A DNA stretch of 64,000 nt from IMG/VR virus record IMGVR_UViG_2706795801_000001, positions 69,825-133,824 of that record; one strand, given 5' to 3'. How positions within the stretch are numbered: the first letter of the stretch is position 1; every line of letters starts with the position of its first letter. Shown here one piece after another: positions 1-64,000 of the stretch. The translations under genes were made by a program, and so were the position numbers. Origin of the DNA: a virus. Its lineage: Duplodnaviria > Caudoviricetes. The notes below the pieces were generated by a model. That model was not told the origin of the DNA. It worked only from the letters and a program-made list of their open reading frames with translations, and did no database searches.

Positions 1-1
1 A

Positions 2-1747
2 TGGGATCAGACACAAACCGCAGGTAACCGTTGGGTAGAGGTAGGCTCTTTAACTGGTACCCGAAGACATACAGCGATAAGTTTGGGGGTAGATACTTTT
101 GAAACCGCCACTACACTTATGAATGACCCAATTACTTTTGCCGCAGGTGATACATACTACAACTTTGCTAAAGATAAAACCTTTGGTCCTATGATTGCTG
201 GTGTTGGTATTGATTTTAATGTAGAGAATAGAAACTACTTTACAAGTAGGGCACCAAGAGAATTAACACATACAGATAATGACCCAGCTAAATTAGTACA
301 TACTTGGACTCCTGCAGCCATAACGGACATAGAAGACCTAGCATACTCTCCACAAAGAGGAGATACATATCACCAAGAAGTTGGTAATACAGATCATGGT
401 GGTTATGTATACACATGGGATGAGGATGAGTTTCAAGCAAGAATCTTAGCTGGGGATACTTATGCACAAGCATTATCATCAGGTTGGACTAATATAGCAA
501 GAGAGTTCAAAAGAGCACCTAGATCATTCTCTGAGACAGGAGCACCCACGGTTGATGACGAAAAATACATTGACGGTGATACTTATTTTGATACAACCAA
601 CTTACTAATATACTCAGGTTACCAGACTGGTTTGGTGCAAGACAACCCACCACTGACACCTGCGGAAACAAACGGGCAGTTTCTTTTACGTGTATGGGGG
701 AATCAGTTACCAACCTCTTTGGGTGCTTCTTCAATACAACACACAAACAACACGATAGCTTTAGATGTAACTTATGCCGCAGATGATTTAGTACTAGAGA
801 ATAGAGATAATACTCCTATACTATATGGTCCTTATGACCCACTACAAGCAACTATTCAAGCCGCCGCACCTTATATTTCTGTGATGAGAGCACCAGTAAC
901 CCACCACGGCTTGACAACACCACCCACTAATGTGGTAGGTACTATCAGTGGGACTAGGGTTGCAACAGGGGATTATTATATTCAGACGGAATCTGTTGTC
1001 CGTTTAACTGAAGGTAAGCAGACTATTTTTGGTCCTTGTACTGTAGATTACTCTGACCCTGCTTTACCGATAACTTGGGATGTTGGTGTTAATAACAACA
1101 GACCTTTGACCTTTTTTGATGGTATTGGATCTAATATAACCAATGATTCAGGTTTCTCAGCAGGAGATTTCCTTGAGGTAAATAGTGCCATAAAATATGG
1201 TCCTTATGTTTCAGGAGCAGCCACTGCTGCATTATCTTGGCCTTTTCATAGCTACACCAGACCTTATAGGGTTATACAGTTACCAACCACAGAGAGTAAT
1301 AACTACACCCCTGTAACGACATATGATACAGAGAATGGTAATGATGTTATTACGGGAGACTTCATCGAGTGGGAAGTTACAGGAACAACTACAGGTAAGC
1401 GGGTAAGGATAGGTCCTTGTAATTATGACCATGCCACAGGAGTTATAAACTGGGGTACTAATAGAGTAGATATGTCTCCTTCTATCATGCACAATGGCCC
1501 TGTATCTACAGGAACCCCTGCTAGAAATGATGCAGACTATTGTGAAGGGGATTATATACTTAATCCAGCAGGTGCTATGTATGGTCCTTATAGTGAGAAT
1601 GAAGCTACAGACACGTTGGCTTGGCCTTTATACAGGGATTTATCTATTAATCCTACCATTGTAGATACAGGGAATGTAGATGCTGGTACTGTTTGGAGAT
1701 TAGTAGCCATCAATGGTGTTCTCAAGTTAGATGATGGCAACCCATAA
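2..1747 (+). CDS. Virion fibre/structural protein with internal repeats; 5'-partial (frame open from position 2)
   Basis: No stop upstream of the called TTG at 83. T/G/D/Y-rich, with recurring GD(T/Y/F)Y...(Y/F/I)GP(Y/C)...W units. Directly upstream of the tail-collar genes. Confidence 0.6.
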   Translation, partial: WDQTQTAGNRWVEVGSLTGTRRHTAISLGVDTFETATTLMNDPITFAAGDTYYNFAKDKTFGPMIAGVGIDFNVENRNYFTSRAPRELTHTDNDPAKLVHTWTPAAITDIEDLAYSPQRGDTYHQEVGNTDHGGYVYTWDEDEFQARILAGDTYAQALSSGWTNIAREFKRAPRSFSETGAPTVDDEKYIDGDTYFDTTNLLIYSGYQTGLVQDNPPLTPAETNGQFLLRVWGNQLPTSLGASSIQHTNNTIALDVTYAADDLVLENRDNTPILYGPYDPLQATIQAAAPYISVMRAPVTHHGLTTPPTNVVGTISGTRVATGDYYIQTESVVRLTEGKQTIFGPCTVDYSDPALPITWDVGVNNNRPLTFFDGIGSNITNDSGFSAGDFLEVNSAIKYGPYVSGAATAALSWPFHSYTRPYRVIQLPTTESNNYTPVTTYDTENGNDVITGDFIEWEVTGTTTGKRVRIGPCNYDHATGVINWGTNRVDMSPSIMHNGPVSTGTPARNDADYCEGDYILNPAGAMYGPYSENEATDTLAWPLYRDLSINPTIVDTGNVDAGTVWRLVAINGVLKLDDGNP

Positions 1748-1757
1748 GGAATACATA

Positions 1758-2435
1758 ATGGCAATAAGAGATTTAGGAGTACCTGTAGGGTCTGTTATAG
1801 CCCTTACAGGTAGTGCAGTTATACCTCATAATTTTAGGGCGTTGGATGGGTCTATAGTATCTTCTGGAGGTAAGTCCTCTTTAGATGGAATTAGATTACC
1901 AGATTGGAATAGCACGGAGGTGCTTCCCGTAGGAGGTACTTCATCAAGAGGTACGGTTATTAGTAGGAGAACCCAAGCAGGCAAATTTTTGGATTGGGGC
2001 AACTTTACCAGTATGAGTATAGACACACCTGTAACTAGGTTCTTGATTGGAATAAATGGTACTATAGCGAATACTCCTAATGATAATCAGGACCTTTCAG
2101 ATGCTAATTACTTCGTACAGCCTGTACCTTACTCTAATGGCTTTTGGAATTTTAGAGATAATGGTGCCTTCGCGGGTAATGATTATGTTATGGTAAACAG
2201 TCACTACACTAACGCTACAAAATCATATAACATGACACACACACACACGGCTAATATAAAGCATAATGGATACCACGATTTCTTACTTAAGGATACTAGT
2301 AAACCTAATGCAATAGAGACTACTACAGATGTGTCATTCTTTGTAGAGGGTAATTCTGTTGCAAACACACCTAGCCTACCCCTAACTTACAACCTAAAGA
2401 CTAATGTAGGTATTTGGGTCATGAGGATATACTAA
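1758..2435 (+). CDS. Tail-collar-domain short fibre protein 1
   Basis: N-terminal VPVGSVIAL..IPHNF..LDGS..RLPD collar motif, HTH metal-binding motif, C-terminal WVMRIY. AAGGA RBS before ATG 1758. Confidence 0.7.
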   Translation: MAIRDLGVPVGSVIALTGSAVIPHNFRALDGSIVSSGGKSSLDGIRLPDWNSTEVLPVGGTSSRGTVISRRTQAGKFLDWGNFTSMSIDTPVTRFLIGINGTIANTPNDNQDLSDANYFVQPVPYSNGFWNFRDNGAFAGNDYVMVNSHYTNATKSYNMTHTHTANIKHNGYHDFLLKDTSKPNAIETTTDVSFFVEGNSVANTPSLPLTYNLKTNVGIWVMRIY

Positions 2436-2436
2436 T

Positions 2437-3141
2437 ATGCAGATATACACAGGAGTCCCTATAGGGGGTACAATAGCTTGGTTAGGTCACTTAGCAGGCA
2501 TAAGTATCCCAGATAACTTTATATACAACCATGAGATATTTGTTCCAAAGTCACGAGCTGATGCAGATTTTACTAGAATAGATTATAATGATTGGGAGAG
2601 GGAGGGTTACCTCTCTGGTACCTCGGCAAGTCTTGCAAGCAAATCTGGGATTAATAGTTTCAGTTTATCAATTACCCATCTGCCTAGGTTCAGAGAGGAA
2701 TACACAGGAGAGCAAAAAATTAATTACAGTTTATCTTCACTGAATTCAAGAGTAGACTTAGGTGCAGGGCCTGAGACAGCTAACTCCACTTTCAACTTTA
2801 ATAAAGTTACTGACAATGACTGGGCTGATGGTACTTTATCTTCACAGAGGTTTTTCCCCGCTGCAGAAGGGTTCAGTCAAGATGGGGGCAATAAATTGAC
2901 AGATACAGGTCACAGAAAGTTATACAACGAAGGTAATTATGATACGGATACCTTGAACCAACATACGCATGTGCATGGCCCTAAGACTACAGCCTCACAC
3001 ACTCACGGAGTTACGTTGACTTCCGTATCACATAGGTTTATACCAAGAGGGGAGGATGTAGTAAATAGTAACCAAACCCCTGTATCTTATCAAGTAAGGC
3101 CACCTGCCATTGGTGTGTTATGGATTACGAGGGTATATTAA
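2437..3141 (+). CDS. Tail-collar-domain short fibre protein 2
   Basis: VPIGGTIAWLG..IPDNF, HTHVH/HTH motifs, C-terminal LWITRVY. Paralogous to both neighbours. Confidence 0.7.
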   Translation: MQIYTGVPIGGTIAWLGHLAGISIPDNFIYNHEIFVPKSRADADFTRIDYNDWEREGYLSGTSASLASKSGINSFSLSITHLPRFREEYTGEQKINYSLSSLNSRVDLGAGPETANSTFNFNKVTDNDWADGTLSSQRFFPAAEGFSQDGGNKLTDTGHRKLYNEGNYDTDTLNQHTHVHGPKTTASHTHGVTLTSVSHRFIPRGEDVVNSNQTPVSYQVRPPAIGVLWITRVY

Positions 3142-3142
3142 T

Positions 3143-3859
3143 ATGGAAGGTGTAGATTTAAGTATACCAGTAGGGGGAGTTGTACCTTGGTTAGGTCAAA
3201 TGATGGGTTTGACTGTTGCTGACCTGCCCGATAACTTCGTAGTGGTAGATGGTAGTATTATTAATAGGGGTGGTCTTAATCTTGCAGGAGACCTAAGTCC
3301 GTTCGAGGGAGTAAGATTACCTGATACAAACGGCAGGAGTCTGGTTAGTACAACAAATAATACCTTGATAGGTACGGAGTTAGGTGCTGACTCAGTAATA
3401 GTACCTGTATCCAAAGCTAATATACCTTCTAGTTTTAAGGTTAAGATGTCGTCAACTGGGATTGATGTGATGTCTAAGAGTCATGTTAATAATCTCGCAC
3501 TAAGCTCTGTTCAGATGACAGTAGAAGTCAAAGATCCCCATGCGATAGGTGACGGTAATAGTGGTATGAGTGTACCTCAAGCCAACAAGATAGATGACTA
3601 TGCCGCAGATAAACTACCAGTAGGTGCGACTTATCACTCACCTCATGTTTATGAAGGGAACACTATATGGGCAAGTCATCAATATTCTCATGATCATCAT
3701 GTTAATACAACTCACCTGCATAGATTCAGGGTGTATAATTACGTGCAGTCCAATATTACAGTGCGTAACTCTGTAGGTGCGGGTACTGGGATAACTGTAG
3801 ATACAAGTCATGATAATTTCAATACTGCCGAGGTTATTTACATAATGAGGATATATTAA
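3143..3859 (+). CDS. Tail-collar-domain short fibre protein 3
   Basis: IPVGGVVPWLG..LPDNFVVVDGS..RLPD, HDH/HLH motifs, C-terminal YIMRIY. Confidence 0.7.
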   Translation: MEGVDLSIPVGGVVPWLGQMMGLTVADLPDNFVVVDGSIINRGGLNLAGDLSPFEGVRLPDTNGRSLVSTTNNTLIGTELGADSVIVPVSKANIPSSFKVKMSSTGIDVMSKSHVNNLALSSVQMTVEVKDPHAIGDGNSGMSVPQANKIDDYAADKLPVGATYHSPHVYEGNTIWASHQYSHDHHVNTTHLHRFRVYNYVQSNITVRNSVGAGTGITVDTSHDNFNTAEVIYIMRIY

Positions 3860-4095
3860 TAAAGTGATCTCACCTGCCCCGTCCGATGTATTTCGGCAGA
3901 CGCAAATGGGTGGTACCTCACTATTACATCTAAGACACCATCAGTCGCATTATCTATATTAAAACATACTTGTGTTGGTGGTGATCTTCAGTGTTGTAAC
4001 TCTACCTCAACAACCTCATCAGCTTGGGTTATATTATTTTATAGATCTCTTATCTAATTAATGTTATAATGACCTACAATAAATCAGGAGATATT

Positions 4096-4650
4096 ATGTC
4101 AACTATACCAGACCTTTTCAATACAGCTATAATAGATAATCAGACAGGTCGTCAATTCTCTGCTAAGTCCCTTGCTGAAACAGGGGATTGGCAATTCTTA
4201 CAATTAGGTCATTATACTACAGGATCACCGTGGGTTGTTAATGAAGGTGTTACGGATAAACTTACTTTCCAAGAGGTAGACATAACTTACTCGGCAGGTA
4301 ATGGTTTAGAAATAAACTACGACTATACTGCTCAGTTATTTCTACCCCGTCAGTTGGGAGACCTATTCCTAACGGAAATTCGATTCAAGGCTAAATGCTC
4401 TGCACAGAATGGGTATGCTGATTTATTGGTAACTTCCCCATCATTCCTATACAACCCTGTGACAGGCTCTACCTTTAGTGTACCTAAGGGGGCGGGTGTT
4501 GAACAATTCATCACTGTTAATGGGAGTATTTTTGTAGGAGATGAGGTGAGAACTAATGGTTTTGAAGTTAAGATCCAAGCTGGCTCAGGAAACTTCAGCA
4601 TATATGATGTATCTATCTTAAGTTGCCGCCTTGGTGGAGACAAGTCTTAG
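4096..4650 (+). CDS. Hypothetical protein, probably a beta-rich virion protein
   Basis: AGGAG RBS before ATG 4096; followed by a terminator hairpin. Confidence 0.55.
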   Translation: MSTIPDLFNTAIIDNQTGRQFSAKSLAETGDWQFLQLGHYTTGSPWVVNEGVTDKLTFQEVDITYSAGNGLEINYDYTAQLFLPRQLGDLFLTEIRFKAKCSAQNGYADLLVTSPSFLYNPVTGSTFSVPKGAGVEQFITVNGSIFVGDEVRTNGFEVKIQAGSGNFSIYDVSILSCRLGGDKS

Positions 4651-4653
4651 AAT

Positions 4654-4689
4654 AAACCCGCTTCCAGAGATGGTTGCGGGTTTTGTTTT
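4654..4689 (+). terminator. Intrinsic terminator between convergent genes
   Basis: AAACCCGC...GCGGGTTTTGTTTT hairpin plus U-tract. Confidence 0.7.
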
Positions 4690-4699
4690 ACTTAGCGCT

Positions 4700-4921
4700 T
4701 TATATTTCGTCGCACAACTTCTCCCACCAGTTTATTCCTTGATGTGTCAGTCTCCAATAAAAAGCATCATCTAGTGTGATATCCCAACACCAATCAGTAC
4801 CTCTGTATCTTTCGTGAGTATTCTTCAACAAGTTCAATGCGACACCATCCTCTAACACTTTTGTTACATCTTTGAATAGAACTGTCTCTTTAATTTCTGC
4901 ATCTGTTAGTGTAAGTTTCAT
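4700..4921 (-). CDS. Hypothetical protein
   Basis: ORF with AGGAG RBS, tightly coupled to the upstream ORF. Confidence 0.6.
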   Translation of the reverse strand: MKLTLTDAEIKETVLFKDVTKVLEDGVALNLLKNTHERYRGTDWCWDITLDDAFYWRLTHQGINWWEKLCDEI

Positions 4922-4922
4922 A

Positions 4923-5288
4923 TTAAACTTCTCCTGTCATATAATTAACCCAAGCCTCATCTGACTTAAAGTGCCGAACACAACTGGAATCTAATCTATT
5001 ACGTGGCAATGTATATTGGTCATTAAAAGGTTGACCACTACTCTTAGCAATTAAGTAAGCCTCCCCTCTATCATAATATAAACCACATTCATCAATAAAA
5101 CCTTGCCCTAGATCTTCTAACTCTTTCACCATCTTAACTTCACAACCAAAGGCTTTGAATGCACTGACCACCTCCTGCATATTGCGACCTCCGTGGCAGT
5201 TATCTACCAAGGTTACTTCTCTGGTAATACCCTCTGGGTTTGTTACTCGGTATACATTTGCTGCAGCTACAATAATTTTCTTATGCAT
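4923..5288 (-). CDS. Hypothetical phage protein
   Basis: AGGAGAG RBS; QGFID..G.YYDR.EAY.IA motif typical of a common phage hypothetical family. Confidence 0.65.
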   Translation of the reverse strand: MHKKIIVAAANVYRVTNPEGITREVTLVDNCHGGRNMQEVVSAFKAFGCEVKMVKELEDLGQGFIDECGLYYDRGEAYLIAKSSGQPFNDQYTLPRNRLDSSCVRHFKSDEAWVNYMTGEV

Positions 5289-5348
5289 GTTTTCTCTCCT
5301 GCATCTTGACGATGTTTGTTCAGTAACTCAAATAACTCGAATGAGTTA

Positions 5349-6101
5349 TTAACCTTGATCCTTCATATCACGTAAACCTAGTCGCTCTGCGAATTCAATA
5401 AGATAGTATGTGGTAGGTAATTCTACCTTGATCTCAGGTATCCAGAAAATACTACTAGGACTGACTTGAGTTCCTAAGTGTCGCCCTTTGTCAGTCAGCG
5501 TCCAACCTGCTCTATTTCCACCTACAAATCTCATTGTTTGGTACCCTTCGTCCTCTAACCAAATATTGATAGCTTGAACCACCTTACTACTCCCATTACC
5601 CATCAATTTTGATAAAGATAATGGGGTACTTTTCTTGATAATCAAATCTTCTTTACCTTCCAATAAAGAAATGTAACCTGACTCCAATTTAGTTAGTGTA
5701 TCTTTCTGTGCTTGCATCACCTGCATCAACATATTTCGTAGTTCTTCATTACTATTAACTGCGACTTGAGTATCGATAGCTTCCTGTCTCGCAGCCTTAC
5801 CTTGGTCAGTGAATGCAGCGAGTAGTATGTGGTTTGCCGCATTCATACTGAAGCTATAAACCATTGGTTTCTTTCTACTTTCAGAAGTGACATCAATGTC
5901 ACTTGTAAAATCCACACCCTCTACAAAAGCGTGCTTTTCTATCTGACGTTTTAGGTATCGGGTGATATCCTTTTGTTCTTTTGCAGCATAGCCACAAACC
6001 TCTAGTAGTTGTTTACCCTCTACGGTCATTGTATTGAAGTCTACTACCCCCTCAGTAATTAGGTGGTGGCTTGCTTGTTCTAGTGTTGTAATTGTTGTCA
6101 T
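5349..6101 (-). CDS. Antirepressor-like DNA-binding protein (AntA-like N-terminus, KilA-C-like C-terminus)
   Basis: FVEGVDF motif, central coiled coil, C-terminal WL..EGYQ...WTLTDKG. Confidence 0.65.
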   Translation of the reverse strand: MTTITTLEQASHHLITEGVVDFNTMTVEGKQLLEVCGYAAKEQKDITRYLKRQIEKHAFVEGVDFTSDIDVTSESRKKPMVYSFSMNAANHILLAAFTDQGKAARQEAIDTQVAVNSNEELRNMLMQVMQAQKDTLTKLESGYISLLEGKEDLIIKKSTPLSLSKLMGNGSSKVVQAINIWLEDEGYQTMRFVGGNRAGWTLTDKGRHLGTQVSPSSIFWIPEIKVELPTTYYLIEFAERLGLRDMKDQG

Positions 6102-6122
6102 ATTAATTCTCCTTATTTAAAA

Positions 6123-6893
6123 TTATTTTTTAAACTGCTGCGCTGCAATACTAAGACGTAACTGAAGCTCTCTGTTCTCACGCTGAAGACGTTCAATGTC
6201 ACTTTCCTTAGCAGCATTCACCTTTACTCCGTTTCGCCCTGTATCGAAGTCTTGCTTCATTTTAGGGGTAGCATTGGCAAAGTTCTGGTGATGTTCTGTC
6301 GAATCCATCTCAATAAAAGACATACATTCCATAATCTGCTGTGCTATTAAGTTATTCTTACGTTCAGCTTGGTAACGAATAGCTTTGAAATTAAACTTAG
6401 GTGCTCTTGGGTCATTCATAGTCACATAGAAGTTACCACAGAATTGAAACTTATTATTCACAGCTTCATGTTTGATCTTCATTAAGATAGCCTTCTGAGC
6501 ATCCGTGCAATTACCTAAATTATCATCGAACAGTGTCATACCAACAGAAACGTTAACACCTACATTATTACTTGTGTAACCAAAAGGGTTTGATTCATTA
6601 CGTGATCCGTATACAGAACCCATAACACCTACCCCCGATTCACAACTAATACCTAAGATACTTTGTGTTTGAGTCATCTGCACATTCTGGACAGAGACGT
6701 TACTTTGTGAGCCTGCCATTGTACTGGTATTGTTCATAGTTGGAGAGAATGCGTTATCAACCCCCTGCTGTTGATTAAAGTCCCCTCCAAAACCGCCATT
6801 TCCACAATTGTGACAATCCTCTGCCTGTGATGTAGTAGATATAAGGGCTGCTGTTATAATAGTGGCAATTTTTAACTTAGTTGTTGTTTTCAT
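6123..6893 (-). CDS. Secreted protein, putative outer-membrane beta-hairpin/pore subunit
   Basis: Sec signal peptide ending SQA; amphipathic strands (GVGVMGSVYG, NVGVNVSVGMTL) between Cys residues; C-terminal coiled coil. Confidence 0.55.
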   Translation of the reverse strand: MKTTTKLKIATIITAALISTTSQAEDCHNCGNGGFGGDFNQQQGVDNAFSPTMNNTSTMAGSQSNVSVQNVQMTQTQSILGISCESGVGVMGSVYGSRNESNPFGYTSNNVGVNVSVGMTLFDDNLGNCTDAQKAILMKIKHEAVNNKFQFCGNFYVTMNDPRAPKFNFKAIRYQAERKNNLIAQQIMECMSFIEMDSTEHHQNFANATPKMKQDFDTGRNGVKVNAAKESDIERLQRENRELQLRLSIAAQQFKK

Positions 6894-6974
6894 AATTCCT
6901 CCTGTTTATTAAGTGTGTTTATTAGAACATACTCTTAACCGAGTGTAAACACTTTTCTTCAGATAAATAAAAAT

Positions 6975-7006
6975 AAAAAGGCTAGCAACCGAAGTTACTA
7001 GCCTTT
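6975..7006 (-). terminator. Intrinsic terminator after 7024-7599
   Basis: AAAGGCTAG..CTAGCCTTT hairpin with a U-tract on the minus strand. Confidence 0.7.
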
Positions 7007-7023
7007 AATATCAATTCAAATTT

Positions 7024-7599
7024 TTATCGAATGAACGATGTGAATGTGTCGCTGTGTGAAGTAGAAGAGTTAGTACCAGAGTAAGACTGGTTTACATTAG
7101 TTGTAACAACTTCACGACCCCAAGAACCACCATTCTCTGCACCACCATTTGTTGATGTCTCCCAAGTCTTAGTATTCTCTACAATAGAACCTGTGGTTGT
7201 TGAATCAACTGAACCTGAACTACGAGAATCTGTATGGCTTCGACTCTGACCTGCTAGTAGGTTATCAGTACCGATAGTTGAGTCACAGAAACTTGTGTTT
7301 GCACTTTCAACACCTACTTGCTTGGTTACAGTAGTCAGGTCTGTACGAACCACCTTACTGAATTGATCAGTTACTGTGTTATCAACTCCACAACCTGTAC
7401 AGTTGTTCATACTACCAGTTTGTGTATCCTTACCCCAAGACTTATTAACACCCTTAACATGAGTGATAGACTCATTATTGTAACTACCGTTGCTGCTTGA
7501 ATTACCAGTTGTGTAAGTCTGTGATAGAGTTACTGCTGCTACTGGTGCTGCTACGATTGTTGCTAGGGTTAGTGCTACTGCTGCGATTGTCTTATTCAT
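7024..7599 (-). CDS. Secreted S/T/G/N-rich beta-strand protein
   Basis: Sec signal peptide (MNKTIAAVALTLATIVAAPVAA), low-complexity polar mature region, AGGAG RBS. Confidence 0.6.
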   Translation of the reverse strand: MNKTIAAVALTLATIVAAPVAAVTLSQTYTTGNSSSNGSYNNESITHVKGVNKSWGKDTQTGSMNNCTGCGVDNTVTDQFSKVVRTDLTTVTKQVGVESANTSFCDSTIGTDNLLAGQSRSHTDSRSSGSVDSTTTGSIVENTKTWETSTNGGAENGGSWGREVVTTNVNQSYSGTNSSTSHSDTFTSFIR

Positions 7600-7767
7600 A
7601 ATAAATATTCTCCTAAATATGCGTACCGAAATTGATACTGATTAAAGTTAGGTAATTTCCTAACCCCTTTAATGTATTGTTACCTAGTTTAACACTGTTG
7701 TAAAGCTTTATTATTATTTATTTTATAAATTAACCTCCTTTTCCAATAAACATACACCTTTTTCTTA

Positions 7768-8052
7768 TTATCTCACTATCCATGACTTAGTACGTTCATC
7801 ACGAAGTACTTCTACATAAGCTAATGTAAAGGTTTCATTCTCAGGTACACTCTTATCTCTTTTAAGGTAACGATCCTCGAAGTAACTTATATCTACACCT
7901 GTTAAATAACACACCTCCAGACCTCGCCTAACAGCCTCTACAGGGTGAATATACTTCTCTGCTAATACTTCAATCATACGCCACGGAAACTTGTCTACCT
8001 CGTCCTCACGAAGCACACGAATATCTTTTGCATCATAGGTAGTTACTGTCAT
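7768..8052 (-). CDS. Small protein with a GyrB/ParE-like N-terminal strap motif
   Basis: MTVTTYDAKDIRVL...VDKFP resembles the GyrB/ParE N-terminus; GAGG RBS. Confidence 0.55.
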   Translation of the reverse strand: MTVTTYDAKDIRVLREDEVDKFPWRMIEVLAEKYIHPVEAVRRGLEVCYLTGVDISYFEDRYLKRDKSVPENETFTLAYVEVLRDERTKSWIVR

Positions 8053-8162
8053 TTATATCAACCTCATTTATTGAGTAACCCCTTTAGTTACTACTAAGGT
8101 TTATGCTATACTTAATTATTATCAATGTCAAACAATTTTTAAATTATCTAATGGAGGTTTAT

Positions 8163-8681
8163 GTGGCTTTAGACGTTAGTGAAATTTCTGAAGAAATCAG
8201 ATTCTTGCTCGGAGGACTCAGTATTACTATTATGCCTGATGTTACTTTGAATAAGATCGTTCAGCGTAATATAGAAAAGTATGGTGCTGCAGACGAGAAT
8301 TTATGTATCGTTACATATAAATCTCTACTGGATACTTTACAGTACTTAATCAATGCTCAGGCAGCAGGTTCTGCAGGATCAGGTGGCGGTTCTGTCCTTA
8401 GCATAGAAGAAGAAATAGGTAAGAGGCGTATTAAGAAAACGTTCTCAGATGGTTCTAATGGTACAGAGACTGGGTGGGAAGGGCTTTATGCTAAGTACGT
8501 ATCTGACCCATCACTCGTGTGTCAATCCTTGGTACCAGAAGGTGGTTCAGGTTCAGGTTTAGTTATTATTGGTGGTACATCACAAACCCAATATGACAAG
8601 GTTAATAGTAATCCTGACACACGTAATGGTTGGTCTGCTACTAGACTTTGTTGGGTATCTAGTAGAAGGAGTAAATTTTAA
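8163..8681 (+). CDS. Putative head-tail adaptor/neck protein
   Basis: GGAGG RBS before GTG 8163; helical N-terminus plus SIEEEIGKRRIKKTF motif like phage connector proteins. Confidence 0.5.
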   Translation: MALDVSEISEEIRFLLGGLSITIMPDVTLNKIVQRNIEKYGAADENLCIVTYKSLLDTLQYLINAQAAGSAGSGGGSVLSIEEEIGKRRIKKTFSDGSNGTETGWEGLYAKYVSDPSLVCQSLVPEGGSGSGLVIIGGTSQTQYDKVNSNPDTRNGWSATRLCWVSSRRSKF

Positions 8682-8989
8682 TGTCAGGTTTTCTCACTGA
8701 ATCTTTTATAAAACCCGTAGCTGTGGGTGTAACCATAGCTTTATTAATCGGGGTACTTTCTTTATACAATGATGTACAAGCTAACACACAATCTAGGGTT
8801 AATGCTGAAGTTAATGATAAGCTTCTTGTCGAGATGAGTAGAAGTTTAGTCAGGATGGAACAAGACCTTAAGTATCTTAGAATTGATGTAGATCAAGTAA
8901 AAGATAGTCAGAAAAATTTAACAAGTCAAATATTAGAGGATCGTAATAGAGAATTGCGTCCTTGGGAATATCAATCTAAAAAAGAGTAA
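8681..8989 (+). CDS. Membrane-anchored coiled-coil protein
   Basis: One N-terminal TM segment followed by a coiled coil. Confidence 0.55.
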   Translation: MSGFLTESFIKPVAVGVTIALLIGVLSLYNDVQANTQSRVNAEVNDKLLVEMSRSLVRMEQDLKYLRIDVDQVKDSQKNLTSQILEDRNRELRPWEYQSKKE

Positions 8990-8995
8990 TTTATT

Positions 8996-9175
8996 ATGCC
9001 ATATATTTCAGCAGTTCAATGTAATACAACATTTGCAACTAACTCCAATTCATCTAAATCTACATCGGGCGGTGGTGAACCTCCCGCTAATTTAAATTGG
9101 TTCACATCATTGGGTATCATCAGGTGCAATTTTATTGTCCCTTGTGATGAAGAAGTTATCCCTTGTCTTGCATAA
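8996..9175 (+). CDS. Small hypothetical protein (59 aa, not in ORF track)
   Basis: MPYISAVQCNTT...PCDEEVIPCLA*, co-oriented between structural genes. Confidence 0.5.
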   Translation: MPYISAVQCNTTFATNSNSSKSTSGGGEPPANLNWFTSLGIIRCNFIVPCDEEVIPCLA

Positions 9176-9218
9176 GTAATATTATGAAGAACAATAATAA
9201 AATTAATAAGGTAATAAA

Positions 9219-11183
9219 ATGTCTTTAACTAAAATGGAATGTGGTGTTAACTACACAACAGAAGCACTAAGAGAAAATGTTAATGGGTTGATTGATTATG
9301 CAAGTGGTGTACATGTCGAAGACATGACAGCACTTAGGCTGTTAGAACCTACTGAGTTTATAACTAATATAAACTTAGTAGGACATACGATCAGTGGTGT
9401 TGGTGGTGGTAACTTTTATTATGACACCACAGATACAACTAGCCCAGATAATAATGGAACTGTAATTGTTACTTTGGAAGGAAAAAGGTGGAAGCGTAGC
9501 GGGTTGGATTTTAGCCTCATTCCTGCCACTTGGTTTGGGTTATTTGACGGGGCTACAGAATCGGTATGCTCTGCCGCCGTTCAGGGTATTGTAGATTGGG
9601 TTGAAGCTAACCCCCATTACAACTCAGACAATTCAAAGGAAGGGTGGTGTACCACCATACAGTTCCCTGCTGGACGATTTCCCTTGTCTGAGGTTAGAAT
9701 TAAAAAGTTTAACTTTATAATCGAGGGTGTTGGGTCGGGTACTTATCTTATTAACGAAAACGCTACAGGAAGAATGCTGCATGTAGAAGAGGGCACATCT
9801 AATACTCTTGGTGGATTCATTATGCGAGACTTACACATAAGGAATGTGGTACTTAGAGAGGATGGTGCTGGGGAAATTGTATACTTAAATCTTCCTGTTC
9901 GCGGAGGAATGTTCGATGTAACATTCACAAGCTCCGCGATTAATGTAGGTGGACGATCTAAACTTGGTGGGGATATGCTTAAAACTGTATCACCTTTTGA
10001 ATTTTTATGTGAAGGGGTTACATTCTGGGGTTGCGGTATTGGATGGGATATCATAAGCGGTCCTCAATCCGACACCTTTGATTGTCAAGGTGTAGTTTTT
10101 AACGAATGCACTATAGGAATGATAGGTTTCCGAGGGGCTGGAGGCTCAGGCAACAACAACTTCAAGTTCTCTGGGAAGTTTATTGCTCAACAAGGAGGTA
10201 CTTATGTGTCTGGGGGAAAAGATGCTTTTGCTATAACTTCTGTTGTGTCTACATCTGGTAATTTACTTACTGTTACTGACGCTACCAATATACTAAGCGG
10301 CAGGGCTGTTGTGGTCGGTGATGATAACACGGCTGAAGTTGCAATCATAAAGTCAATTAACGTTAATGAACTTACTCTAGATAGACCCATAACTAAATCT
10401 GGAGGTACGAGGGTATTATCTGGCAAAATAGGTGTTATTGTTATAGAGATGAGAAACCCTTCATTTGAGGGGGTGCAAATAGAAGGTTGTGACATTGGCG
10501 CTCTGTTACTAAAAGGTAGTAGGAACGTCACTTTTGACGGTTATTCTATAATAGGTACAGCAAAAGGAGTGTACGCATCCTCAGTCTTTAGGCGGCTAAA
10601 TATGCTTAATGGTTCTGGTGGAACTTCAGGTACTATGCGCAACGGAGTTGCTTATAAAATATTGACACTAGACGATAACATCGAGTCTGACGCAAACAAA
10701 ATATACATGAATAATATAGCTGGAGAAGGTAGTGGTTATTTTGATGACAATTTAACCTCTCTTATTGATAACGTTGGTGGATTTTTCCCTTTTATACAGA
10801 TAGATTCTAGGTTGACAGGGGATACCCATATGGGAGATAACTCAGCAAGCGCGATTGAGCTTACTAATAAATCATATTTAACATTCAACCGTACAACCAC
10901 AGGTAAATTCAGCAGGGTTAGATGGAGAACTGCAGATATTGATCAATGGTTCTTGAATCATACTGGCTCTGGTGGGGACTTAGGGTTTAGGAAAAGCGGA
11001 CTATCTGTGGACTCTATGACCTTACTTCAGTCTAGCGGTGACATTAGGTGTGGCAGCGGGGTGTGGAGTGACCCACTCTTCAGAGTTGGATCTGTTAGAT
11101 TCTGGGTTGAAGGTGTTAACGTTAGAGCTAAAGCCAGTGCACCTTCATCAGCAATTGATGGTGTAATAGTGGTTACTTTGTAG
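9219..11183 (+). CDS. Tailspike / polysaccharide depolymerase (beta-helix)
   Basis: GGGNFYYD..D.TSPDNNGTVIVT..GKRWKR tailspike module, then TWFG and TIQFPAGRF motifs at the start of a pectin-lyase-like beta-helix. Confidence 0.8.
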   Translation: MSLTKMECGVNYTTEALRENVNGLIDYASGVHVEDMTALRLLEPTEFITNINLVGHTISGVGGGNFYYDTTDTTSPDNNGTVIVTLEGKRWKRSGLDFSLIPATWFGLFDGATESVCSAAVQGIVDWVEANPHYNSDNSKEGWCTTIQFPAGRFPLSEVRIKKFNFIIEGVGSGTYLINENATGRMLHVEEGTSNTLGGFIMRDLHIRNVVLREDGAGEIVYLNLPVRGGMFDVTFTSSAINVGGRSKLGGDMLKTVSPFEFLCEGVTFWGCGIGWDIISGPQSDTFDCQGVVFNECTIGMIGFRGAGGSGNNNFKFSGKFIAQQGGTYVSGGKDAFAITSVVSTSGNLLTVTDATNILSGRAVVVGDDNTAEVAIIKSINVNELTLDRPITKSGGTRVLSGKIGVIVIEMRNPSFEGVQIEGCDIGALLLKGSRNVTFDGYSIIGTAKGVYASSVFRRLNMLNGSGGTSGTMRNGVAYKILTLDDNIESDANKIYMNNIAGEGSGYFDDNLTSLIDNVGGFFPFIQIDSRLTGDTHMGDNSASAIELTNKSYLTFNRTTTGKFSRVRWRTADIDQWFLNHTGSGGDLGFRKSGLSVDSMTLLQSSGDIRCGSGVWSDPLFRVGSVRFWVEGVNVRAKASAPSSAIDGVIVVTL

Positions 11184-11256
11184 TAAACATATCACTAGGT
11201 TTTTAACATACCTAGTTTTAATTTATATGCATAAGTTGTGACATACCACCATTAAA

Positions 11257-11288
11257 CAAAAACCCCACAACGCTGTTGTGGGGTTTTC
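11257..11288. terminator. Bidirectional intrinsic terminator
   Basis: AAAAACCCCACAAC..GTTGTGGGGTTTT between convergent genes. Confidence 0.75.
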
Positions 11289-11316
11289 TCCTTCCTCATC
11301 CTAAATTACCTTCCAA

Positions 11317-11478
11317 CTATATATCACGTTTGCTATACCATATATCGTGGCTTGTTCGTGTGCCGTGTGCTAGTGACTGTTGTGCCAAATACACTACCGC
11401 GATAAATAATGAAGGTAACGCCCACATCATAGAATACAATAAAAACCCTGTACCGTAATATAATAAAGTATCTAACAT
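11317..11478 (-). CDS. Small membrane protein (53 aa, not in ORF track)
   Basis: MLDTLLYYGTGFLLYSMMWALPSLFIAVVYLAQ...; AGGGGAG RBS. Confidence 0.5.
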   Translation of the reverse strand: MLDTLLYYGTGFLLYSMMWALPSLFIAVVYLAQQSLAHGTRTSHDIWYSKRDI

Positions 11479-11680
11479 GTAAACTCCCCTCTAGTTAATT
11501 AAATCAATTCTAAGCCACCAAACTAGCGATTTAAGCGACTTTCTATACTTAGATACAAAAGTGTTGCTATTCTACACTCAAGTAGTCTTAAATCGAGTCT
11601 GACGAGTTCTTATATAAACAAAAACCCCTGCACCGTTATCTGAGTTAGATTGTGGCACAAGGGTTTTATTCTGTCAATAG

Positions 11681-12118
11681 TTATTTATCAGTCTTCAAAC
11701 TTTTCACCACTTCATCTTTAGCCGTATCAGCAATCATGTCAGCTAATTCTGGTACTTCTTCACTCCACTTATCCAATTGGCGCATTGCGGCTTTGTATGC
11801 AGCATTACCAAGTTGTTGTGTTTTATCATCAACCACTACTTGTTGGATTAAGTATGCACCAGCCATTTTAATTGCTGTCTCACGAGTTGGGAGGATTGCA
11901 CTGGTAATCAATATAATCACCGATAATACTGTAACCGTTTTATATGGTAATTTTTTAACATAGACTAAAACCTTATCAGCACCTCCGTCAATGGAGCATA
12001 TACCTCCAACTAAAATAACTAGCCCTGCAATCACACCTATAGTAGTAAACCAAGCTTTTGTAAAGTCACCACTGTAAGTTAAATTCTCTACTGCATACAC
12101 TAACCACATTAATTCCAT
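11681..12118 (-). CDS. Membrane protein (2 TM segments)
   Basis: Two hydrophobic segments followed by a P..ET...M motif; AGGAG RBS. Confidence 0.65.
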   Translation of the reverse strand: MELMWLVYAVENLTYSGDFTKAWFTTIGVIAGLVILVGGICSIDGGADKVLVYVKKLPYKTVTVLSVIILITSAILPTRETAIKMAGAYLIQQVVVDDKTQQLGNAAYKAAMRQLDKWSEEVPELADMIADTAKDEVVKSLKTDK

Positions 12119-12146
12119 ATTATTTCTCCTAGTTGTATTTGTTAAA

Positions 12147-12347
12147 TTATAATCGTCTTACAGTTAGTGCTGACATCCAAGCATCATAGTACACATCTTT
12201 TATTTCTTCTAGAAATTGGCTTTCACCTATCATTTCTATCTCACCTGTTTTAAATATTTTAAAATCCTCACCTTCCTCCAATTCAATATCATGATAGGCT
12301 TCAACCATACCTGCGAAACTTTTAAAACATTCTGTATCATACTTCAT
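12147..12347 (-). CDS. Small acidic hypothetical protein
   Basis: GAGGAGG RBS before MKYDTE. Confidence 0.55.
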   Translation of the reverse strand: MKYDTECFKSFAGMVEAYHDIELEEGEDFKIFKTGEIEMIGESQFLEEIKDVYYDAWMSALTVRRL

Positions 12348-12348
12348 A

Positions 12349-14040
12349 TTATTCCTCCTCAATTATACAATTCATTTCACTACCTTCACCAACTACTTCT
12401 ATGAACGCTTTAGTCATTACATCAACAACAACTTGTTTATCATAATCCCTACATATCATAGCATCATGGATGGGTATACATGGTATTTCTTGTTTGGTCA
12501 ACACATCAAGACACTTCATAATAATACACGAATCCATATATTGCAACTTATTTCCAATACCAACACCCAAGTATTTAGCTATCATGTGATTGTGTGCGAT
12601 AATTTCCGTGGCTATCTTATGTAAGTCTAATGGAGGTAAGCCAATATACTTCATTGTCCGTTCTCTACGTGTCCCTCGTTTTAGTTGATCTTTATGTAAC
12701 TCCTCATAACATGACCCAACAGCTTTATTGACACTATCAGCATTAATCAAACATAGGAACAATTTCTTTACTATATTCCTAACAGGGTTATATTTATCGC
12801 CATTCAGCCCATAATATTTAATGAACCTGTTTATCTTCTTCTGATTAACCTTAATACTTGGTAGTTTAGGGTATGGATCATGTTCAGCCATAGGGATACC
12901 TTCCCAGTATAATAAGATAGCTGGATGGATAGCCTTGAAGTCTAATGATAGTGTCTCAGTATTATCCAACTTAATCTTAGCCCTAACACCTTTTGGTTTG
13001 CCTTGGACAGATCCGTCATCAAACAACCTACCACACACATCCCCGATTATGTTAAGTATCCGTTGTAACCATATCTCAGCTAGTTTGAAGTCATCTATGG
13101 TTTTATCTACCTTATTATTCATGAAGAAGTGGTAGTTGTTTAGTATATGTTCACCTTCTATAACGAGTTGTTTAAGGTTATCATCAAGCTTACTGAAATC
13201 TATCATATCAATAATAGTTTGCTTCTTAGTTGCACCTTTAGTTACACTGTTAACAATTACTACATTCTTTGGTGTAGTGGTAAAGGTTACTGAATTACTG
13301 TTGTATACATTTAATAGTGGGATTAGATCGGGGTTGATAACCATCATACTCATAGGTCTTTCACCATACATCGTATTTCCTATATAATTCAGAATAAGAC
13401 CTTTCTTGGTTAGCATTTCAACCAGACGTATTACTATGTCATAGGAGTAGTTCTTATTATTAACTTTGAATGTATTACTGAAGCTTCTATCTCTAGTGTA
13501 AAGTAGACCTAAACACCCACTAGAAACACATCGGTTAAGATACAAGATAAACCATTCACATATACCAAGATACTTATCAACATTAATCCTGTTCATACCA
13601 CACTCAACTTTAGAGTATTCAACAAACATATTATATAAAAGAGTAATAGACTCACTAAATTCAACACCAACAGAATTTATACTATAATCAGGTTTACACC
13701 TAACACTTCCATGATCATATATGTAGTTTAAAACATCAGAATTCACATACCATTCATATACATAACTAGATAAATTACCCTCTAAACAACTATCCAAACC
13801 TAGCATCTTCATCCAATACACAATACTATTATCATTCATAATACATTCACCCCTGTATAGAGCTTTAAGGAATGTCTTTTTACTACCCTTAATAATACTA
13901 AGCAAAGGTAACTCCAACTCATTGATTTCTTTACTTTTAACACCACCACGGCTAGGTTTAATTTCGAAGATAAATCCAGACTTTTTAGTCGATTTTACCT
14001 TACTTTTTGTCCCCTTTTTGTCCCCTACTTTCTTCACCAT
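12349..14040 (-). CDS. Divergent family-A/T7-RNAP-superfamily polymerase (TV-Pol-like)
   Basis: GRLF..S.Q...K..R, motif A SLDFKAIHP, DPY, motif B RNIVKKLF, G..LQYMDS, motif C PIHD. No exonuclease domain. Confidence 0.6.
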   Translation of the reverse strand: MVKKVGDKKGTKSKVKSTKKSGFIFEIKPSRGGVKSKEINELELPLLSIIKGSKKTFLKALYRGECIMNDNSIVYWMKMLGLDSCLEGNLSSYVYEWYVNSDVLNYIYDHGSVRCKPDYSINSVGVEFSESITLLYNMFVEYSKVECGMNRINVDKYLGICEWFILYLNRCVSSGCLGLLYTRDRSFSNTFKVNNKNYSYDIVIRLVEMLTKKGLILNYIGNTMYGERPMSMMVINPDLIPLLNVYNSNSVTFTTTPKNVVIVNSVTKGATKKQTIIDMIDFSKLDDNLKQLVIEGEHILNNYHFFMNNKVDKTIDDFKLAEIWLQRILNIIGDVCGRLFDDGSVQGKPKGVRAKIKLDNTETLSLDFKAIHPAILLYWEGIPMAEHDPYPKLPSIKVNQKKINRFIKYYGLNGDKYNPVRNIVKKLFLCLINADSVNKAVGSCYEELHKDQLKRGTRRERTMKYIGLPPLDLHKIATEIIAHNHMIAKYLGVGIGNKLQYMDSCIIMKCLDVLTKQEIPCIPIHDAMICRDYDKQVVVDVMTKAFIEVVGEGSEMNCIIEEE

Positions 14041-14173
14041 TTAACTTGCTCTCCGCACTGGTTAAATCACTCAACAACATGTCAATAATATCTGATGGAT
14101 TACCACCACCATTCCTTACTAACCCCATAACATAATCCATATTCTCTTTAGATAAGACTACCCTTAAAGACAT

Positions 14174-14401
14174 TTATACATTCTCCTCATCGACATATTT
14201 CCACTCAATAAAGTCAACCTCAAACCCCAAGTTGCAGAGACCATCTTCCATCTTTTCAATAGAAACCCTTTTACCATCATGCAGTAATATACTATTCAGT
14301 TGGCAATGGTTTAATTTAGATAATTTACATATTTCCTTTTGAGTCCATTTATTGGTTTCCATTATAGATTTATACACTAAAACTAAATCTTGCTTTAACA
14401 T
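14174..14401 (-). CDS. Cro/XRE-like HTH protein
   Basis: WTQKEICKLSKLNHCQLNSIL..G.RVSIEKM HTH pattern. Confidence 0.6.
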   Translation of the reverse strand: MLKQDLVLVYKSIMETNKWTQKEICKLSKLNHCQLNSILLHDGKRVSIEKMEDGLCNLGFEVDFIEWKYVDEENV

Positions 14402-14585
14402 TGTATACCTCCTTAAAATATTATAACATTCTACAATTGTAGAAGCAAGTTAAACTTTAATACCAGAATCCTATACCAGTTTATAATTTAACACCACAGG
14501 GTTGAAAAGCAACCTTATGAGTAATACCAAGGATAATCACTACACATATACCAAAAACCTGTACCACTCAGATAATTTAAGAACA

Positions 14586-14996
14586 TTAACCCTTCTTCCC
14601 CCAAACGTCATACTTATCCATACCCTTGTCTGACTCTTTCTTAACCACTGCCACATCAGGTTCTTTCAAACCATTAGCTACTAGATACTCATCAATAATA
14701 ACTTGGTCATTGTTAGTCTTAACAGAGGATACATAGAAACCAGTCCCAATGATATCAAACATCCACCCAAAGCCAAATAAACCAAATGTGAATAGGTATA
14801 CAACACCAGCTATCATAAAGAATGTACGGTCACTACTCTTACGTGCCACAGCAGCAATATAAAACAGGTGACCACCACACCATCCTAAGACTGCCCAAAG
14901 TATATAAGCTAATAGAGTATTAGGTGCAGCGTCTTTACATTGTTGACGGATATTCATTTGTACCATTGGATCTAACTTAAGTAATTTTGTATTCAT
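14586..14996 (-). CDS. TM2-domain membrane protein
   Basis: AYILWAVLGWCGGHLFY...YLFTFGLFGFGWMFD is a TM2 signature. Confidence 0.75.
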   Translation of the reverse strand: MNTKLLKLDPMVQMNIRQQCKDAAPNTLLAYILWAVLGWCGGHLFYIAAVARKSSDRTFFMIAGVVYLFTFGLFGFGWMFDIIGTGFYVSSVKTNNDQVIIDEYLVANGLKEPDVAVVKKESDKGMDKYDVWGKKG

Positions 14997-15007
14997 AATA
15001 ATTCCCC

Positions 15008-15175
15008 TTATTTAACTAAAGTTTCAATTTTACCAACAACACCTGCTTTACGTAGGATGTGTCGGAGTTTACGTTTATCATGTGATATCACTGTTTCCTC
15101 CCATCCCACATAATCAGCTTCATATTGATGAGAGTGACGTTGGTGATGGTAGTAGAGTTCATTTAGTTTAATCAT
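15008..15175 (-). CDS. Small hypothetical protein (55 aa, not in ORF track)
   Basis: MIKLNELYYHHQRHSH...; AGGAG RBS; fits the operon. Confidence 0.5.
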   Translation of the reverse strand: MIKLNELYYHHQRHSHQYEADYVGWEETVISHDKRKLRHILRKAGVVGKIETLVK

Positions 15176-15184
15176 TGTTTACTC

Positions 15185-15457
15185 CTATCGATTACCTTGT
15201 TTAAAGCTCCTGAGAGTTGATTTAAGCCACGTTACTAAAGAATAATCACCAGAATACCAAACTCGTTCTGTGTACTCACTGTGGCCTCCCCATTTACTTG
15301 TTACTGACATATGAGTTGTGATCCTCCCACAACATTTACATTTCCTGTTAGTCCTCATAACATGAGACTTTCGTTTATGAACATTATCCACAATCTTGGT
15401 GATAACAGTGTCATGTAAACCTAAGAAACATTTTACCTTGTCAAGCTTTGTTACCAT
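15185..15457 (-). CDS. Hypothetical Zn-binding-like protein
   Basis: CFLGLH...CKCC; AAGGAG RBS. Confidence 0.55.
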   Translation of the reverse strand: MVTKLDKVKCFLGLHDTVITKIVDNVHKRKSHVMRTNRKCKCCGRITTHMSVTSKWGGHSEYTERVWYSGDYSLVTWLKSTLRSFKQGNR

Positions 15458-15676
15458 TACAACTCCTTGTTGCTATTAAGTAGGTACAATTTATAGCACT
15501 AAGATAAATTTGTCAACTATTATTTAATTTAAATTTATACAATTAAACATAGACGTTAATTCATTAAGTAGATAACACTGACACTCAACTATGAGGGCTT
15601 TTTCTTGTGTACTACTATTTATTACCTCCACCACAACCTGCTATAATAGAGTACAATAGTAAAACTAGGTATTACA

Positions 15677-16192
15677 ATGCTCAAGGTTAAGTTAAAGAAT
15701 AACCATATCCCGAATTTAATGAAAAGGTTTAAGTCTCTCCACAAGAAGAAATTTGAGGTGGGGTATTTCCCAGAGAATGGAGTACATCCATCAGGTTTGA
15801 CATTTACAGGGTTGTTTGCAATACAGAGTTTCGGATCAAGATCAGCGAATATACCAGCACGTCCTGTGTTAGATCAAGAGTTCATGACCTATACACCACT
15901 AAACACAAATGCATTACTTAAAAGCCAATTAAAATTATATTTCTCTGGTATCTCAAGTAAAACCCCAGTCATATCATCTAACAAATTATTAGCTAATGTT
16001 GCAGGTGATTACGTACAGAAAGTCCGAGCAGGTTTTGGTGACACCACAAGGTTGACATCAAATGCACCCTCGACACAGGAACAGAAGGCTGCTGACGGGG
16101 TTTCACCACCTAATAATCCCCTAGTTTGGACGGGAGTATTAAGAGATAACTTATCCTATTCTATCAATGGGCAGAGTATAGTTACACCATAA
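15677..16192 (+). CDS. Neck/tail-completion protein
   Basis: EVGYF, FG..NIPARP, NAPST..K, PLVWTG.LR..LSY motifs typical of HK97 gp10-like myophage neck proteins. Confidence 0.75.
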   Translation: MLKVKLKNNHIPNLMKRFKSLHKKKFEVGYFPENGVHPSGLTFTGLFAIQSFGSRSANIPARPVLDQEFMTYTPLNTNALLKSQLKLYFSGISSKTPVISSNKLLANVAGDYVQKVRAGFGDTTRLTSNAPSTQEQKAADGVSPPNNPLVWTGVLRDNLSYSINGQSIVTP

Positions 16193-16261
16193 TAGTAAAG
16201 TAGTTGAGTGACGAGTCAATATATGCTAATATAATTTATAACATAAACAAGAGGTATTCAG

Positions 16262-16654
16262 ATGTTCACATTAATTTCTGATGATGATATGTGGGTTCAT
16301 ACTGTAACAGGAAGTTATGTTGGTCGTCAATGGGTTGACGGAGTACCTGTAGCTACAAAGATTAGTGGTTTATGGGAACCTTACTACGGTGGGGAGGATG
16401 CAATAATCTTACCTAGTGGGGTTAAATCTGAAGACACTATCGTGATCCTAACAGAACATGAACTCCGTACACACAGTAATCAGAAGGGTTCAGAGCATAA
16501 AGCTGATATTATATCATTAGAAGATACTACAATTAATCCTAATGCACAACTCTATGTAATCCATAAAAAAGCTCCTTGGGTAGCCAATGCAAGCTTTACG
16601 TTAATACCCACTCACAATGAGTATCTTGCTGTAAGAAAAGAGAGAACAGTATGA
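16262..16654 (+). CDS. Head-closure protein
   Basis: Position between neck and tail terminator; G.YV...W..G, LP.G and ADI pattern. Confidence 0.65.
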   Translation: MFTLISDDDMWVHTVTGSYVGRQWVDGVPVATKISGLWEPYYGGEDAIILPSGVKSEDTIVILTEHELRTHSNQKGSEHKADIISLEDTTINPNAQLYVIHKKAPWVANASFTLIPTHNEYLAVRKERTV

Positions 16655-17325
16655 GTTGGGAATTTAACCACAACAAAGTGATGTTTGTATTAGCTGAGAT
16701 TATAGAAGGTATAGTAGGTGATAGTTTAGCTGACCTACCTAACAGTGGTGGAGTCAAGGCTGTATACTTAGCTAACTATGGTGGTATTGAACCACCATTA
16801 CCTCATGTGTTACTGACCTATCAAGGTAGTAATGACAATGATGGTTACAGTATGGCAGAAGGTTTTGTGGATGTCGAAGTTGATAATCCACTTGATCCTC
16901 CTAATAAAATCACTCTGACGACTACTTATGTTGACAGTGTTGTTAATTTTAACATCACACTAACAGCAGAAAGTTTACCACCTGTATATAGTCCTACATT
17001 CGAGAGAGACAACGGTAATGCTTTTAGTATCCTACGGGATATCAGAAAGGGTTTATTACTTCCAAAAAACAGACGTAGGTTACATACTGAAGTTTTCACA
17101 GCAATAGAACTTATCAACACGATCAAATCTACACCAGACTTAGTAAGTACAGAATACCATGATATTGGTACTATGGTTATAAAACTAAGTTCAGTTGATA
17201 GATCAATTGATTATGACTGCTTTACATTTGACACTTTAGACTGGGTAGGTGAAATCAAGATAGATGAAACAGACCCAGATCCTATTATACTGACAGGTTC
17301 AGTAACCTTTCCACCATTACCATAA
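16651..17325 (+). CDS. Tail terminator protein
   Basis: Directly upstream of the sheath; acidic; PPLPH.LL motif. Confidence 0.6.
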   Translation: MSWEFNHNKVMFVLAEIIEGIVGDSLADLPNSGGVKAVYLANYGGIEPPLPHVLLTYQGSNDNDGYSMAEGFVDVEVDNPLDPPNKITLTTTYVDSVVNFNITLTAESLPPVYSPTFERDNGNAFSILRDIRKGLLLPKNRRRLHTEVFTAIELINTIKSTPDLVSTEYHDIGTMVIKLSSVDRSIDYDCFTFDTLDWVGEIKIDETDPDPIILTGSVTFPPLP

Positions 17326-17342
17326 TAACATAAGAGGCCACA

Positions 17343-18725
17343 ATGCCATACCAACCTTCGGTATCTAGTACTATTACTAGAAATACTACTTCAGCAGAGG
17401 GTATCAGTTTATCATTTCCGATTTTCTGTGCACCTCATACATATTTTAAAGAACGTACACGTAGTTATGGTTCTTTTGATGAAGTGAGATCTGATTCTAG
17501 TATCCCATCTACCTCATCAACTTACAAGGCGTTACTAACAGCATTCAGCCAAAGTCCAGCACCTTCACGGGTTTATGTTGGTCGTCAACAAGCTGATACA
17601 ACTACAACAACTATTACAATCCCAACAGCTAACCGTTCTTATGGTTATACTATCGCTGCATATGATTCTACTACAGGTGAGGAGCAAGCACAAGCAGTTA
17701 TTTCATTTACCTCAGTAGATGCAGTAGCAGCTAATATCAGTACAGGTCTTATTGCAGAAACAGAATTGTCAGCTGTAGACGCATACCTAACTGCAGTGTT
17801 AGCAACAGCTAAAATTGTTATTACACCTGTAGCTGGAACTACTTTAGTAATCACAGGTTATGTAGGTTTAACAGCAACACACACAAGCACAGAGACTGCA
17901 CCAGACCTCTTAGCAGCTATTCAAGACGCTGATAACGATTGGTACTGTATGACTGCTGAGAACCACACAGAGACGTTCCAACTAGCAATGGCTGCATCAA
18001 TTGAAGCTACTGGTGGTGGTGACTTCCCTAAGATTTACTGGACATCAACAAGTAACGTTAACACTATTGCTCCTGTAGTTGACCCAGCAACAGATGTAAT
18101 TGGTAAATTAAAAGCACTAGGTTATGACCGTACAATCTGTGATTGGAGTCATGTAGCTGATAGTGTTTACCCAGAGATTGGTACATTCAGCGGTAACTCT
18201 GCATACCAAGCTGGTTCTACTACCTACAAGTTCTTACAGGTTAAAGGTATCCCTGCTGCTGCTAACGTAGTGACTGGTAACAAACTACCAACTTATATCC
18301 AAGGGTATATCAACGATCGTAACGGCGGTTGGATGGGTGAAGAACGTGGTGTTACATTCTATCACGAAGGTAAGACTGTTGGTGGAGAGTGGATTGACAT
18401 AATTTTAGGTGCAGATTGGCTCAACGACCAAATGGAAGTTGCCTTATTAAACCTACAATTAAACAACAAAGGTTCTAAGATTTCTTACGCTAAACCAGAA
18501 GCTGTTATTAGTGTTATCAACTCAGTATTAGACCTAGGTGTTCGTGTAGGCTTCTTAGATGGTTATGTTGGTGCAACTATTCCTGATTATCTAACAGAAA
18601 TTCCATTCGCAGATAAGGCCTCACGTATTCTACGTGATGTTAAATGGACTGGTTATATTGATGGTGCAGTACATAGCATCTTAGTAAACGGTAACTTAAC
18701 TTACCAATCAGCCGAATTATCATAA
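17343..18725 (+). CDS. Tail sheath protein (DUF3383-like)
   Basis: FSQSPAP.RVYVGR, DWY, GSTTYKF..VKG, GEWIDII.G.DWL, GAVH.I.V.G; 460 aa. Confidence 0.9.
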   Translation: MPYQPSVSSTITRNTTSAEGISLSFPIFCAPHTYFKERTRSYGSFDEVRSDSSIPSTSSTYKALLTAFSQSPAPSRVYVGRQQADTTTTTITIPTANRSYGYTIAAYDSTTGEEQAQAVISFTSVDAVAANISTGLIAETELSAVDAYLTAVLATAKIVITPVAGTTLVITGYVGLTATHTSTETAPDLLAAIQDADNDWYCMTAENHTETFQLAMAASIEATGGGDFPKIYWTSTSNVNTIAPVVDPATDVIGKLKALGYDRTICDWSHVADSVYPEIGTFSGNSAYQAGSTTYKFLQVKGIPAAANVVTGNKLPTYIQGYINDRNGGWMGEERGVTFYHEGKTVGGEWIDIILGADWLNDQMEVALLNLQLNNKGSKISYAKPEAVISVINSVLDLGVRVGFLDGYVGATIPDYLTEIPFADKASRILRDVKWTGYIDGAVHSILVNGNLTYQSAELS

Positions 18726-18741
18726 CAGGAATATATAGTAA

Positions 18742-19212
18742 ATGACTCTTTTATATGAAGCTGCAAGTATTGAAGCAGCATGGAACGGAATTACATTAGA
18801 CAGTGGTCGTGTAGGTGATGGAGCATTCTTAGAGTTCACACCAGTTGGTGACTTGAGTGAAATCTCTTGGTCTAGTAATGGTGAAATGGGAATTTCTAAG
18901 TTAGCTCAACAAGGTGCAGTAATTACACTAACGTTGAAGCAAACAGCCCCATTGAACGCTGTATTAGCTCGTATCGTGAAAGAACAAACTAAGAAAGGTG
19001 TAGTTCCAATTATTGCACCATTCCGATGTGTAGATAAGTTTGCCAACTCTGCCCACTTTGTGGCTTTAAACGCAACACTAACTGCACAACCAACACAGTC
19101 TTTCGCTAATACAATGGGTGACAAGGTATGGACATGGACATGTGAAACCTACCTACAGACTGACAGTATCACTGAGATCACAGAACAACTGCGAGCTTGG
19201 TTACAAATCTAA
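18742..19212 (+). CDS. Tail tube protein
   Basis: Follows the sheath; G.ITLTLKQT.P.N and WTWTC motifs. Confidence 0.8.
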   Translation: MTLLYEAASIEAAWNGITLDSGRVGDGAFLEFTPVGDLSEISWSSNGEMGISKLAQQGAVITLTLKQTAPLNAVLARIVKEQTKKGVVPIIAPFRCVDKFANSAHFVALNATLTAQPTQSFANTMGDKVWTWTCETYLQTDSITEITEQLRAWLQI

Positions 19213-19291
19213 ACTTTAATTTTACACATAACTGTGGAGGCTATGGCTATGCTATTAGCCTCCATTTTTCTTTTATAAGGGGAGAAAATAA

Positions 19292-19822
19292 ATGAGATAC
19301 ACAAGTACATTAATAAGCAAAACAATCAAAGGTGTTGATGGTGTTGAGCGTCTATACAAAGCACGTAAGATATCTGCAATTTGGGCAAGTAAGGAATGCT
19401 TCAAGTTAGCTAAGGTTTTAATACCTGCAGGTGGCGCAGCAGTAGACGCTGTTATGGATAAGAAAGAACGAGATGACCTACTATTAGACCCAGTGAGTTC
19501 TACATTCGGATCGATGCTATCAATGTTTACTTCTCATGTAGAAGATGAACATTGGGATGACCTGAGTCGTAAGTTATTAGGAAGCCTACAGTTAGGTGAC
19601 AAAGAAATAACAGATTTAGATGACCACTTTGACAACTACCAAGGTGATTACTTTGAAGTATTAATCTGGTTGTTCACGGAGAACTTTAAGGATTTTTTCT
19701 TCAGCAACGTTATGTTTCGTTCTTTGATAGACAAGATGTTGGCGTTGCTGAGTCCAGAAATGAAAAGTACAATCGAGAACTTAAAGAAAGATTTACTAAA
19801 CGAAACCAATATGCAGTCTTAG
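19292..19822 (+). CDS. Tail assembly chaperone (G form)
   Basis: Between tube and tape measure; D.HF...ENF.DFF motif; slippery T TTT TTC at 19693-19699. Confidence 0.8.
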   Translation: MRYTSTLISKTIKGVDGVERLYKARKISAIWASKECFKLAKVLIPAGGAAVDAVMDKKERDDLLLDPVSSTFGSMLSMFTSHVEDEHWDDLSRKLLGSLQLGDKEITDLDDHFDNYQGDYFEVLIWLFTENFKDFFFSNVMFRSLIDKMLALLSPEMKSTIENLKKDLLNETNMQS

Positions 19823-20058
19823 ACTACGTAACGTCATCCTCAGATAGAAATGATATGGATGTAGAGGGTTGGTTCTTCAATGTAGCCAACTCTGAGTTTT
19901 GTTGTGATAGTTTAAGTTACATTAGAAATGAAATGACATTGGGTGAATTTTTAGAGTTAGACTTCCAGATTGCATATTACAATGATCTTAAACGTGCAGT
20001 GGAACTAGACCAGAAAGTTCAAGAAGAGAAAGACAACATGAACAGAGGTAACAGGTAG
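19292..20058 (+). CDS. Tail assembly chaperone GT form via -1 frameshift (~255 aa; includes ORF 19855-20058)
   Basis: The -1 frame is open from 19690 (after TAA 19687-19689) to 20058 and starts just before the heptamer. Confidence 0.75.
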
Positions 20059-20065
20059 AGGTCAT

Positions 20066-23000
20066 ATGTCAGAAGAAATCACCAAGTATGTAGTGGAGGC
20101 AGAATTTGATTCCGCTAAAGCTACAAAAAAGTTGGATGAGTTTAATAAGAAATTAACGTCTTATTCCAAAGCTCAGAACAACTTTAGAAAGAATAAAATG
20201 GGTATGCAGAGGGTTCTAGATAATACCAGAAAGCATAAGATGCTAACGGATGTTGTTAAGACGCCTCAGATAGCTAAATTGAAACCTCCAACATCACCAG
20301 TTAATAGATTAGAAACACTATCAGGTAAAGAGAAGGTACTACCTAACCTATATAAGTATAGTGAGGCTTCTTTAAAACGACAAAGTGAATACTTAGATAA
20401 GATTAAAGATAAGAAGGTGAAACTATCTTATGTTAATAATCTAAATAAACAAGAGCGAAAGGTCAAGTTAGATAACAAAATCCCCTCAAGACAGAAGGTA
20501 GCTGTTAGTGTCAAAACTAAAACCCCTACCAAACGTTTAGAGTCTAAGACTTCCAAAGTAAAACCTGTACCAACCTTAGACAGAAAAATAAGGATACTTA
20601 GTAAGGTAAAAGATAGTAGGGTTAACGAGAAAGACCAACCCAAACCTAGTAGATTACAAACACTAAAATCTAAAGAGAAACTATACCCAAACCTATATAA
20701 GTATAGTGAAGATTCTCTTAAGCGGCAAAGTGAATACCTAGCTAAGTTAAAAGATAAGAAGGTTAAATTAGATTTCATCGACAATCTTGACAAGGTAAAG
20801 AAGAGATTAAAATCCTTAAATAGACAAAAGACTAGGGAAGTGCCTGATAAGATTAGTAAAGTAGTGGGTTCAGATAAGAAACCTTTACAGAAAATCAATA
20901 CTATCAAGGAAAAGGTGGTCAAAGTAGGTAAATCCCCTAAACAGCCTATGCTAAATGCCCATCACAAGGAACGTGAGAAGTATTTAAATAAAGAGTACAA
21001 GAACAAGGTTAACAGGGAAAGGAGTTTAAAGTCTGCACACATCTTGGCTATCAAAGAAAACATTAAGTTTGATAGGAAAGCAGCAGAAGCTAAACGAAGC
21101 GAAGCAAGTAAACCAGATGGTATGGATACTCATCTTAAACAACGTGAGAAGTATTTAGATAAACAATACAAGAAACAGTTAAGTCGAACTAAAGAGTTAA
21201 AAGCGGCACATGTAGCTGCTATTAAACAGAATATTAAGTTTGACAGACAACGGAAGATGGCTGCTGCTAAGGTTAAACAACCTGCTATTATGAAACCTGC
21301 TGATGCTCATGTGAAAGCTAGAGAGGCTAGTATAGTTCAAGCTAATAGAAAGGAAACTCGTAGGAAGTCTAATCTAGGAGTCGCCAAAACATCATTTGAT
21401 AGGTCTGACTTAAACCTAACTCAATATACTGACGCAAGACAACTTGCAGCACAAGCAGCACTGAGGGAGTCTATAGCGCAAGCTAAGACTGCTGATGAAG
21501 TCAAGATGATAGTTGCAACAGAACATAAACGCCTAAGAGTAATGAAGCAGAATGAGCGCTCTATGGGTAAGCAGAACTACCTGATGCAACGTATGAACGC
21601 ATCCAGTAAACAGTTTACAAGTAACATGTTCTCTGCATTCGCCATAGCTGGTGCTGGTGCTGGTATTACTAGAATAGGACAAGACTTCGAAGCAGTAAAT
21701 AACACCATGTTGGCAGTAAGTACTAATACGCAAGAAGCAGGATCTAACTTTAAGTTTGTTAGAGATGAAGCTTATAGGTTAGGACTAGGACTTGCAAACA
21801 GTGGTAAGAACTTTGCTAAGATGTTATCTGCCAGAGGTAATATGAGCCTAGAGGATACAAAGAAAGCCTTCACAGGTATTTCAGAAATGTCTACATTGTT
21901 GGGGTTAAGTGCAGAAGAAAGTACAAGAGCTAAAGTTTGTGGCTCCTTTTAATAGTAATGTTAAATGTAAAATCTTTTTAATTGCTGGGACACCCACTTT
22001 ATGGTGGACAATCAGCAGGGACGTTAACGTAAGTTAACACCTTCAGAGACTAACCCGTTAGGGTGTAGATTCTACTTAGAATCGAAAATAAGAAATCCTT
22101 TTAGGATTAAGATATAGTCCACAGACAAACGCTTTACAACAAATAAATCATTGTTTGGCTTCATAGAAATGTGATGAATAATTAAATTTATGAATTCGGT
22201 GGATCTCCTAAATGGAAGTAGGACAATACCGAGCGAAGCCTCGAAAGAGGAACGTGTAAAGACTAACTCGTAAGAGTGTAGGGGACGATACTATATCCTC
22301 GAAGCGTAAATAACCTGAACATTAAGTTGAAGGTTAAGATATAGTCTGAACTTCTATAGTAATATAGAGCGTATAATACGGAGTAAGTCATTGATTTACT
22401 TAACAATTTTGGATGAGTAAAGGAGTTGTATCGGCTAAATCCTTGGCCTTTTAACTAGCGATAGTTATCAATAATTCATTTAATTGCTGGAACCTCTCAT
22501 ATGAGACAATCAGCAGGGAAGACTACTCGTAGTAACCTCCAACGACCAACCGTTATCGGTGTAGATTCTAAGTAGAGTCGAAACAGTGAAAACCTCTAAG
22601 GAGGTTATGATATGGTCTAGCCCTATAGTGATATAGGTTATATCTAAAGACTTTGATATAGTGACTCTTAACGTAAGTCATTGATTTAACTAGAGGAATT
22701 AAAGCTTCAAATGGGTAAACTTTGCCCAGTATAAAATTATTTAATTGCGAGAAGCCTTAATGCTTGTGACAGATGATGTATTTATGGTATCATTGTTGCA
22801 GGTGAGATGGTAATTCGCAGGGAAGACCCACCACCTCAAAAGAGGAGTGTGTTGATATTATGAAAGCTATAGAAGAATTTCCAAATTACTTTATTGATGA
22901 AAGCGGTAATGTGTTTAATAGTAGAGGGGTTCCAATTAAATCCCAATTAAATATAGATGGTTATAGGGTAGTAAACTTATATTCAAACAAAAAATATTAT

Positions 23001-24449
23001 CATAGACGATGTGCTAGGATGGTAGGTTTGACACATCTAAAAGACACATATGAAGAAGGTTATGTAATAAATCATAAAGATTTTGACAGAACCAACGACC
23101 AAATATCAAATCTTGAATGGATAACATCCCTAGAAAATAACTTGCATTCCATAGAAGGACAACCCCACCTACACACAAGGGGATCTAAATATGACGAAGA
23201 TTTTATAAGAGGTGTTTGCCAGATGATCCAAGATAATAAAAACAATAAGTATATCATGGAACAAACCAAGGTAACAAAAGATACACTATTACACTTACGT
23301 TGTGGTGCCACTTGGACTTGGATATCTAAAGATTATATATTGACTCCTTCAAAAAGAGAATGGTGAGTAACCTCCAGAGACTAACCCTAACGGGTGTAGG
23401 CACGAGTGTGTCGAAATGGTAATCACATTTATGTGAAGATATAGTCCGATACCCAATGAAAATTGGGATATAACTCTTAACGTAAGTTATTGAAAACATT
23501 AAAGGAAGTTTTGCCCAACGCCATACAAATTATGGCAAAATCCGCCCAAGACGCAGGTCTAACATTAGATGGTACTGTAAAATCTATGATGGACTTACAG
23601 CAAAAAGGTGGTTTAATATCTGAAAAGGTATTACCTCATTTTGCTAAAAATATGTCAGAGGCTGCTCGTGCTAACGGTGGTTTAGATAAGGCTTTATTAT
23701 CTAACCGTGTTGCAATGAACAGGTTCATGTTCTCTATACAAGAAGCTGCTGATATTGTATTCAAGTCTGGATTCGCTTCTGGGCTGACAGAGTTGTTCAA
23801 TACAATGGCTGAATCTATTGTAGACTTAAAACCCTTATGGGAATCTTTAGGCACAATAATGGGTTCATTGTTTAGGTTAATTGCAGACGGTGTTAAATAT
23901 ATTACTCCACCACTTATTTCTATGGGTAATGTACTAAAATCTATTACCTCAGCTTTAGGTGACAACTACTCTTGGTTACTATTGACCTCATCTGGTGCAA
24001 TGGTACTATATAGAACCATAGATAAATTAGGTGGTCTTAAGTTCTTTGCAATGAGAACACTGCCAATGGTTGGTTTATTAGTCATGGCGTTAGACGCAAT
24101 CAAGCAAGTAGCTTTTTGGGCAGAAGAGTTAGACAATTTATTATTTTCTAGAAATAAGATAGGTGTATTATATGATCCTAGGACTGGTGTGAATACAGAC
24201 TCAGTTATAGATGAATTAATACCACTATTGACCTCTATCAGTTCAATAAAAAATCAAGTCAACGCTGTGTCTTCTGGTAATATGATGGGTGGTGCTAAAG
24301 GTTTAGAGGCATTATTTAATGCAAATAATAAACCTGTTACGGTGAAAGGTAACGTATATATTGGAGAGGAAAAGGTTGGTGACATAATGGCTAACAACTC
24401 TGCAATTAAAGATACTATCCAAGCTGAAATAAAGAAAATACAAAACTAA
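20066..24449 (+). CDS. Tape measure protein, spliced: join(20066..21931,22125..22144,22412..22436,22693..22716,23505..24449), 959 aa
   Basis: Between chaperone and baseplate genes. Joined exons give LGLSAEESTRA-TNALQQM-MSKGVVSA-EELKLQMG-EVLPNAIQIMA, the conserved tape-measure motif; 2880 nt in frame. Confidence 0.9.
21932..22124 (+). ncRNA. Group I intron 1 (IA2-like), 193 nt, no P9
   Basis: P1 GAGCU/GGCUC with U.G; P10 GUUUGU/ACAAAC; P AAUUGCUGG, Q AAUCAGCAGG, R CAGAGACUAA, S AAGAUAUAGUCC; P7.1/P7.2 hairpins; ends in G. Confidence 0.85.
22145..22411 (+). ncRNA. Group I intron 2 (IA2-like), 267 nt
   Basis: P1 CAAAU/GUUUG; P10 UCAUU/GAUGA; P4 UCGGU/ACCGA; R AAAGACUAA; S AAGAUAUAGUCU; P9 with GUAA loop; terminal G at 22411. 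Confidence 0.9.
22437..22692 (+). ncRNA. Group I intron 3 (IA2-like), 256 nt; 3' end at A22692 (alternative G22695)
   Basis: P1 GGCU/GGCC; P10 UCCUU/GAGGA; P AAUUGCUGG, Q AAUCAGCAGG; compensated P7 GACCA/UGGUC; P9 with GUGA loop. Confidence 0.85.
22717..23504 (+). mobile_element. Group I intron 4 (IA2-like), 788 nt, HNH ORF in the P6 loop
   Basis: P1 GGGU/GCCC; P10 AAACUUU/GAAGUUU; P AAUUGCGAG, Q AAUUCGCAGG; R CAGAGACUAA and S AAGAUAUAGUCC lie downstream of the ORF; P9 with GAAA loop; terminal G at 23504. Confidence 0.9.
22860..23366 (+). CDS. Intron-encoded HNH homing endonuclease (I-HmuI/NUMOD4-like)
   Basis: FPNYFID.SG.V, DGY..VNL, INHKDFDRTNDQISNLEWIT..EN..H; GAGGAG RBS. Confidence 0.9.
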   Translation: MKAIEEFPNYFIDESGNVFNSRGVPIKSQLNIDGYRVVNLYSNKKYYHRRCARMVGLTHLKDTYEEGYVINHKDFDRTNDQISNLEWITSLENNLHSIEGQPHLHTRGSKYDEDFIRGVCQMIQDNKNNKYIMEQTKVTKDTLLHLRCGATWTWISKDYILTPSKREW

Positions 24450-24460
24450 GGTATTATACT

Positions 24461-25021
24461 ATGGCTAATGAAAAAGATTTAGTATTTCTGATATCAGAGG
24501 ATGATACCTTATTAATACTGGATGTAACAAGAGAAACTACGTACCAGAGGTCTGGTGCAGCATCTTCTAATACCCTACAAGATGGAGTGACGGTGAGTGA
24601 TCACTATCACCCAGACCTTCCTACAGTAACTATATCTGGTAGCATACACACCATAAAGATTAGGGGTGGTACGCCATCCCCAGTTGTATATGTTACCCAG
24701 ATTAACAAGTTGATGGATTCACAGAAACCATTTACATTGTATGGGACTATTGACTCAACAATACCTAGTTTAGATAATTGTGTGATATTAGATTTCTCAT
24801 ATGTAAAAACTGGGAAGGATTCCTTGGATGTGAATCTAGTGTTGAAGCAGATAGACTTTGGTATGAGAGCTACACTGGATTCACTCACACCCGTTAATGT
24901 GCCGTCTAAAGCTACAGGTTCTACCCTAGCGGAAAACACGGATAAGAAGACTGGAACCAAAACGTTAATTGATGGTATTGAAGTTACTCAATTACTTAAA
25001 TCTAGAACTACAACACCATAG
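24461..25021 (+). CDS. Baseplate/tail tube initiator (Dit-like) protein
   Basis: Follows the tape measure; ..DG.TVSDH....P.VTISG motif. Confidence 0.7.
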   Translation: MANEKDLVFLISEDDTLLILDVTRETTYQRSGAASSNTLQDGVTVSDHYHPDLPTVTISGSIHTIKIRGGTPSPVVYVTQINKLMDSQKPFTLYGTIDSTIPSLDNCVILDFSYVKTGKDSLDVNLVLKQIDFGMRATLDSLTPVNVPSKATGSTLAENTDKKTGTKTLIDGIEVTQLLKSRTTTP

Positions 25022-25033
25022 GAGTACATTAAA

Positions 25034-25399
25034 GTGGCAGAGGAGTTAAATATAGAAGGTGATCCTCTGGTAGTTGAAATCAAAGACTACCAGATTGAGG
25101 GTTTCAATTATAGATTACATAGTTGGTACAGTAACAGGTTAGGTTGGAATGTCTCTATATACGATACAGATAATGTAGCGATATTAACAGGGATAAACCT
25201 TATTAGTGAGTTTTCTAACCTCACATGGAAGTATAGTAGGAAAACTCACGATTTGTTTGAAGGGGATTTATTCCTGATAAACAAACAGGATAACTATGAC
25301 ACACCATTAACCAGTGACAATTTTGGACAAGATAATGAGTGGGGTTTGTTTTACCTCACTAACAGTGACCAAGTTGATTTAGGTATCAATAAACGTTAA
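25034..25399 (+). CDS. Baseplate protein (plug-like)
   Basis: Synteny; W.VSIYD.....L.GI.L and FG...L.Y pattern. Confidence 0.6.
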   Translation: MAEELNIEGDPLVVEIKDYQIEGFNYRLHSWYSNRLGWNVSIYDTDNVAILTGINLISEFSNLTWKYSRKTHDLFEGDLFLINKQDNYDTPLTSDNFGQDNEWGLFYLTNSDQVDLGINKR

Positions 25400-25408
25400 T
25401 ACAAGGAC

Positions 25409-25440
25409 AACCCCATACAACCTCTGTATGGGGTTTTCTT
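25409..25440 (+). terminator. Intrinsic terminator
   Basis: AACCCCATACA..TGTATGGGGTTTTCTT. Confidence 0.65.
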
Positions 25441-25507
25441 ATTGATTGGATATAACATTTGTGATATAGTTAGTTATGGTTCCAAAGTATCAAGGTGGTT
25501 AAAATTC

Positions 25508-26500
25508 ATGGCAATAGAAGCCTTTGGTAGGCAGATGAAAATCATCATCGGTGCGCCACAAAGAAACATAGAGGCATACGTAATAGATGGTGTAGTTCCT
25601 TATGCTACTACTAAAGTGGATGCCACTACAATACCCGCAGGTGCAACAATCAACTTCTCTAATATTGATCCTCAACCTAGACGTGGTTTTCATTTTAAGA
25701 TAGAATCTACTAGGGGTGGTGTTGAAGGTGGGAGTGCTAATGAGACAACCACAATAGAGTTAGCCAACCTTAACCAAGATACATTAAACATACTCCATAC
25801 TGAAAATAGTCAGATACAGGTATGGTTAGGTTATGAGTCAGATAAATCATTAGACTTGTACTACTCAGGTGACATATATGATATACAACCTAAGCGTTCT
25901 GGTCAAGATATAATTTATTTAATCACAGCTAAAGATGGTTTTGTTGATAACAAGAATACAAGAGTCAGCCTACATTACGATGAAGGGACGCCTGTTAGTG
26001 AGGTGTTGGCAGATTTAGTAACTAAGTTCCCATCTGGTTCGATTGGTACGTTAGCATTGGATAGGCTCACGACAAAGGTGGTTGAGGGAGGGTTAAGCTT
26101 CCAAGGTAACCTAGGTAAGAGTTTAGATGTATTGTGTAAATCACACGGCATTAACTATTTCAGGTTCAATGGTAAATATAACTTACAACCTTATAACCTA
26201 ATTAACGGTACACCAGAGTATGCACTCATAGGTAGAAATACCTACACCATACCCAATAAAGGCGTTATCAATTTAGATCCTATCATACAGAACGATGGTA
26301 AATACTACGACACGACTAATACCAAACGTGGTGTGCAGTTGACTACTTATATCGTCCCTATAGAGTTGGGGCAGTTCTTTAAGATATTGCCTGAGACCTC
26401 CAAAGATTTAGCTGGTACATATAAAACAACAACAATAAAATTACATGCTGATTTTAAAGGTAGTGATTGGTTTGTCACAATAAGAGGGGAACCAATGTGA
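25508..26500 (+). CDS. Baseplate hub protein
   Basis: I.L.NL..DT, LGYE....Y.GDI, I.AKDG motifs; precedes the spike gene. Confidence 0.75.
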   Translation: MAIEAFGRQMKIIIGAPQRNIEAYVIDGVVPYATTKVDATTIPAGATINFSNIDPQPRRGFHFKIESTRGGVEGGSANETTTIELANLNQDTLNILHTENSQIQVWLGYESDKSLDLYYSGDIYDIQPKRSGQDIIYLITAKDGFVDNKNTRVSLHYDEGTPVSEVLADLVTKFPSGSIGTLALDRLTTKVVEGGLSFQGNLGKSLDVLCKSHGINYFRFNGKYNLQPYNLINGTPEYALIGRNTYTIPNKGVINLDPIIQNDGKYYDTTNTKRGVQLTTYIVPIELGQFFKILPETSKDLAGTYKTTTIKLHADFKGSDWFVTIRGEPM

Positions 26501-27348
26501 GTACTCCACAAAGAAGGCCATTGGATGTTGGTACTCTTACTACTAGAGAGTTGATCCAGAAAAGCCTCACTGACTTCACCAGAGAAGATTTATACTTAGC
26601 AATACCTGCAGTGGTGCTTGATGTATCTGAGTATGAAACAATGCAGTGTGTGAGCGTACAGGCGCTTATAAACGACATTTACGAGGATGAGGGTAAACTT
26701 ACTGCTGTACGTATCAACAAAGTGTTTGTGAAGCTCCCAGCAGGTGGTGGTGTAGCTATTAAGCTACCAATAGCGGTAGGTAACAAAGTTACGTTACACT
26801 GGGCACATAGAAGTCTGATTGATTTCTTAGCAGGGGATGGGACAGAAGTAGATGTTGCACTTAATTTAACAGCAGGGGTTAGAGACTGTTGGGTTGTACA
26901 TGGATTTGGTACAAGAAGTAATCATCAGAACCCTAGTGCAACAGACCTTATAATTGAGCATGACAATACAGTAATAACAGTAAAACCTGATGGTAAGGTT
27001 TCTATGTTAACACAAAGTACCGTTAATGTTGAAACCCCTTCTAGTGTTACGGTTAAATGTAACAGTGCCACAATAGATTCCCCTATTACTACAATGACAG
27101 GTAATGTCCAAATTGATGGTAATACTCAGATAAACGGCAACACACAAATAAATGGTAACCTTGTCACTAATGGTACTGTAACATCTAAGACTTCTATGAT
27201 GTCACCTTCTTACTCTGGTTATGCTGGTGCAGGGTCAATGAGTATTGGTTCTATTACAGCATCTGGAACTGTGACAATACAAGGTACTACTGTAAACACT
27301 CATACCCATTTATATGATGGTACAAGTGTGACATCACCAATGCAATAA
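26497..27348 (+). CDS. Baseplate central spike (phi92 gp138-like)
   Basis: P.GGG..I..PI..G..V...AHR...F OB-fold motif, GN.QI(D/N) beta-helix repeats, C-terminal HTH iron site. Confidence 0.85.
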   Translation: MSTPQRRPLDVGTLTTRELIQKSLTDFTREDLYLAIPAVVLDVSEYETMQCVSVQALINDIYEDEGKLTAVRINKVFVKLPAGGGVAIKLPIAVGNKVTLHWAHRSLIDFLAGDGTEVDVALNLTAGVRDCWVVHGFGTRSNHQNPSATDLIIEHDNTVITVKPDGKVSMLTQSTVNVETPSSVTVKCNSATIDSPITTMTGNVQIDGNTQINGNTQINGNLVTNGTVTSKTSMMSPSYSGYAGAGSMSIGSITASGTVTIQGTTVNTHTHLYDGTSVTSPMQ

Positions 27349-27356
27349 GAGGGGTT

Positions 27357-27767
27357 ATGGATTTTTTAATAAGCGACTTAACAGGGGATTTAGATCTGGG
27401 TGATGATAACAGCTCAGGTCTACAGTTGTGCCCCACATATACAAGGGAAGCTGAACAAAGGTTATTCCAAGCGTTAAACTTAAACTTAACAGAGTGGTTT
27501 GCCGATATCACAAAAGGTATCCCTTATATCAAAAACCCTAACGAAGAAATGAGTGAAAGTATCAGGTATATCCTTGGGGATAAGAACCCTAATGCGGCAC
27601 AGTTTACAGCCAAGGTACTAGATGCTTATATCACATCATTACCTTTTGTTGATTCCTTTACATCATCATACACTTATGATGCAGAGAAAAGAGAATTCAA
27701 ATACACACCGTTAGTCGTGGCTAATGGATCACCTATAGAAATAGACACGGTAAACTTTAAGGTATAA
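27357..27767 (+). CDS. Baseplate wedge / sheath initiator
   Basis: TGDLD, QRL...L....EWF.D...GIPY motif. Confidence 0.75.
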   Translation: MDFLISDLTGDLDLGDDNSSGLQLCPTYTREAEQRLFQALNLNLTEWFADITKGIPYIKNPNEEMSESIRYILGDKNPNAAQFTAKVLDAYITSLPFVDSFTSSYTYDAEKREFKYTPLVVANGSPIEIDTVNFKV

Positions 27768-27769
27768 CA

Positions 27770-28468
27770 ATGGCTAGACAGATTACAGATCTACCTTCAG
27801 CTACTACGATTGCAGATGCTGACAGAATGTTATTACGACAAGGCAGTATTTCAAAACAAGTACCTTACTCGGTAATAAAAACTAATATAACAAGCATAAT
27901 TGATGCTAAAGATGCTACTAAATTATCAATCACCACTAACACTAATAACAATAGTGGTTTGAACATTGATACACTAAACACAAATGGCATCTACAGGGTA
28001 CTAAACCCTACTTCTGGTGTTGGCATTCCTGCTATTCTAACCGACATTTATGTAGAAGTTTATGCAACAGATACAGCTAATTTAGTTCAGAAGATTACAG
28101 ATGTTGTAAACAACGAATCATATGAGCGTACCAAGATTGTTGGGGTGTTTAGTACACTTACCAAGAATAATAGTGCAGGTTTGATTGTGTTGTCTGGCGG
28201 CGGCGTGTTAGAAGCTAATAAAAGATACCTCCTTTCAGATGCAAGTACTTATATACTACCTAATACTACTGGATTAACTACCAAGGATCGTGTTGAGTTG
28301 TATAGGCTTGCTGATTTTGAACCTACAGTACAAGTTAATGGTTCTAACGGTGAAGTAATTAATTATTATAGACCTACAGATGGTGCATTCTTAGTATCAG
28401 ATACTAGCGCAAAATATAATATATTTGCACCTATAAGTTTATTGTTTAACACAAATTGGGAATTATAA
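27770..28468 (+). CDS. Tail fibre-associated protein
   Basis: ITDLP.AT.....D N-terminal fibre module; IDTLNTNGIY repeat-type motif. Confidence 0.55.
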   Translation: MARQITDLPSATTIADADRMLLRQGSISKQVPYSVIKTNITSIIDAKDATKLSITTNTNNNSGLNIDTLNTNGIYRVLNPTSGVGIPAILTDIYVEVYATDTANLVQKITDVVNNESYERTKIVGVFSTLTKNNSAGLIVLSGGGVLEANKRYLLSDASTYILPNTTGLTTKDRVELYRLADFEPTVQVNGSNGEVINYYRPTDGAFLVSDTSAKYNIFAPISLLFNTNWEL

Positions 28469-28469
28469 G

Positions 28470-28862
28470 ATGATTGATATGCAAATAGGCGGTGGTGGTT
28501 CTGGGTTTAAAGTTGACCTAGTACCATCACCTTCTAATTTAACTGGATCTACAGCAGGTGTTATATATACACTAAACCCGAGTGTAGGTAAAGTAGTACG
28601 TTTAAATTATTTAGCAATACCAGCATCAACAGGGACAGCTAATAATATAACTGTCAAATTTGGCACTAGGATAGTAATAAATAATGCAACAATTGGTTCC
28701 ATGTTTTCAAGCAGTGGCGCATTGTACAGTACAATAGGTAGGGGCTGGAACTCTATAGCAGACCATCTTGAAGGTTTAGAGGGAGAAGTACTTACTATAG
28801 AATCTAGTATCTTAGTATCATCACAACTCCATGTAAGTGCCGTAGTGGGGAGTTATAAATAA
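28470..28862 (+). CDS. Hypothetical virion protein
   Basis: Coupled ORF in the structural operon. Confidence 0.5.
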   Translation: MIDMQIGGGGSGFKVDLVPSPSNLTGSTAGVIYTLNPSVGKVVRLNYLAIPASTGTANNITVKFGTRIVINNATIGSMFSSSGALYSTIGRGWNSIADHLEGLEGEVLTIESSILVSSQLHVSAVVGSYK

Positions 28863-28999
28863 TGACTTTTTATAAAAAGTATAGAGGTAAATGGGTAGAA
28901 ATCCAAAAACAAGATTTGGTAATTGGTACTACTTATAAGACTGTCTATGAGGGCGGTTGGTATATTATCGCTATCCACAACCCGATAAGCGGAGAATAA
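28862..28999 (+). CDS. Small hypothetical protein (45 aa, not in ORF track)
   Basis: TAATG coupling; MTFYKKYRGKWVEIQK... Confidence 0.5.
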   Translation: MTFYKKYRGKWVEIQKQDLVIGTTYKTVYEGGWYIIAIHNPISGE

Positions 29000-29001
29000 C
29001 A

Positions 29002-29364
29002 ATGCCAGAAATTAAAACAATACTTCCAACGGATATTAGATTTACGCACAAAGGACAGAACCTTGTTGCTGGTTTCAGACAAGATTCTGTAGAAGAAGAT
29101 GAACTTGCTGCAATTCTAGGTTTAGACATGGGCAATGACACCTTAGACCAAAAGTATATCTACCGTAGAACAAAAAATCATATTGGGACACCACAACAAT
29201 GGGCAGAAGTGTACGGGGTACCTTTTATTAATCGTACCTTGGTGGATCATTATGGGGGTTTTGATGATGTAAGTCCACCTGTAGAGGTATGGTGGTTACC
29301 ATATGCCACATTTTTTCATGATAATTATCGCTTCGATCCTGCCGCTGGTTTTGTGACAATTTAG
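29002..29364 (+). CDS. Hypothetical protein
   Basis: GGAG RBS before ATG 29002. Confidence 0.55.
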   Translation: MPEIKTILPTDIRFTHKGQNLVAGFRQDSVEEDELAAILGLDMGNDTLDQKYIYRRTKNHIGTPQQWAEVYGVPFINRTLVDHYGGFDDVSPPVEVWWLPYATFFHDNYRFDPAAGFVTI

Positions 29365-29491
29365 GAACTGATTGTAATATGCGAACACACACCACTTTAT
29401 GAATACTAAATATGGTGTGTGTTGTTTATGTCATAATACGTAATCAGTCGGAACATAACAATAGCTATTAACATTAAATTCGAAGGATATT

Positions 29492-30925
29492 ATGGCGGGA
29501 ATAACATCAAAAGGTTTTGAAAACAAAACCAACAATGAAATATTATTAAGTTTATTAACAAGGGCAAATTCTTCTGAATATTTCGGGGAGTACTTTCCTA
29601 CATCTCCCGATAGCAACATGGGTATTCTATCTGGAATTATCACTGCAGCAATCAAAGAAAACTGGGACGGTCTTGGTGTTGTAGCTACACAACAGAACCC
29701 AGAGACAGCAGAGGGTAAATACCTAGACGACCTAGCTCAGATTGCAGGACTTAAACGTCTATTGGATTCTGGTAGTATAGGTGAGTTATTATTCACAGGA
29801 TCTCTTGGTACATTAATACCACAAGACACTCAAGTAAAATCTGCAACAACAAGTAAAATAGTCTTAACAAAGACAAGTCTTTACTTGACACAAACAGGTT
29901 GCAACATTGCATATATTATGTTTGACGTGTTACCAACTGCAGAGTACTCAATTGTTGCAGATAGTATAGAATACACATACACATCTTCATCTTCACCAAC
30001 AGTATCAGAAATTATTGATGGTTTAATACTTAGTATTGGCACACCAGATACATTTACCGCAAGCACAGCAGGGGATTACTTAAAACTAACCAGTGTAGCT
30101 TTAGATAACAATATCGTAGTAGGTACATTAGAAAACTGTAGTATTTATACCGTAGGTATGTTAGTACAAGCACAAGCTATTGATGTAGGTGAAATTACCT
30201 TTTCGGCAAATACATTAACTGTCATGGTTAATCCTGTCACGCAGTTAACAGTAACCAACCCAGCTACCTTCTCTTTGGGAAGATTAGAAGAGACTGATGC
30301 TGAACTTAGAATAAGGATGTCACTGACACCTGAGAATACAGGTACAGCTACATCACCTGCTATCAAAGCCAGTATAGGTAACATAGAAGGCGTTGTTGAT
30401 GTAATGGTGGTCAACAACAGAACAAACACAATTGATGCTGATGGAAGACCTCCTAAGAGCTTTGAGGTGTATGTAGATGGTGGTTTAGAACAAGTTATTG
30501 CTCAGACCATATTAGATACCCAACCTACAGGAATAGAGTCCTACGGAAGTATTACAAGGTTTGTAACTAATGAGAATGATGACCAAGAGGTGATAAAATT
30601 CTCTCGTATGATTAATAAGTTCGTATGGGTTAAAGTTGTTTACTCCCTGAACCCAGAAGAAACTTTCCCTTTAGATGGCGTTGATCTAATGAAAGCTGCT
30701 ATAATAACTAAAGGAAATGCATTATACAGAGGTGAAGATTTAGTGGCTAATAAGTTCTATGGGAGTTTATATAATTCTACAGAAGGTATGTATATTAGTA
30801 GTATTGAAGTCGCGGTAACTGATACAGCTACTGATACTCCAACATACACAACAGCACCCATTAGTGTCGCTAGAAATAACAAACTAATATTCAATTTGAA
30901 TAGATGTGATGTTACATTACTGTAG
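29492..30925 (+). CDS. Baseplate J-like wedge protein
   Basis: AEGKYLDDL....GL.R, G..EETDAELR.R, G.PP.SFE.YV.GG, P.GI.SYG motifs. Confidence 0.9.
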   Translation: MAGITSKGFENKTNNEILLSLLTRANSSEYFGEYFPTSPDSNMGILSGIITAAIKENWDGLGVVATQQNPETAEGKYLDDLAQIAGLKRLLDSGSIGELLFTGSLGTLIPQDTQVKSATTSKIVLTKTSLYLTQTGCNIAYIMFDVLPTAEYSIVADSIEYTYTSSSSPTVSEIIDGLILSIGTPDTFTASTAGDYLKLTSVALDNNIVVGTLENCSIYTVGMLVQAQAIDVGEITFSANTLTVMVNPVTQLTVTNPATFSLGRLEETDAELRIRMSLTPENTGTATSPAIKASIGNIEGVVDVMVVNNRTNTIDADGRPPKSFEVYVDGGLEQVIAQTILDTQPTGIESYGSITRFVTNENDDQEVIKFSRMINKFVWVKVVYSLNPEETFPLDGVDLMKAAIITKGNALYRGEDLVANKFYGSLYNSTEGMYISSIEVAVTDTATDTPTYTTAPISVARNNKLIFNLNRCDVTLL

Positions 30926-30933
30926 GAGTTCAT

Positions 30934-31653
30934 ATGATACCGTATGTATTAAATCACACGGAGGTAGGTAAGTCAAGGGTTATTGATGCCCTATCAGAAA
31001 AAGAAAACTTCAACAAATTATTGGCTGTATTTCTAGAAGAAATTAACATACTAGAAACTGAAATGTTTAAACTTGCTGGTAGTAAGAGTATAGCAGGTTC
31101 TTCGGGAATATGGTTAGATTACTTAGGTCAAATCATCTCTGAGAAAAGAGAGAATAGGTCTGATGCTGACTACAGGGCTGCTTTACTATTAAGGGTTAGT
31201 GTTAATACTGCCAATGGTACTATTAAATCATTAATAGAGGTTGTAAGAGCATTCACAGAAGCAACCAGTGTTCACTACACACCTTATTATCCTGCACACT
31301 ACGTTGTTAGTACCGATGGTAATAAACAGCTTACAGGGGCTTTAGAGGAGCTTGTAGAGGACGTTTCACCTGCTGGTGTAGGTTATACTGTAATTAGTAA
31401 TGAAGACGGTAATAAGTTTGTACCAGCGTGGATAACAACTAAACCAAATGAGGTTGTTGAACATACGTTCTTACTTGATAATCTTGATGAACTACTTTTA
31501 GACGATGGTGAGCCACTACTCGTAACTGCGGTACCTGACTTATCCTATGCAAACAATACTAAAGACCATGCATTTTTAGATTGGGGTGTAACAGAGACTA
31601 CACAATCAGTTGGGTATCTTGCACAAGTTATACTCCCAGAAACAACTCAATAA
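30934..31653 (+). CDS. Baseplate wedge protein (DUF2612 / gpI-like)
   Basis: G.WLDYLG.II...R....D..YR..L, GT...L, PAGV motifs. Confidence 0.8.
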   Translation: MIPYVLNHTEVGKSRVIDALSEKENFNKLLAVFLEEINILETEMFKLAGSKSIAGSSGIWLDYLGQIISEKRENRSDADYRAALLLRVSVNTANGTIKSLIEVVRAFTEATSVHYTPYYPAHYVVSTDGNKQLTGALEELVEDVSPAGVGYTVISNEDGNKFVPAWITTKPNEVVEHTFLLDNLDELLLDDGEPLLVTAVPDLSYANNTKDHAFLDWGVTETTQSVGYLAQVILPETTQ

Positions 31654-31665
31654 CACAGGAATATT

Positions 31666-32031
31666 ATGGCATACAGAGATGATCTTCAAATCTGGGCTAA
31701 GACTTTAACTGAAGACGCTACTACTTCTATAGCACAAAGAATACCAATCCCAGATCCAATTTATGATAGAGGTTACTTAAGAGGAGTCCCAGTACCAACA
31801 CAATACTTCAACCAAATACTTAACACTATCACAGGGGTACTGGTAGAAGAAACTATATTAACTACTGCTCCAGCAACTGTTACTATGTTAGAGAGTATCT
31901 ACCCTATCAGTGCAACAGTACAATTATATCAGAACCCTGATAATCCATCCACAGTATACGGGTTTGGTACTTGGGTTAACATTTCAGACCCAGTAACACC
32001 AGACTTGTACCTTTGGGTACGTACAGCTTAA
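31666..32031 (+). CDS. Short tail fibre attachment protein
   Basis: WA..., P.QYFN..LN, IYPI...NP...YGFGTW...Y.W.RTA motifs. Confidence 0.65.
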   Translation: MAYRDDLQIWAKTLTEDATTSIAQRIPIPDPIYDRGYLRGVPVPTQYFNQILNTITGVLVEETILTTAPATVTMLESIYPISATVQLYQNPDNPSTVYGFGTWVNISDPVTPDLYLWVRTA

Positions 32032-32072
32032 CACAATAAACTTAATATTAATAACACAATAAGGTAAACATA

Positions 32073-32282
32073 ATGGAAACATTCATGCAGTATTTTCAAG
32101 ACGGTCTAATGTACATTGGTGCATTAGTTGTATTAGCTACAGCAATTGTAGGTGCATTAGAGAAATTCGCAGAGGTAACACCTACCACAAAAGATGATGA
32201 GTATGTAGCCAAGGCTAAACAATACTTAGGTTTTGTGTCTGCATTCCTAGACAAAGTTTCAGTATGGAACACTAAAAAATAA
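32073..32282 (+). CDS. Putative holin
   Basis: Small protein with a TM segment and TPT.KDD motif, directly upstream of the spanin-like pair. Confidence 0.6.
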   Translation: METFMQYFQDGLMYIGALVVLATAIVGALEKFAEVTPTTKDDEYVAKAKQYLGFVSAFLDKVSVWNTKK

Positions 32283-32488
32283 TGGAAATTTTAGTGGCTA
32301 TTGGAGTAATACTAGTAGCCATTGTTTATGCCTTTGTTTCAGGAAAGTCAAGTGGAAAGGACTCTAGTAATATAAAGGTTCAATCAAAGGTAATAGATAA
32401 TGTACAGACTGCTAAAGAAATCTCAGGTGACATTGACACTCTTAGTGATGATGATGTTAGGGACAGGTTGCGCAAACGTAATAAGTGA
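32282..32488 (+). CDS. Putative i-spanin (Rz-like)
   Basis: N-terminal TM plus periplasmic helix; overlaps the lipoprotein ORF. Confidence 0.6.
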   Translation: MEILVAIGVILVAIVYAFVSGKSSGKDSSNIKVQSKVIDNVQTAKEISGDIDTLSDDDVRDRLRKRNK

Positions 32489-32612
32489 TTATTGTTTAAT
32501 AGCGACTCCTATTAATTTAACAGATGAGGATATTAATATTATAAGTATTGAATCGGCAAGGAAGATATTAACTAATGATGAAACATACGACAGACTCTGT
32601 AAAACAGAATAA
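32400..32612 (+). CDS. Putative o-spanin (Rz1-like lipoprotein)
   Basis: Lipobox LGTGC; D.C...PI...D...R.IL..DE.Y..LC pattern; overlaps the i-spanin in another frame. Confidence 0.65.
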   Translation: MYRLLKKSQVTLTLLVMMMLGTGCANVISDYCLIATPINLTDEDINIISIESARKILTNDETYDRLCKTE

Positions 32613-32640
32613 TAATGATAACACCAAAGGTGGCACGTTT

Positions 32641-32895
32641 ATGGGTAACATTGATGTTCTAGCTTTACTAAAATACCTATGGGCTGCATTCATCCCTGTA
32701 GTAATAAAGGGATGGTCTATGGTAGATAAGCGATTTGAACAGACTGAACATAAAGTGGTTGAAATAGATAAACGTGTATCTGATATGTCTTCTGATGTAA
32801 AGGTGCTTGTAGAAAGATCTGAGAATCAACAAAAAAATATAGAGGAAATAAAAGACCTCTTAACCAAATTACTCTTAGATAATAAGAATAAATAA
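32641..32895 (+). CDS. TM plus coiled-coil protein
   Basis: Hydrophobic N-terminus and heptad repeats. Confidence 0.5.
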   Translation: MGNIDVLALLKYLWAAFIPVVIKGWSMVDKRFEQTEHKVVEIDKRVSDMSSDVKVLVERSENQQKNIEEIKDLLTKLLLDNKNK

Positions 32896-33368
32896 TGAAT
32901 CCAATACTATTCCCAGCAATCTTAATACTCTATGCAGAAGGTAGTTACTGTGAGGTAACAAGAAAGGTTGCTAGGATAGTATTGTACTCCTACCTACTGA
33001 CATTAATTACCACCACTTATATGCCCACTGTACAAGGTGCCCACTTTAGTTTAGTAATACTGCATACAGCTTGTTATATATTCTGTATAGGATTATGTCA
33101 GAAGTTAGAAGGCAAGGTGGTGTTCTTTATCATATTGGTAGGGTTGTGGTGGATAGACTTAAGTATTATATTAAATACATTAAAATATGATGTGGTGATA
33201 TTAGGCTACTCACTACTCAACTACAGTAATTACTTTTATAGAGAATTTACAATTTTAGCGGTTAGCTTGTGTGCATATATTTCCACTACAGATAGAAGAC
33301 ACAACACCAGAGAGAATCTGATTGGGGTTATAACATTAGCCTTACTTATAGTAGAGAAACAATTTTAG
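32895..33368 (+). CDS. Multi-pass membrane protein
   Basis: About five hydrophobic segments. Confidence 0.55.
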   Translation: MNPILFPAILILYAEGSYCEVTRKVARIVLYSYLLTLITTTYMPTVQGAHFSLVILHTACYIFCIGLCQKLEGKVVFFIILVGLWWIDLSIILNTLKYDVVILGYSLLNYSNYFYREFTILAVSLCAYISTTDRRHNTRENLIGVITLALLIVEKQF

Positions 33369-33390
33369 GAAACAATGATACATTATTAAA

Positions 33391-33738
33391 CTAATTACTA
33401 AACTCAGCAATAATATGATGCTCCATATCTTTACGTAAGTAAACTCTAGGTGACATGTTATCAAATACATAGTCATCTTTAATTAGCACCATATGTAGGG
33501 AGTTGTCTTTAGTTCTAACCATAGCAAGTTTACCACCTACTTTACTTTGTATGAATAGTGCATAGTCTTCACAGTCACCTGTTAAACTTATAACATACTT
33601 ATCTTCTACGCCATATTGTTCCATATCAGAAATATACACATGGTTATATTGTGCATAGGATTGTAGCTGATAATATTCCGAGGGTATTGTAGAACAGCCT
33701 GTTATAATAAGTAATATTAATGTAAGTAATAATTTCAT
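33391..33738 (-). CDS. Lipoprotein transglutaminase-like cysteine peptidase (BTLCP/LapG-like)
   Basis: Lipobox ITGC; Y.SD...YG..D; GDCEDYAL; HMVL; VFDN (Cys-His-Asp triad). Confidence 0.8.
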   Translation of the reverse strand: MKLLLTLILLIITGCSTIPSEYYQLQSYAQYNHVYISDMEQYGVEDKYVISLTGDCEDYALFIQSKVGGKLAMVRTKDNSLHMVLIKDDYVFDNMSPRVYLRKDMEHHIIAEFSN

Positions 33739-33798
33739 CGTTATCTCCTATATTGTGGTAGTAACTAAATAGTATACCAGTATTAATAATGTGTCAAT

Positions 33799-33830
33799 AA
33801 AAAACCCACTACAAAATGTAGTGGGTTTTT
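33799..33830. terminator. Intrinsic terminator (bidirectional form)
   Basis: AAAAAACCCACTACA..TGTAGTGGGTTTTT. Confidence 0.75.
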
Positions 33831-33849
33831 GTTTAAGTTAAATATTCAT

Positions 33850-35001
33850 CTAGAATGGTATTTCTTCTTCATCCCAGTCTTCATCCAAATCAGGTGTCAC
33901 CTTCAAAGGCTCTGTAACCGTCTTAGCGGCACTCTGAGGTTTATCTGCAACCTTGGTCACATTTACTGGCTTTGAAGCCTCTGTGGTTGATTGAGGCGTA
34001 CTAGAGCCACCATTTCCACCACCAGACTTGACTGCTTCTAGCTCACCTTTAAGTTTACTGGTATCCCAGTTAGTTGCTAATTGCATGGTATTGATAACTG
34101 CAGCACGAGCTTCCTTCAAGTCACGTTCACGGTTACCACCAGAAAATAACAAACCACCATAACCATCCTGATCAATCTTAGCTTTCAAGTCAGACTCAAA
34201 GTATGATAAATCACGAGGACTCATACGTGACGATGGTAAGATATTAGTCTCAAGCTTACGCTTTTCTTCACCAGTAGTTTTATCCTTCCAAGTATTCCAC
34301 TTAACTTCAACTTCAAACATACAGACTTTACCAAGTAACTTGCCAATATCTTTGATATGGAAATTCTCGTTATCATCTAATACACCACAATAGTCTGCTA
34401 ATGAATATAACATTGAGTTCTTAGCAAATGCAAAATGTGCAGGCGTATCTTTCTTTTTACTGTTAACGTTAGTCTCAAGTAGATTGAAAGGTTTAGCGAT
34501 AACATTAGTGCGTCTACCATCAATGATGCGGAACCCACCAAAACCATTGTTACCAATAATATCACGGAATGGCTTCTCTGTTTGGTCACCTTCTGGATTG
34601 AAGAACTTACCAAGGTTCATCATCTTCTCAGGGAAGTCTACAGCAATAGCCATTTGAGCTACGTCTTTAGGTTGATATACCAAACACTCTTGTTCCTTAC
34701 CACGATACTTACGCATCTCAAGACGTGCTGATTCATCTTTCTGAATACCACTATCTTCATATACCTCTAAACGCCAACCTGAGTCACCCTGAGCTTTAGC
34801 GTCCCATAAGACTACTTGTTCAGCACGAGGTTGAATTCCTAGATCTACTAGGCTACTTATGGTTCCGATTAATTGGTGTTTACCAATACCAAGAACTTCA
34901 GCTTGATAGTTATTAACTTCATCCCAATCAATATTACTTTCACGTTGTTGTTGAGGTTTGGTATCTTGTTTAGGTGTTTCTACTACAAATTCAAATTGCA
35001 T
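33850..35001 (-). CDS. Putative ssDNA-binding protein
   Basis: Flexible linker and acidic C-terminal tail DEDWDEEEIPF; in the replication block; AAGGA RBS before ATG 35001. Confidence 0.6.
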   Translation of the reverse strand: MQFEFVVETPKQDTKPQQQRESNIDWDEVNNYQAEVLGIGKHQLIGTISSLVDLGIQPRAEQVVLWDAKAQGDSGWRLEVYEDSGIQKDESARLEMRKYRGKEQECLVYQPKDVAQMAIAVDFPEKMMNLGKFFNPEGDQTEKPFRDIIGNNGFGGFRIIDGRRTNVIAKPFNLLETNVNSKKKDTPAHFAFAKNSMLYSLADYCGVLDDNENFHIKDIGKLLGKVCMFEVEVKWNTWKDKTTGEEKRKLETNILPSSRMSPRDLSYFESDLKAKIDQDGYGGLLFSGGNRERDLKEARAAVINTMQLATNWDTSKLKGELEAVKSGGGNGGSSTPQSTTEASKPVNVTKVADKPQSAAKTVTEPLKVTPDLDEDWDEEEIPF

Positions 35002-35163
35002 TAATTGTATCCTTATATTATTACTAATCAGCGTTTCCGCTACCATGTGTAACACTACATAATTGGTCGTAGTGTGGCGAGGAATTCCCTCAAGTAATCA
35101 TTATATCATTTACACAATTCACAAATCAATGCCCAACTACATAATTATATAATGATTTTATAT

Positions 35164-37309
35164 CTAACTTTTCATCATCTTAAATGCTGTATCACCAGCA
35201 AGTTTAAACTCTTCCCAGTCAGCTTTACTCATTGTGCTGAATGTAGTTTCAACGTCCCAAGTAGTTTCATCTTTGGCAGTTAGATAGGTGATCTGAAGGT
35301 AACCATCAACTTCATCCCATTCCTCAAATGTGTACTTAGTGTCAAGATCTTCATTAAAAATAGAAATACCACCGAACATAATCACTCCTTATTATAAGTT
35401 ATTAGATACTCCACTACATCATAGCGTGGAAGTATTTGTTGTTAATACGAAAGTCTTTGTCACCTTGCTCATTGATGTAATAATTAGCATCAAAGCTGAA
35501 AAATACTTCATCGTTATACCAATCTTCACCGTCTAGTTCTAGGTAAATTTGGTGACAAGTTTCAGCCATGATATCTCCTAGGTATACCAATGCAGTATAA
35601 GGTATGACACCATAGACATTAGTGATGTTCCAAGTGACAACACTATCAGATAAGTAAGCTTCTACTTTAATAAAGTTATTACTAAACATCATAAAATAGT
35701 AATCCCTAAGATTTCTAAATCAAACCCAGTGACAACATTATACTCTACACGTAATAAACATTTATCAAAAGAAGCCTTGTTTGGGGTTTTCTTACTGATC
35801 AACATAATATTACCTAGGAATACTCCGTAGGTATGTGTGTTTGTATCAATGTCTACATCTAGTACTGAAAATCTAGCATTCATTTAATAGTCTCCATATT
35901 TAGTTAAAACTAATTCATATAGGGTGTTGATAGCATCTTCTGCTGTTTCACCCCCACAATCGAGTTCACCGTCATGACAGTATTCTATTTCGTACTTACC
36001 CCATACTTCATACAGTACTTCTACCCACCATCGCGGAGTGGTATTTAAGTGCTGTTTATTATCTTCTGTCTCAATGGTCTCGTTATCTGGATTAACCATA
36101 TGAGGCGTAAGTTCGATAGATGCTTGACCTCCACCAATAGTAAGTTTAGGATGGTCAATAATCCAGTAATATTTATCTACGTGATTCATTTATTTCTCCT
36201 AGGAATATTCAGAAGTTCTAATATCTGAGACATACCCCATACCTTGTCCCATACCCGCTTCTATTTCCATACTTGACAATACCTTGCGATTCTTGTCTAC
36301 GAAATATAAAAAAGTGTAAGATAGGTCACTGTCATCAGTCTTGTATATTTCATACTCACCAATTTTCATTTTTGTTTTAACTACTACCTTACCATCAATT
36401 GTAAAACTAGATTCTACATTCATTTATTTCTCCTTATTAACAACTTCAAAATTAACTACATTATCATCAAACTCAAACCACACTCTAGCACCACAACTTA
36501 GTGGTTTGTTAGGGGAGTAGATGAATTTACCTAATACATCACCTGTGGTCTTGTCTGTCAACACCACCTCATGTCCATACTGATTATCCTTATATGATTT
36601 ACATGTAAGCACAGGTTCAGTTGAACCATGTTTAATGTTAGACCTAATCACACTTTGATTAACGTGGACTACGTGTTTCATTTTACCTCCATTATATATG
36701 ACTATATTAAAGGTGCACATTAAATTACTAGATGAGTAATGTTTTGTATACCTTGTTTAACCATCCTAATCCCCTCACAGTGGATTTAAACTACATTACA
36801 CCAATGGTTGGTGAGTGTGTAAATGTTACAACCCCACCACAACTGTCTGAGGACGTTTAATAGCTCCACACAATACCAATTGAGGTTCTTGAGCCTCACG
36901 TGCTGTCATATCATTAACCACCTTAATCATGTTGTCTAGTTCACCAACACGTTCTTCTAGCCGAATACATGTGTTATTAAAACCATTCATCATGTGGACA
37001 ATTTCTTCAACAGTCAACACAGAAATACCCATTGCACCGTTGAACCCAACTTGCTTAACCCCATCAACTTCTGTAACTGCAAATTTATCAGTCATACTAC
37101 CTCTCCTAATATTGTCTGTAAGTAATTTTACGTTGCATGTCATATTTATCACAAAGGTCACTCATGAATGACTCCTTGTAAACTACAATAGTAACATCAT
37201 TGACAGTGGTTGTCATAGCATTATCATTAGATTGTTTAACATGTTGCAGACAACGTTCTAAGCAATTATATACCGTACCACCTGCCCAAGGTTGTTCATA
37301 ATGTCTCAT
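35164..37309 (-). other. Cluster of about 8 small hypothetical CDSs (35164-35385, 35414-35692, 35689-35883, 35884-36189, 36199-36423, 36424-36681, 36826-37094, 37106-37309)
   Basis: Tightly packed co-oriented ORFs with GGAG-type RBSs. Confidence 0.6.
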
Positions 37310-37327
37310 TTCCTCTCCTTAATTAAA

Positions 37328-37699
37328 TCACCATCTACCTTTATGATAGAAGGGTTTAATATGTTTGACTTCAACTTTAGGTGTATAGTCTCTATATTCA
37401 AGACCAGTACAATCATCAAATTGAACCCTTAATTGCTTACCGTAGTCAATGTGTCCTATCGTACCAACATTGACATGTCTACCAACAGGCAACCCACCAA
37501 ATAAACCTAAATCTTCTAATTCATCGCTGACCAACAAATCATAATCTAATCCATCAGTCCTGTCAATGTTATCTTCATTCACATAAATGATTAGAAGTTC
37601 AGGATTTCCTTCTGCTACTTCAAGTAACCTAGAGTAAATAATATCATCAGATGAGTTACCCACAACTACTATTTTAGTCTGTGTCATGATTATCTCCAT
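37328..37699 (-). CDS. Hypothetical protein carrying an EF-Tu G1-motif-like peptide
   Basis: HVNVGTIGHIDYGK encoded at 37436-37477. Confidence 0.6.
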   Translation of the reverse strand: MEIIMTQTKIVVVGNSSDDIIYSRLLEVAEGNPELLIIYVNEDNIDRTDGLDYDLLVSDELEDLGLFGGLPVGRHVNVGTIGHIDYGKQLRVQFDDCTGLEYRDYTPKVEVKHIKPFYHKGRW

Positions 37700-37748
37700 T
37701 TATTTAATATGTACACATTGTAATTCAGTGTTGTGGTAACGTCAAGGG

Positions 37749-38096
37749 TTATTTATAAATTAATTTACGATACCCAGAACCATCAATAGGTATTAACCTA
37801 CACATTTGGTTGCAATATATGAAATACTTATTACCAAATATAACACCCTTACCATCAGTCATGTGGTGTAGAGTCGTTGTCTCCATAGGGGTATTATCTA
37901 CATCGCAACGTAAATCAACCTCCCGTATAACGCAATCAGAACCATACAGTCGCGTCAATTGTGCAGTAGTAATGAATGAACGTTTCTCAATAGTATCAAG
38001 GCACCAACGTCCATCTACGTTGTATAACATAGGGATATGAGTGTACGTAGAACCATTAATTCGAACCCAGTAATATTTATTTTTAAGCATAAACAA
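37749..38096 (-). CDS. Hypothetical protein
   Basis: ORF downstream of a TTGACA-17-TATAAT promoter. Confidence 0.5.
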   Translation of the reverse strand: MFMLKNKYYWVRINGSTYTHIPMLYNVDGRWCLDTIEKRSFITTAQLTRLYGSDCVIREVDLRCDVDNTPMETTTLHHMTDGKGVIFGNKYFIYCNQMCRLIPIDGSGYRKLIYK

Positions 38097-38173
38097 GAAA
38101 TCCTCGTAGCAATTAAGATACGAGGATTATAGGGGAGTGGATGGGTTGTGTCAAGGGGTTATTTGATAAAACA

Positions 38174-39361
38174 CTATAGATTAAAGATTGAGAGTATTTC
38201 AGGATGGTTTAGTATTTCAGGTGTGAAACATTCTCCTACACAACCTTCGAAGTAAAATTTTACATAGTGTTGAGAACTGTTTAATTTTTGGTGTAACTCT
38301 TGTTCAGTGTCATAGATTATTTGGTGTATATTTTGTGTTGAAGATACTAGCTCCATTTCATAATCTTTAGTCATCTTACGGATACGTTCTTTAACATTGA
38401 ATGATCTACCAACTTTGTAAAATATTTCACCTTTTCTGGTAAATTTTATTAAATATAGATTGTCTTCCTCATCTACACGGTTTGGGTAATACCCGTACCA
38501 ACCCCCTACCAACTTTCCACATTCAAAACAACCGCTCCCTTTTACAAAGTCATTGAGTTTTGAGTCTTGTACATGGCCATTCTTACAAACCCATATAATA
38601 CGGGAACGTGAGTTAAGTTCTTCGGGTATACGTACCTTGGTTAAGCCACGACTCTGAATTTGTTCTTCTATTTGAATAAGCCTTTCTTCATTACAAAATT
38701 TATAAGTTGGAGAACACCTGCAAGGCTTTCTACCAACCTTAAGAGAGTCAAGTTTTGAGGGGTATAATTTATTACCTAGAGATTTAAACTTGGTATCTGA
38801 GTCACAAATACTACAAGATACTTGGTACTTCTTCTGAGTCATATCATAAGAGTAATTGTAGTGATCTGGAAGTAGAAGACACTCATAGAGACCTTGGAGA
38901 TTATTCTTGATTTTTAAGTTCTCCTTATAAGACTTGGAGAATACTGGTGTTTGTTGTTTACGTAAGTTACCTATACTAATTTTCCATTCTGGTTCACCAT
39001 CAGCGTATAGTATTATTTTTGAATCTTTTCCTTCATAAAGGCCATCCTCAAACCCACAGAAAGTAAGATTACCACCCTTAAGAATCCTATCTATTTGAAT
39101 TTTAATTTGCCAATCTTTCCATCTAACAGACCTACTACAACCACAAAGAAGTTCATCACGGTTAATATTTACTATATCATAGATCAGAGATCCATAAGGC
39201 CACAGTTCTGTATCTAAACTACAAACACTACATTCTGCGATAAACTCACTAACAAGTCCATTACTTCCCTTAAACTCCCTAATAGTAGTTACACCTAATT
39301 TGTGTTGTATAGTTCTACCTACTATAGTTCTTTTTGTTTCTCTCCTCTCTGCCATAAACAC
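38174..39361 (-). CDS. Free-standing putative homing endonuclease (Cys-repeat DNA-binding region, GIY-YIG/T5orf172-like C-terminus)
   Basis: Repeated CxxC..CxC Zn motifs; C-terminal LYLIKF...YKVGRS..V.ERI...E..LH...ECF; adjacent to the DNA polymerase. Confidence 0.7.
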   Translation of the reverse strand: MFMAERRETKRTIVGRTIQHKLGVTTIREFKGSNGLVSEFIAECSVCSLDTELWPYGSLIYDIVNINRDELLCGCSRSVRWKDWQIKIQIDRILKGGNLTFCGFEDGLYEGKDSKIILYADGEPEWKISIGNLRKQQTPVFSKSYKENLKIKNNLQGLYECLLLPDHYNYSYDMTQKKYQVSCSICDSDTKFKSLGNKLYPSKLDSLKVGRKPCRCSPTYKFCNEERLIQIEEQIQSRGLTKVRIPEELNSRSRIIWVCKNGHVQDSKLNDFVKGSGCFECGKLVGGWYGYYPNRVDEEDNLYLIKFTRKGEIFYKVGRSFNVKERIRKMTKDYEMELVSSTQNIHQIIYDTEQELHQKLNSSQHYVKFYFEGCVGECFTPEILNHPEILSIFNL

Positions 39362-39444
39362 TCCAATAAAAAAAAAAATACCCTGTAGTCTACATTATAG
39401 CACAGATTACAGGGTATTACAAGATTAGTGTATCTTAGAGTATA

Positions 39445-41562
39445 TCAATGAATAGAACTATACTTCTGACCAAATTGTACGTCGCACCCAAGGTTACGTC
39501 TAAGTAGGAAAGTTGTATTAACCTTATCAATAGCATCAAGTGTAATCTTCTCCATCATAGACCTAGCTTTAGGGCTATCTTTAAATGCCACAATATATTC
39601 GTCATGAAAACAACCAGTTAGCTTCTTAACTTTAAACACACGTTCCATCTCAGTTAAGATATTATCTACCCAAATATCAAAGAAGAAACTACCAGTACCT
39701 TGTGCAAGGGTAGAAAATCTATCTTTTTCTGTTCTTAATGAATAACAAAACCCATTAATAGGATTAATAAGCCACTTCTGTTTACGTGAGTCCTCAAACA
39801 CACATTGTTCTTCACCAATAGCTTTAACACTCCAATTAAGTTTCCAATAACCTTCATGTAGTTGTTTTGCAAGGCTAAGGTCTATACCACCACCTCTCGC
39901 TATTGCCTCTGGTGAGCCACCGTACACACTTGCGTAATTAGTAGTTTTGCCACCCTTACGTGCCTTGGCAACAGCCTCCTTTATATCCCCAACCAAAGTC
40001 TTTAACTTAAATCCTTGGAGTTCGGCATCACTCACCATACCTGCAGAGTGTGCTGTTAGGATGTGTGGGTCATAGTCTTCTGCCATCATAGTGGCAACAT
40101 AGTCTGGATCATGTGGCAACATAAAATGGTGTTTGGTTCTATCCTCTAGTGAGGATAAGTCACTACCAAGTAAGACCTCACCTTCCAAACATGTTAAACT
40201 ACCCCTTAAATCTTCACCGTAAGGTTTATCAACACCTACTAGATTTACAAGCTCCCGATGACGTATTCTTAAAGTATTTGTAAATCCACCAATCCTTGCC
40301 TTTAAATAACCATCTTCAGACAAGTCTCGTAAGAACCCCTTGATAGTGTCTAACCTATGTTTTACCATAGTATACTTATCATACTTTAATATCTTAGGTT
40401 CACTCTCAGTAAGTCTTAGGATAGAAGGACAAAGCTCTTTACCATCATCACCATCAATATTTATTTGTGGTATTTTCCTTGGTATGGGTTTATCTTCTTT
40501 CCTAAAGCCACCTTTAACCCACAGCTCCATTGCCTCTGGGTCTTTAACGTACTTAAAAGTTTCTGGAACCCATCCATGTGAGTAGAAGAGCTTCTTAAGC
40601 TGGTCTGGAGAGTTAGCATTTGGTTTCTCATATTTATTAATTACAGAGACTTCATTTTCACTTTCTGTGAAGTTGGTAAGATTGTTCCCATACTCATCAA
40701 CCTTACCTATATTCTCAATGGCTTGATTCCACTTGGCAGTTGCAACCTTTATAGTTCCATCTTTTTTATAAGGTTCTATAGGTTTCTTTCTACTGCCATA
40801 CTTAGGTATTGGTGGCATAATAGATTCAAGATCCTCTTTAGCCTCTTCAATTATCACACTTAACTCTTTGTGAACGCGCGCAATGTTTTCAACATCAGCC
40901 TTCCACCTAGTTTTTTCTTGTAATCTGGCACAATCCATCTTAAACATTAAAAATGTTAATATTCTTTCCACATACTCATCAACACTGCTGTTATTCACAT
41001 AACGGTCTAAGTATACCACTTCAGCACTACTCAAACGTTTTGGGTTAACTTTACCACTATCAATACAGTGTTTTGTTACAGTATAGATTTCTTCCAACCT
41101 TAACATGAAGTCTTGCCAGAGTGCAACGTTAATCTTCACATCCTCTTCACAACGGAATTTATACTCTTCATAAGTCAAATCATCCCAGTTATCAATTTTA
41201 GGTTTAGCAATACCGTAGTCTTCATGGAAAGAATCTAAACCATGTAACTCTCTTTTAGTATTTAGATACCAAGATAGTGCAACAGTATCAATAACCATTA
41301 AATCTGTTAGGTCAATATCTAATAGCTTCTCACACAAAGGGACATCAAATAGTACCATGTAATGACCAACTACAGGTATTTTATTGTCAATATGGTATTG
41401 AAGAAATTTTTTAAACCTTGCATGGTCTGTACCTTCAATACTCCCAGACCTACCATCTGCCATTTGGAAGGAGAGTACATGGAATACACTTGCTTTATCT
41501 AAAAGCCCATTAGCTTCTATATCAAATACTGTGCCAAGCCTCCAGTTATTTATATATTTCAA
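39445..41562 (-). CDS. Family A DNA polymerase (T7-like) with 3'-5' exonuclease
   Basis: Exo FDIEANGL, FD, RC..DV; motif A GSDLSSLEDR; motif B KTTNYASVYGG (Tyr at the 762-equivalent position); motif C FHDE. Confidence 0.95.
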   Translation of the reverse strand: MKYINNWRLGTVFDIEANGLLDKASVFHVLSFQMADGRSGSIEGTDHARFKKFLQYHIDNKIPVVGHYMVLFDVPLCEKLLDIDLTDLMVIDTVALSWYLNTKRELHGLDSFHEDYGIAKPKIDNWDDLTYEEYKFRCEEDVKINVALWQDFMLRLEEIYTVTKHCIDSGKVNPKRLSSAEVVYLDRYVNNSSVDEYVERILTFLMFKMDCARLQEKTRWKADVENIARVHKELSVIIEEAKEDLESIMPPIPKYGSRKKPIEPYKKDGTIKVATAKWNQAIENIGKVDEYGNNLTNFTESENEVSVINKYEKPNANSPDQLKKLFYSHGWVPETFKYVKDPEAMELWVKGGFRKEDKPIPRKIPQINIDGDDGKELCPSILRLTESEPKILKYDKYTMVKHRLDTIKGFLRDLSEDGYLKARIGGFTNTLRIRHRELVNLVGVDKPYGEDLRGSLTCLEGEVLLGSDLSSLEDRTKHHFMLPHDPDYVATMMAEDYDPHILTAHSAGMVSDAELQGFKLKTLVGDIKEAVAKARKGGKTTNYASVYGGSPEAIARGGGIDLSLAKQLHEGYWKLNWSVKAIGEEQCVFEDSRKQKWLINPINGFCYSLRTEKDRFSTLAQGTGSFFFDIWVDNILTEMERVFKVKKLTGCFHDEYIVAFKDSPKARSMMEKITLDAIDKVNTTFLLRRNLGCDVQFGQKYSSIH

Positions 41563-41579
41563 ACTTTTACCCTCCGCAC

Positions 41580-43376
41580 TTAAAGTATTGCTGTAGGTAA
41601 TACTACAGGTGTCTTAGGTTGTGGCGTAAAGTCCATCTTAAGTACTGTATCCACTTGCTTTTTAGGTTGATATGACTTAGGTTCCTTCGGTTTTATAATA
41701 GGTTCTTCACAAACATACATTCTACCATCATTACCCATATTCATAACGTCACACGTACCTAGGAAGCTCCACTCTCTATTCTTTTCTACCCTAGTCCTTA
41801 CTGGCCCACGAGTACCATCTGGCATTACTAAATTTTCCAACACTATAATAAGTGAGGACATTTGTTCGATCCCTGATGATCCTCTCAGCATTTCCTTACG
41901 TACCTCTCTCCAATAAGGTTGTGGGTCATCATCCTTACTAGCTTTAGCTTGTTTGTGGTCTTCCACGCGCTTCAAATGACATACTGCATGAACTGTAACA
42001 TCATTGACTGTTACAAAAGCCGCTAAGGCTTCATATAACATATCAAGATCTTTACGCTCATTTGACTCTAAACCTGCCACTACCATACTAACATGATCTA
42101 AGAATATGTGTTGGCAACCACAGATAAAATGTAAGTATCTAATCTGCTGCATAAGTTTATCAACTTTTAAGCTACCAAAATGGTTAAGGAAATATGTCCT
42201 ACCGTTTGATAATACAGTATCCTTGGCAATTTGTGCCTCCTCACGAGTACACACACTTAAAGGGTTAGCCCTAAACTCTGGTAACATTACCCCTAATTCT
42301 AGTGCAAGTAATGCTTGTTGTGTCTTCTTGGTAGGCTCTTCTAGGAAGATTGCACCAGTGGTATAACCAGCTTTATTTAATTCCCACATGAACTCACGGC
42401 TAAGTGTACTTTTGCCTACACCAGAAAAAGCTGCGTACGTGATTAATTCATTACCTACACGTAAACCTTTAATCTTATTCATTAAGAGTGGGTATCTTGT
42501 TAAGTAATGACCTTCTTTAAGAGGTTCAAGTAAGTCATCTAAAGATGAATCATCACCAGAGATAACTTTTTCTGGGCTGTACTTCTCATGACCAAAACTT
42601 AATAGTTTACCAAGTTCTACACTCTTACCATCATCATACATTTCTCGTGGGTCTAAGTATTCACCATAGTCCACAACCCTTAAGTTATCAGATAATAGGA
42701 ATGACGCGATATCTTCTGTAGCCTCTTTTCCTTTTCTAATACCCATTAATGTTTCTTTGGGAGTTGCACTATCACTGTCTAAACCTAATACATATAAGTC
42801 AAAAGAGCGGATAAACTTTTCATTATGTGCAATAGATTCTTGTGCATTGCCAGCCCCACAGTTTAACCCTACAACATTAGGGGTAATCTTACCTTCCCAC
42901 TTAGTCCCTTTAAGTGAATCAAGCATACCACGATATGCCGCCACTGTACTGCCTTCACCTTCAATTTGGACTAAGAGTTTGCCACCTTGTTTACATTTGT
43001 TCTGACCAAATAACATAGATTTGACACCGACAGACCCAACTGTTGTAAAGTGTCTTGGATGTTCTTTTGCAACAGTCCAGTCTCTTTTCTTATAACCTAC
43101 AATATCACCTTCTTGGTTTGGATATGGAAAATATGTTGCAAGTAATTTGGAGCTATCATTAGGGTCTATTCTAGATCTAATCCCAAAGTACTGTGCGTCC
43201 TCTCTCAAGATACTTTGTTTAGGAACAGCAGTTATAGGTAGCTTGTTTATATCCTCAACTGTCTCTTCATACCAATTTGATCCGTATCCACCACCTTGTC
43301 TAACTTCTATAGATGCAGGAGTATTCTTACCACCTTTCTTATAAGTTTTCATACCAACTTCTTCACTCATCAACAC
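41580..43376 (-). CDS. T7 gp4-like primase-helicase (TOPRIM plus SF4 helicase), no N-terminal Zn finger
   Basis: GYKKR, LFGQ, IEGE, LDSD..G, Walker A AFSGVGKST, IFLEE, FLDH, HLKR, LRGSSGIEQ, KNR. Confidence 0.9.
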   Translation of the reverse strand: MLMSEEVGMKTYKKGGKNTPASIEVRQGGGYGSNWYEETVEDINKLPITAVPKQSILREDAQYFGIRSRIDPNDSSKLLATYFPYPNQEGDIVGYKKRDWTVAKEHPRHFTTVGSVGVKSMLFGQNKCKQGGKLLVQIEGEGSTVAAYRGMLDSLKGTKWEGKITPNVVGLNCGAGNAQESIAHNEKFIRSFDLYVLGLDSDSATPKETLMGIRKGKEATEDIASFLLSDNLRVVDYGEYLDPREMYDDGKSVELGKLLSFGHEKYSPEKVISGDDSSLDDLLEPLKEGHYLTRYPLLMNKIKGLRVGNELITYAAFSGVGKSTLSREFMWELNKAGYTTGAIFLEEPTKKTQQALLALELGVMLPEFRANPLSVCTREEAQIAKDTVLSNGRTYFLNHFGSLKVDKLMQQIRYLHFICGCQHIFLDHVSMVVAGLESNERKDLDMLYEALAAFVTVNDVTVHAVCHLKRVEDHKQAKASKDDDPQPYWREVRKEMLRGSSGIEQMSSLIIVLENLVMPDGTRGPVRTRVEKNREWSFLGTCDVMNMGNDGRMYVCEEPIIKPKEPKSYQPKKQVDTVLKMDFTPQPKTPVVLPTAIL

Positions 43377-43825
43377 CCTCCACTTTTAACTAAGTTACTT
43401 GCTTGCACTGCCAACTGGTCAGCCAAGTCATTATAGTATAAATCTGAATGACTCTTAACCTTAACCCATTTAACATTATGTTGCTGGCACAAGGAATGAA
43501 GATGCTGTATCAAATGTTTGTTTTTGACATCTCCTCCAGCCTGTGTCTTCCATTTCTTTTTACTCCAGCCTATATACCATTTAGTTATACAATCAATAGT
43601 ATATTGACTATCACTGTAGACGGTAACGTCACAAGGTTCTTTTAATGCCTCTAGTCCGACTACTACAGCGGTAAGTTCTGCTATGTTAACTGTAGCATCT
43701 GGTAGTGGTGTAGAGATATGTCTTTCTTTACCATTAAAGATTAACACTGTCCCTGCACCACAGTGGAATTTACCATCTTCTGCCTTCAGCGCGCTACCAT
43801 CAGTCCAACAATCTACTTTCTTCAC
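43370..43825 (-). CDS. rnhA: Ribonuclease HI
   Basis: WTDGS, T.NIAEL.A, YSDSQY, W...W, VKN..L, VKSH....N..AD.LA; GTG start at 43825. Confidence 0.95.
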   Translation of the reverse strand: MKKVDCWTDGSALKAEDGKFHCGAGTVLIFNGKERHISTPLPDATVNIAELTAVVVGLEALKEPCDVTVYSDSQYTIDCITKWYIGWSKKKWKTQAGGDVKNKHLIQHLHSLCQQHNVKWVKVKSHSDLYYNDLADQLAVQASNLVKSGGC

Positions 43826-44633
43826 TAGTCTCAATCTCCTCCATCCGTAACCCATCCACATCAAAACTAACCTTACTAGGTTTCATATATCTTTCTGCCA
43901 ATATATGACATGTTTGGTTCTTTGCTACAGAATTGTCGAATTCACTTACTGTATTACTATATAGGTTTCCGCCAATAGAGGTATCACAATCATTCCAACC
44001 TTCCACATAAGCTTCTTTCACCTTACTTTCCAACCATTCAATTTGTTCATCTGTTAAATTGCTAAATTCCATACCATCTCCTCCTATTAATGCATCAAGT
44101 TCTTCATACCAACACTAATCTTCCACGCTATCATATGTGCTTTTGTCTTAGCTTCATATCGAGCGATATTTAGTTTGTCTGCAAAAGATTGATGCATGTC
44201 AGTGGTTGATTCATTATTACAATACACTTCAACCCACGCTGTAAGTTCCTCAGCGTTGATTGTAGCCCCTTTTGTACATATTACCTTATGAGATTCAGAC
44301 ATTCGTATTATCTCCTCTTGAATAGTTTCTTATTGCTTACATTAAGAATTAATTACCCCAACTATCGTCATCCGATTCACTACATAATTGTTGTTCTAAT
44401 TCACTTGTCTCCGCGACACATTCATAGTGTCTGATAACATCATCCCATGTGATAGAGTGTTTGTCAACTGCGTAACCTTCTTCATTATATACCAGCATAT
44501 CAATGATATCATAACCACCTTGGTAATCTCTATCACTATCTGCGTTCCACTTACTCCCTTGTGGTTCTGTGTACTCTACTGTAGCTTCACATGTGTAACT
44601 ACCTTTTTCAAAAATAATATTATGTTGGGACAT
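43800..44633 (-). other. Three small hypothetical CDSs (43800-44072, 44087-44302, 44349-44633)
   Basis: Co-oriented ORFs with RBSs. Confidence 0.6.
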
Positions 44634-44922
44634 TACGACACCGCCTTAATCAACTCTTCTTGCATCACATCTTCTACAGTGATGCCACGGATTTTAGCAA
44701 TACCTTCATAGATATTCAACAGTGATTCGGTGACCATTAATTCAACTTCAATTTTATGTTCCATGATTGTTTCCTCTTATTGTGATAGATTATTTTGTTC
44801 AGCAGTGATCAACTCAATGTCAATCTCAACACTACGTAGTTCGGATAGTAAGTATCGCATGTAATCCTTACGCTTTGCAAGTAACATATTTAATTCTTGT
44901 ACACGTTTTCGTTGGTCAGTCA

Positions 44923-45585
44923 TTACAAAACTCCTTCTTCTTTCAGACGTTTAACTAGACGCTTCACAGTTGATGCTGATTTATTAAATCTTATACAAAC
45001 TTCAACTTGTTTCTTACCATCCACTAACATATCTTCTGCTTCAATTTCCCAACCTAAAATATGACGAACTTTATCCTTCCAACGATCAGCGTCTTGTTTA
45101 GCATCTAAAGCTTCTTGTTGTAACGCTAGAAACTCTTCTTCAATCTCATACATTTCTTTCATAACTCTCATTCTCCCAGAAAATGTTAAACCCTTGGCAG
45201 TAACTTTATCCATGTCAAAGTATTTACTATCTCTTACCTGTACCACTTTTGGATGAGTAGATAAGTTTACTGCGTTTTTGAATTGATTAATATAACCTGC
45301 TGACAAAGGCATAGCTGTAGCCCAATCATACTCCTTGTTAGTTTTATCAACCACATCATATACATCCCTAAATATCTTAGCAACATTCTTAAAGTCCCTA
45401 TCAAACCAGAATTCTAAGACTTTTATTAAATCCCCATAAGTAGCTCTGTTAGGTTTTAAACCCTTTATATCACGTTTAATTCTACTCAACTCTCTATGAA
45501 CAGAAGATTTAATATGGTGCAATTTAATCTTCTCTGCTGCCTGCTCTATTTCATACATCCGATCAGGATCTATTCTATCATCCAT
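44923..45585 (-). CDS. Hypothetical protein with coiled coil and C-terminal HTH
   Basis: KQVEVCIRFNKSASTVKRLVKRLKEEG; AGGAG RBS. Confidence 0.6.
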   Translation of the reverse strand: MDDRIDPDRMYEIEQAAEKIKLHHIKSSVHRELSRIKRDIKGLKPNRATYGDLIKVLEFWFDRDFKNVAKIFRDVYDVVDKTNKEYDWATAMPLSAGYINQFKNAVNLSTHPKVVQVRDSKYFDMDKVTAKGLTFSGRMRVMKEMYEIEEEFLALQQEALDAKQDADRWKDKVRHILGWEIEAEDMLVDGKKQVEVCIRFNKSASTVKRLVKRLKEEGVL

Positions 45586-46262
45586 TGTATCTCCTATAAG
45601 TTCTTTGTTTGACCTCTCTTATTTATTATAGCTCATATAGAGAACCTATACAAGGTTGGTTTATAGTCTTGTTTACAGGTCAAATGATGAACCTATATAA
45701 ATATACTTTATATTAATTTAATATTGTATAGATACAATAACTTATACACTATTTATACATAATAACCATAAGATTAATTACGTTGTTTTATCAATTTATT
45801 GTTATACATCTATAATATCTATATAACAATTACACATTGACTAGATGAACACCACACGTATTGAACGAAGTGATAATAGGTTGGTCTAGTGAATCTTAAT
45901 ATTAACCTACATTCCGATAGGAATACACTATACTATCCAAGACCGTTAAGGTCAACCATTTTCCTGTGTTAACCCTAAGAATCTTACTATAATAAAAGTT
46001 AAATGTAAACCTTTAGGTTAAACTAATTATGGTTAACACAAGTATTACTTCTTTACGCTTTTAACCAAATAATTATCTCTAAATATCCTTAATCTTTAGT
46101 CTTGTATCTTTAATCATTTTACATGTAGCTTTTAATCTATAAATCTTATATAGGTCTTGATGTTGTTTTACCAATAGGGATAGTGTGTTCCTGACGGAAC
46201 CAAGTTTAACAGTATAAGTTATTCATAGTCGTGTGGCAAAAAGCACCACACTCCTTGTCTAA

Positions 46263-48470
46263 CTAAGTTCGCTCACATGTTCCATGCTCACTCACTGTGT
46301 TGTGTTCCAATTTATAAATAATATTATCAATATCCGCTAATTGGTTCAACCATTTTTGTTCAACTTCATATCGTAAACCCTTATATGCTAATAACTCTGT
46401 TGAGTATTGACGGATTGAACCTTGACATTGTGTTTTATCATTACGACCTTTATTGTGACCTGTTGTAGATGAACAAGATTCCATAACCATGCCAGTATGA
46501 CTATTGAATGAGTAACCTTTTATAAGAAGATCACCCCACAAATCTGGTGGTACTAAATCAGGTAATACTTCATGAGTAGTTTTATCTGCAACCATAACTT
46601 CAATAGTACGTCTTAAGATACGAATTTCATTTTGTAAACTGTCTAAGTGTAATTTTTCTTTCTTGTTCATAGCCATATTAAATATCCCCCTTAAACCTTC
46701 TTGGAACTCTCATACCAACCAACACACTCCTCTCAGTACTTCTTAGGTGAGACATCATTACTCTGTGTTTCTTTTGATGGTAATTTAAATCTTCATAGTA
46801 AAAACTTTCCATCTCTCTAAATAGTTTACTGATAGTAAGTGGGTTATACTTCTCAATTATGGTAATTAATTCTTCAGTGATGTATCGATCCATCAGTTCA
46901 TCATTAATCTGTTTAAGATAGAACCTACGGTACACACTACGTAATCTCACTTGAGGATTTTGTGATTTACATGCACGAATAAATAATTGTGTGACATCAT
47001 CCATTACTATTCTCCTTGCTCTAGTTTAATTAGTAAATCTTTAGCTTGTTTAACACGAAAAGTCTTAAGTCTACGTTCAGCCTTTTCTTTGCATAAGAAG
47101 TATGCCTCTGCTTCATACTCAAAACTCCCAGAGAACAGTAAATCCCTGATGAAATTTCTATCCAACACCATATTATTTGCGTGTATATTTGTACTACCTT
47201 TATGTAGTGCCGCTAGAAAATTTACATTACTCTCAGGTATCTTAACAAACCCGCAAAATATAAAGGTATCTAACCTAGAATTCTGTTGGTTGAAACGGTA
47301 AACCAATTGACCATGTTCTATGGCACCCCTCACAACATCATATGCAATCTTGTTAAAACCTGTTTTCATATCTGCAATAACAATACTATCAATCTTATCT
47401 TGTGTCAACATTAACTAATCTCCTCAATTTCACCAGTGTTACGATTAAACCATACTAAATCTTCAAAACGATTATCAGCGGGTGTAGTTGTATAGTGATC
47501 GATTACCACACCATTGTCAACAACTTTATCCAGTGTATGGTGAAATACTCGAATCTTATCCAATTCTAATCGTTGTGTAACACTTAAATCTGAAACAACA
47601 ATAACTTTTTGTAATTCTACAATCACACGGTAACTAACGTTGAATAGTCGCTTGTAAGCTACCTGAGCCTCTGTGTGATGATTTGAATTATATAATGCGA
47701 ATGAATTGACACATTCAGACATTGAGTGGCTTAAAACGCTTCCTAGGACGTCTGAGAGGTGGTTGGTATTGATGATCATGTTTATCTCCTAAATATTATC
47801 GATTTCACATTCTGTTTCAAGTTGCTGTATGCGTTTCTTTAGTTCAGCCAATTCTATTTTCTTGGTCTTAAGTGCCACATTCTGTCTCACCTCGAGTATT
47901 TTGTCAACTGCAGTCTTAAATTCTTCATGGGAACTAAAACTACCATATAAGGATTGGTCAGCCAAAGATGCAAACAGTTTACCATCTTCTCTGGTTGTAA
48001 AAGTTATAGATGCGTACTGGTGAGTGCTAGACTTTAATACTCGTTGTAACTCTGTGTTAATCTCATTAAAATAGTCAGTCATTTTATTACTCCGTTATAA
48101 ATTCGATTGCTAGATATGTACCTTTACTTGCCATTGAGACTGAGTATAGTCGAGTGACACCACTTAGTAAAGTATTATTTATTGGATCAATTAAGATAGG
48201 GGATTTAGGCATACAACTCTTAATCCCATCAGAAGATAATACTCTTTCTAATCGTCTGATACTATCTGCTTGTTTAGGAGTAACAGGGTTGTGCTTAAGT
48301 GTATGTAGTAGCCATTTAGCTGTTTGGGGAGTAACAGAAAACATTGATACCCCGTCATCGTCAGAGTGCATGCTACGCCAATGTGAAGCTAATCCAGCAA
48401 CTACGTCAACTTCTTTATTACTAACATCATGTTTGTATTTATCACCCATAATTTCTCTAAGTTTAAACAT
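46263..48470 (-). other. Six hypothetical CDSs (46263-46676, 46678-47004, 47007-47411, 47411-47779, 47789-48082, 48087-48470)
   Basis: Tightly packed operon with RBSs. Confidence 0.6.
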
Positions 48471-48481
48471 ATACTATTCTC

Positions 48482-48988
48482 CTATTTACCTAGTTTCATA
48501 CATTGTTGTAGCATCTTAACATTACGTTTTACTTTCTGCAAGTAATATTCACCACGTTTATAATTATTACCTGCATTGTATGCCATCACCATTTTCTCCC
48601 AATCACCTTTGTGGACTTTCTTAAAATGTTTTAATACATTAAGTGCATATTTAGCAGCCACCTCATCATTATAGGTCATGTTGAATGCTAGAAGGTAACC
48701 CAGTATTACATTATCCACACCAGCAATAGATTTCATTGTATTAATATTTATTGCATATAAACCGAAGTCTTTACTACGAGTATTAACACGTTGCACACCA
48801 AGAGAACTCTCAGTCATTGCAATAGCTGCTAGTGTAAGCCCTAAATCGCTCCCTGAGCCACGATTATATGATAACCTCGCATTATGTTTCTGGTCATCAT
48901 TAAGCTGCTTAAACACGTTACAGTTATTCTCAGAGGCATATAATGGTGCAACTAAAGATGTTGCAAGTAATAGTGTAATTAATTTCAT
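48482..48988 (-). CDS. Lytic transglycosylase (SLT-like) with signal peptide; candidate endolysin
   Basis: AIAMTESS catalytic Glu, DFGLY.IN, AYNAG; cleavable signal peptide ending LYA. Confidence 0.8.
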   Translation of the reverse strand: MKLITLLLATSLVAPLYASENNCNVFKQLNDDQKHNARLSYNRGSGSDLGLTLAAIAMTESSLGVQRVNTRSKDFGLYAININTMKSIAGVDNVILGYLLAFNMTYNDEVAAKYALNVLKHFKKVHKGDWEKMVMAYNAGNNYKRGEYYLQKVKRNVKMLQQCMKLGK

Positions 48989-49143
48989 TATTTGTTCCTA
49001 TATGATTAATTCAGGTGTAGTATTAAACATGTAATCTGATGTGTCAAGAATTGTTCGATAAATTATTATCACAAAGAAGAATTTAATAATTTATGAAATG
49101 ATATGTTGACATCGGAAATAAGTGGTGTATAGTGATGGTAACT

Positions 49144-51576
49144 TAACAAGAAGGAGAGAGAAAATGACATTATCTAAAGAAGATTTGGAATACGGGTTTA
49201 CAGAACAAGATGTAGAAGAACTACAGAGTTTAACCATTGAGGATGTTAAGCAGTGGGATTTTAAAGGACAGACACCAGCCCAGAGAGGGTGGTATTATAA
49301 TGAAAATATTGATGTTTGTGCTTATATTTCTGGTGGTTCAAGTTTAACCATTTATTATGGACGAAAGGATAACCACGGTAACTCTGCATCAAGCTTTAAT
49401 AAGTGCCTAGAGTTGAGAGGGGGAGAGAGAAAATGATTAAATACGAATTAACTTTTACAGAGGCAATGCAGGTGCTTATTAACAAAGAAGGTTGGGTACA
49501 AGGAGAGGATTTCAGCACTGGAGTGGTGTTAATGTTTGATAGCGATAGTGTAGGTAAAAAATATATCCACGTACATGATTTTACATTAGATTATTTTGAT
49601 TGTAAGTGGGATTTACATATAACACGAGGTATACTAAGCCAGAAATATCGTGTAGTATCTACACAACCTGACGCTGAAAGAAAGATTAAATAAGGAGAAT
49701 ATAGTATGAGATTATCAACACCATGTTTTGAAGGGTTCAAAGGTTTTGTATTTGATGTAGCAGACATCTCAATGGCAGTAGGTAGTAATTATGACAACAG
49801 GGAATACGCTTTTATTTGATAAATAATGGTTGACACTAGGTTAGTTGTGAAGTATATTTATAGGGTTGAAACCAAATAGGAGAGAAACAAAATGAAACAG
49901 TATATTATTATGAACAAAGATGAGAATCGTTTACAAATTGAAAATAACCACAATCTGTTTATCCTCTCTGGGCAACTAGGAAATGAGTATGTGCAAGACA
50001 TTAAACCTGTTATATACAACTCTAAATGGCTTGCTAAATGGAAATCTTGGCAATATGGATGTATCATAGTTGAAGTAGAGATGAGTGACATAGCTTATGA
50101 TTTACCTAAATCGGCATATAAATGGTTAATGCGCAAAGAGAATAAAGAAGTATTCAAGGTCTGGGGTGACAAAATTATAGACTATCCTTCAACAGATTAT
50201 ATGGAATTTAATTTCTAGGAGATAATATTATGTGGTTAAAACAAGAAGATTTACACTCAGTAGGAATAGAAGGGGTAAACCCTACCGTTGTAAGTATCTG
50301 CGGTATATCTATATTGCTAGGTTGTATTGGGGACTGTGGTGGCATAAACAGTGTACACAACCTGATAAACAAACTAGTGATGATTAAAGATAATGATGTG
50401 ATAGTTACAGAAAGGAGTTATGACAATTTAATCAAACATCCTGACTATAATCTGTTTACAACATATTCTAATTCAGATTACTATGTAGGTCAGAATGAAA
50501 AAACTATCGAGAACCTGTTAAGCTATTTTCCAGAACTAAATATCCTAGGTGATTGTGATAAGTATAAATTTGGGATAGTATGTAGAGTGGTTGAAGATGA
50601 TTTCAGATTCCATAAAAATGGAGGGTATCGTGGGAAGGATGAAGTACAGGAGCACGTATATGATAGCCCACAAGAACAGTACTTTAGTTTTATGGTTGTA
50701 ATGATGGAAAATACTGAGGTTGAGAATCTGTATGAGTAAACTATTATCTGGTTTAGAAAGTGAGAAATTATAGGTTGACAATCATCCAGAATACTATGAT
50801 AATGCACAACACCAAGCGTTAGTTAAAACTGACATAGAAATACGGTACCGTGTGTTAGCTATGCTACACTAACTAAATTCAAGAGGGGTTTAATATGCAA
50901 CTTATTCAAAACCAACCTGTATACTTCAAACAAGATGATATGTTCAAAGTAAAACAGTCGGTATCTATAGATAGGACATCACACTACTTCTACTTTACAA
51001 GAGTAAGAGTTTTGTTGGAAGATGCCGTAGGTGAGACTGAGATCACTATCTCACCAGATAGCAAAACAATTTACTGGGTCGATAATCTGACTACATTAAA
51101 CTCAAGAGCATTTAAATTTTCTCAAGAGGAATTGACACGTTTATTTAAAGATTGCTTATATAGTGAGCCAACGAAAGTTAGTGATCTTTCTGTTAAATAT
51201 CTAGTGGATGTAGAGGGTTACCTAAAAAGTATAGATATTACATGGGAATTTATTGATATTGGTATTGATATTGGTATTGATATTGGTGTGGATATTGATT
51301 AAGGGAGATTTTATGAAAATTTTTAGTTTCTTTATTAAAAAGACAGAGGAAGTACCAACAGAACTTGAGGGGGCAATAGAAACTTGGGTTGTTAGTTGGA
51401 GAAGTGTTTACTGTTCTGTTGGAGACCATTATCATACAAATCAACATTTTCAGTCTTTTGTAAATAAAAATACAGCAGAAGAGTATGCCAATGAACTCAA
51501 GATGGCGCGCAAACTTTTAGGAGATAAAGACTTAGGTGTATACGTTGAGAAGCAAACACCACCAACTAATATATAA
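49144..51576 (+). other. Small early/middle hypothetical CDSs (49164-49436, 49433-49693, 49892-50218, 50230-50739, 50895-51302, 51313-51576)
   Basis: Co-oriented ORFs with GGAG RBSs behind TTGACA promoters at ~49107, ~49830 and ~50776. Confidence 0.6.
51251..51298 (+). repeat. 12-bp tandem repeat TATTGATATTGG x3 plus one degenerate unit
   Basis: Read directly; encodes IDIG repeats at the C-terminus of 50895-51302. Confidence 0.9.
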
Positions 51577-51610
51577 ACCTAATCACAAATGACAATTTGA
51601 TATATTAAAT

Positions 51611-51640
51611 AAGCCCTCAGCGTTTGCTAGAGGGCTTTTC
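51611..51640 (+). terminator. Intrinsic terminator
   Basis: AAGCCCTC..GAGGGCTTTT. Confidence 0.75.
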
Positions 51641-51970
51641 TCATTATCATCAACACATTTAACCTGTAAGGTGATACAACGTCACCACAAGCTCCTGAGA
51701 TGGCTTAGCAAGGTGTTTTATTACTAACGACAAAAGGTTATTTAATTAGGGTAGATCGATAATCTATTTTCAGTAGTACCAAAAGCAAAATTAGTATAAG
51801 AAGTACTAGATTGGACAATAATAATCACAAATTGAATATTGAAATTTAAGAATTAACAAAGACGATTCTAATTCTAGCCGATTACTTTAGCAAAAAAGTT
51901 ATTCATACCCTTAGAATTATATTTTTGAAATGGTGCAGGTGAATACGAAAAGTTATCATTTAGACTGTTG

Positions 51971-51989
51971 AATGAGAATCATTCTCATT
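51971..51989. promoter_or_regulatory. Perfect 9-1-9 Fur box
   Basis: AATGAGAAT-C-ATTCTCATT matches AATGANAATNATTNTCATT. Confidence 0.75.
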
Positions 51990-52129
51990 TACCAAATTAC
52001 AGACAGCCGCCCTGTTTTATTTTTCCCCATCGGCTAGTGCCTTTGTAGTCTGAAGTTTATAGACGTTCTCGTCATTCGATATAAAACATTATACAGCTAC
52101 CGCCTACAATTGCAAGCGGTATTTGAAAA

Positions 52130-52363
52130 TTAATTAAACTTATTATTAATCATTTGCTGTTTACGTGTAAGATCGTTATCTACTAACCAAATCGAATAAC
52201 TTGCATGATGCGCTAAAATGTCCTGTAATGCTTCACAGTTAGCGATCATGTTATTAAGCGATACAGCGTCCAGCTTATCAAAATTAACTGTTAGAAAGTC
52301 TTTAAGGTGCCAATATGCATCATGTATGATCCAATACGCTTGTTTTTCTATACTAGTATTCAT
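52130..52363 (-). CDS. Hypothetical protein
   Basis: AAGGTG RBS; divergent from denV. Confidence 0.55.
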   Translation of the reverse strand: MNTSIEKQAYWIIHDAYWHLKDFLTVNFDKLDAVSLNNMIANCEALQDILAHHASYSIWLVDNDLTRKQQMINNKFN

Positions 52364-52580
52364 TTATTCACCTTATTAAATTGATTAAAATTAACTAACC
52401 CGCCTATCGTGCCTTGTATCCTTTACCGTGTCAAACAATTTTATACTTAAAATTAGATAAAATAGTTTGTTGACATATCAGTTAACAGGCTTTATATAAA
52501 TAAATTTACCTGTTTACTTTTGTTGTATTCTTCTATAGAGTAAACGCAATTAAACAACACTATTTAATAGGTACTGCACC

Positions 52581-53060
52581 ATGACAAGAATAAATACCGT
52601 TAACCCGTCCGACTTAACAAACGAATGGTTACTAGCAGAATTTACAGAACTTTTGCGGATACCAAATAAAATCTTATCAGGTAAAACAAAGTTAGATAAA
52701 AATCGTATTCCTGCTAGTTTTAGAATGGGCACAGGGCATGAAATATTCTTTCATGATAAGCTTAAATGGTTACACGATAGACACAACGCAATAACAAAAG
52801 AATGCCTAAGCCGTGGCATTAACATCAACACAAATTTTAAATTTAATTATGATTCATTACCTCAAGTGGTTAAGCTGTTTTATTATAACGATTGGAAGCC
52901 CTCACAAGCTGATCACGGCATTTTAATTGAACGCTTACAAGAACGTTTTGACCTTAGAAAGAAAGCCTATCATGTAACGTTTGAAGGCGTTAAACATAAT
53001 ATTGATTGTGAGCACTCATTCAATTGGTACTGTGAAAAGTTTTTATCAAAGTATTTTTAA
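52581..53060 (+). CDS. denV: Pyrimidine dimer DNA glycosylase / endonuclease V
   Basis: MTRIN...L...L.AE..EL.R, IP..F.MG.GH..FF.DKL.WL..R......EC..RG match T4 DenV motifs. Confidence 0.9.
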   Translation: MTRINTVNPSDLTNEWLLAEFTELLRIPNKILSGKTKLDKNRIPASFRMGTGHEIFFHDKLKWLHDRHNAITKECLSRGININTNFKFNYDSLPQVVKLFYYNDWKPSQADHGILIERLQERFDLRKKAYHVTFEGVKHNIDCEHSFNWYCEKFLSKYF

Positions 53061-55059
53061 ATAATTATTGACTTTTATCTTGTGTGGTGTAATGTTAGAA
53101 AATATAAACTATTTTAAGGTATTAAACATGAAAGATTTACAAATTAAGTTAAGTGTTAATAAATGGGAACCTAACCAATATCAGCATAGAAATAGTGCAG
53201 ATAGTTACACCTTGACGAATAAAGATTGGGATCGTTATGATCTTGTTATTGAGTGGTATTATCTCAGTGATGTTGACGAAAATTACACTATAGAAGATGT
53301 GACTTGTTTTTCTGATCCCGTGGGGTTTTGGGCTTATCAGGATAACCCTCTTTTAGAGTTGAGCAATAGATTAAAACTGTTTATAAACACGGCAAATAAG
53401 ACTATTAACCATTTAAAAGATAATGATAATTTATTTGGTTTGACCTTGGGAAGTTTACCCGCCTGTAACGGGGATCTATTTGTTGATCAGTTTCTAGTTG
53501 ATTGGGTATCCTCAATAGATCCCACGTGTTTAACTATCAGTGATGATTATATAACGGCATTAGGACAGATCACAGCATTACAATATAAATGGCGCAAAAT
53601 GGTAGAATTGTTTGATAGTATAAACGTGATGTTAGATGGTGAAGTTATGGAACAATTATTAAAAGCAAAATAAAAGCTTGCACTTTAACCTAGACCGTGT
53701 ATCATAACTAACATTGAAACACGGTAATTAAGTCCAACACACTTACACTTGAAAGGTTTACCTTTATGGAAAGATTAACAGCAATCAAAAACATTTTTAA
53801 AATTAATTCGGATGTTCGCTTAGGTGAAAGTTTTCACATTACAGGATCACCACGCAGTGAGGTTATCGCAGGTAATGAGGGTTCACTTTGTTCTGTAACT
53901 TTCATGTCAATAGATGATTGGGGCAATGAACTACTATGTGGTGCCACTGCAAGTAGTGCGGATTTACTATTGAAATTACTAGAAGAAATTGAAAGCAATC
54001 TTGATAGTGAGGAGTTAGACGATTGTGGCGGCTTATCAGTAGTATCTATGTATGCCATACACGGAAAAGAAAGCAATTATAAGGTTAACCTGTGTTATGA
54101 TGAATACTATTTTAACACTATTGATAGTGTGATCGAATTCTTAACTAATTAAAAGAGGTTTAAACTATGTCACATATTAGCGCTCAAATGGCTCGTGTTG
54201 ACGCCAGAAATATAATTGGTGGTCAATGTATAAGAAAGTTATTAAAACAGCGTATAGAAGGTGGTATTGTGTCTGATCCGCTTTATGCTGCTACACTATG
54301 CCATTGTTTACCGTTCGACATGCAAACAATGTTTTTATCAGCATTAGAAAAATATTACTTCGATTATTAAAATAGTGTTGACTTTTAAACCTTGAAGCTT
54401 TACCATGAAGCTTCAATATTAAACGCCAACACAAACAAAAGGTTTAACAAAATGACAAATTTCACAGCACTATTCAACAATACACGCTCTTTAACTTTTC
54501 CAGCATTAACCCTGTTTAGTGCTAGACAATTGGCTAATGCATACGGTGTTAAAAATGGTTTAACCGTTCGGTCAGTAAAGGTGCGATAATGGACAGTTTA
54601 AAATTTTTATGTGAGCAAACAAAAGCTATAAATAGTAATTTAGTAGTTAAGACTAACGGTGATACTGATTTGTTTAATAAAAAGTTATATGCTGTATATT
54701 TAAATAACATTAAACTAACACCATTCTATAGCGTTAAAGAGTGGAGTTTTCAAAAATTGCACAGTTGCGAAAGTATCAGAAAATTAATATATAAATAAAC
54801 CTTGCAATACGAAATTACATAGTTTATCATTTAATCCTCAAGTCGGGCAACGTCCTATAATGTGAACAAGCTTAGTTAGTTGGATGTACTAGGATGTTGA
54901 CCAGATGAGAATGAATAAAAGATTTTAAATAAACATTGACACAAACAACACAGTAAATTATCATTACCACGTTGAAACAAAACAGTTAGTAAATTACATA
55001 TAAAGAACACCAACAGTGGTTTATAGTAGTAAATTATAACAAGTAAGAGGGAGATTGAA

Positions 55060-55626
55060 ATGGTTTACGGTCGTGGGGTAAAAGATGTTGATAGTATTAA
55101 TGCAAAAAATCAATATTATCATAAATGGTGGGGGATGCTACGTCGGTGCTTTAGTGAAAAAGAAAGACTTAGAAAGCCCTCTTATATAAACTCTAAAGTT
55201 TGTGATGATTGGTTAAAACTGTCTTGTTTTCTTGATTGGGCAGTAGAGCAACCTGAGAAGAACCTAATTGGGTTAGATTTAGATAAAGACCTAATTATAA
55301 AAGATAATAAGGTGTACTCTCCCGAAACTTGTGTTTTTGTGCCTAGGAGTGTCAACATCTTTATAAGGGAGTTATCAAGACCTCGTGGTGAGTGTATGTT
55401 AGGTGTTACATATGAGGATGGGAAATACAGGGCGAGGTGCCATAATCCCTTCACTTCTAAGAAAGAACATTTAGGTATGTTTCAGACAGAAATAGAGGCT
55501 CATCTTATTTGGAAGGGGAGAAAACATAAGCTATCTTGTGAGTTAGCAGAAAAACAAACTAATGAAAAAGTTGCAAATGCCCTTAGACTACGGTACAGTG
55601 AACAAACTGATTGGTCTTTAAACTAA
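55060..55626 (+). CDS. HNH homing endonuclease with AP2-like C-terminus
   Basis: Y..W.GML.RC, V.DDW..LS.F..W, LDKD....NK.YSPETC.FVP..VN, GV, LG.F.T..EAH..W. Confidence 0.85.
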   Translation: MVYGRGVKDVDSINAKNQYYHKWWGMLRRCFSEKERLRKPSYINSKVCDDWLKLSCFLDWAVEQPEKNLIGLDLDKDLIIKDNKVYSPETCVFVPRSVNIFIRELSRPRGECMLGVTYEDGKYRARCHNPFTSKKEHLGMFQTEIEAHLIWKGRKHKLSCELAEKQTNEKVANALRLRYSEQTDWSLN

Positions 55627-58600
55627 CCTTATCAACTCAACAAAGAGAATATTATTATGAAAACTTATTTATATACAGTAGATTATGATAGTTCAGCACG
55701 TGGCTATAACCGTACAATAGTTGTATACCGCATTAAGAATAATCAACCGTTGTTTGTTGGGTCTAATAATGAAATCAACACAGCAAGTTATAAAGGTGAT
55801 TATGCTATAGCATGTGAATTAATCAGTGCTAATGATAGTCACAAGATGGACAATACAGGCTACCGCTTACAGTCTAAAAATATTAAAATACTTTCAATTT
55901 AACTGTTGACATTTATCAAGAAGTCTTTAAACTTAGGGCTTCTGAATAAGCGCCAATGCTTAACAATGTAATTAATCATAAATAAAGGTAAACACTATGA
56001 ACACATTCAACCTAACATTTTCACAAACTAAAACCATCATCAATGACCTAGGACGTTCTGATTTAGAGAGTTTTCTTGAAGCAATGAATGATCAACCTGA
56101 ATTTTTAAAATTTATGGGTGAAATTGATTCTGTAAGTGAATTGATTTCTATATATGAAGGCGGTTGTGCTAGTGGTGCTTATATGCCTGCTGTAACTTAT
56201 TACACGGCTAATCAATGCATGGCTAGTGATGCGTCAGGTAGCGTAGAAGAAGAGATTGAACATTATGAGGAAATTACTTTCAATCCTTCTGAAGAGTCAT
56301 TTAGTCAGTTTGCATCAAAACTTTGTGCAATGGCAGTTGAAAGTTTTGTGCAAAAACACGCAGAAGTGATTGAAGTTTTAACCACTACAAACTATTAATA
56401 AGGTGCTTAAAATGGGATTTATATCTAAGTACCTTGAAAAACTAGCAGATGAAAATTTAGAGAATCAGCAAGTTTTAGTTAGTAATCTATACACAGGCTG
56501 GTTAACAGTCACTAAACAAGCAACTAATAACAAAGAGGTACTAAAACAATTAAACGATGCTTTAAAAGTTGTAAACGGGCTTAAAAATGCCCACACTAAC
56601 CCAGCTACTTTTTATAATCAAAACGTAGTAGGTTGCCAAGATGTAATAGCGGTGTATTACTGCAAACAAACAAACACAATTAAATCAATATAAATAAGGA
56701 TCTAAAAATGTTAAACTTTGAACGTATGGTAAAACCAACTCGCACATACAATGAATTAGTAGGGGAACGTATCGAGAAAGATCGCCAGTTAACAAAACGT
56801 AAACAAAATGGTAAACGCTGCAAACAGTATCAGCAAATTGATGTTAACGCGATTAATGATTATTAAAGGGGGGTTTAAAATGAAAATAACTACAGTTGCA
56901 ACGTTAGAATGTTCTTTATGTACTGGTTTTTACGCTGGTGATACTAGTGATCCGCAATTTGAAGATTACTGTGAGATCCCTATTGTAGAGGGTTGTTTAA
57001 AAATTGGAGATTATTTTTTAAGTGTTGCTACACTAAAAGAGTTAACCAAAACTTTAGAAGATTACAATAGTAAATAGCTGTTAACTGATAAAGGTTGTAT
57101 ATAGATATATCAGCCTTTATTGTTAAACGTTATTAATCGCAACACAATAAACAAGGTATATAATACAATGTCGAAACTAACCACAATCAACACAGAGCGC
57201 GCGGGAAAGGGTTTAATCATATCAGGTGATATTGAGTGTAATGTAAACGTTTGCAGGCTAGCAGGGCGCACAAGTTACACTGTATTAATTGATGGGATTG
57301 ATAAAGGTATAAGCCGTGCCACTCCCTTGGCAATGTGGCAATGGTTAATGGATTATTTTAATGTCACCACTATTGAAGCGCCTGAAGTAGTCGAGAAAGT
57401 TAAACGTAAAAATAAAGTAAAATAATAATTGCACCTAGCACAATACTATGAAATAATGCTTTCACTGAATCGGAAAGGGTTATTCAATATGAGTAAATCA
57501 GAATACAATGCCAACAAAGGTTTTACTTTTACACCAACACATAAACCAACGTTTAAAGCTCCTGTAGGCCGTTTTAAGCGACTTAAGCGGATAAAGGTTG
57601 CCAATGTGTGTAAATGTATTATATTAATCGCTGCAATCGTTATACTAAGCGATGATACTATTCTAGAATTGATTATCAAGTAAGGGCTTACAAATGAAAA
57701 TATCAACGGTTTTAAATGAAGTTAAACACATTGCAATATTAGCGGCTATAATGTCATTAATACCGTTTATCATTGGAATAGTAAAAGATAATGATAGCCT
57801 CGCTGAAATTGGCGGTACTGTATTGTTAGTTGCAGCGCTACTTTGTGGATTAATAAATTTTATTCAATTTATATCAAATAAGTGTTTACATAAATAAAAT
57901 ATTGTGAAATAATGGTTTTGTTAATTGGCAATGGTGCCGATGATTAAGAAGGGTTAAATATTATGAATGTATCACAAATGCTCAATAGTAATGGTAATGC
58001 TGCAATTAATCAGTTTATTATTACAACAGATCTAGGTCAATACTTTAAAAGTTATAATACTTTAATTGCATTTAAACCCCGTTGTGGTTCAACCCCTGTA
58101 TTGACTAAGGCATGGTGCCAAAGTGCTACCACTACAAAACACCTAAAGTTATTTTTAAATACGAGTTTATCAAAACAGGAATTACAGAAACGAATAGATT
58201 GGGGTAGCTTAATTTTAGATGATAATTTAGAAATAAAATAAACCTTGCAATTAGATTTCAATCAAGATAGTATTAACGGGCTGGAATACTTCAGCCAACA
58301 AACAGCAAAGAGGCTTTAAAATGAAAACTTCAAACATTATAGTGACAGTATCAACACGCCAACAAGCACGTAACTTTATCAATAAAGCAAAAGCTTTAGG
58401 GGTGCAAGGTTTTGGTCAACCAGTTAAAGCTTATGGTAAATGGTTCGTTGAAAGTAAACCTAAGCAGGTTTTAACACTTAATAAAGGGGTTTAATTATGT
58501 TAAGTAAAGAACAGATTAATTTAATGTCAAAATCTGTGGGACACTCTATTGTAGACCTTAAAAATGATATTGAAAGTATGGGATATTATCCACAGAATGA

Positions 58601-58810
58601 AAGCTTCGATAAGTCGCTAACAATTTTCAACTTTGATAGATTTTTACTTGTACTAGATAGCGGTAAAGGTAAAAGTTTTATTGATTTATTTAACATTAAT
58701 TTTATTTAGCACTAAAAGTTGATGCTCTACAAGCCTGTAACAGTGACAAGGGTCTAAAGTGGGTTAAGCTTAAAGGTAGCTTAGAAGTGTTTAAATGTAA
58801 TGAATTAAAA

Positions 58811-58865
58811 TAATAGCCTTATAAATGGCATTCTAACGAGAGTGCCATTGATTAAGATTGTTAAT
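58811..58865 (+). repeat. ~54-bp dispersed repeat, copy 1 (hairpin, RNase III-site-like)
   Basis: TAATAGCCTTATAAATGGCATTCTAACGAGAGTGCCATTGATTAAGATTGTTAAT; second copy at 59849-59901. Confidence 0.8.
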
Positions 58866-58887
58866 TAAACAAAAAGGGGATACATAA

Positions 58888-59415
58888 ATGAAAATATCAA
58901 AAAAAGAATTAATAAAAATGGACGCGTGCAAAAGCGGTTTGAAGCGCTTTATCTATCAGACAAATGACACTGATAATTCAGTAGATGTAACTTCACTTAT
59001 TGGCGGTAAAAATACCTATTCTGATTTGTTATGGCTTGCTGGTAAAAAATTGGGTCAATCTCGAATTGTAAGATTTGCTTGTGATTGCGCACTTCTTAAT
59101 ATAGAGACAATTAAACCATACACAGACCAATATGATTTAATTGTAGAGTCCCTTAAAAACCCTTCTGCTGCTGATGCTGCTATTAATGCTATTAATGCTG
59201 CTAATGCTGCTATTATTAACGCCGCTAATGCTTATAATGCTAATACTGGTAATGTTTATGTTGCTTATTCTGCTGCGAATGCCACTATTAATGCTTATAA
59301 TGCTAAGACTGATAATGATTATGCTGCTAGTGCTGCTAGTGCTGCTGCATATGATGGTGGTAAGAAAATGCTGATAAATGACCTACTTGTTGCTATGTTT
59401 AACGAGATAAACTAA
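58888..59415 (+). CDS. Hypothetical protein with an Ala/Asn-rich low-complexity insert
   Basis: L..MDAC.SG...F N-terminus, DLLWLA, FACDCA; AINA/ANA repeats. Confidence 0.65.
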   Translation: MKISKKELIKMDACKSGLKRFIYQTNDTDNSVDVTSLIGGKNTYSDLLWLAGKKLGQSRIVRFACDCALLNIETIKPYTDQYDLIVESLKNPSAADAAINAINAANAAIINAANAYNANTGNVYVAYSAANATINAYNAKTDNDYAASAASAAAYDGGKKMLINDLLVAMFNEIN

Positions 59416-59848
59416 CTATGTTTATTTGCATTTAGTTGTTGACGTATAAATCAAGATGTATTACACTTCAGTTATCAAATCAGCATTAACAAATAAAGAG
59501 ACAAACATGAAAACAGTAATTGAATGTTCTAGATGTGCTAAAGGTTTTATACGTTGTTTTTCCCAGATTGAAGGCGGTGTATGTTTTACGTGTAATGGTA
59601 CTGGTAATATTGAGGTAAATATTGACCCAGTTAAACATTGGCAGCCTAAAATTATGAAGGTTATTTGTAAACAAAGTAAAATATTAGATGCAATATCGAA
59701 GTTAACAGGGTATGAACCTGATTACATCACCACGTCAAAGATTTTAGAGAGCCAACTAATAGAAGTAAATAGTAAAATTGAGGGATATAGACTGTTATCA
59801 GGTTGTAATATTATAGAGGTGTGTATTAACAAAGTTTATGATAACTAC

Positions 59849-59901
59849 TAATAGCCTTATAAATGACATTCTAACGAGTGCCATTGATTAAGATTGTTAA
59901 T
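59849..59901 (+). repeat. ~54-bp dispersed repeat, copy 2
   Basis: Differs from copy 1 by one substitution and a 2-nt indel. Confidence 0.8.
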
Positions 59902-60307
59902 AAAAGGAATAATTATGTTAAATAAAAATAAACTATATCCAAACAATTCACATATGAATAATTATTATGGTTGGTTATATCTTGGTAACGATGGTAAACA
60001 AGATCATTATATAGTACGGTCAAAATTTGCATTTAATGCTAGCGGTGTGTGGCTTTCAATCGTCTACAGTGATGAGCCAAGCGATTATGCAAGCCCATGT
60101 TATGATCACTTATTAAAACACGGTGATGGTGGGTTTAAGGATTATCAGACAATTTTAGGCCAAATAACACAAATCAACTATAACGATATACCCGTATTAG
60201 ATTATGACTAAAATTAATTTCAATTTATTTATAAAAAGTGTTTATTATAACCGCTTAAAACGTCTTGCAGGAGCTTTGAGGTATATTGAATTATTTGTAT
60301 TTAGTTG

Positions 60308-60376
60308 TTGCATTCTATAATCAGAGTGCTATACTTCTTTCATCGGGTAGCAAATAGTTACCTCACTTTAAAAGGT
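60308..60376 (+). promoter_or_regulatory. Duplicated promoter/leader/RBS cassette, copy 1
   Basis: TTGCAT-16-TATACT with extended -10 TG, GGTAGC..GTTACC hairpin and AAAGGT; near-identical copy at 61173-61241. Confidence 0.8.
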
Positions 60377-61172
60377 AAGTTATTATGTCAACATTTAGGG
60401 CTTTTAAACATTCAAAACATTGCAAGTATACCTATGATTGTTACCGTGTCATGGACTGTACCGATCAACAGCAAGCAATAGCAAAAATACAAGAAAAAAC
60501 AGGCGTCCTTTGTGACTATGCATTAAAAGGATCTGGAGCTTGGGATCATCCTCATATTATAGATGTCGAATAATTTATATAGTTATCAAGTATTATTAAG
60601 CCCCATAAGGGCTTTTTGTTGTCTGTAGTTTTGTGTTGATGATCATTAAAGAGAAGAAAATAAAAGCTTGTATCTTTAATCTTTATCTGTATACTTAAGG
60701 CAAACGTTAGTTAATTTAAAAAAGGTATTATCATGAAAACTACAAAAGATATGTTATCTGTAAATAGTTCGGTCTACTCTATTATCAAAAGAGGTATTAA
60801 AGGTTGTAAAGATTTAGGATGTAAAGAAAAGGTATTATACAATTGGCACAAAAAACAAGAAAGTGAATTGTACTTAAAAGCGTATGAAAGTGTATATTGT
60901 GAAGCTAACGATTATTAATAGAGTGTATATTATGTTTAATGAAAATGATGTTAGGTTAGTAGCTAGTGAGTTAGTAGACGATGCGGTCTATTGGGATAAT
61001 GGACACGAAAATGCAATGAATCCGCATGATGGCTATTGTTGCCGTTATTGTTCCGCAAGTGAATACAAAAGCATAAGTGAGTTAAAACATGATTTAGATT
61101 GTGCTGTGTTAGTAGCTAAAGATTTACTTACATGATAGGTAAAGTAATTTATGTTTTATTTGTTCTAGGGTA

Positions 61173-61241
61173 TTGCATTCTATAATCAGAGTGTTATACT
61201 TGTTTCATCAGGTAGCAGCTCGTTACCTCACTTTAAAAGGT
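61173..61241 (+). promoter_or_regulatory. Duplicated promoter/leader/RBS cassette, copy 2
   Basis: 69-bp near-identical copy of 60308-60376. Confidence 0.8.
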
Positions 61242-61472
61242 TTTATATTATGTTATTAATTACAACTCGCGGCGGATATGGTAAATTGTTAGCTAATCTC
61301 ACTAGTGCCGTCACTGTTGATAACTATACAAAAATGACAATAGACGGGAAGCAAATGGTTTTTGTAAGTAGTGAAGAGTTAACAAGGGTGACAGGTAAGA
61401 AGTTCAAGAAAATAGAATTTATATGGACTATCGGCAACGGCGCTGCGTTTATATAATTTACCAAGTAATATG

Positions 61473-61500
61473 GAGCCTCCTTAATTGGGGGCTTTTTGTT
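61473..61500 (+). terminator. Intrinsic terminator closing the early array
   Basis: GAGCCTCC..GGGGGCTTTTTGTT. Confidence 0.7.
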
Positions 61501-61551
61501 GTCTATTGTTTATGTGCTATCTGTAAAAATGGCTTTATTGTATCAATCTTT

Positions 61552-61947
61552 TTATACTGTAAGGTTATCAATAAATCTTTCAGCTAGGATTAACCTGCGT
61601 TCTAGTTCATCGTCCCTGTTTAGGGCTATTAGATCATCAAAGTTACACTGTGTTGTTGTTGGGTATTCTAATAGGTTTCTTTCTTCAAACTCTATATTAA
61701 ATTTGTGTATTGCTTCACCATATCTACTAATACTTTTAACTAAACTTTCAAGTGTTGATGTCGGTATGCCATCATAGTCTAACATTAAGCCTTCATTGAA
61801 TAATGTCATAAACTCCTCATCATCGTCTAGTAGTGCTTCCATAAACCAACTAGCAGCCATTGAAGCGGCATCATTGACACTAAATATTATCCCGCCATCA
61901 TCTAGGCTAAAAGTTTTCAAGTTCCCTGTCGTATACTTGTTCTTCAT
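61552..61947 (-). CDS. Acidic hypothetical protein
   Basis: ORF overlapping the end of the wHTH gene. Confidence 0.5.
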   Translation of the reverse strand: MKNKYTTGNLKTFSLDDGGIIFSVNDAASMAASWFMEALLDDDEEFMTLFNEGLMLDYDGIPTSTLESLVKSISRYGEAIHKFNIEFEERNLLEYPTTTQCNFDDLIALNRDDELERRLILAERFIDNLTV

Positions 61948-62638
61948 CTTGTTTTATATCCTCATTTTCTAATATAGGATTATCTCTTTGTTCATTTCTC
62001 AAATCAAAGAGAATTTTAAAATCATTATCCCTTAGTTCATCTTGCATCGTGAAAGTAACGCCAAATAACTTTTTATCGTAAAGCATGCCAGACGTTTTAT
62101 CACCTTTTAGATATAACCCTGTCATTAATTCATAATGTTTATTAAGCATAAAATACTTAAGCTGTAAACTTGACCAACTAGGATCAGTTTTTTCAATGTG
62201 GAATAAATCTATCAAGTAATCCCGTTTACTTTCAGCATTACGGAAAAACTTAATCAACTTAGCTGATTTTAATTTGTACCTATCATCATTAACTAGGTCG
62301 ACTACTTCAGAATAAATACTTCTAGAGTGATGGCCTGATTTACTTCTACCTGTGGAATACGTGATTATGCCGAACTGTTTAAGGTCTTTAATTTTACGCT
62401 TGACTGTTGATTCACTAGTGCCGCATTGCAAGGCTATATACTCAACACTCATAGTAGTTTTAATTTTCTTTCTTGTGTTGTAAGTGAACCTTGAAAACAA
62501 ATAGCAATAAATCAATTTGTGTGATAGGTCTAATTTAAGCGTCAACTCTTTACTTTGTGAGATGTCTATTCTCTGTACAATTTCAGCTTGCCTTAACTGT
62601 ACAGGGATTTTATCGAAGGTATTACTTAATGATACCAT
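61907..62638 (-). CDS. Winged-helix DNA-binding protein (replication-initiator-like)
   Basis: KLIYCYL...F....S..YIA..CGTS.STVKR.IK.L...GII. Confidence 0.65.
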   Translation of the reverse strand: MVSLSNTFDKIPVQLRQAEIVQRIDISQSKELTLKLDLSHKLIYCYLFSRFTYNTRKKIKTTMSVEYIALQCGTSESTVKRKIKDLKQFGIITYSTGRSKSGHHSRSIYSEVVDLVNDDRYKLKSAKLIKFFRNAESKRDYLIDLFHIEKTDPSWSSLQLKYFMLNKHYELMTGLYLKGDKTSGMLYDKKLFGVTFTMQDELRDNDFKILFDLRNEQRDNPILENEDIKQDEEQVYDRELENF

Positions 62639-62646
62639 AATGCATA

Positions 62647-62892
62647 CTATAACGACTTTTTGAGTATAATAAACAACTCATAAGCTATGACCATATCAAA
62701 CAATAAACCAATCTTTTTAGATTGTCTTGCTCGATACTTCCTACTATTGAATTGATCAGTCGTCACCTTACCTGTCAGTAAATCGTCTACCAACTCCCTA
62801 GTTTGATGAGATAGATTAAAACTCTTTGTATAAGATTCTAGTGTATTATCATTAATCATGTGTTTGGTTACTCCTTTTGTGTACCTATGCAA
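62647..62892 (-). CDS. Hypothetical protein
   Basis: AAGGAG RBS before internal M (MINDN). Confidence 0.5.
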   Translation of the reverse strand: MHRYTKGVTKHMINDNTLESYTKSFNLSHQTRELVDDLLTGKVTTDQFNSRKYRARQSKKIGLLFDMVIAYELFIILKKSL

Positions 62893-63110
62893 TAATAATA
62901 CCAGTTTTAAAACACCTACTCAATAGGCGTGAATCATTGCAATTACTAAAACGACATAATAATGGCGTTTACACTAAGGTTCACTATTAAACTTAACCAC
63001 TTATTATCAACTTTACTACTGGTTAAATAGTATACTTCACCGTAGGTCAAATTGAACCACGTAGGAGATCCCTTTGCTATCGCCAAATTTAAACTTTTAC
63101 CACAATTTAT

Positions 63111-63128
63111 ATGCATATACTATGCCAA
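63111..63128 (-). promoter_or_regulatory. Sigma54 (-24/-12)-like site, leftward
   Basis: Minus strand TTGGCATAGTATATGCAT (GG-N10-GC). Confidence 0.6.
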
Positions 63129-63276
63129 CTTTTTATCATTTTTCAATTTCAAGAGATCTATTTGTTTTGATACCCTAGTCTATCCAACAACAAAAACCGC
63201 TGTAATCGCTTCTTATGGGCTTTAAACACTATACTCATATTTGTTGACAAACTACCAAAATTGACAATCAAAAAAG

Positions 63277-63294
63277 TTGGCACAATACATGCAT
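63277..63294 (+). promoter_or_regulatory. Sigma54 (-24/-12)-like site, rightward
   Basis: TTGGCACAATACATGCAT (GG-N10-GC). Confidence 0.6.
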
Positions 63295-63302
63295 GATGTT
63301 GT

Positions 63303-63396
63303 TGTGTCATAACTTCAATGACACATAATGGTCTAAGGTAGTCCGTAGACTTTCGGACAAGGTAGTAATGGTTATGTCATAACTTCAATGACATAA
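63303..63396. repeat. Two copies of the palindromic operator-like site TGTCAT-AACTTCA-ATGACA, 70 bp apart
   Basis: 63305-63323 and 63375-63393 are identical; the flanks extend each palindrome. Confidence 0.85.
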
Positions 63397-63711
63397 GAAG
63401 GACAATTGTTGTCGATGTGCATCGACTAGATTGAATGATGGTGGCAAGGTTAAATAGTAGTGCCGCAAGGGCACAATAGTGTATTAGTGTGGCGATAGTA
63501 TTAAGGGGGTGACAATAATGATTAGTAACAAAAGTGGTTAATGGTCACTACGTGACAATAGTGGAGTTAGGGTGAATGAATAAGAGGGTGGACAGTGTTA
63601 AGGGACTGCCAAGTTGCTTAACAATGTTTTACCTCTTCACCTTGCTTGCACACAGCAAGCCACTATTACAATGTTGGTGCATAGTGTATGCACACACTAA
63701 TACACTTCCCA

Positions 63712-63900
63712 AATGATAACGTCTATCATTTACACATTAAATACTAATCACAATGTTAATGATTCGCATTTACAATTATGGTGGTCAAATTCACTAATAG
63801 TTGGTCAATCTCACAGTTGACCATATAGATGATAACTATTCTCATTTAACACAGGTTAAACGAGGGTATAGATTTGGGTTAAATGATAGTGATTATCAAC
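63712..63900. promoter_or_regulatory. Cluster of four Fur-box-like sites
   Basis: 63712-63730, 63752-63770, 63828-63846 and 63882-63900, each 2-3 mismatches from AATGANAATNATTNTCATT. Confidence 0.6.
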
Positions 63901-64000
63901 TAGACCTGAATAAGCTTAAACCTAGACTGAATGAGGGTTACAGGGGGGCAGATATTTTGTTTACTTAGATATGGATGAGTACTGGGCGCACCCAGTTGCT

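Follow-up and report, generated by a model that had tools for sequence, protein, structure and literature searches.

The closest described system to the locus considered here is the tape measure gene of the Vibrio phage ICP1, in which three introns separate four exons, as established by RNA-seq, RT-PCR and Sanger sequencing (Barth et al. 2023, PMC10448857). The two cases are alike in that the genes are homologous and belong to related myoviruses, the insertions fall in the same hotspot of the TMP_3 domain, tandem group I introns are parted by tiny exons and an HNH-3 endonuclease gene is carried within an intron (PMC10448857). Intron content also differs among ICP1 isolates, with the junctions preserved (PMC10448857). 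Prophages of the Bacillus cereus group have a second set of tape measure group I introns, of types IA2 and IA1, known as TMP-IVS1, IVS2 and IVS3a/b (Tourasse and Kolsto 2008, PMC2504315). Here too unlike introns have adapted to one site, and related introns to other sites, by way of P1/P10, and stop codons occur early in the intron (PMC2504315), but the three sites are dispersed along a gene exceeding 1200 codons, in temperate phages of Gram-positive bacteria, whereas those described below share 69 nt. Three close introns are also found in orf142 of the Staphylococcus phage Twort, a different gene in which introns 2 and 3 are highly similar and exon skipping has been seen. The background supplied with the original prediction for this locus named Twort only and was incomplete, tape measure introns having already been published for both the B. 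cereus-group prophages (PMC2504315) and ICP1 (PMC10448857); a dense pile-up of introns is not unprecedented, its kind being already known from these tape measure genes.

The locus lies within a 64-kb stretch of DNA (hereafter the window) from a phage genome of 133.8 kb with terminal repeats, which is a sister of Shewanella phage 1/40 and is probably phage 1/4 itself. The host–phage pair is in laboratory use (PMC9963407). Terminase introns in phages 1/4 and 1/40 are mentioned in one paper, and in the literature searched no publication on these phages or their host was found to mention the introns described here. Downstream of the sheath, tube and chaperone genes, the tape measure gene very probably contains four mobile group I introns, each different from the others, whose four insertion sites all fall within 69 coding bases midway through the conserved TMP_3 domain (Table 1).

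Table 1. Features of the interrupted tape measure gene (positions are those of the window; Rfam scores are for RF00028, with the matched interval in brackets)
Feature	Position	Strand	Description
Tape measure exon 1	20066..21931	+	622 codons; from ORF list
Intron 1	21932..22124	+	193 nt; group I, IA-like with P7.1/P7.2; Rfam 58.2 bits (21921-22129)
Micro-exon 2	22125..22144	+	20 nt; TNALQQ and two bases of a Met codon
Intron 2	22145..22411	+	267 nt; group I; Rfam 78.4 bits (22139-22369), model R1 100 bits
Micro-exon 3	22412..22436	+	25 nt; third base of the Met codon and MSKGVVSA; uninterrupted in F88 and P0002
Intron 3	22437..22692	+	256 nt; group I, P7 GACCA/UGGUC; Rfam 69.2 bits (22426-22638)
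Micro-exon 4	22693..22716	+	24 nt; EELKLQMG; 22696-22716 (21 nt) if intron 3 ends at G22695
Intron 4	22717..23504	+	788 nt; group I, homing-endonuclease ORF in P6a loop; terminal base G
HNH homing endonuclease gene	22860..23366	+	168 aa, within intron 4; PF13392, phrog_59
Tape measure exon 5	23505..24449	+	314 codons and stop

Joined with the boundaries first proposed, the five exons give an open frame of 959 aa with zero internal stops, and the claim that the micro-exons restore a conserved tape measure motif in frame stood up to alignment with intron-less homologues. Against the intron-less tape measure protein of Vibrio phage F88, the stretch spanning the junctions can be aligned with no gaps; an intron-less homologue from a metagenome (P0002) has the same 23 residues that the micro-exons encode, and in both the codons of micro-exon 2 are uninterrupted. 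In F88, eugene 12A10, RYC, F98, 1.063.O and K354, exactly 69 nt separate the match to exon 1 from the match to exon 5. The protein family phrog_28779 tells the same story, its positions 115-305 matching exon 1 up to the last residue and positions 329-518 matching exon 5 from residue 1; positions 306-328, the sole part absent between the two ORFs, are 23 in number for 23 micro-exon codons. As neither half alone gave a match in a Pfam search, the intron-less F88 protein was used instead, and it matches PF20155 (TMP_3) at 77 bits over a span that includes the insertion site. Micro-exons of this size had been expected to escape gene callers, and they have: phage 1/40 is annotated with a 628-aa tape measure protein and a separate hypothetical protein, which are 98% identical to exon 1 and 99.7% identical to exon 5, respectively, and the PHROG families 30206 and 34878 derive from these two halves. 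The predicted tryptic junction peptides of the spliced protein are ATNALQQMMSK and LQMGEVLPNAIQIMAK.

All four group I cores named in the original prediction were recovered, if not all by one model. Where four matches had been expected, the Rfam model RF00028 (cut-off 50 bits) places introns 1 to 3 above its gathering score and finds the fourth only as a sub-threshold match to its 3' half (23280-23468; 27.1 bits, or 30.3 bits in a search of the whole genome). The 5' half was supplied by R1, a covariance model of group I 5' halves trained only on introns from other phages, none of them from site 4, which matched exactly four places on the two strands of the 64-kb window, the one in intron 4 being at 22686-22846 (28.1 bits, E 0.008). 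Intron 4 falls under the Rfam cut-off as a single unit because an ORF of 507 nt sits in P6a, and ICP1 introns with experimental splicing likewise score below it (38.9 and 28.9 bits). The ORF matches PF13392 (HNH_3, E 1.3e-7) and the HNH endonuclease family phrog_59 (E 9e-27), and its product is a putative homing endonuclease with predicted cleavage activity.

Each of the four introns was confirmed to have a P1 with a terminal U.G pair at the 5' splice site (5, 5, 4 and 5 bp in introns 1 to 4), exon 1 for example ending in a U that pairs with a G of intron 1, and a P10 that pairs with the next exon (6, 5, 5 and 7 bp). Within micro-exon 2 the P10 of intron 1 and the P1 of intron 2 lie side by side without overlap. 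The pairings singled out at the outset, P7 GACCA/UGGUC of intron 3 and P4 UCGGU/ACCGA of intron 2, are both present in the sequence. In all three Rfam alignments two hairpins, P7.1 and P7.2, stand between the R element and the 3' strand of P3, and they recur with compensatory changes in the joint folds; these extra hairpins are those that characterise subgroup IA (IA2-like). Compared with each other the four introns are only 36-53% identical and have distinct guide sequences, which sets them apart from those of Twort orf142, and they are unrelated beyond the common core. Introns 1 and 2 end in G, and in intron 1 four bases follow P7, hence it has no P9. Three features run against the overall reading of the array, namely this missing P9, the score of intron 4 as a unit and the terminal A of intron 3, which is treated below.

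Selection on the RNA pairing is seen in the comparison with an uncultured relative (L013), which is 77% identical and has the same four introns and a fifth. A joint fold of the window and L013 contains 25 double compensatory changes and nine single changes that keep a pair, and not one pair is broken. When the structure is predicted from the window only, 22 compensatory changes are counted, and sliding the partners as a control gives 3-11; the single-sequence MFE fold has many wrong pairs, 50 of them broken in L013, and served solely as an unbiased control. Intron by intron, the orthologues in L013 are 78% identical for intron 1, with compensatory changes in P5, P6, P7.1 and P7.2, 88.5% for intron 2, with changes such as C-G to A-U in P4, and 85.7% for intron 3, with eight compensatory pairs. 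The orthologue of intron 4 has compensatory changes too, as well as an intact orthologue of the HNH ORF. The P10 of intron 1 covaries with its exon: exon 2 opens with different bases in the window and in L013, and the guide has changed to match. Across the four-member family of site-3 introns, compensatory changes affect 13 of 42 pairs, one of them in P7. Further relatives of intron 3 in the phage collection were limited to generic group I core matches, for instance in phiKZ-like and Bacillus phages, and pattern scans of viral and metagenome contigs for this intron found the L013 lineage only.

The junctions of introns 3 and 4 are fixed because phage 1/40, whose exons are 99% identical, is without these two introns and has contiguous codons around both sites. 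The block of 99% identity shared by the two phages stops at 22435, in micro-exon 3, and all six base differences between them in exon 4 are synonymous in the spliced frame. The four ribozyme cores and the selection on their pairing are shown by the sequence analysis, as are the junctions, by comparison with the intron-less and differently occupied relatives, except for the exact 3' end of intron 3, which is inferred.

Nearly all group I introns end in a G (omega G), which docks in the G-binding site of P7. The proposed exon boundaries fit both the reading frame and P10, but the start of exon 4 at 22693 implies that intron 3 ends in an A (22692), a consequence that had gone unmentioned; the nearest in-frame G is 22695. 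This A occurs in three independent assemblies, those of the window, L013 and L025, the last from a different sample, and is kept in two lineages that lie about 15% apart in intron sequence. Sequencing error (a G lost from a GG run) was rejected, as L013 and L025 have the same bases, and G22693 was rejected as a productive terminal base, as the frame would then meet a stop two codons later. Intron 3 retains the G-binding G-C pair of P7, and its second splicing step may proceed slowly or rely on a different G.

It is possible, though in our view rather unlikely, that all four introns are real but that intron 3 ends at G22695, giving a 21-nt exon 4 (22696-22716) and a protein of 958 aa that reads SAELK instead of SAEELK. 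Such an end would supply the customary G to the intact G-binding pair of P7 and would keep the frame at the loss of one glutamate, but P10 would fall to 2 bp, compared with 5 bp for a start at 22693 and 3 bp for one at 22694. In ICP1 and the uncultured phage L022, the site-3 introns carry their terminal G in the column that A22692 fills, at the same 15-nt spacing from a conserved hairpin, and all 30 read-through homologues have two residues before the Leu or Met (EEL in 29, QEM in one), both of which argue against the shift. A natural self-splicing intron without a terminal G is, moreover, on record in the 23S rRNA of Coxiella; it belongs to a bacterial rRNA gene instead of a protein gene of a phage, and is no relative of the introns described here. 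The base that replaces the G there is reportedly A. We hold the chances to be evenly balanced that intron 3, with its G-binding pair intact, is a naturally occurring group I intron whose splicing uses a 3'-terminal A. To our knowledge there is no natural case of this type besides Coxiella Cbu.L1917, and none in a phage protein-coding gene.

It is very improbable that at least one intron, most likely intron 3, is dead for splicing and that the tape measure function comes from two separate polypeptides, a gene in pieces. The terminal A, the early stop that follows use of G22693 and the two ORFs of the public annotation would all agree with such a state, but the micro-exons hold exactly 23 conserved codons whose differences from relatives are synonymous, compensatory changes are found in all four introns, intron 3 included, the terminal A persists across the lineages and assemblies named above, and the phage is a plaque-forming isolate.

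With splicing introns as the preferred reading, the distribution of the elements among relatives bears on why they accumulate here. Phage 1/40 has three introns at partly different sites, one of them within exon 4; L013 has five, ICP1 three and 11895-B1 two, and there are none in F88, helene, eugene, RYC and many metagenomic relatives. By sequence the ICP1 introns are placed at sites 3, 3b and 4, so that with four introns and five exons the gene described here differs from that of ICP1 in having sites 1 and 2 filled and 3b empty. The first ICP1 intron is of the same family as intron 3 and has its P7 variant in common, but ends in G where the aligned base here is A, and ICP1 intron 3, which is known to splice, has the same site as intron 4 and a near-identical guide. 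At least six insertion sites fall within about 90 coding bases across relatives, in keeping with the hotspot that had been suggested, and homing to a hotspot best accounts for the pile-up. The accompanying suggestion, that the array is a post-transcriptional checkpoint tying tail assembly to four splicing events, has the general fact in its favour that an essential protein needs removal of all four introns, but is highly unlikely, because intron content is unconserved even between 99%-identical sisters and many relatives are intron-free, which is the pattern of mobile selfish elements, while the four introns share nothing but the core, one carries a homing endonuclease gene and none of the present results points to regulation.

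On the transcript, each intron would fold and remove itself by the usual two transesterifications. Its own guide would base-pair with the 4-5 nucleotides that close the upstream exon, forming P1 with U.G where the RNA is cleaved, and with the 5-7 nucleotides that open the downstream exon, forming P10. A micro-exon would therefore be the 3' exon for the intron before it and the 5' exon for the intron after it, with different bases used in the two roles. An in-frame stop lies within 6-8 codons of entering each intron, so ribosomes would halt ahead of the ribozyme core. What results would be a single mRNA encoding a tape measure protein some 959 aa long, and a slow second step in intron 3 may be tolerable for a low-copy protein such as this one. 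Endonucleases like that of intron 4 would be directed at the part of an essential gene where the DNA is best conserved, and introns would be gained and lost by gene conversion.

The annotation of this region, in a cultured phage used as a model, is corrected accordingly, two 'genes' and 1.6 kb of 'intergenic' DNA becoming one gene of 959 codons with four ribozymes and a homing endonuclease. The locus adds a well-resolved case to the emerging picture in which the conserved core of the tape measure gene is a favoured landing site of homing elements. If the terminal A of intron 3 is indeed used, it would, as far as we know, join Coxiella Cbu.L1917 as the second natural example and be the first from a phage gene that encodes a protein, and it would come with close relatives that end in G, in ICP1 and L022, for comparison. 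The array offers a tractable natural system in which to study the avoidance of exon skipping by tandem group I introns and the capacity, if any, of a terminal A to support exon ligation.

The window covers the right-hand 64 kb of a virus record that is 133,824 bp long and has terminal repeats. In the tape measure region it shares 99% identity with phage 1/40, a Shewanella phage isolated from Baltic Sea ice, and on this ground the phage is most likely phage 1/4, a sister isolate of 1/40. The sheath, tube and chaperone genes are followed by a 628-aa open reading frame (ORF), some 1.5 kb containing an HNH ORF, and a 319-aa ORF, and the locus is annotated in the phage 1/40 record as two separate proteins. 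PHROG families 30206 and 34878 (a 628-aa 'tape measure' running on into intron 1 and a 316-aa protein of 'unknown function') apparently derive from mis-annotated halves of the interrupted gene.

The original prediction of four tandem group I introns, separated by three micro-exons that restore a conserved motif, is borne out. Joining 20066-21931, 22125-22144, 22412-22436, 22693-22716 and 23505-24449 gives 959 stop-free codons, and no gaps are needed to align the junction region with the tape measure protein of the intron-less Vibrio phage F88, in which the Pfam TMP_3 domain runs across the insertion spot. In six intron-less Vibrio phage groups the matches to exons 1 and 5 lie exactly 69 nt (20+25+24) apart, and in the full-length tape measure profile phrog_28779 exon 1 reaches position 305 and exon 5 begins at 329, a gap of 23 positions that the 23 codons would fill. 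The same 23 residues, then the same start of exon 5, are found in P0002, an intron-less metagenomic homologue (69% identical). Identity between phage 1/40 and the window is interrupted at 22435 and restarts at 23505; the codons flanking sites 3 and 4 (sites are numbered after the window introns inserted there) adjoin directly in phage 1/40, which has another intron, carrying a 235-aa HNH gene, after the Leu codon of EEL, a position termed site 3b. At the level of sequence this comparison is decisive for introns 3 and 4. All six base differences between the two phages in exon 4 are synonymous.

An Infernal search was expected to return four group I matches, and did so, with only three above the Rfam cut-off. 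The fourth spans P7, P7.1, P7.2, P3', P8, P7' and P9, the 3' half of intron 4. As a non-circular test for the missing 5' half, a covariance model was built on 5' halves taken from seven introns of other phages, with the window and intron 4's insertion site both excluded, and this gave exactly four matches over both strands of the whole window. An HNH gene lies between the two halves of intron 4, in the P6a loop, a usual location for such endonuclease genes. ICP1 introns with known splicing reach only 39 and 29 bits with Rfam, so a sub-threshold score is no argument against intron 4. Pairwise identity among the four introns is only 36-53%, and they are four distinct elements rather than duplicates.

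Features of the tape measure locus and related group I elements (window positions unless a prefix is given)
Feature	Position	Evidence or remark
628-aa ORF	20066-21952	after chaperone gene
319-aa ORF	23490-24449	after the 1.5-kb stretch
Intron 1 core	21921-22129	Rfam, 58 bits, above cut-off
Intron 2 core	22139-22369	Rfam, 78 bits, above cut-off
Intron 3 core	22426-22638	Rfam, 69 bits, above cut-off
Intron 4, 5' half	22686-22846	5'-half covariance model, 28 bits, E 0.008
HNH endonuclease gene	22860-23366	168-aa ORF
Intron 4, 3' half	23280-23468	Rfam, sub-threshold: 27 bits (regional search), 30 bits (genome search)
Intron 1, entire	21932-22124; L013:4951-5131	193 nt; 181 nt
3' tails, introns 2, 3, 4	22372-22411; 22653-22692; 23466-23504	
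Fifth L013 intron	L013:6491-6750	IMGVR_UViG_3300033997_000035; Rfam, 67.9 bits
Exon between site-3 and site-3b introns	L017:11631-11638 (-), ICP1; L022:5032-5039	8 nt, read from sequence
Group I matches, rest of own genome	G000:C1:15993-16243 (-); 48623-48780 (+)	63.9 bits; 37.3 bits

Intron 1 is very small in both the window and L013, an uncultured relative, and lacks P9, with just four bases from the 3' strand of P7 to the splice site; despite this it is matched by Rfam and shows compensatory changes. The 3' tails of introns 2, 3 and 4 are alike, each a hairpin around ACGUAAGU, then CAUUGA and an A/U-rich run. As the site-3 introns of ICP1 and of another uncultured phage, L022, have comparable tails, the tail appears to be a conserved RNA element shared by these introns rather than a protein-binding DNA site. 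Unannotated DNA of Aeromonas phages phiA009 and phiA019 contains an exact copy of 32 nt of intron 2 (22338-22369; P9 and the 3' strand of P7), which suggests related introns there. Terminase introns have been mentioned for phages 1/4 and 1/40 (PMC8541194).

Each intron was also predicted to have its own guide pairings, and this holds: the exon always ends in a U that pairs with G in P1 (5, 5, 4 and 5 bp for introns 1-4), and guide bases just upstream pair with the next exon to form P10 (6, 5, 5 and 7 bp), the two sharing no bases in any micro-exon. Each intron introduces an in-frame stop codon, read from the sequence, after no more than 6-8 codons, as in other phage introns (PMC2504315). In the 128-kb L013, at 77% protein identity, each of the four introns has an orthologue (74-88% identical), and joint folds with the window contain 25 pairs changed on both sides, nine changed on one side with pairing kept and none broken. 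When the structure was predicted from the window only, the count of double compensatory changes was 22, against 3-11 in slid-partner controls. Window and L013 differ in the first two bases of exon 2, and a matching difference is seen in the P10 guide of intron 1.

If exon 4 starts at 22693, the final base of intron 3 is A. Sequencing error is ruled out, since L013 and a third assembly, derived from a different sample, carry the same bases. In ICP1 and L022 the related site-3 introns have a terminal G, which aligns on A22692 at an equal distance from the conserved hairpin. We consider a junction after the terminal A the probable one. An end at G22695 would retain the reading frame and is a lesser possibility, but P10 would then be only 2 bp, against 5 bp for a start at 22693 (3 bp for 22694), and one Glu would be lost where two residues before Leu/Met are kept in all 30 homologues reading through this point (EEL in 29, QEM in one). 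Mixtures, or something else, are unlikely, and splicing after G22693 creates a stop codon. For the junction after A22692, exon ligation should be slowed, given that the G-binding G-C pair of P7 in intron 3 is unchanged. A self-splicing intron lacking a terminal G is reportedly on record from Coxiella.

Occupancy of the sites varies among relatives. Sites 1-4 are filled in the window and in L013, which has a further intron 20 nt into exon 5, where the window is empty (five introns in total, with micro-exons of 20, 25, 24 and 20 nt). Phage 1/40 has introns at sites 1, 2 and 3b, HNL01 at 2, 3b and 4, and 11895-B1 at 2 and 4; ICP1 resembles the window in carrying several group I introns in a homologous tape measure gene but has them, like L022, at 3, 3b and 4. 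All sites are empty in F88, helene, 1.121.O, eugene, RYC and most metagenomic homologues, and 13 of 35 motif-bearing protein clusters end at one of the sites. The proposed hotspot is upheld by differing occupancy, unrelated introns and endonuclease genes. The further suggestion that the array acts as a post-transcriptional checkpoint is unsupported, with nothing in its favour; the original interpretation holds for anatomy and hotspot and lacks support for regulation.

RNA-seq, RT-PCR and Sanger sequencing have established three introns and four exons in ICP1, where HNH content varies (PMC10448857), and introns have been described in tape measure genes of Bacillus cereus-group prophages (PMC2504315). 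Short exons are known from Twort orf142 (three introns, a 23-nt exon) and Coxiella (34 nt between two introns; PMC10136302). Our literature search found no paper describing tape measure introns in phages 1/4 or 1/40. The array is an unusually dense case of a known kind, its one unusual detail being the end of intron 3, and, given the turnover, the lack of relatedness among the introns and the endonuclease genes, the pile-up fits homing to the stretch where the DNA of an essential gene is most conserved.
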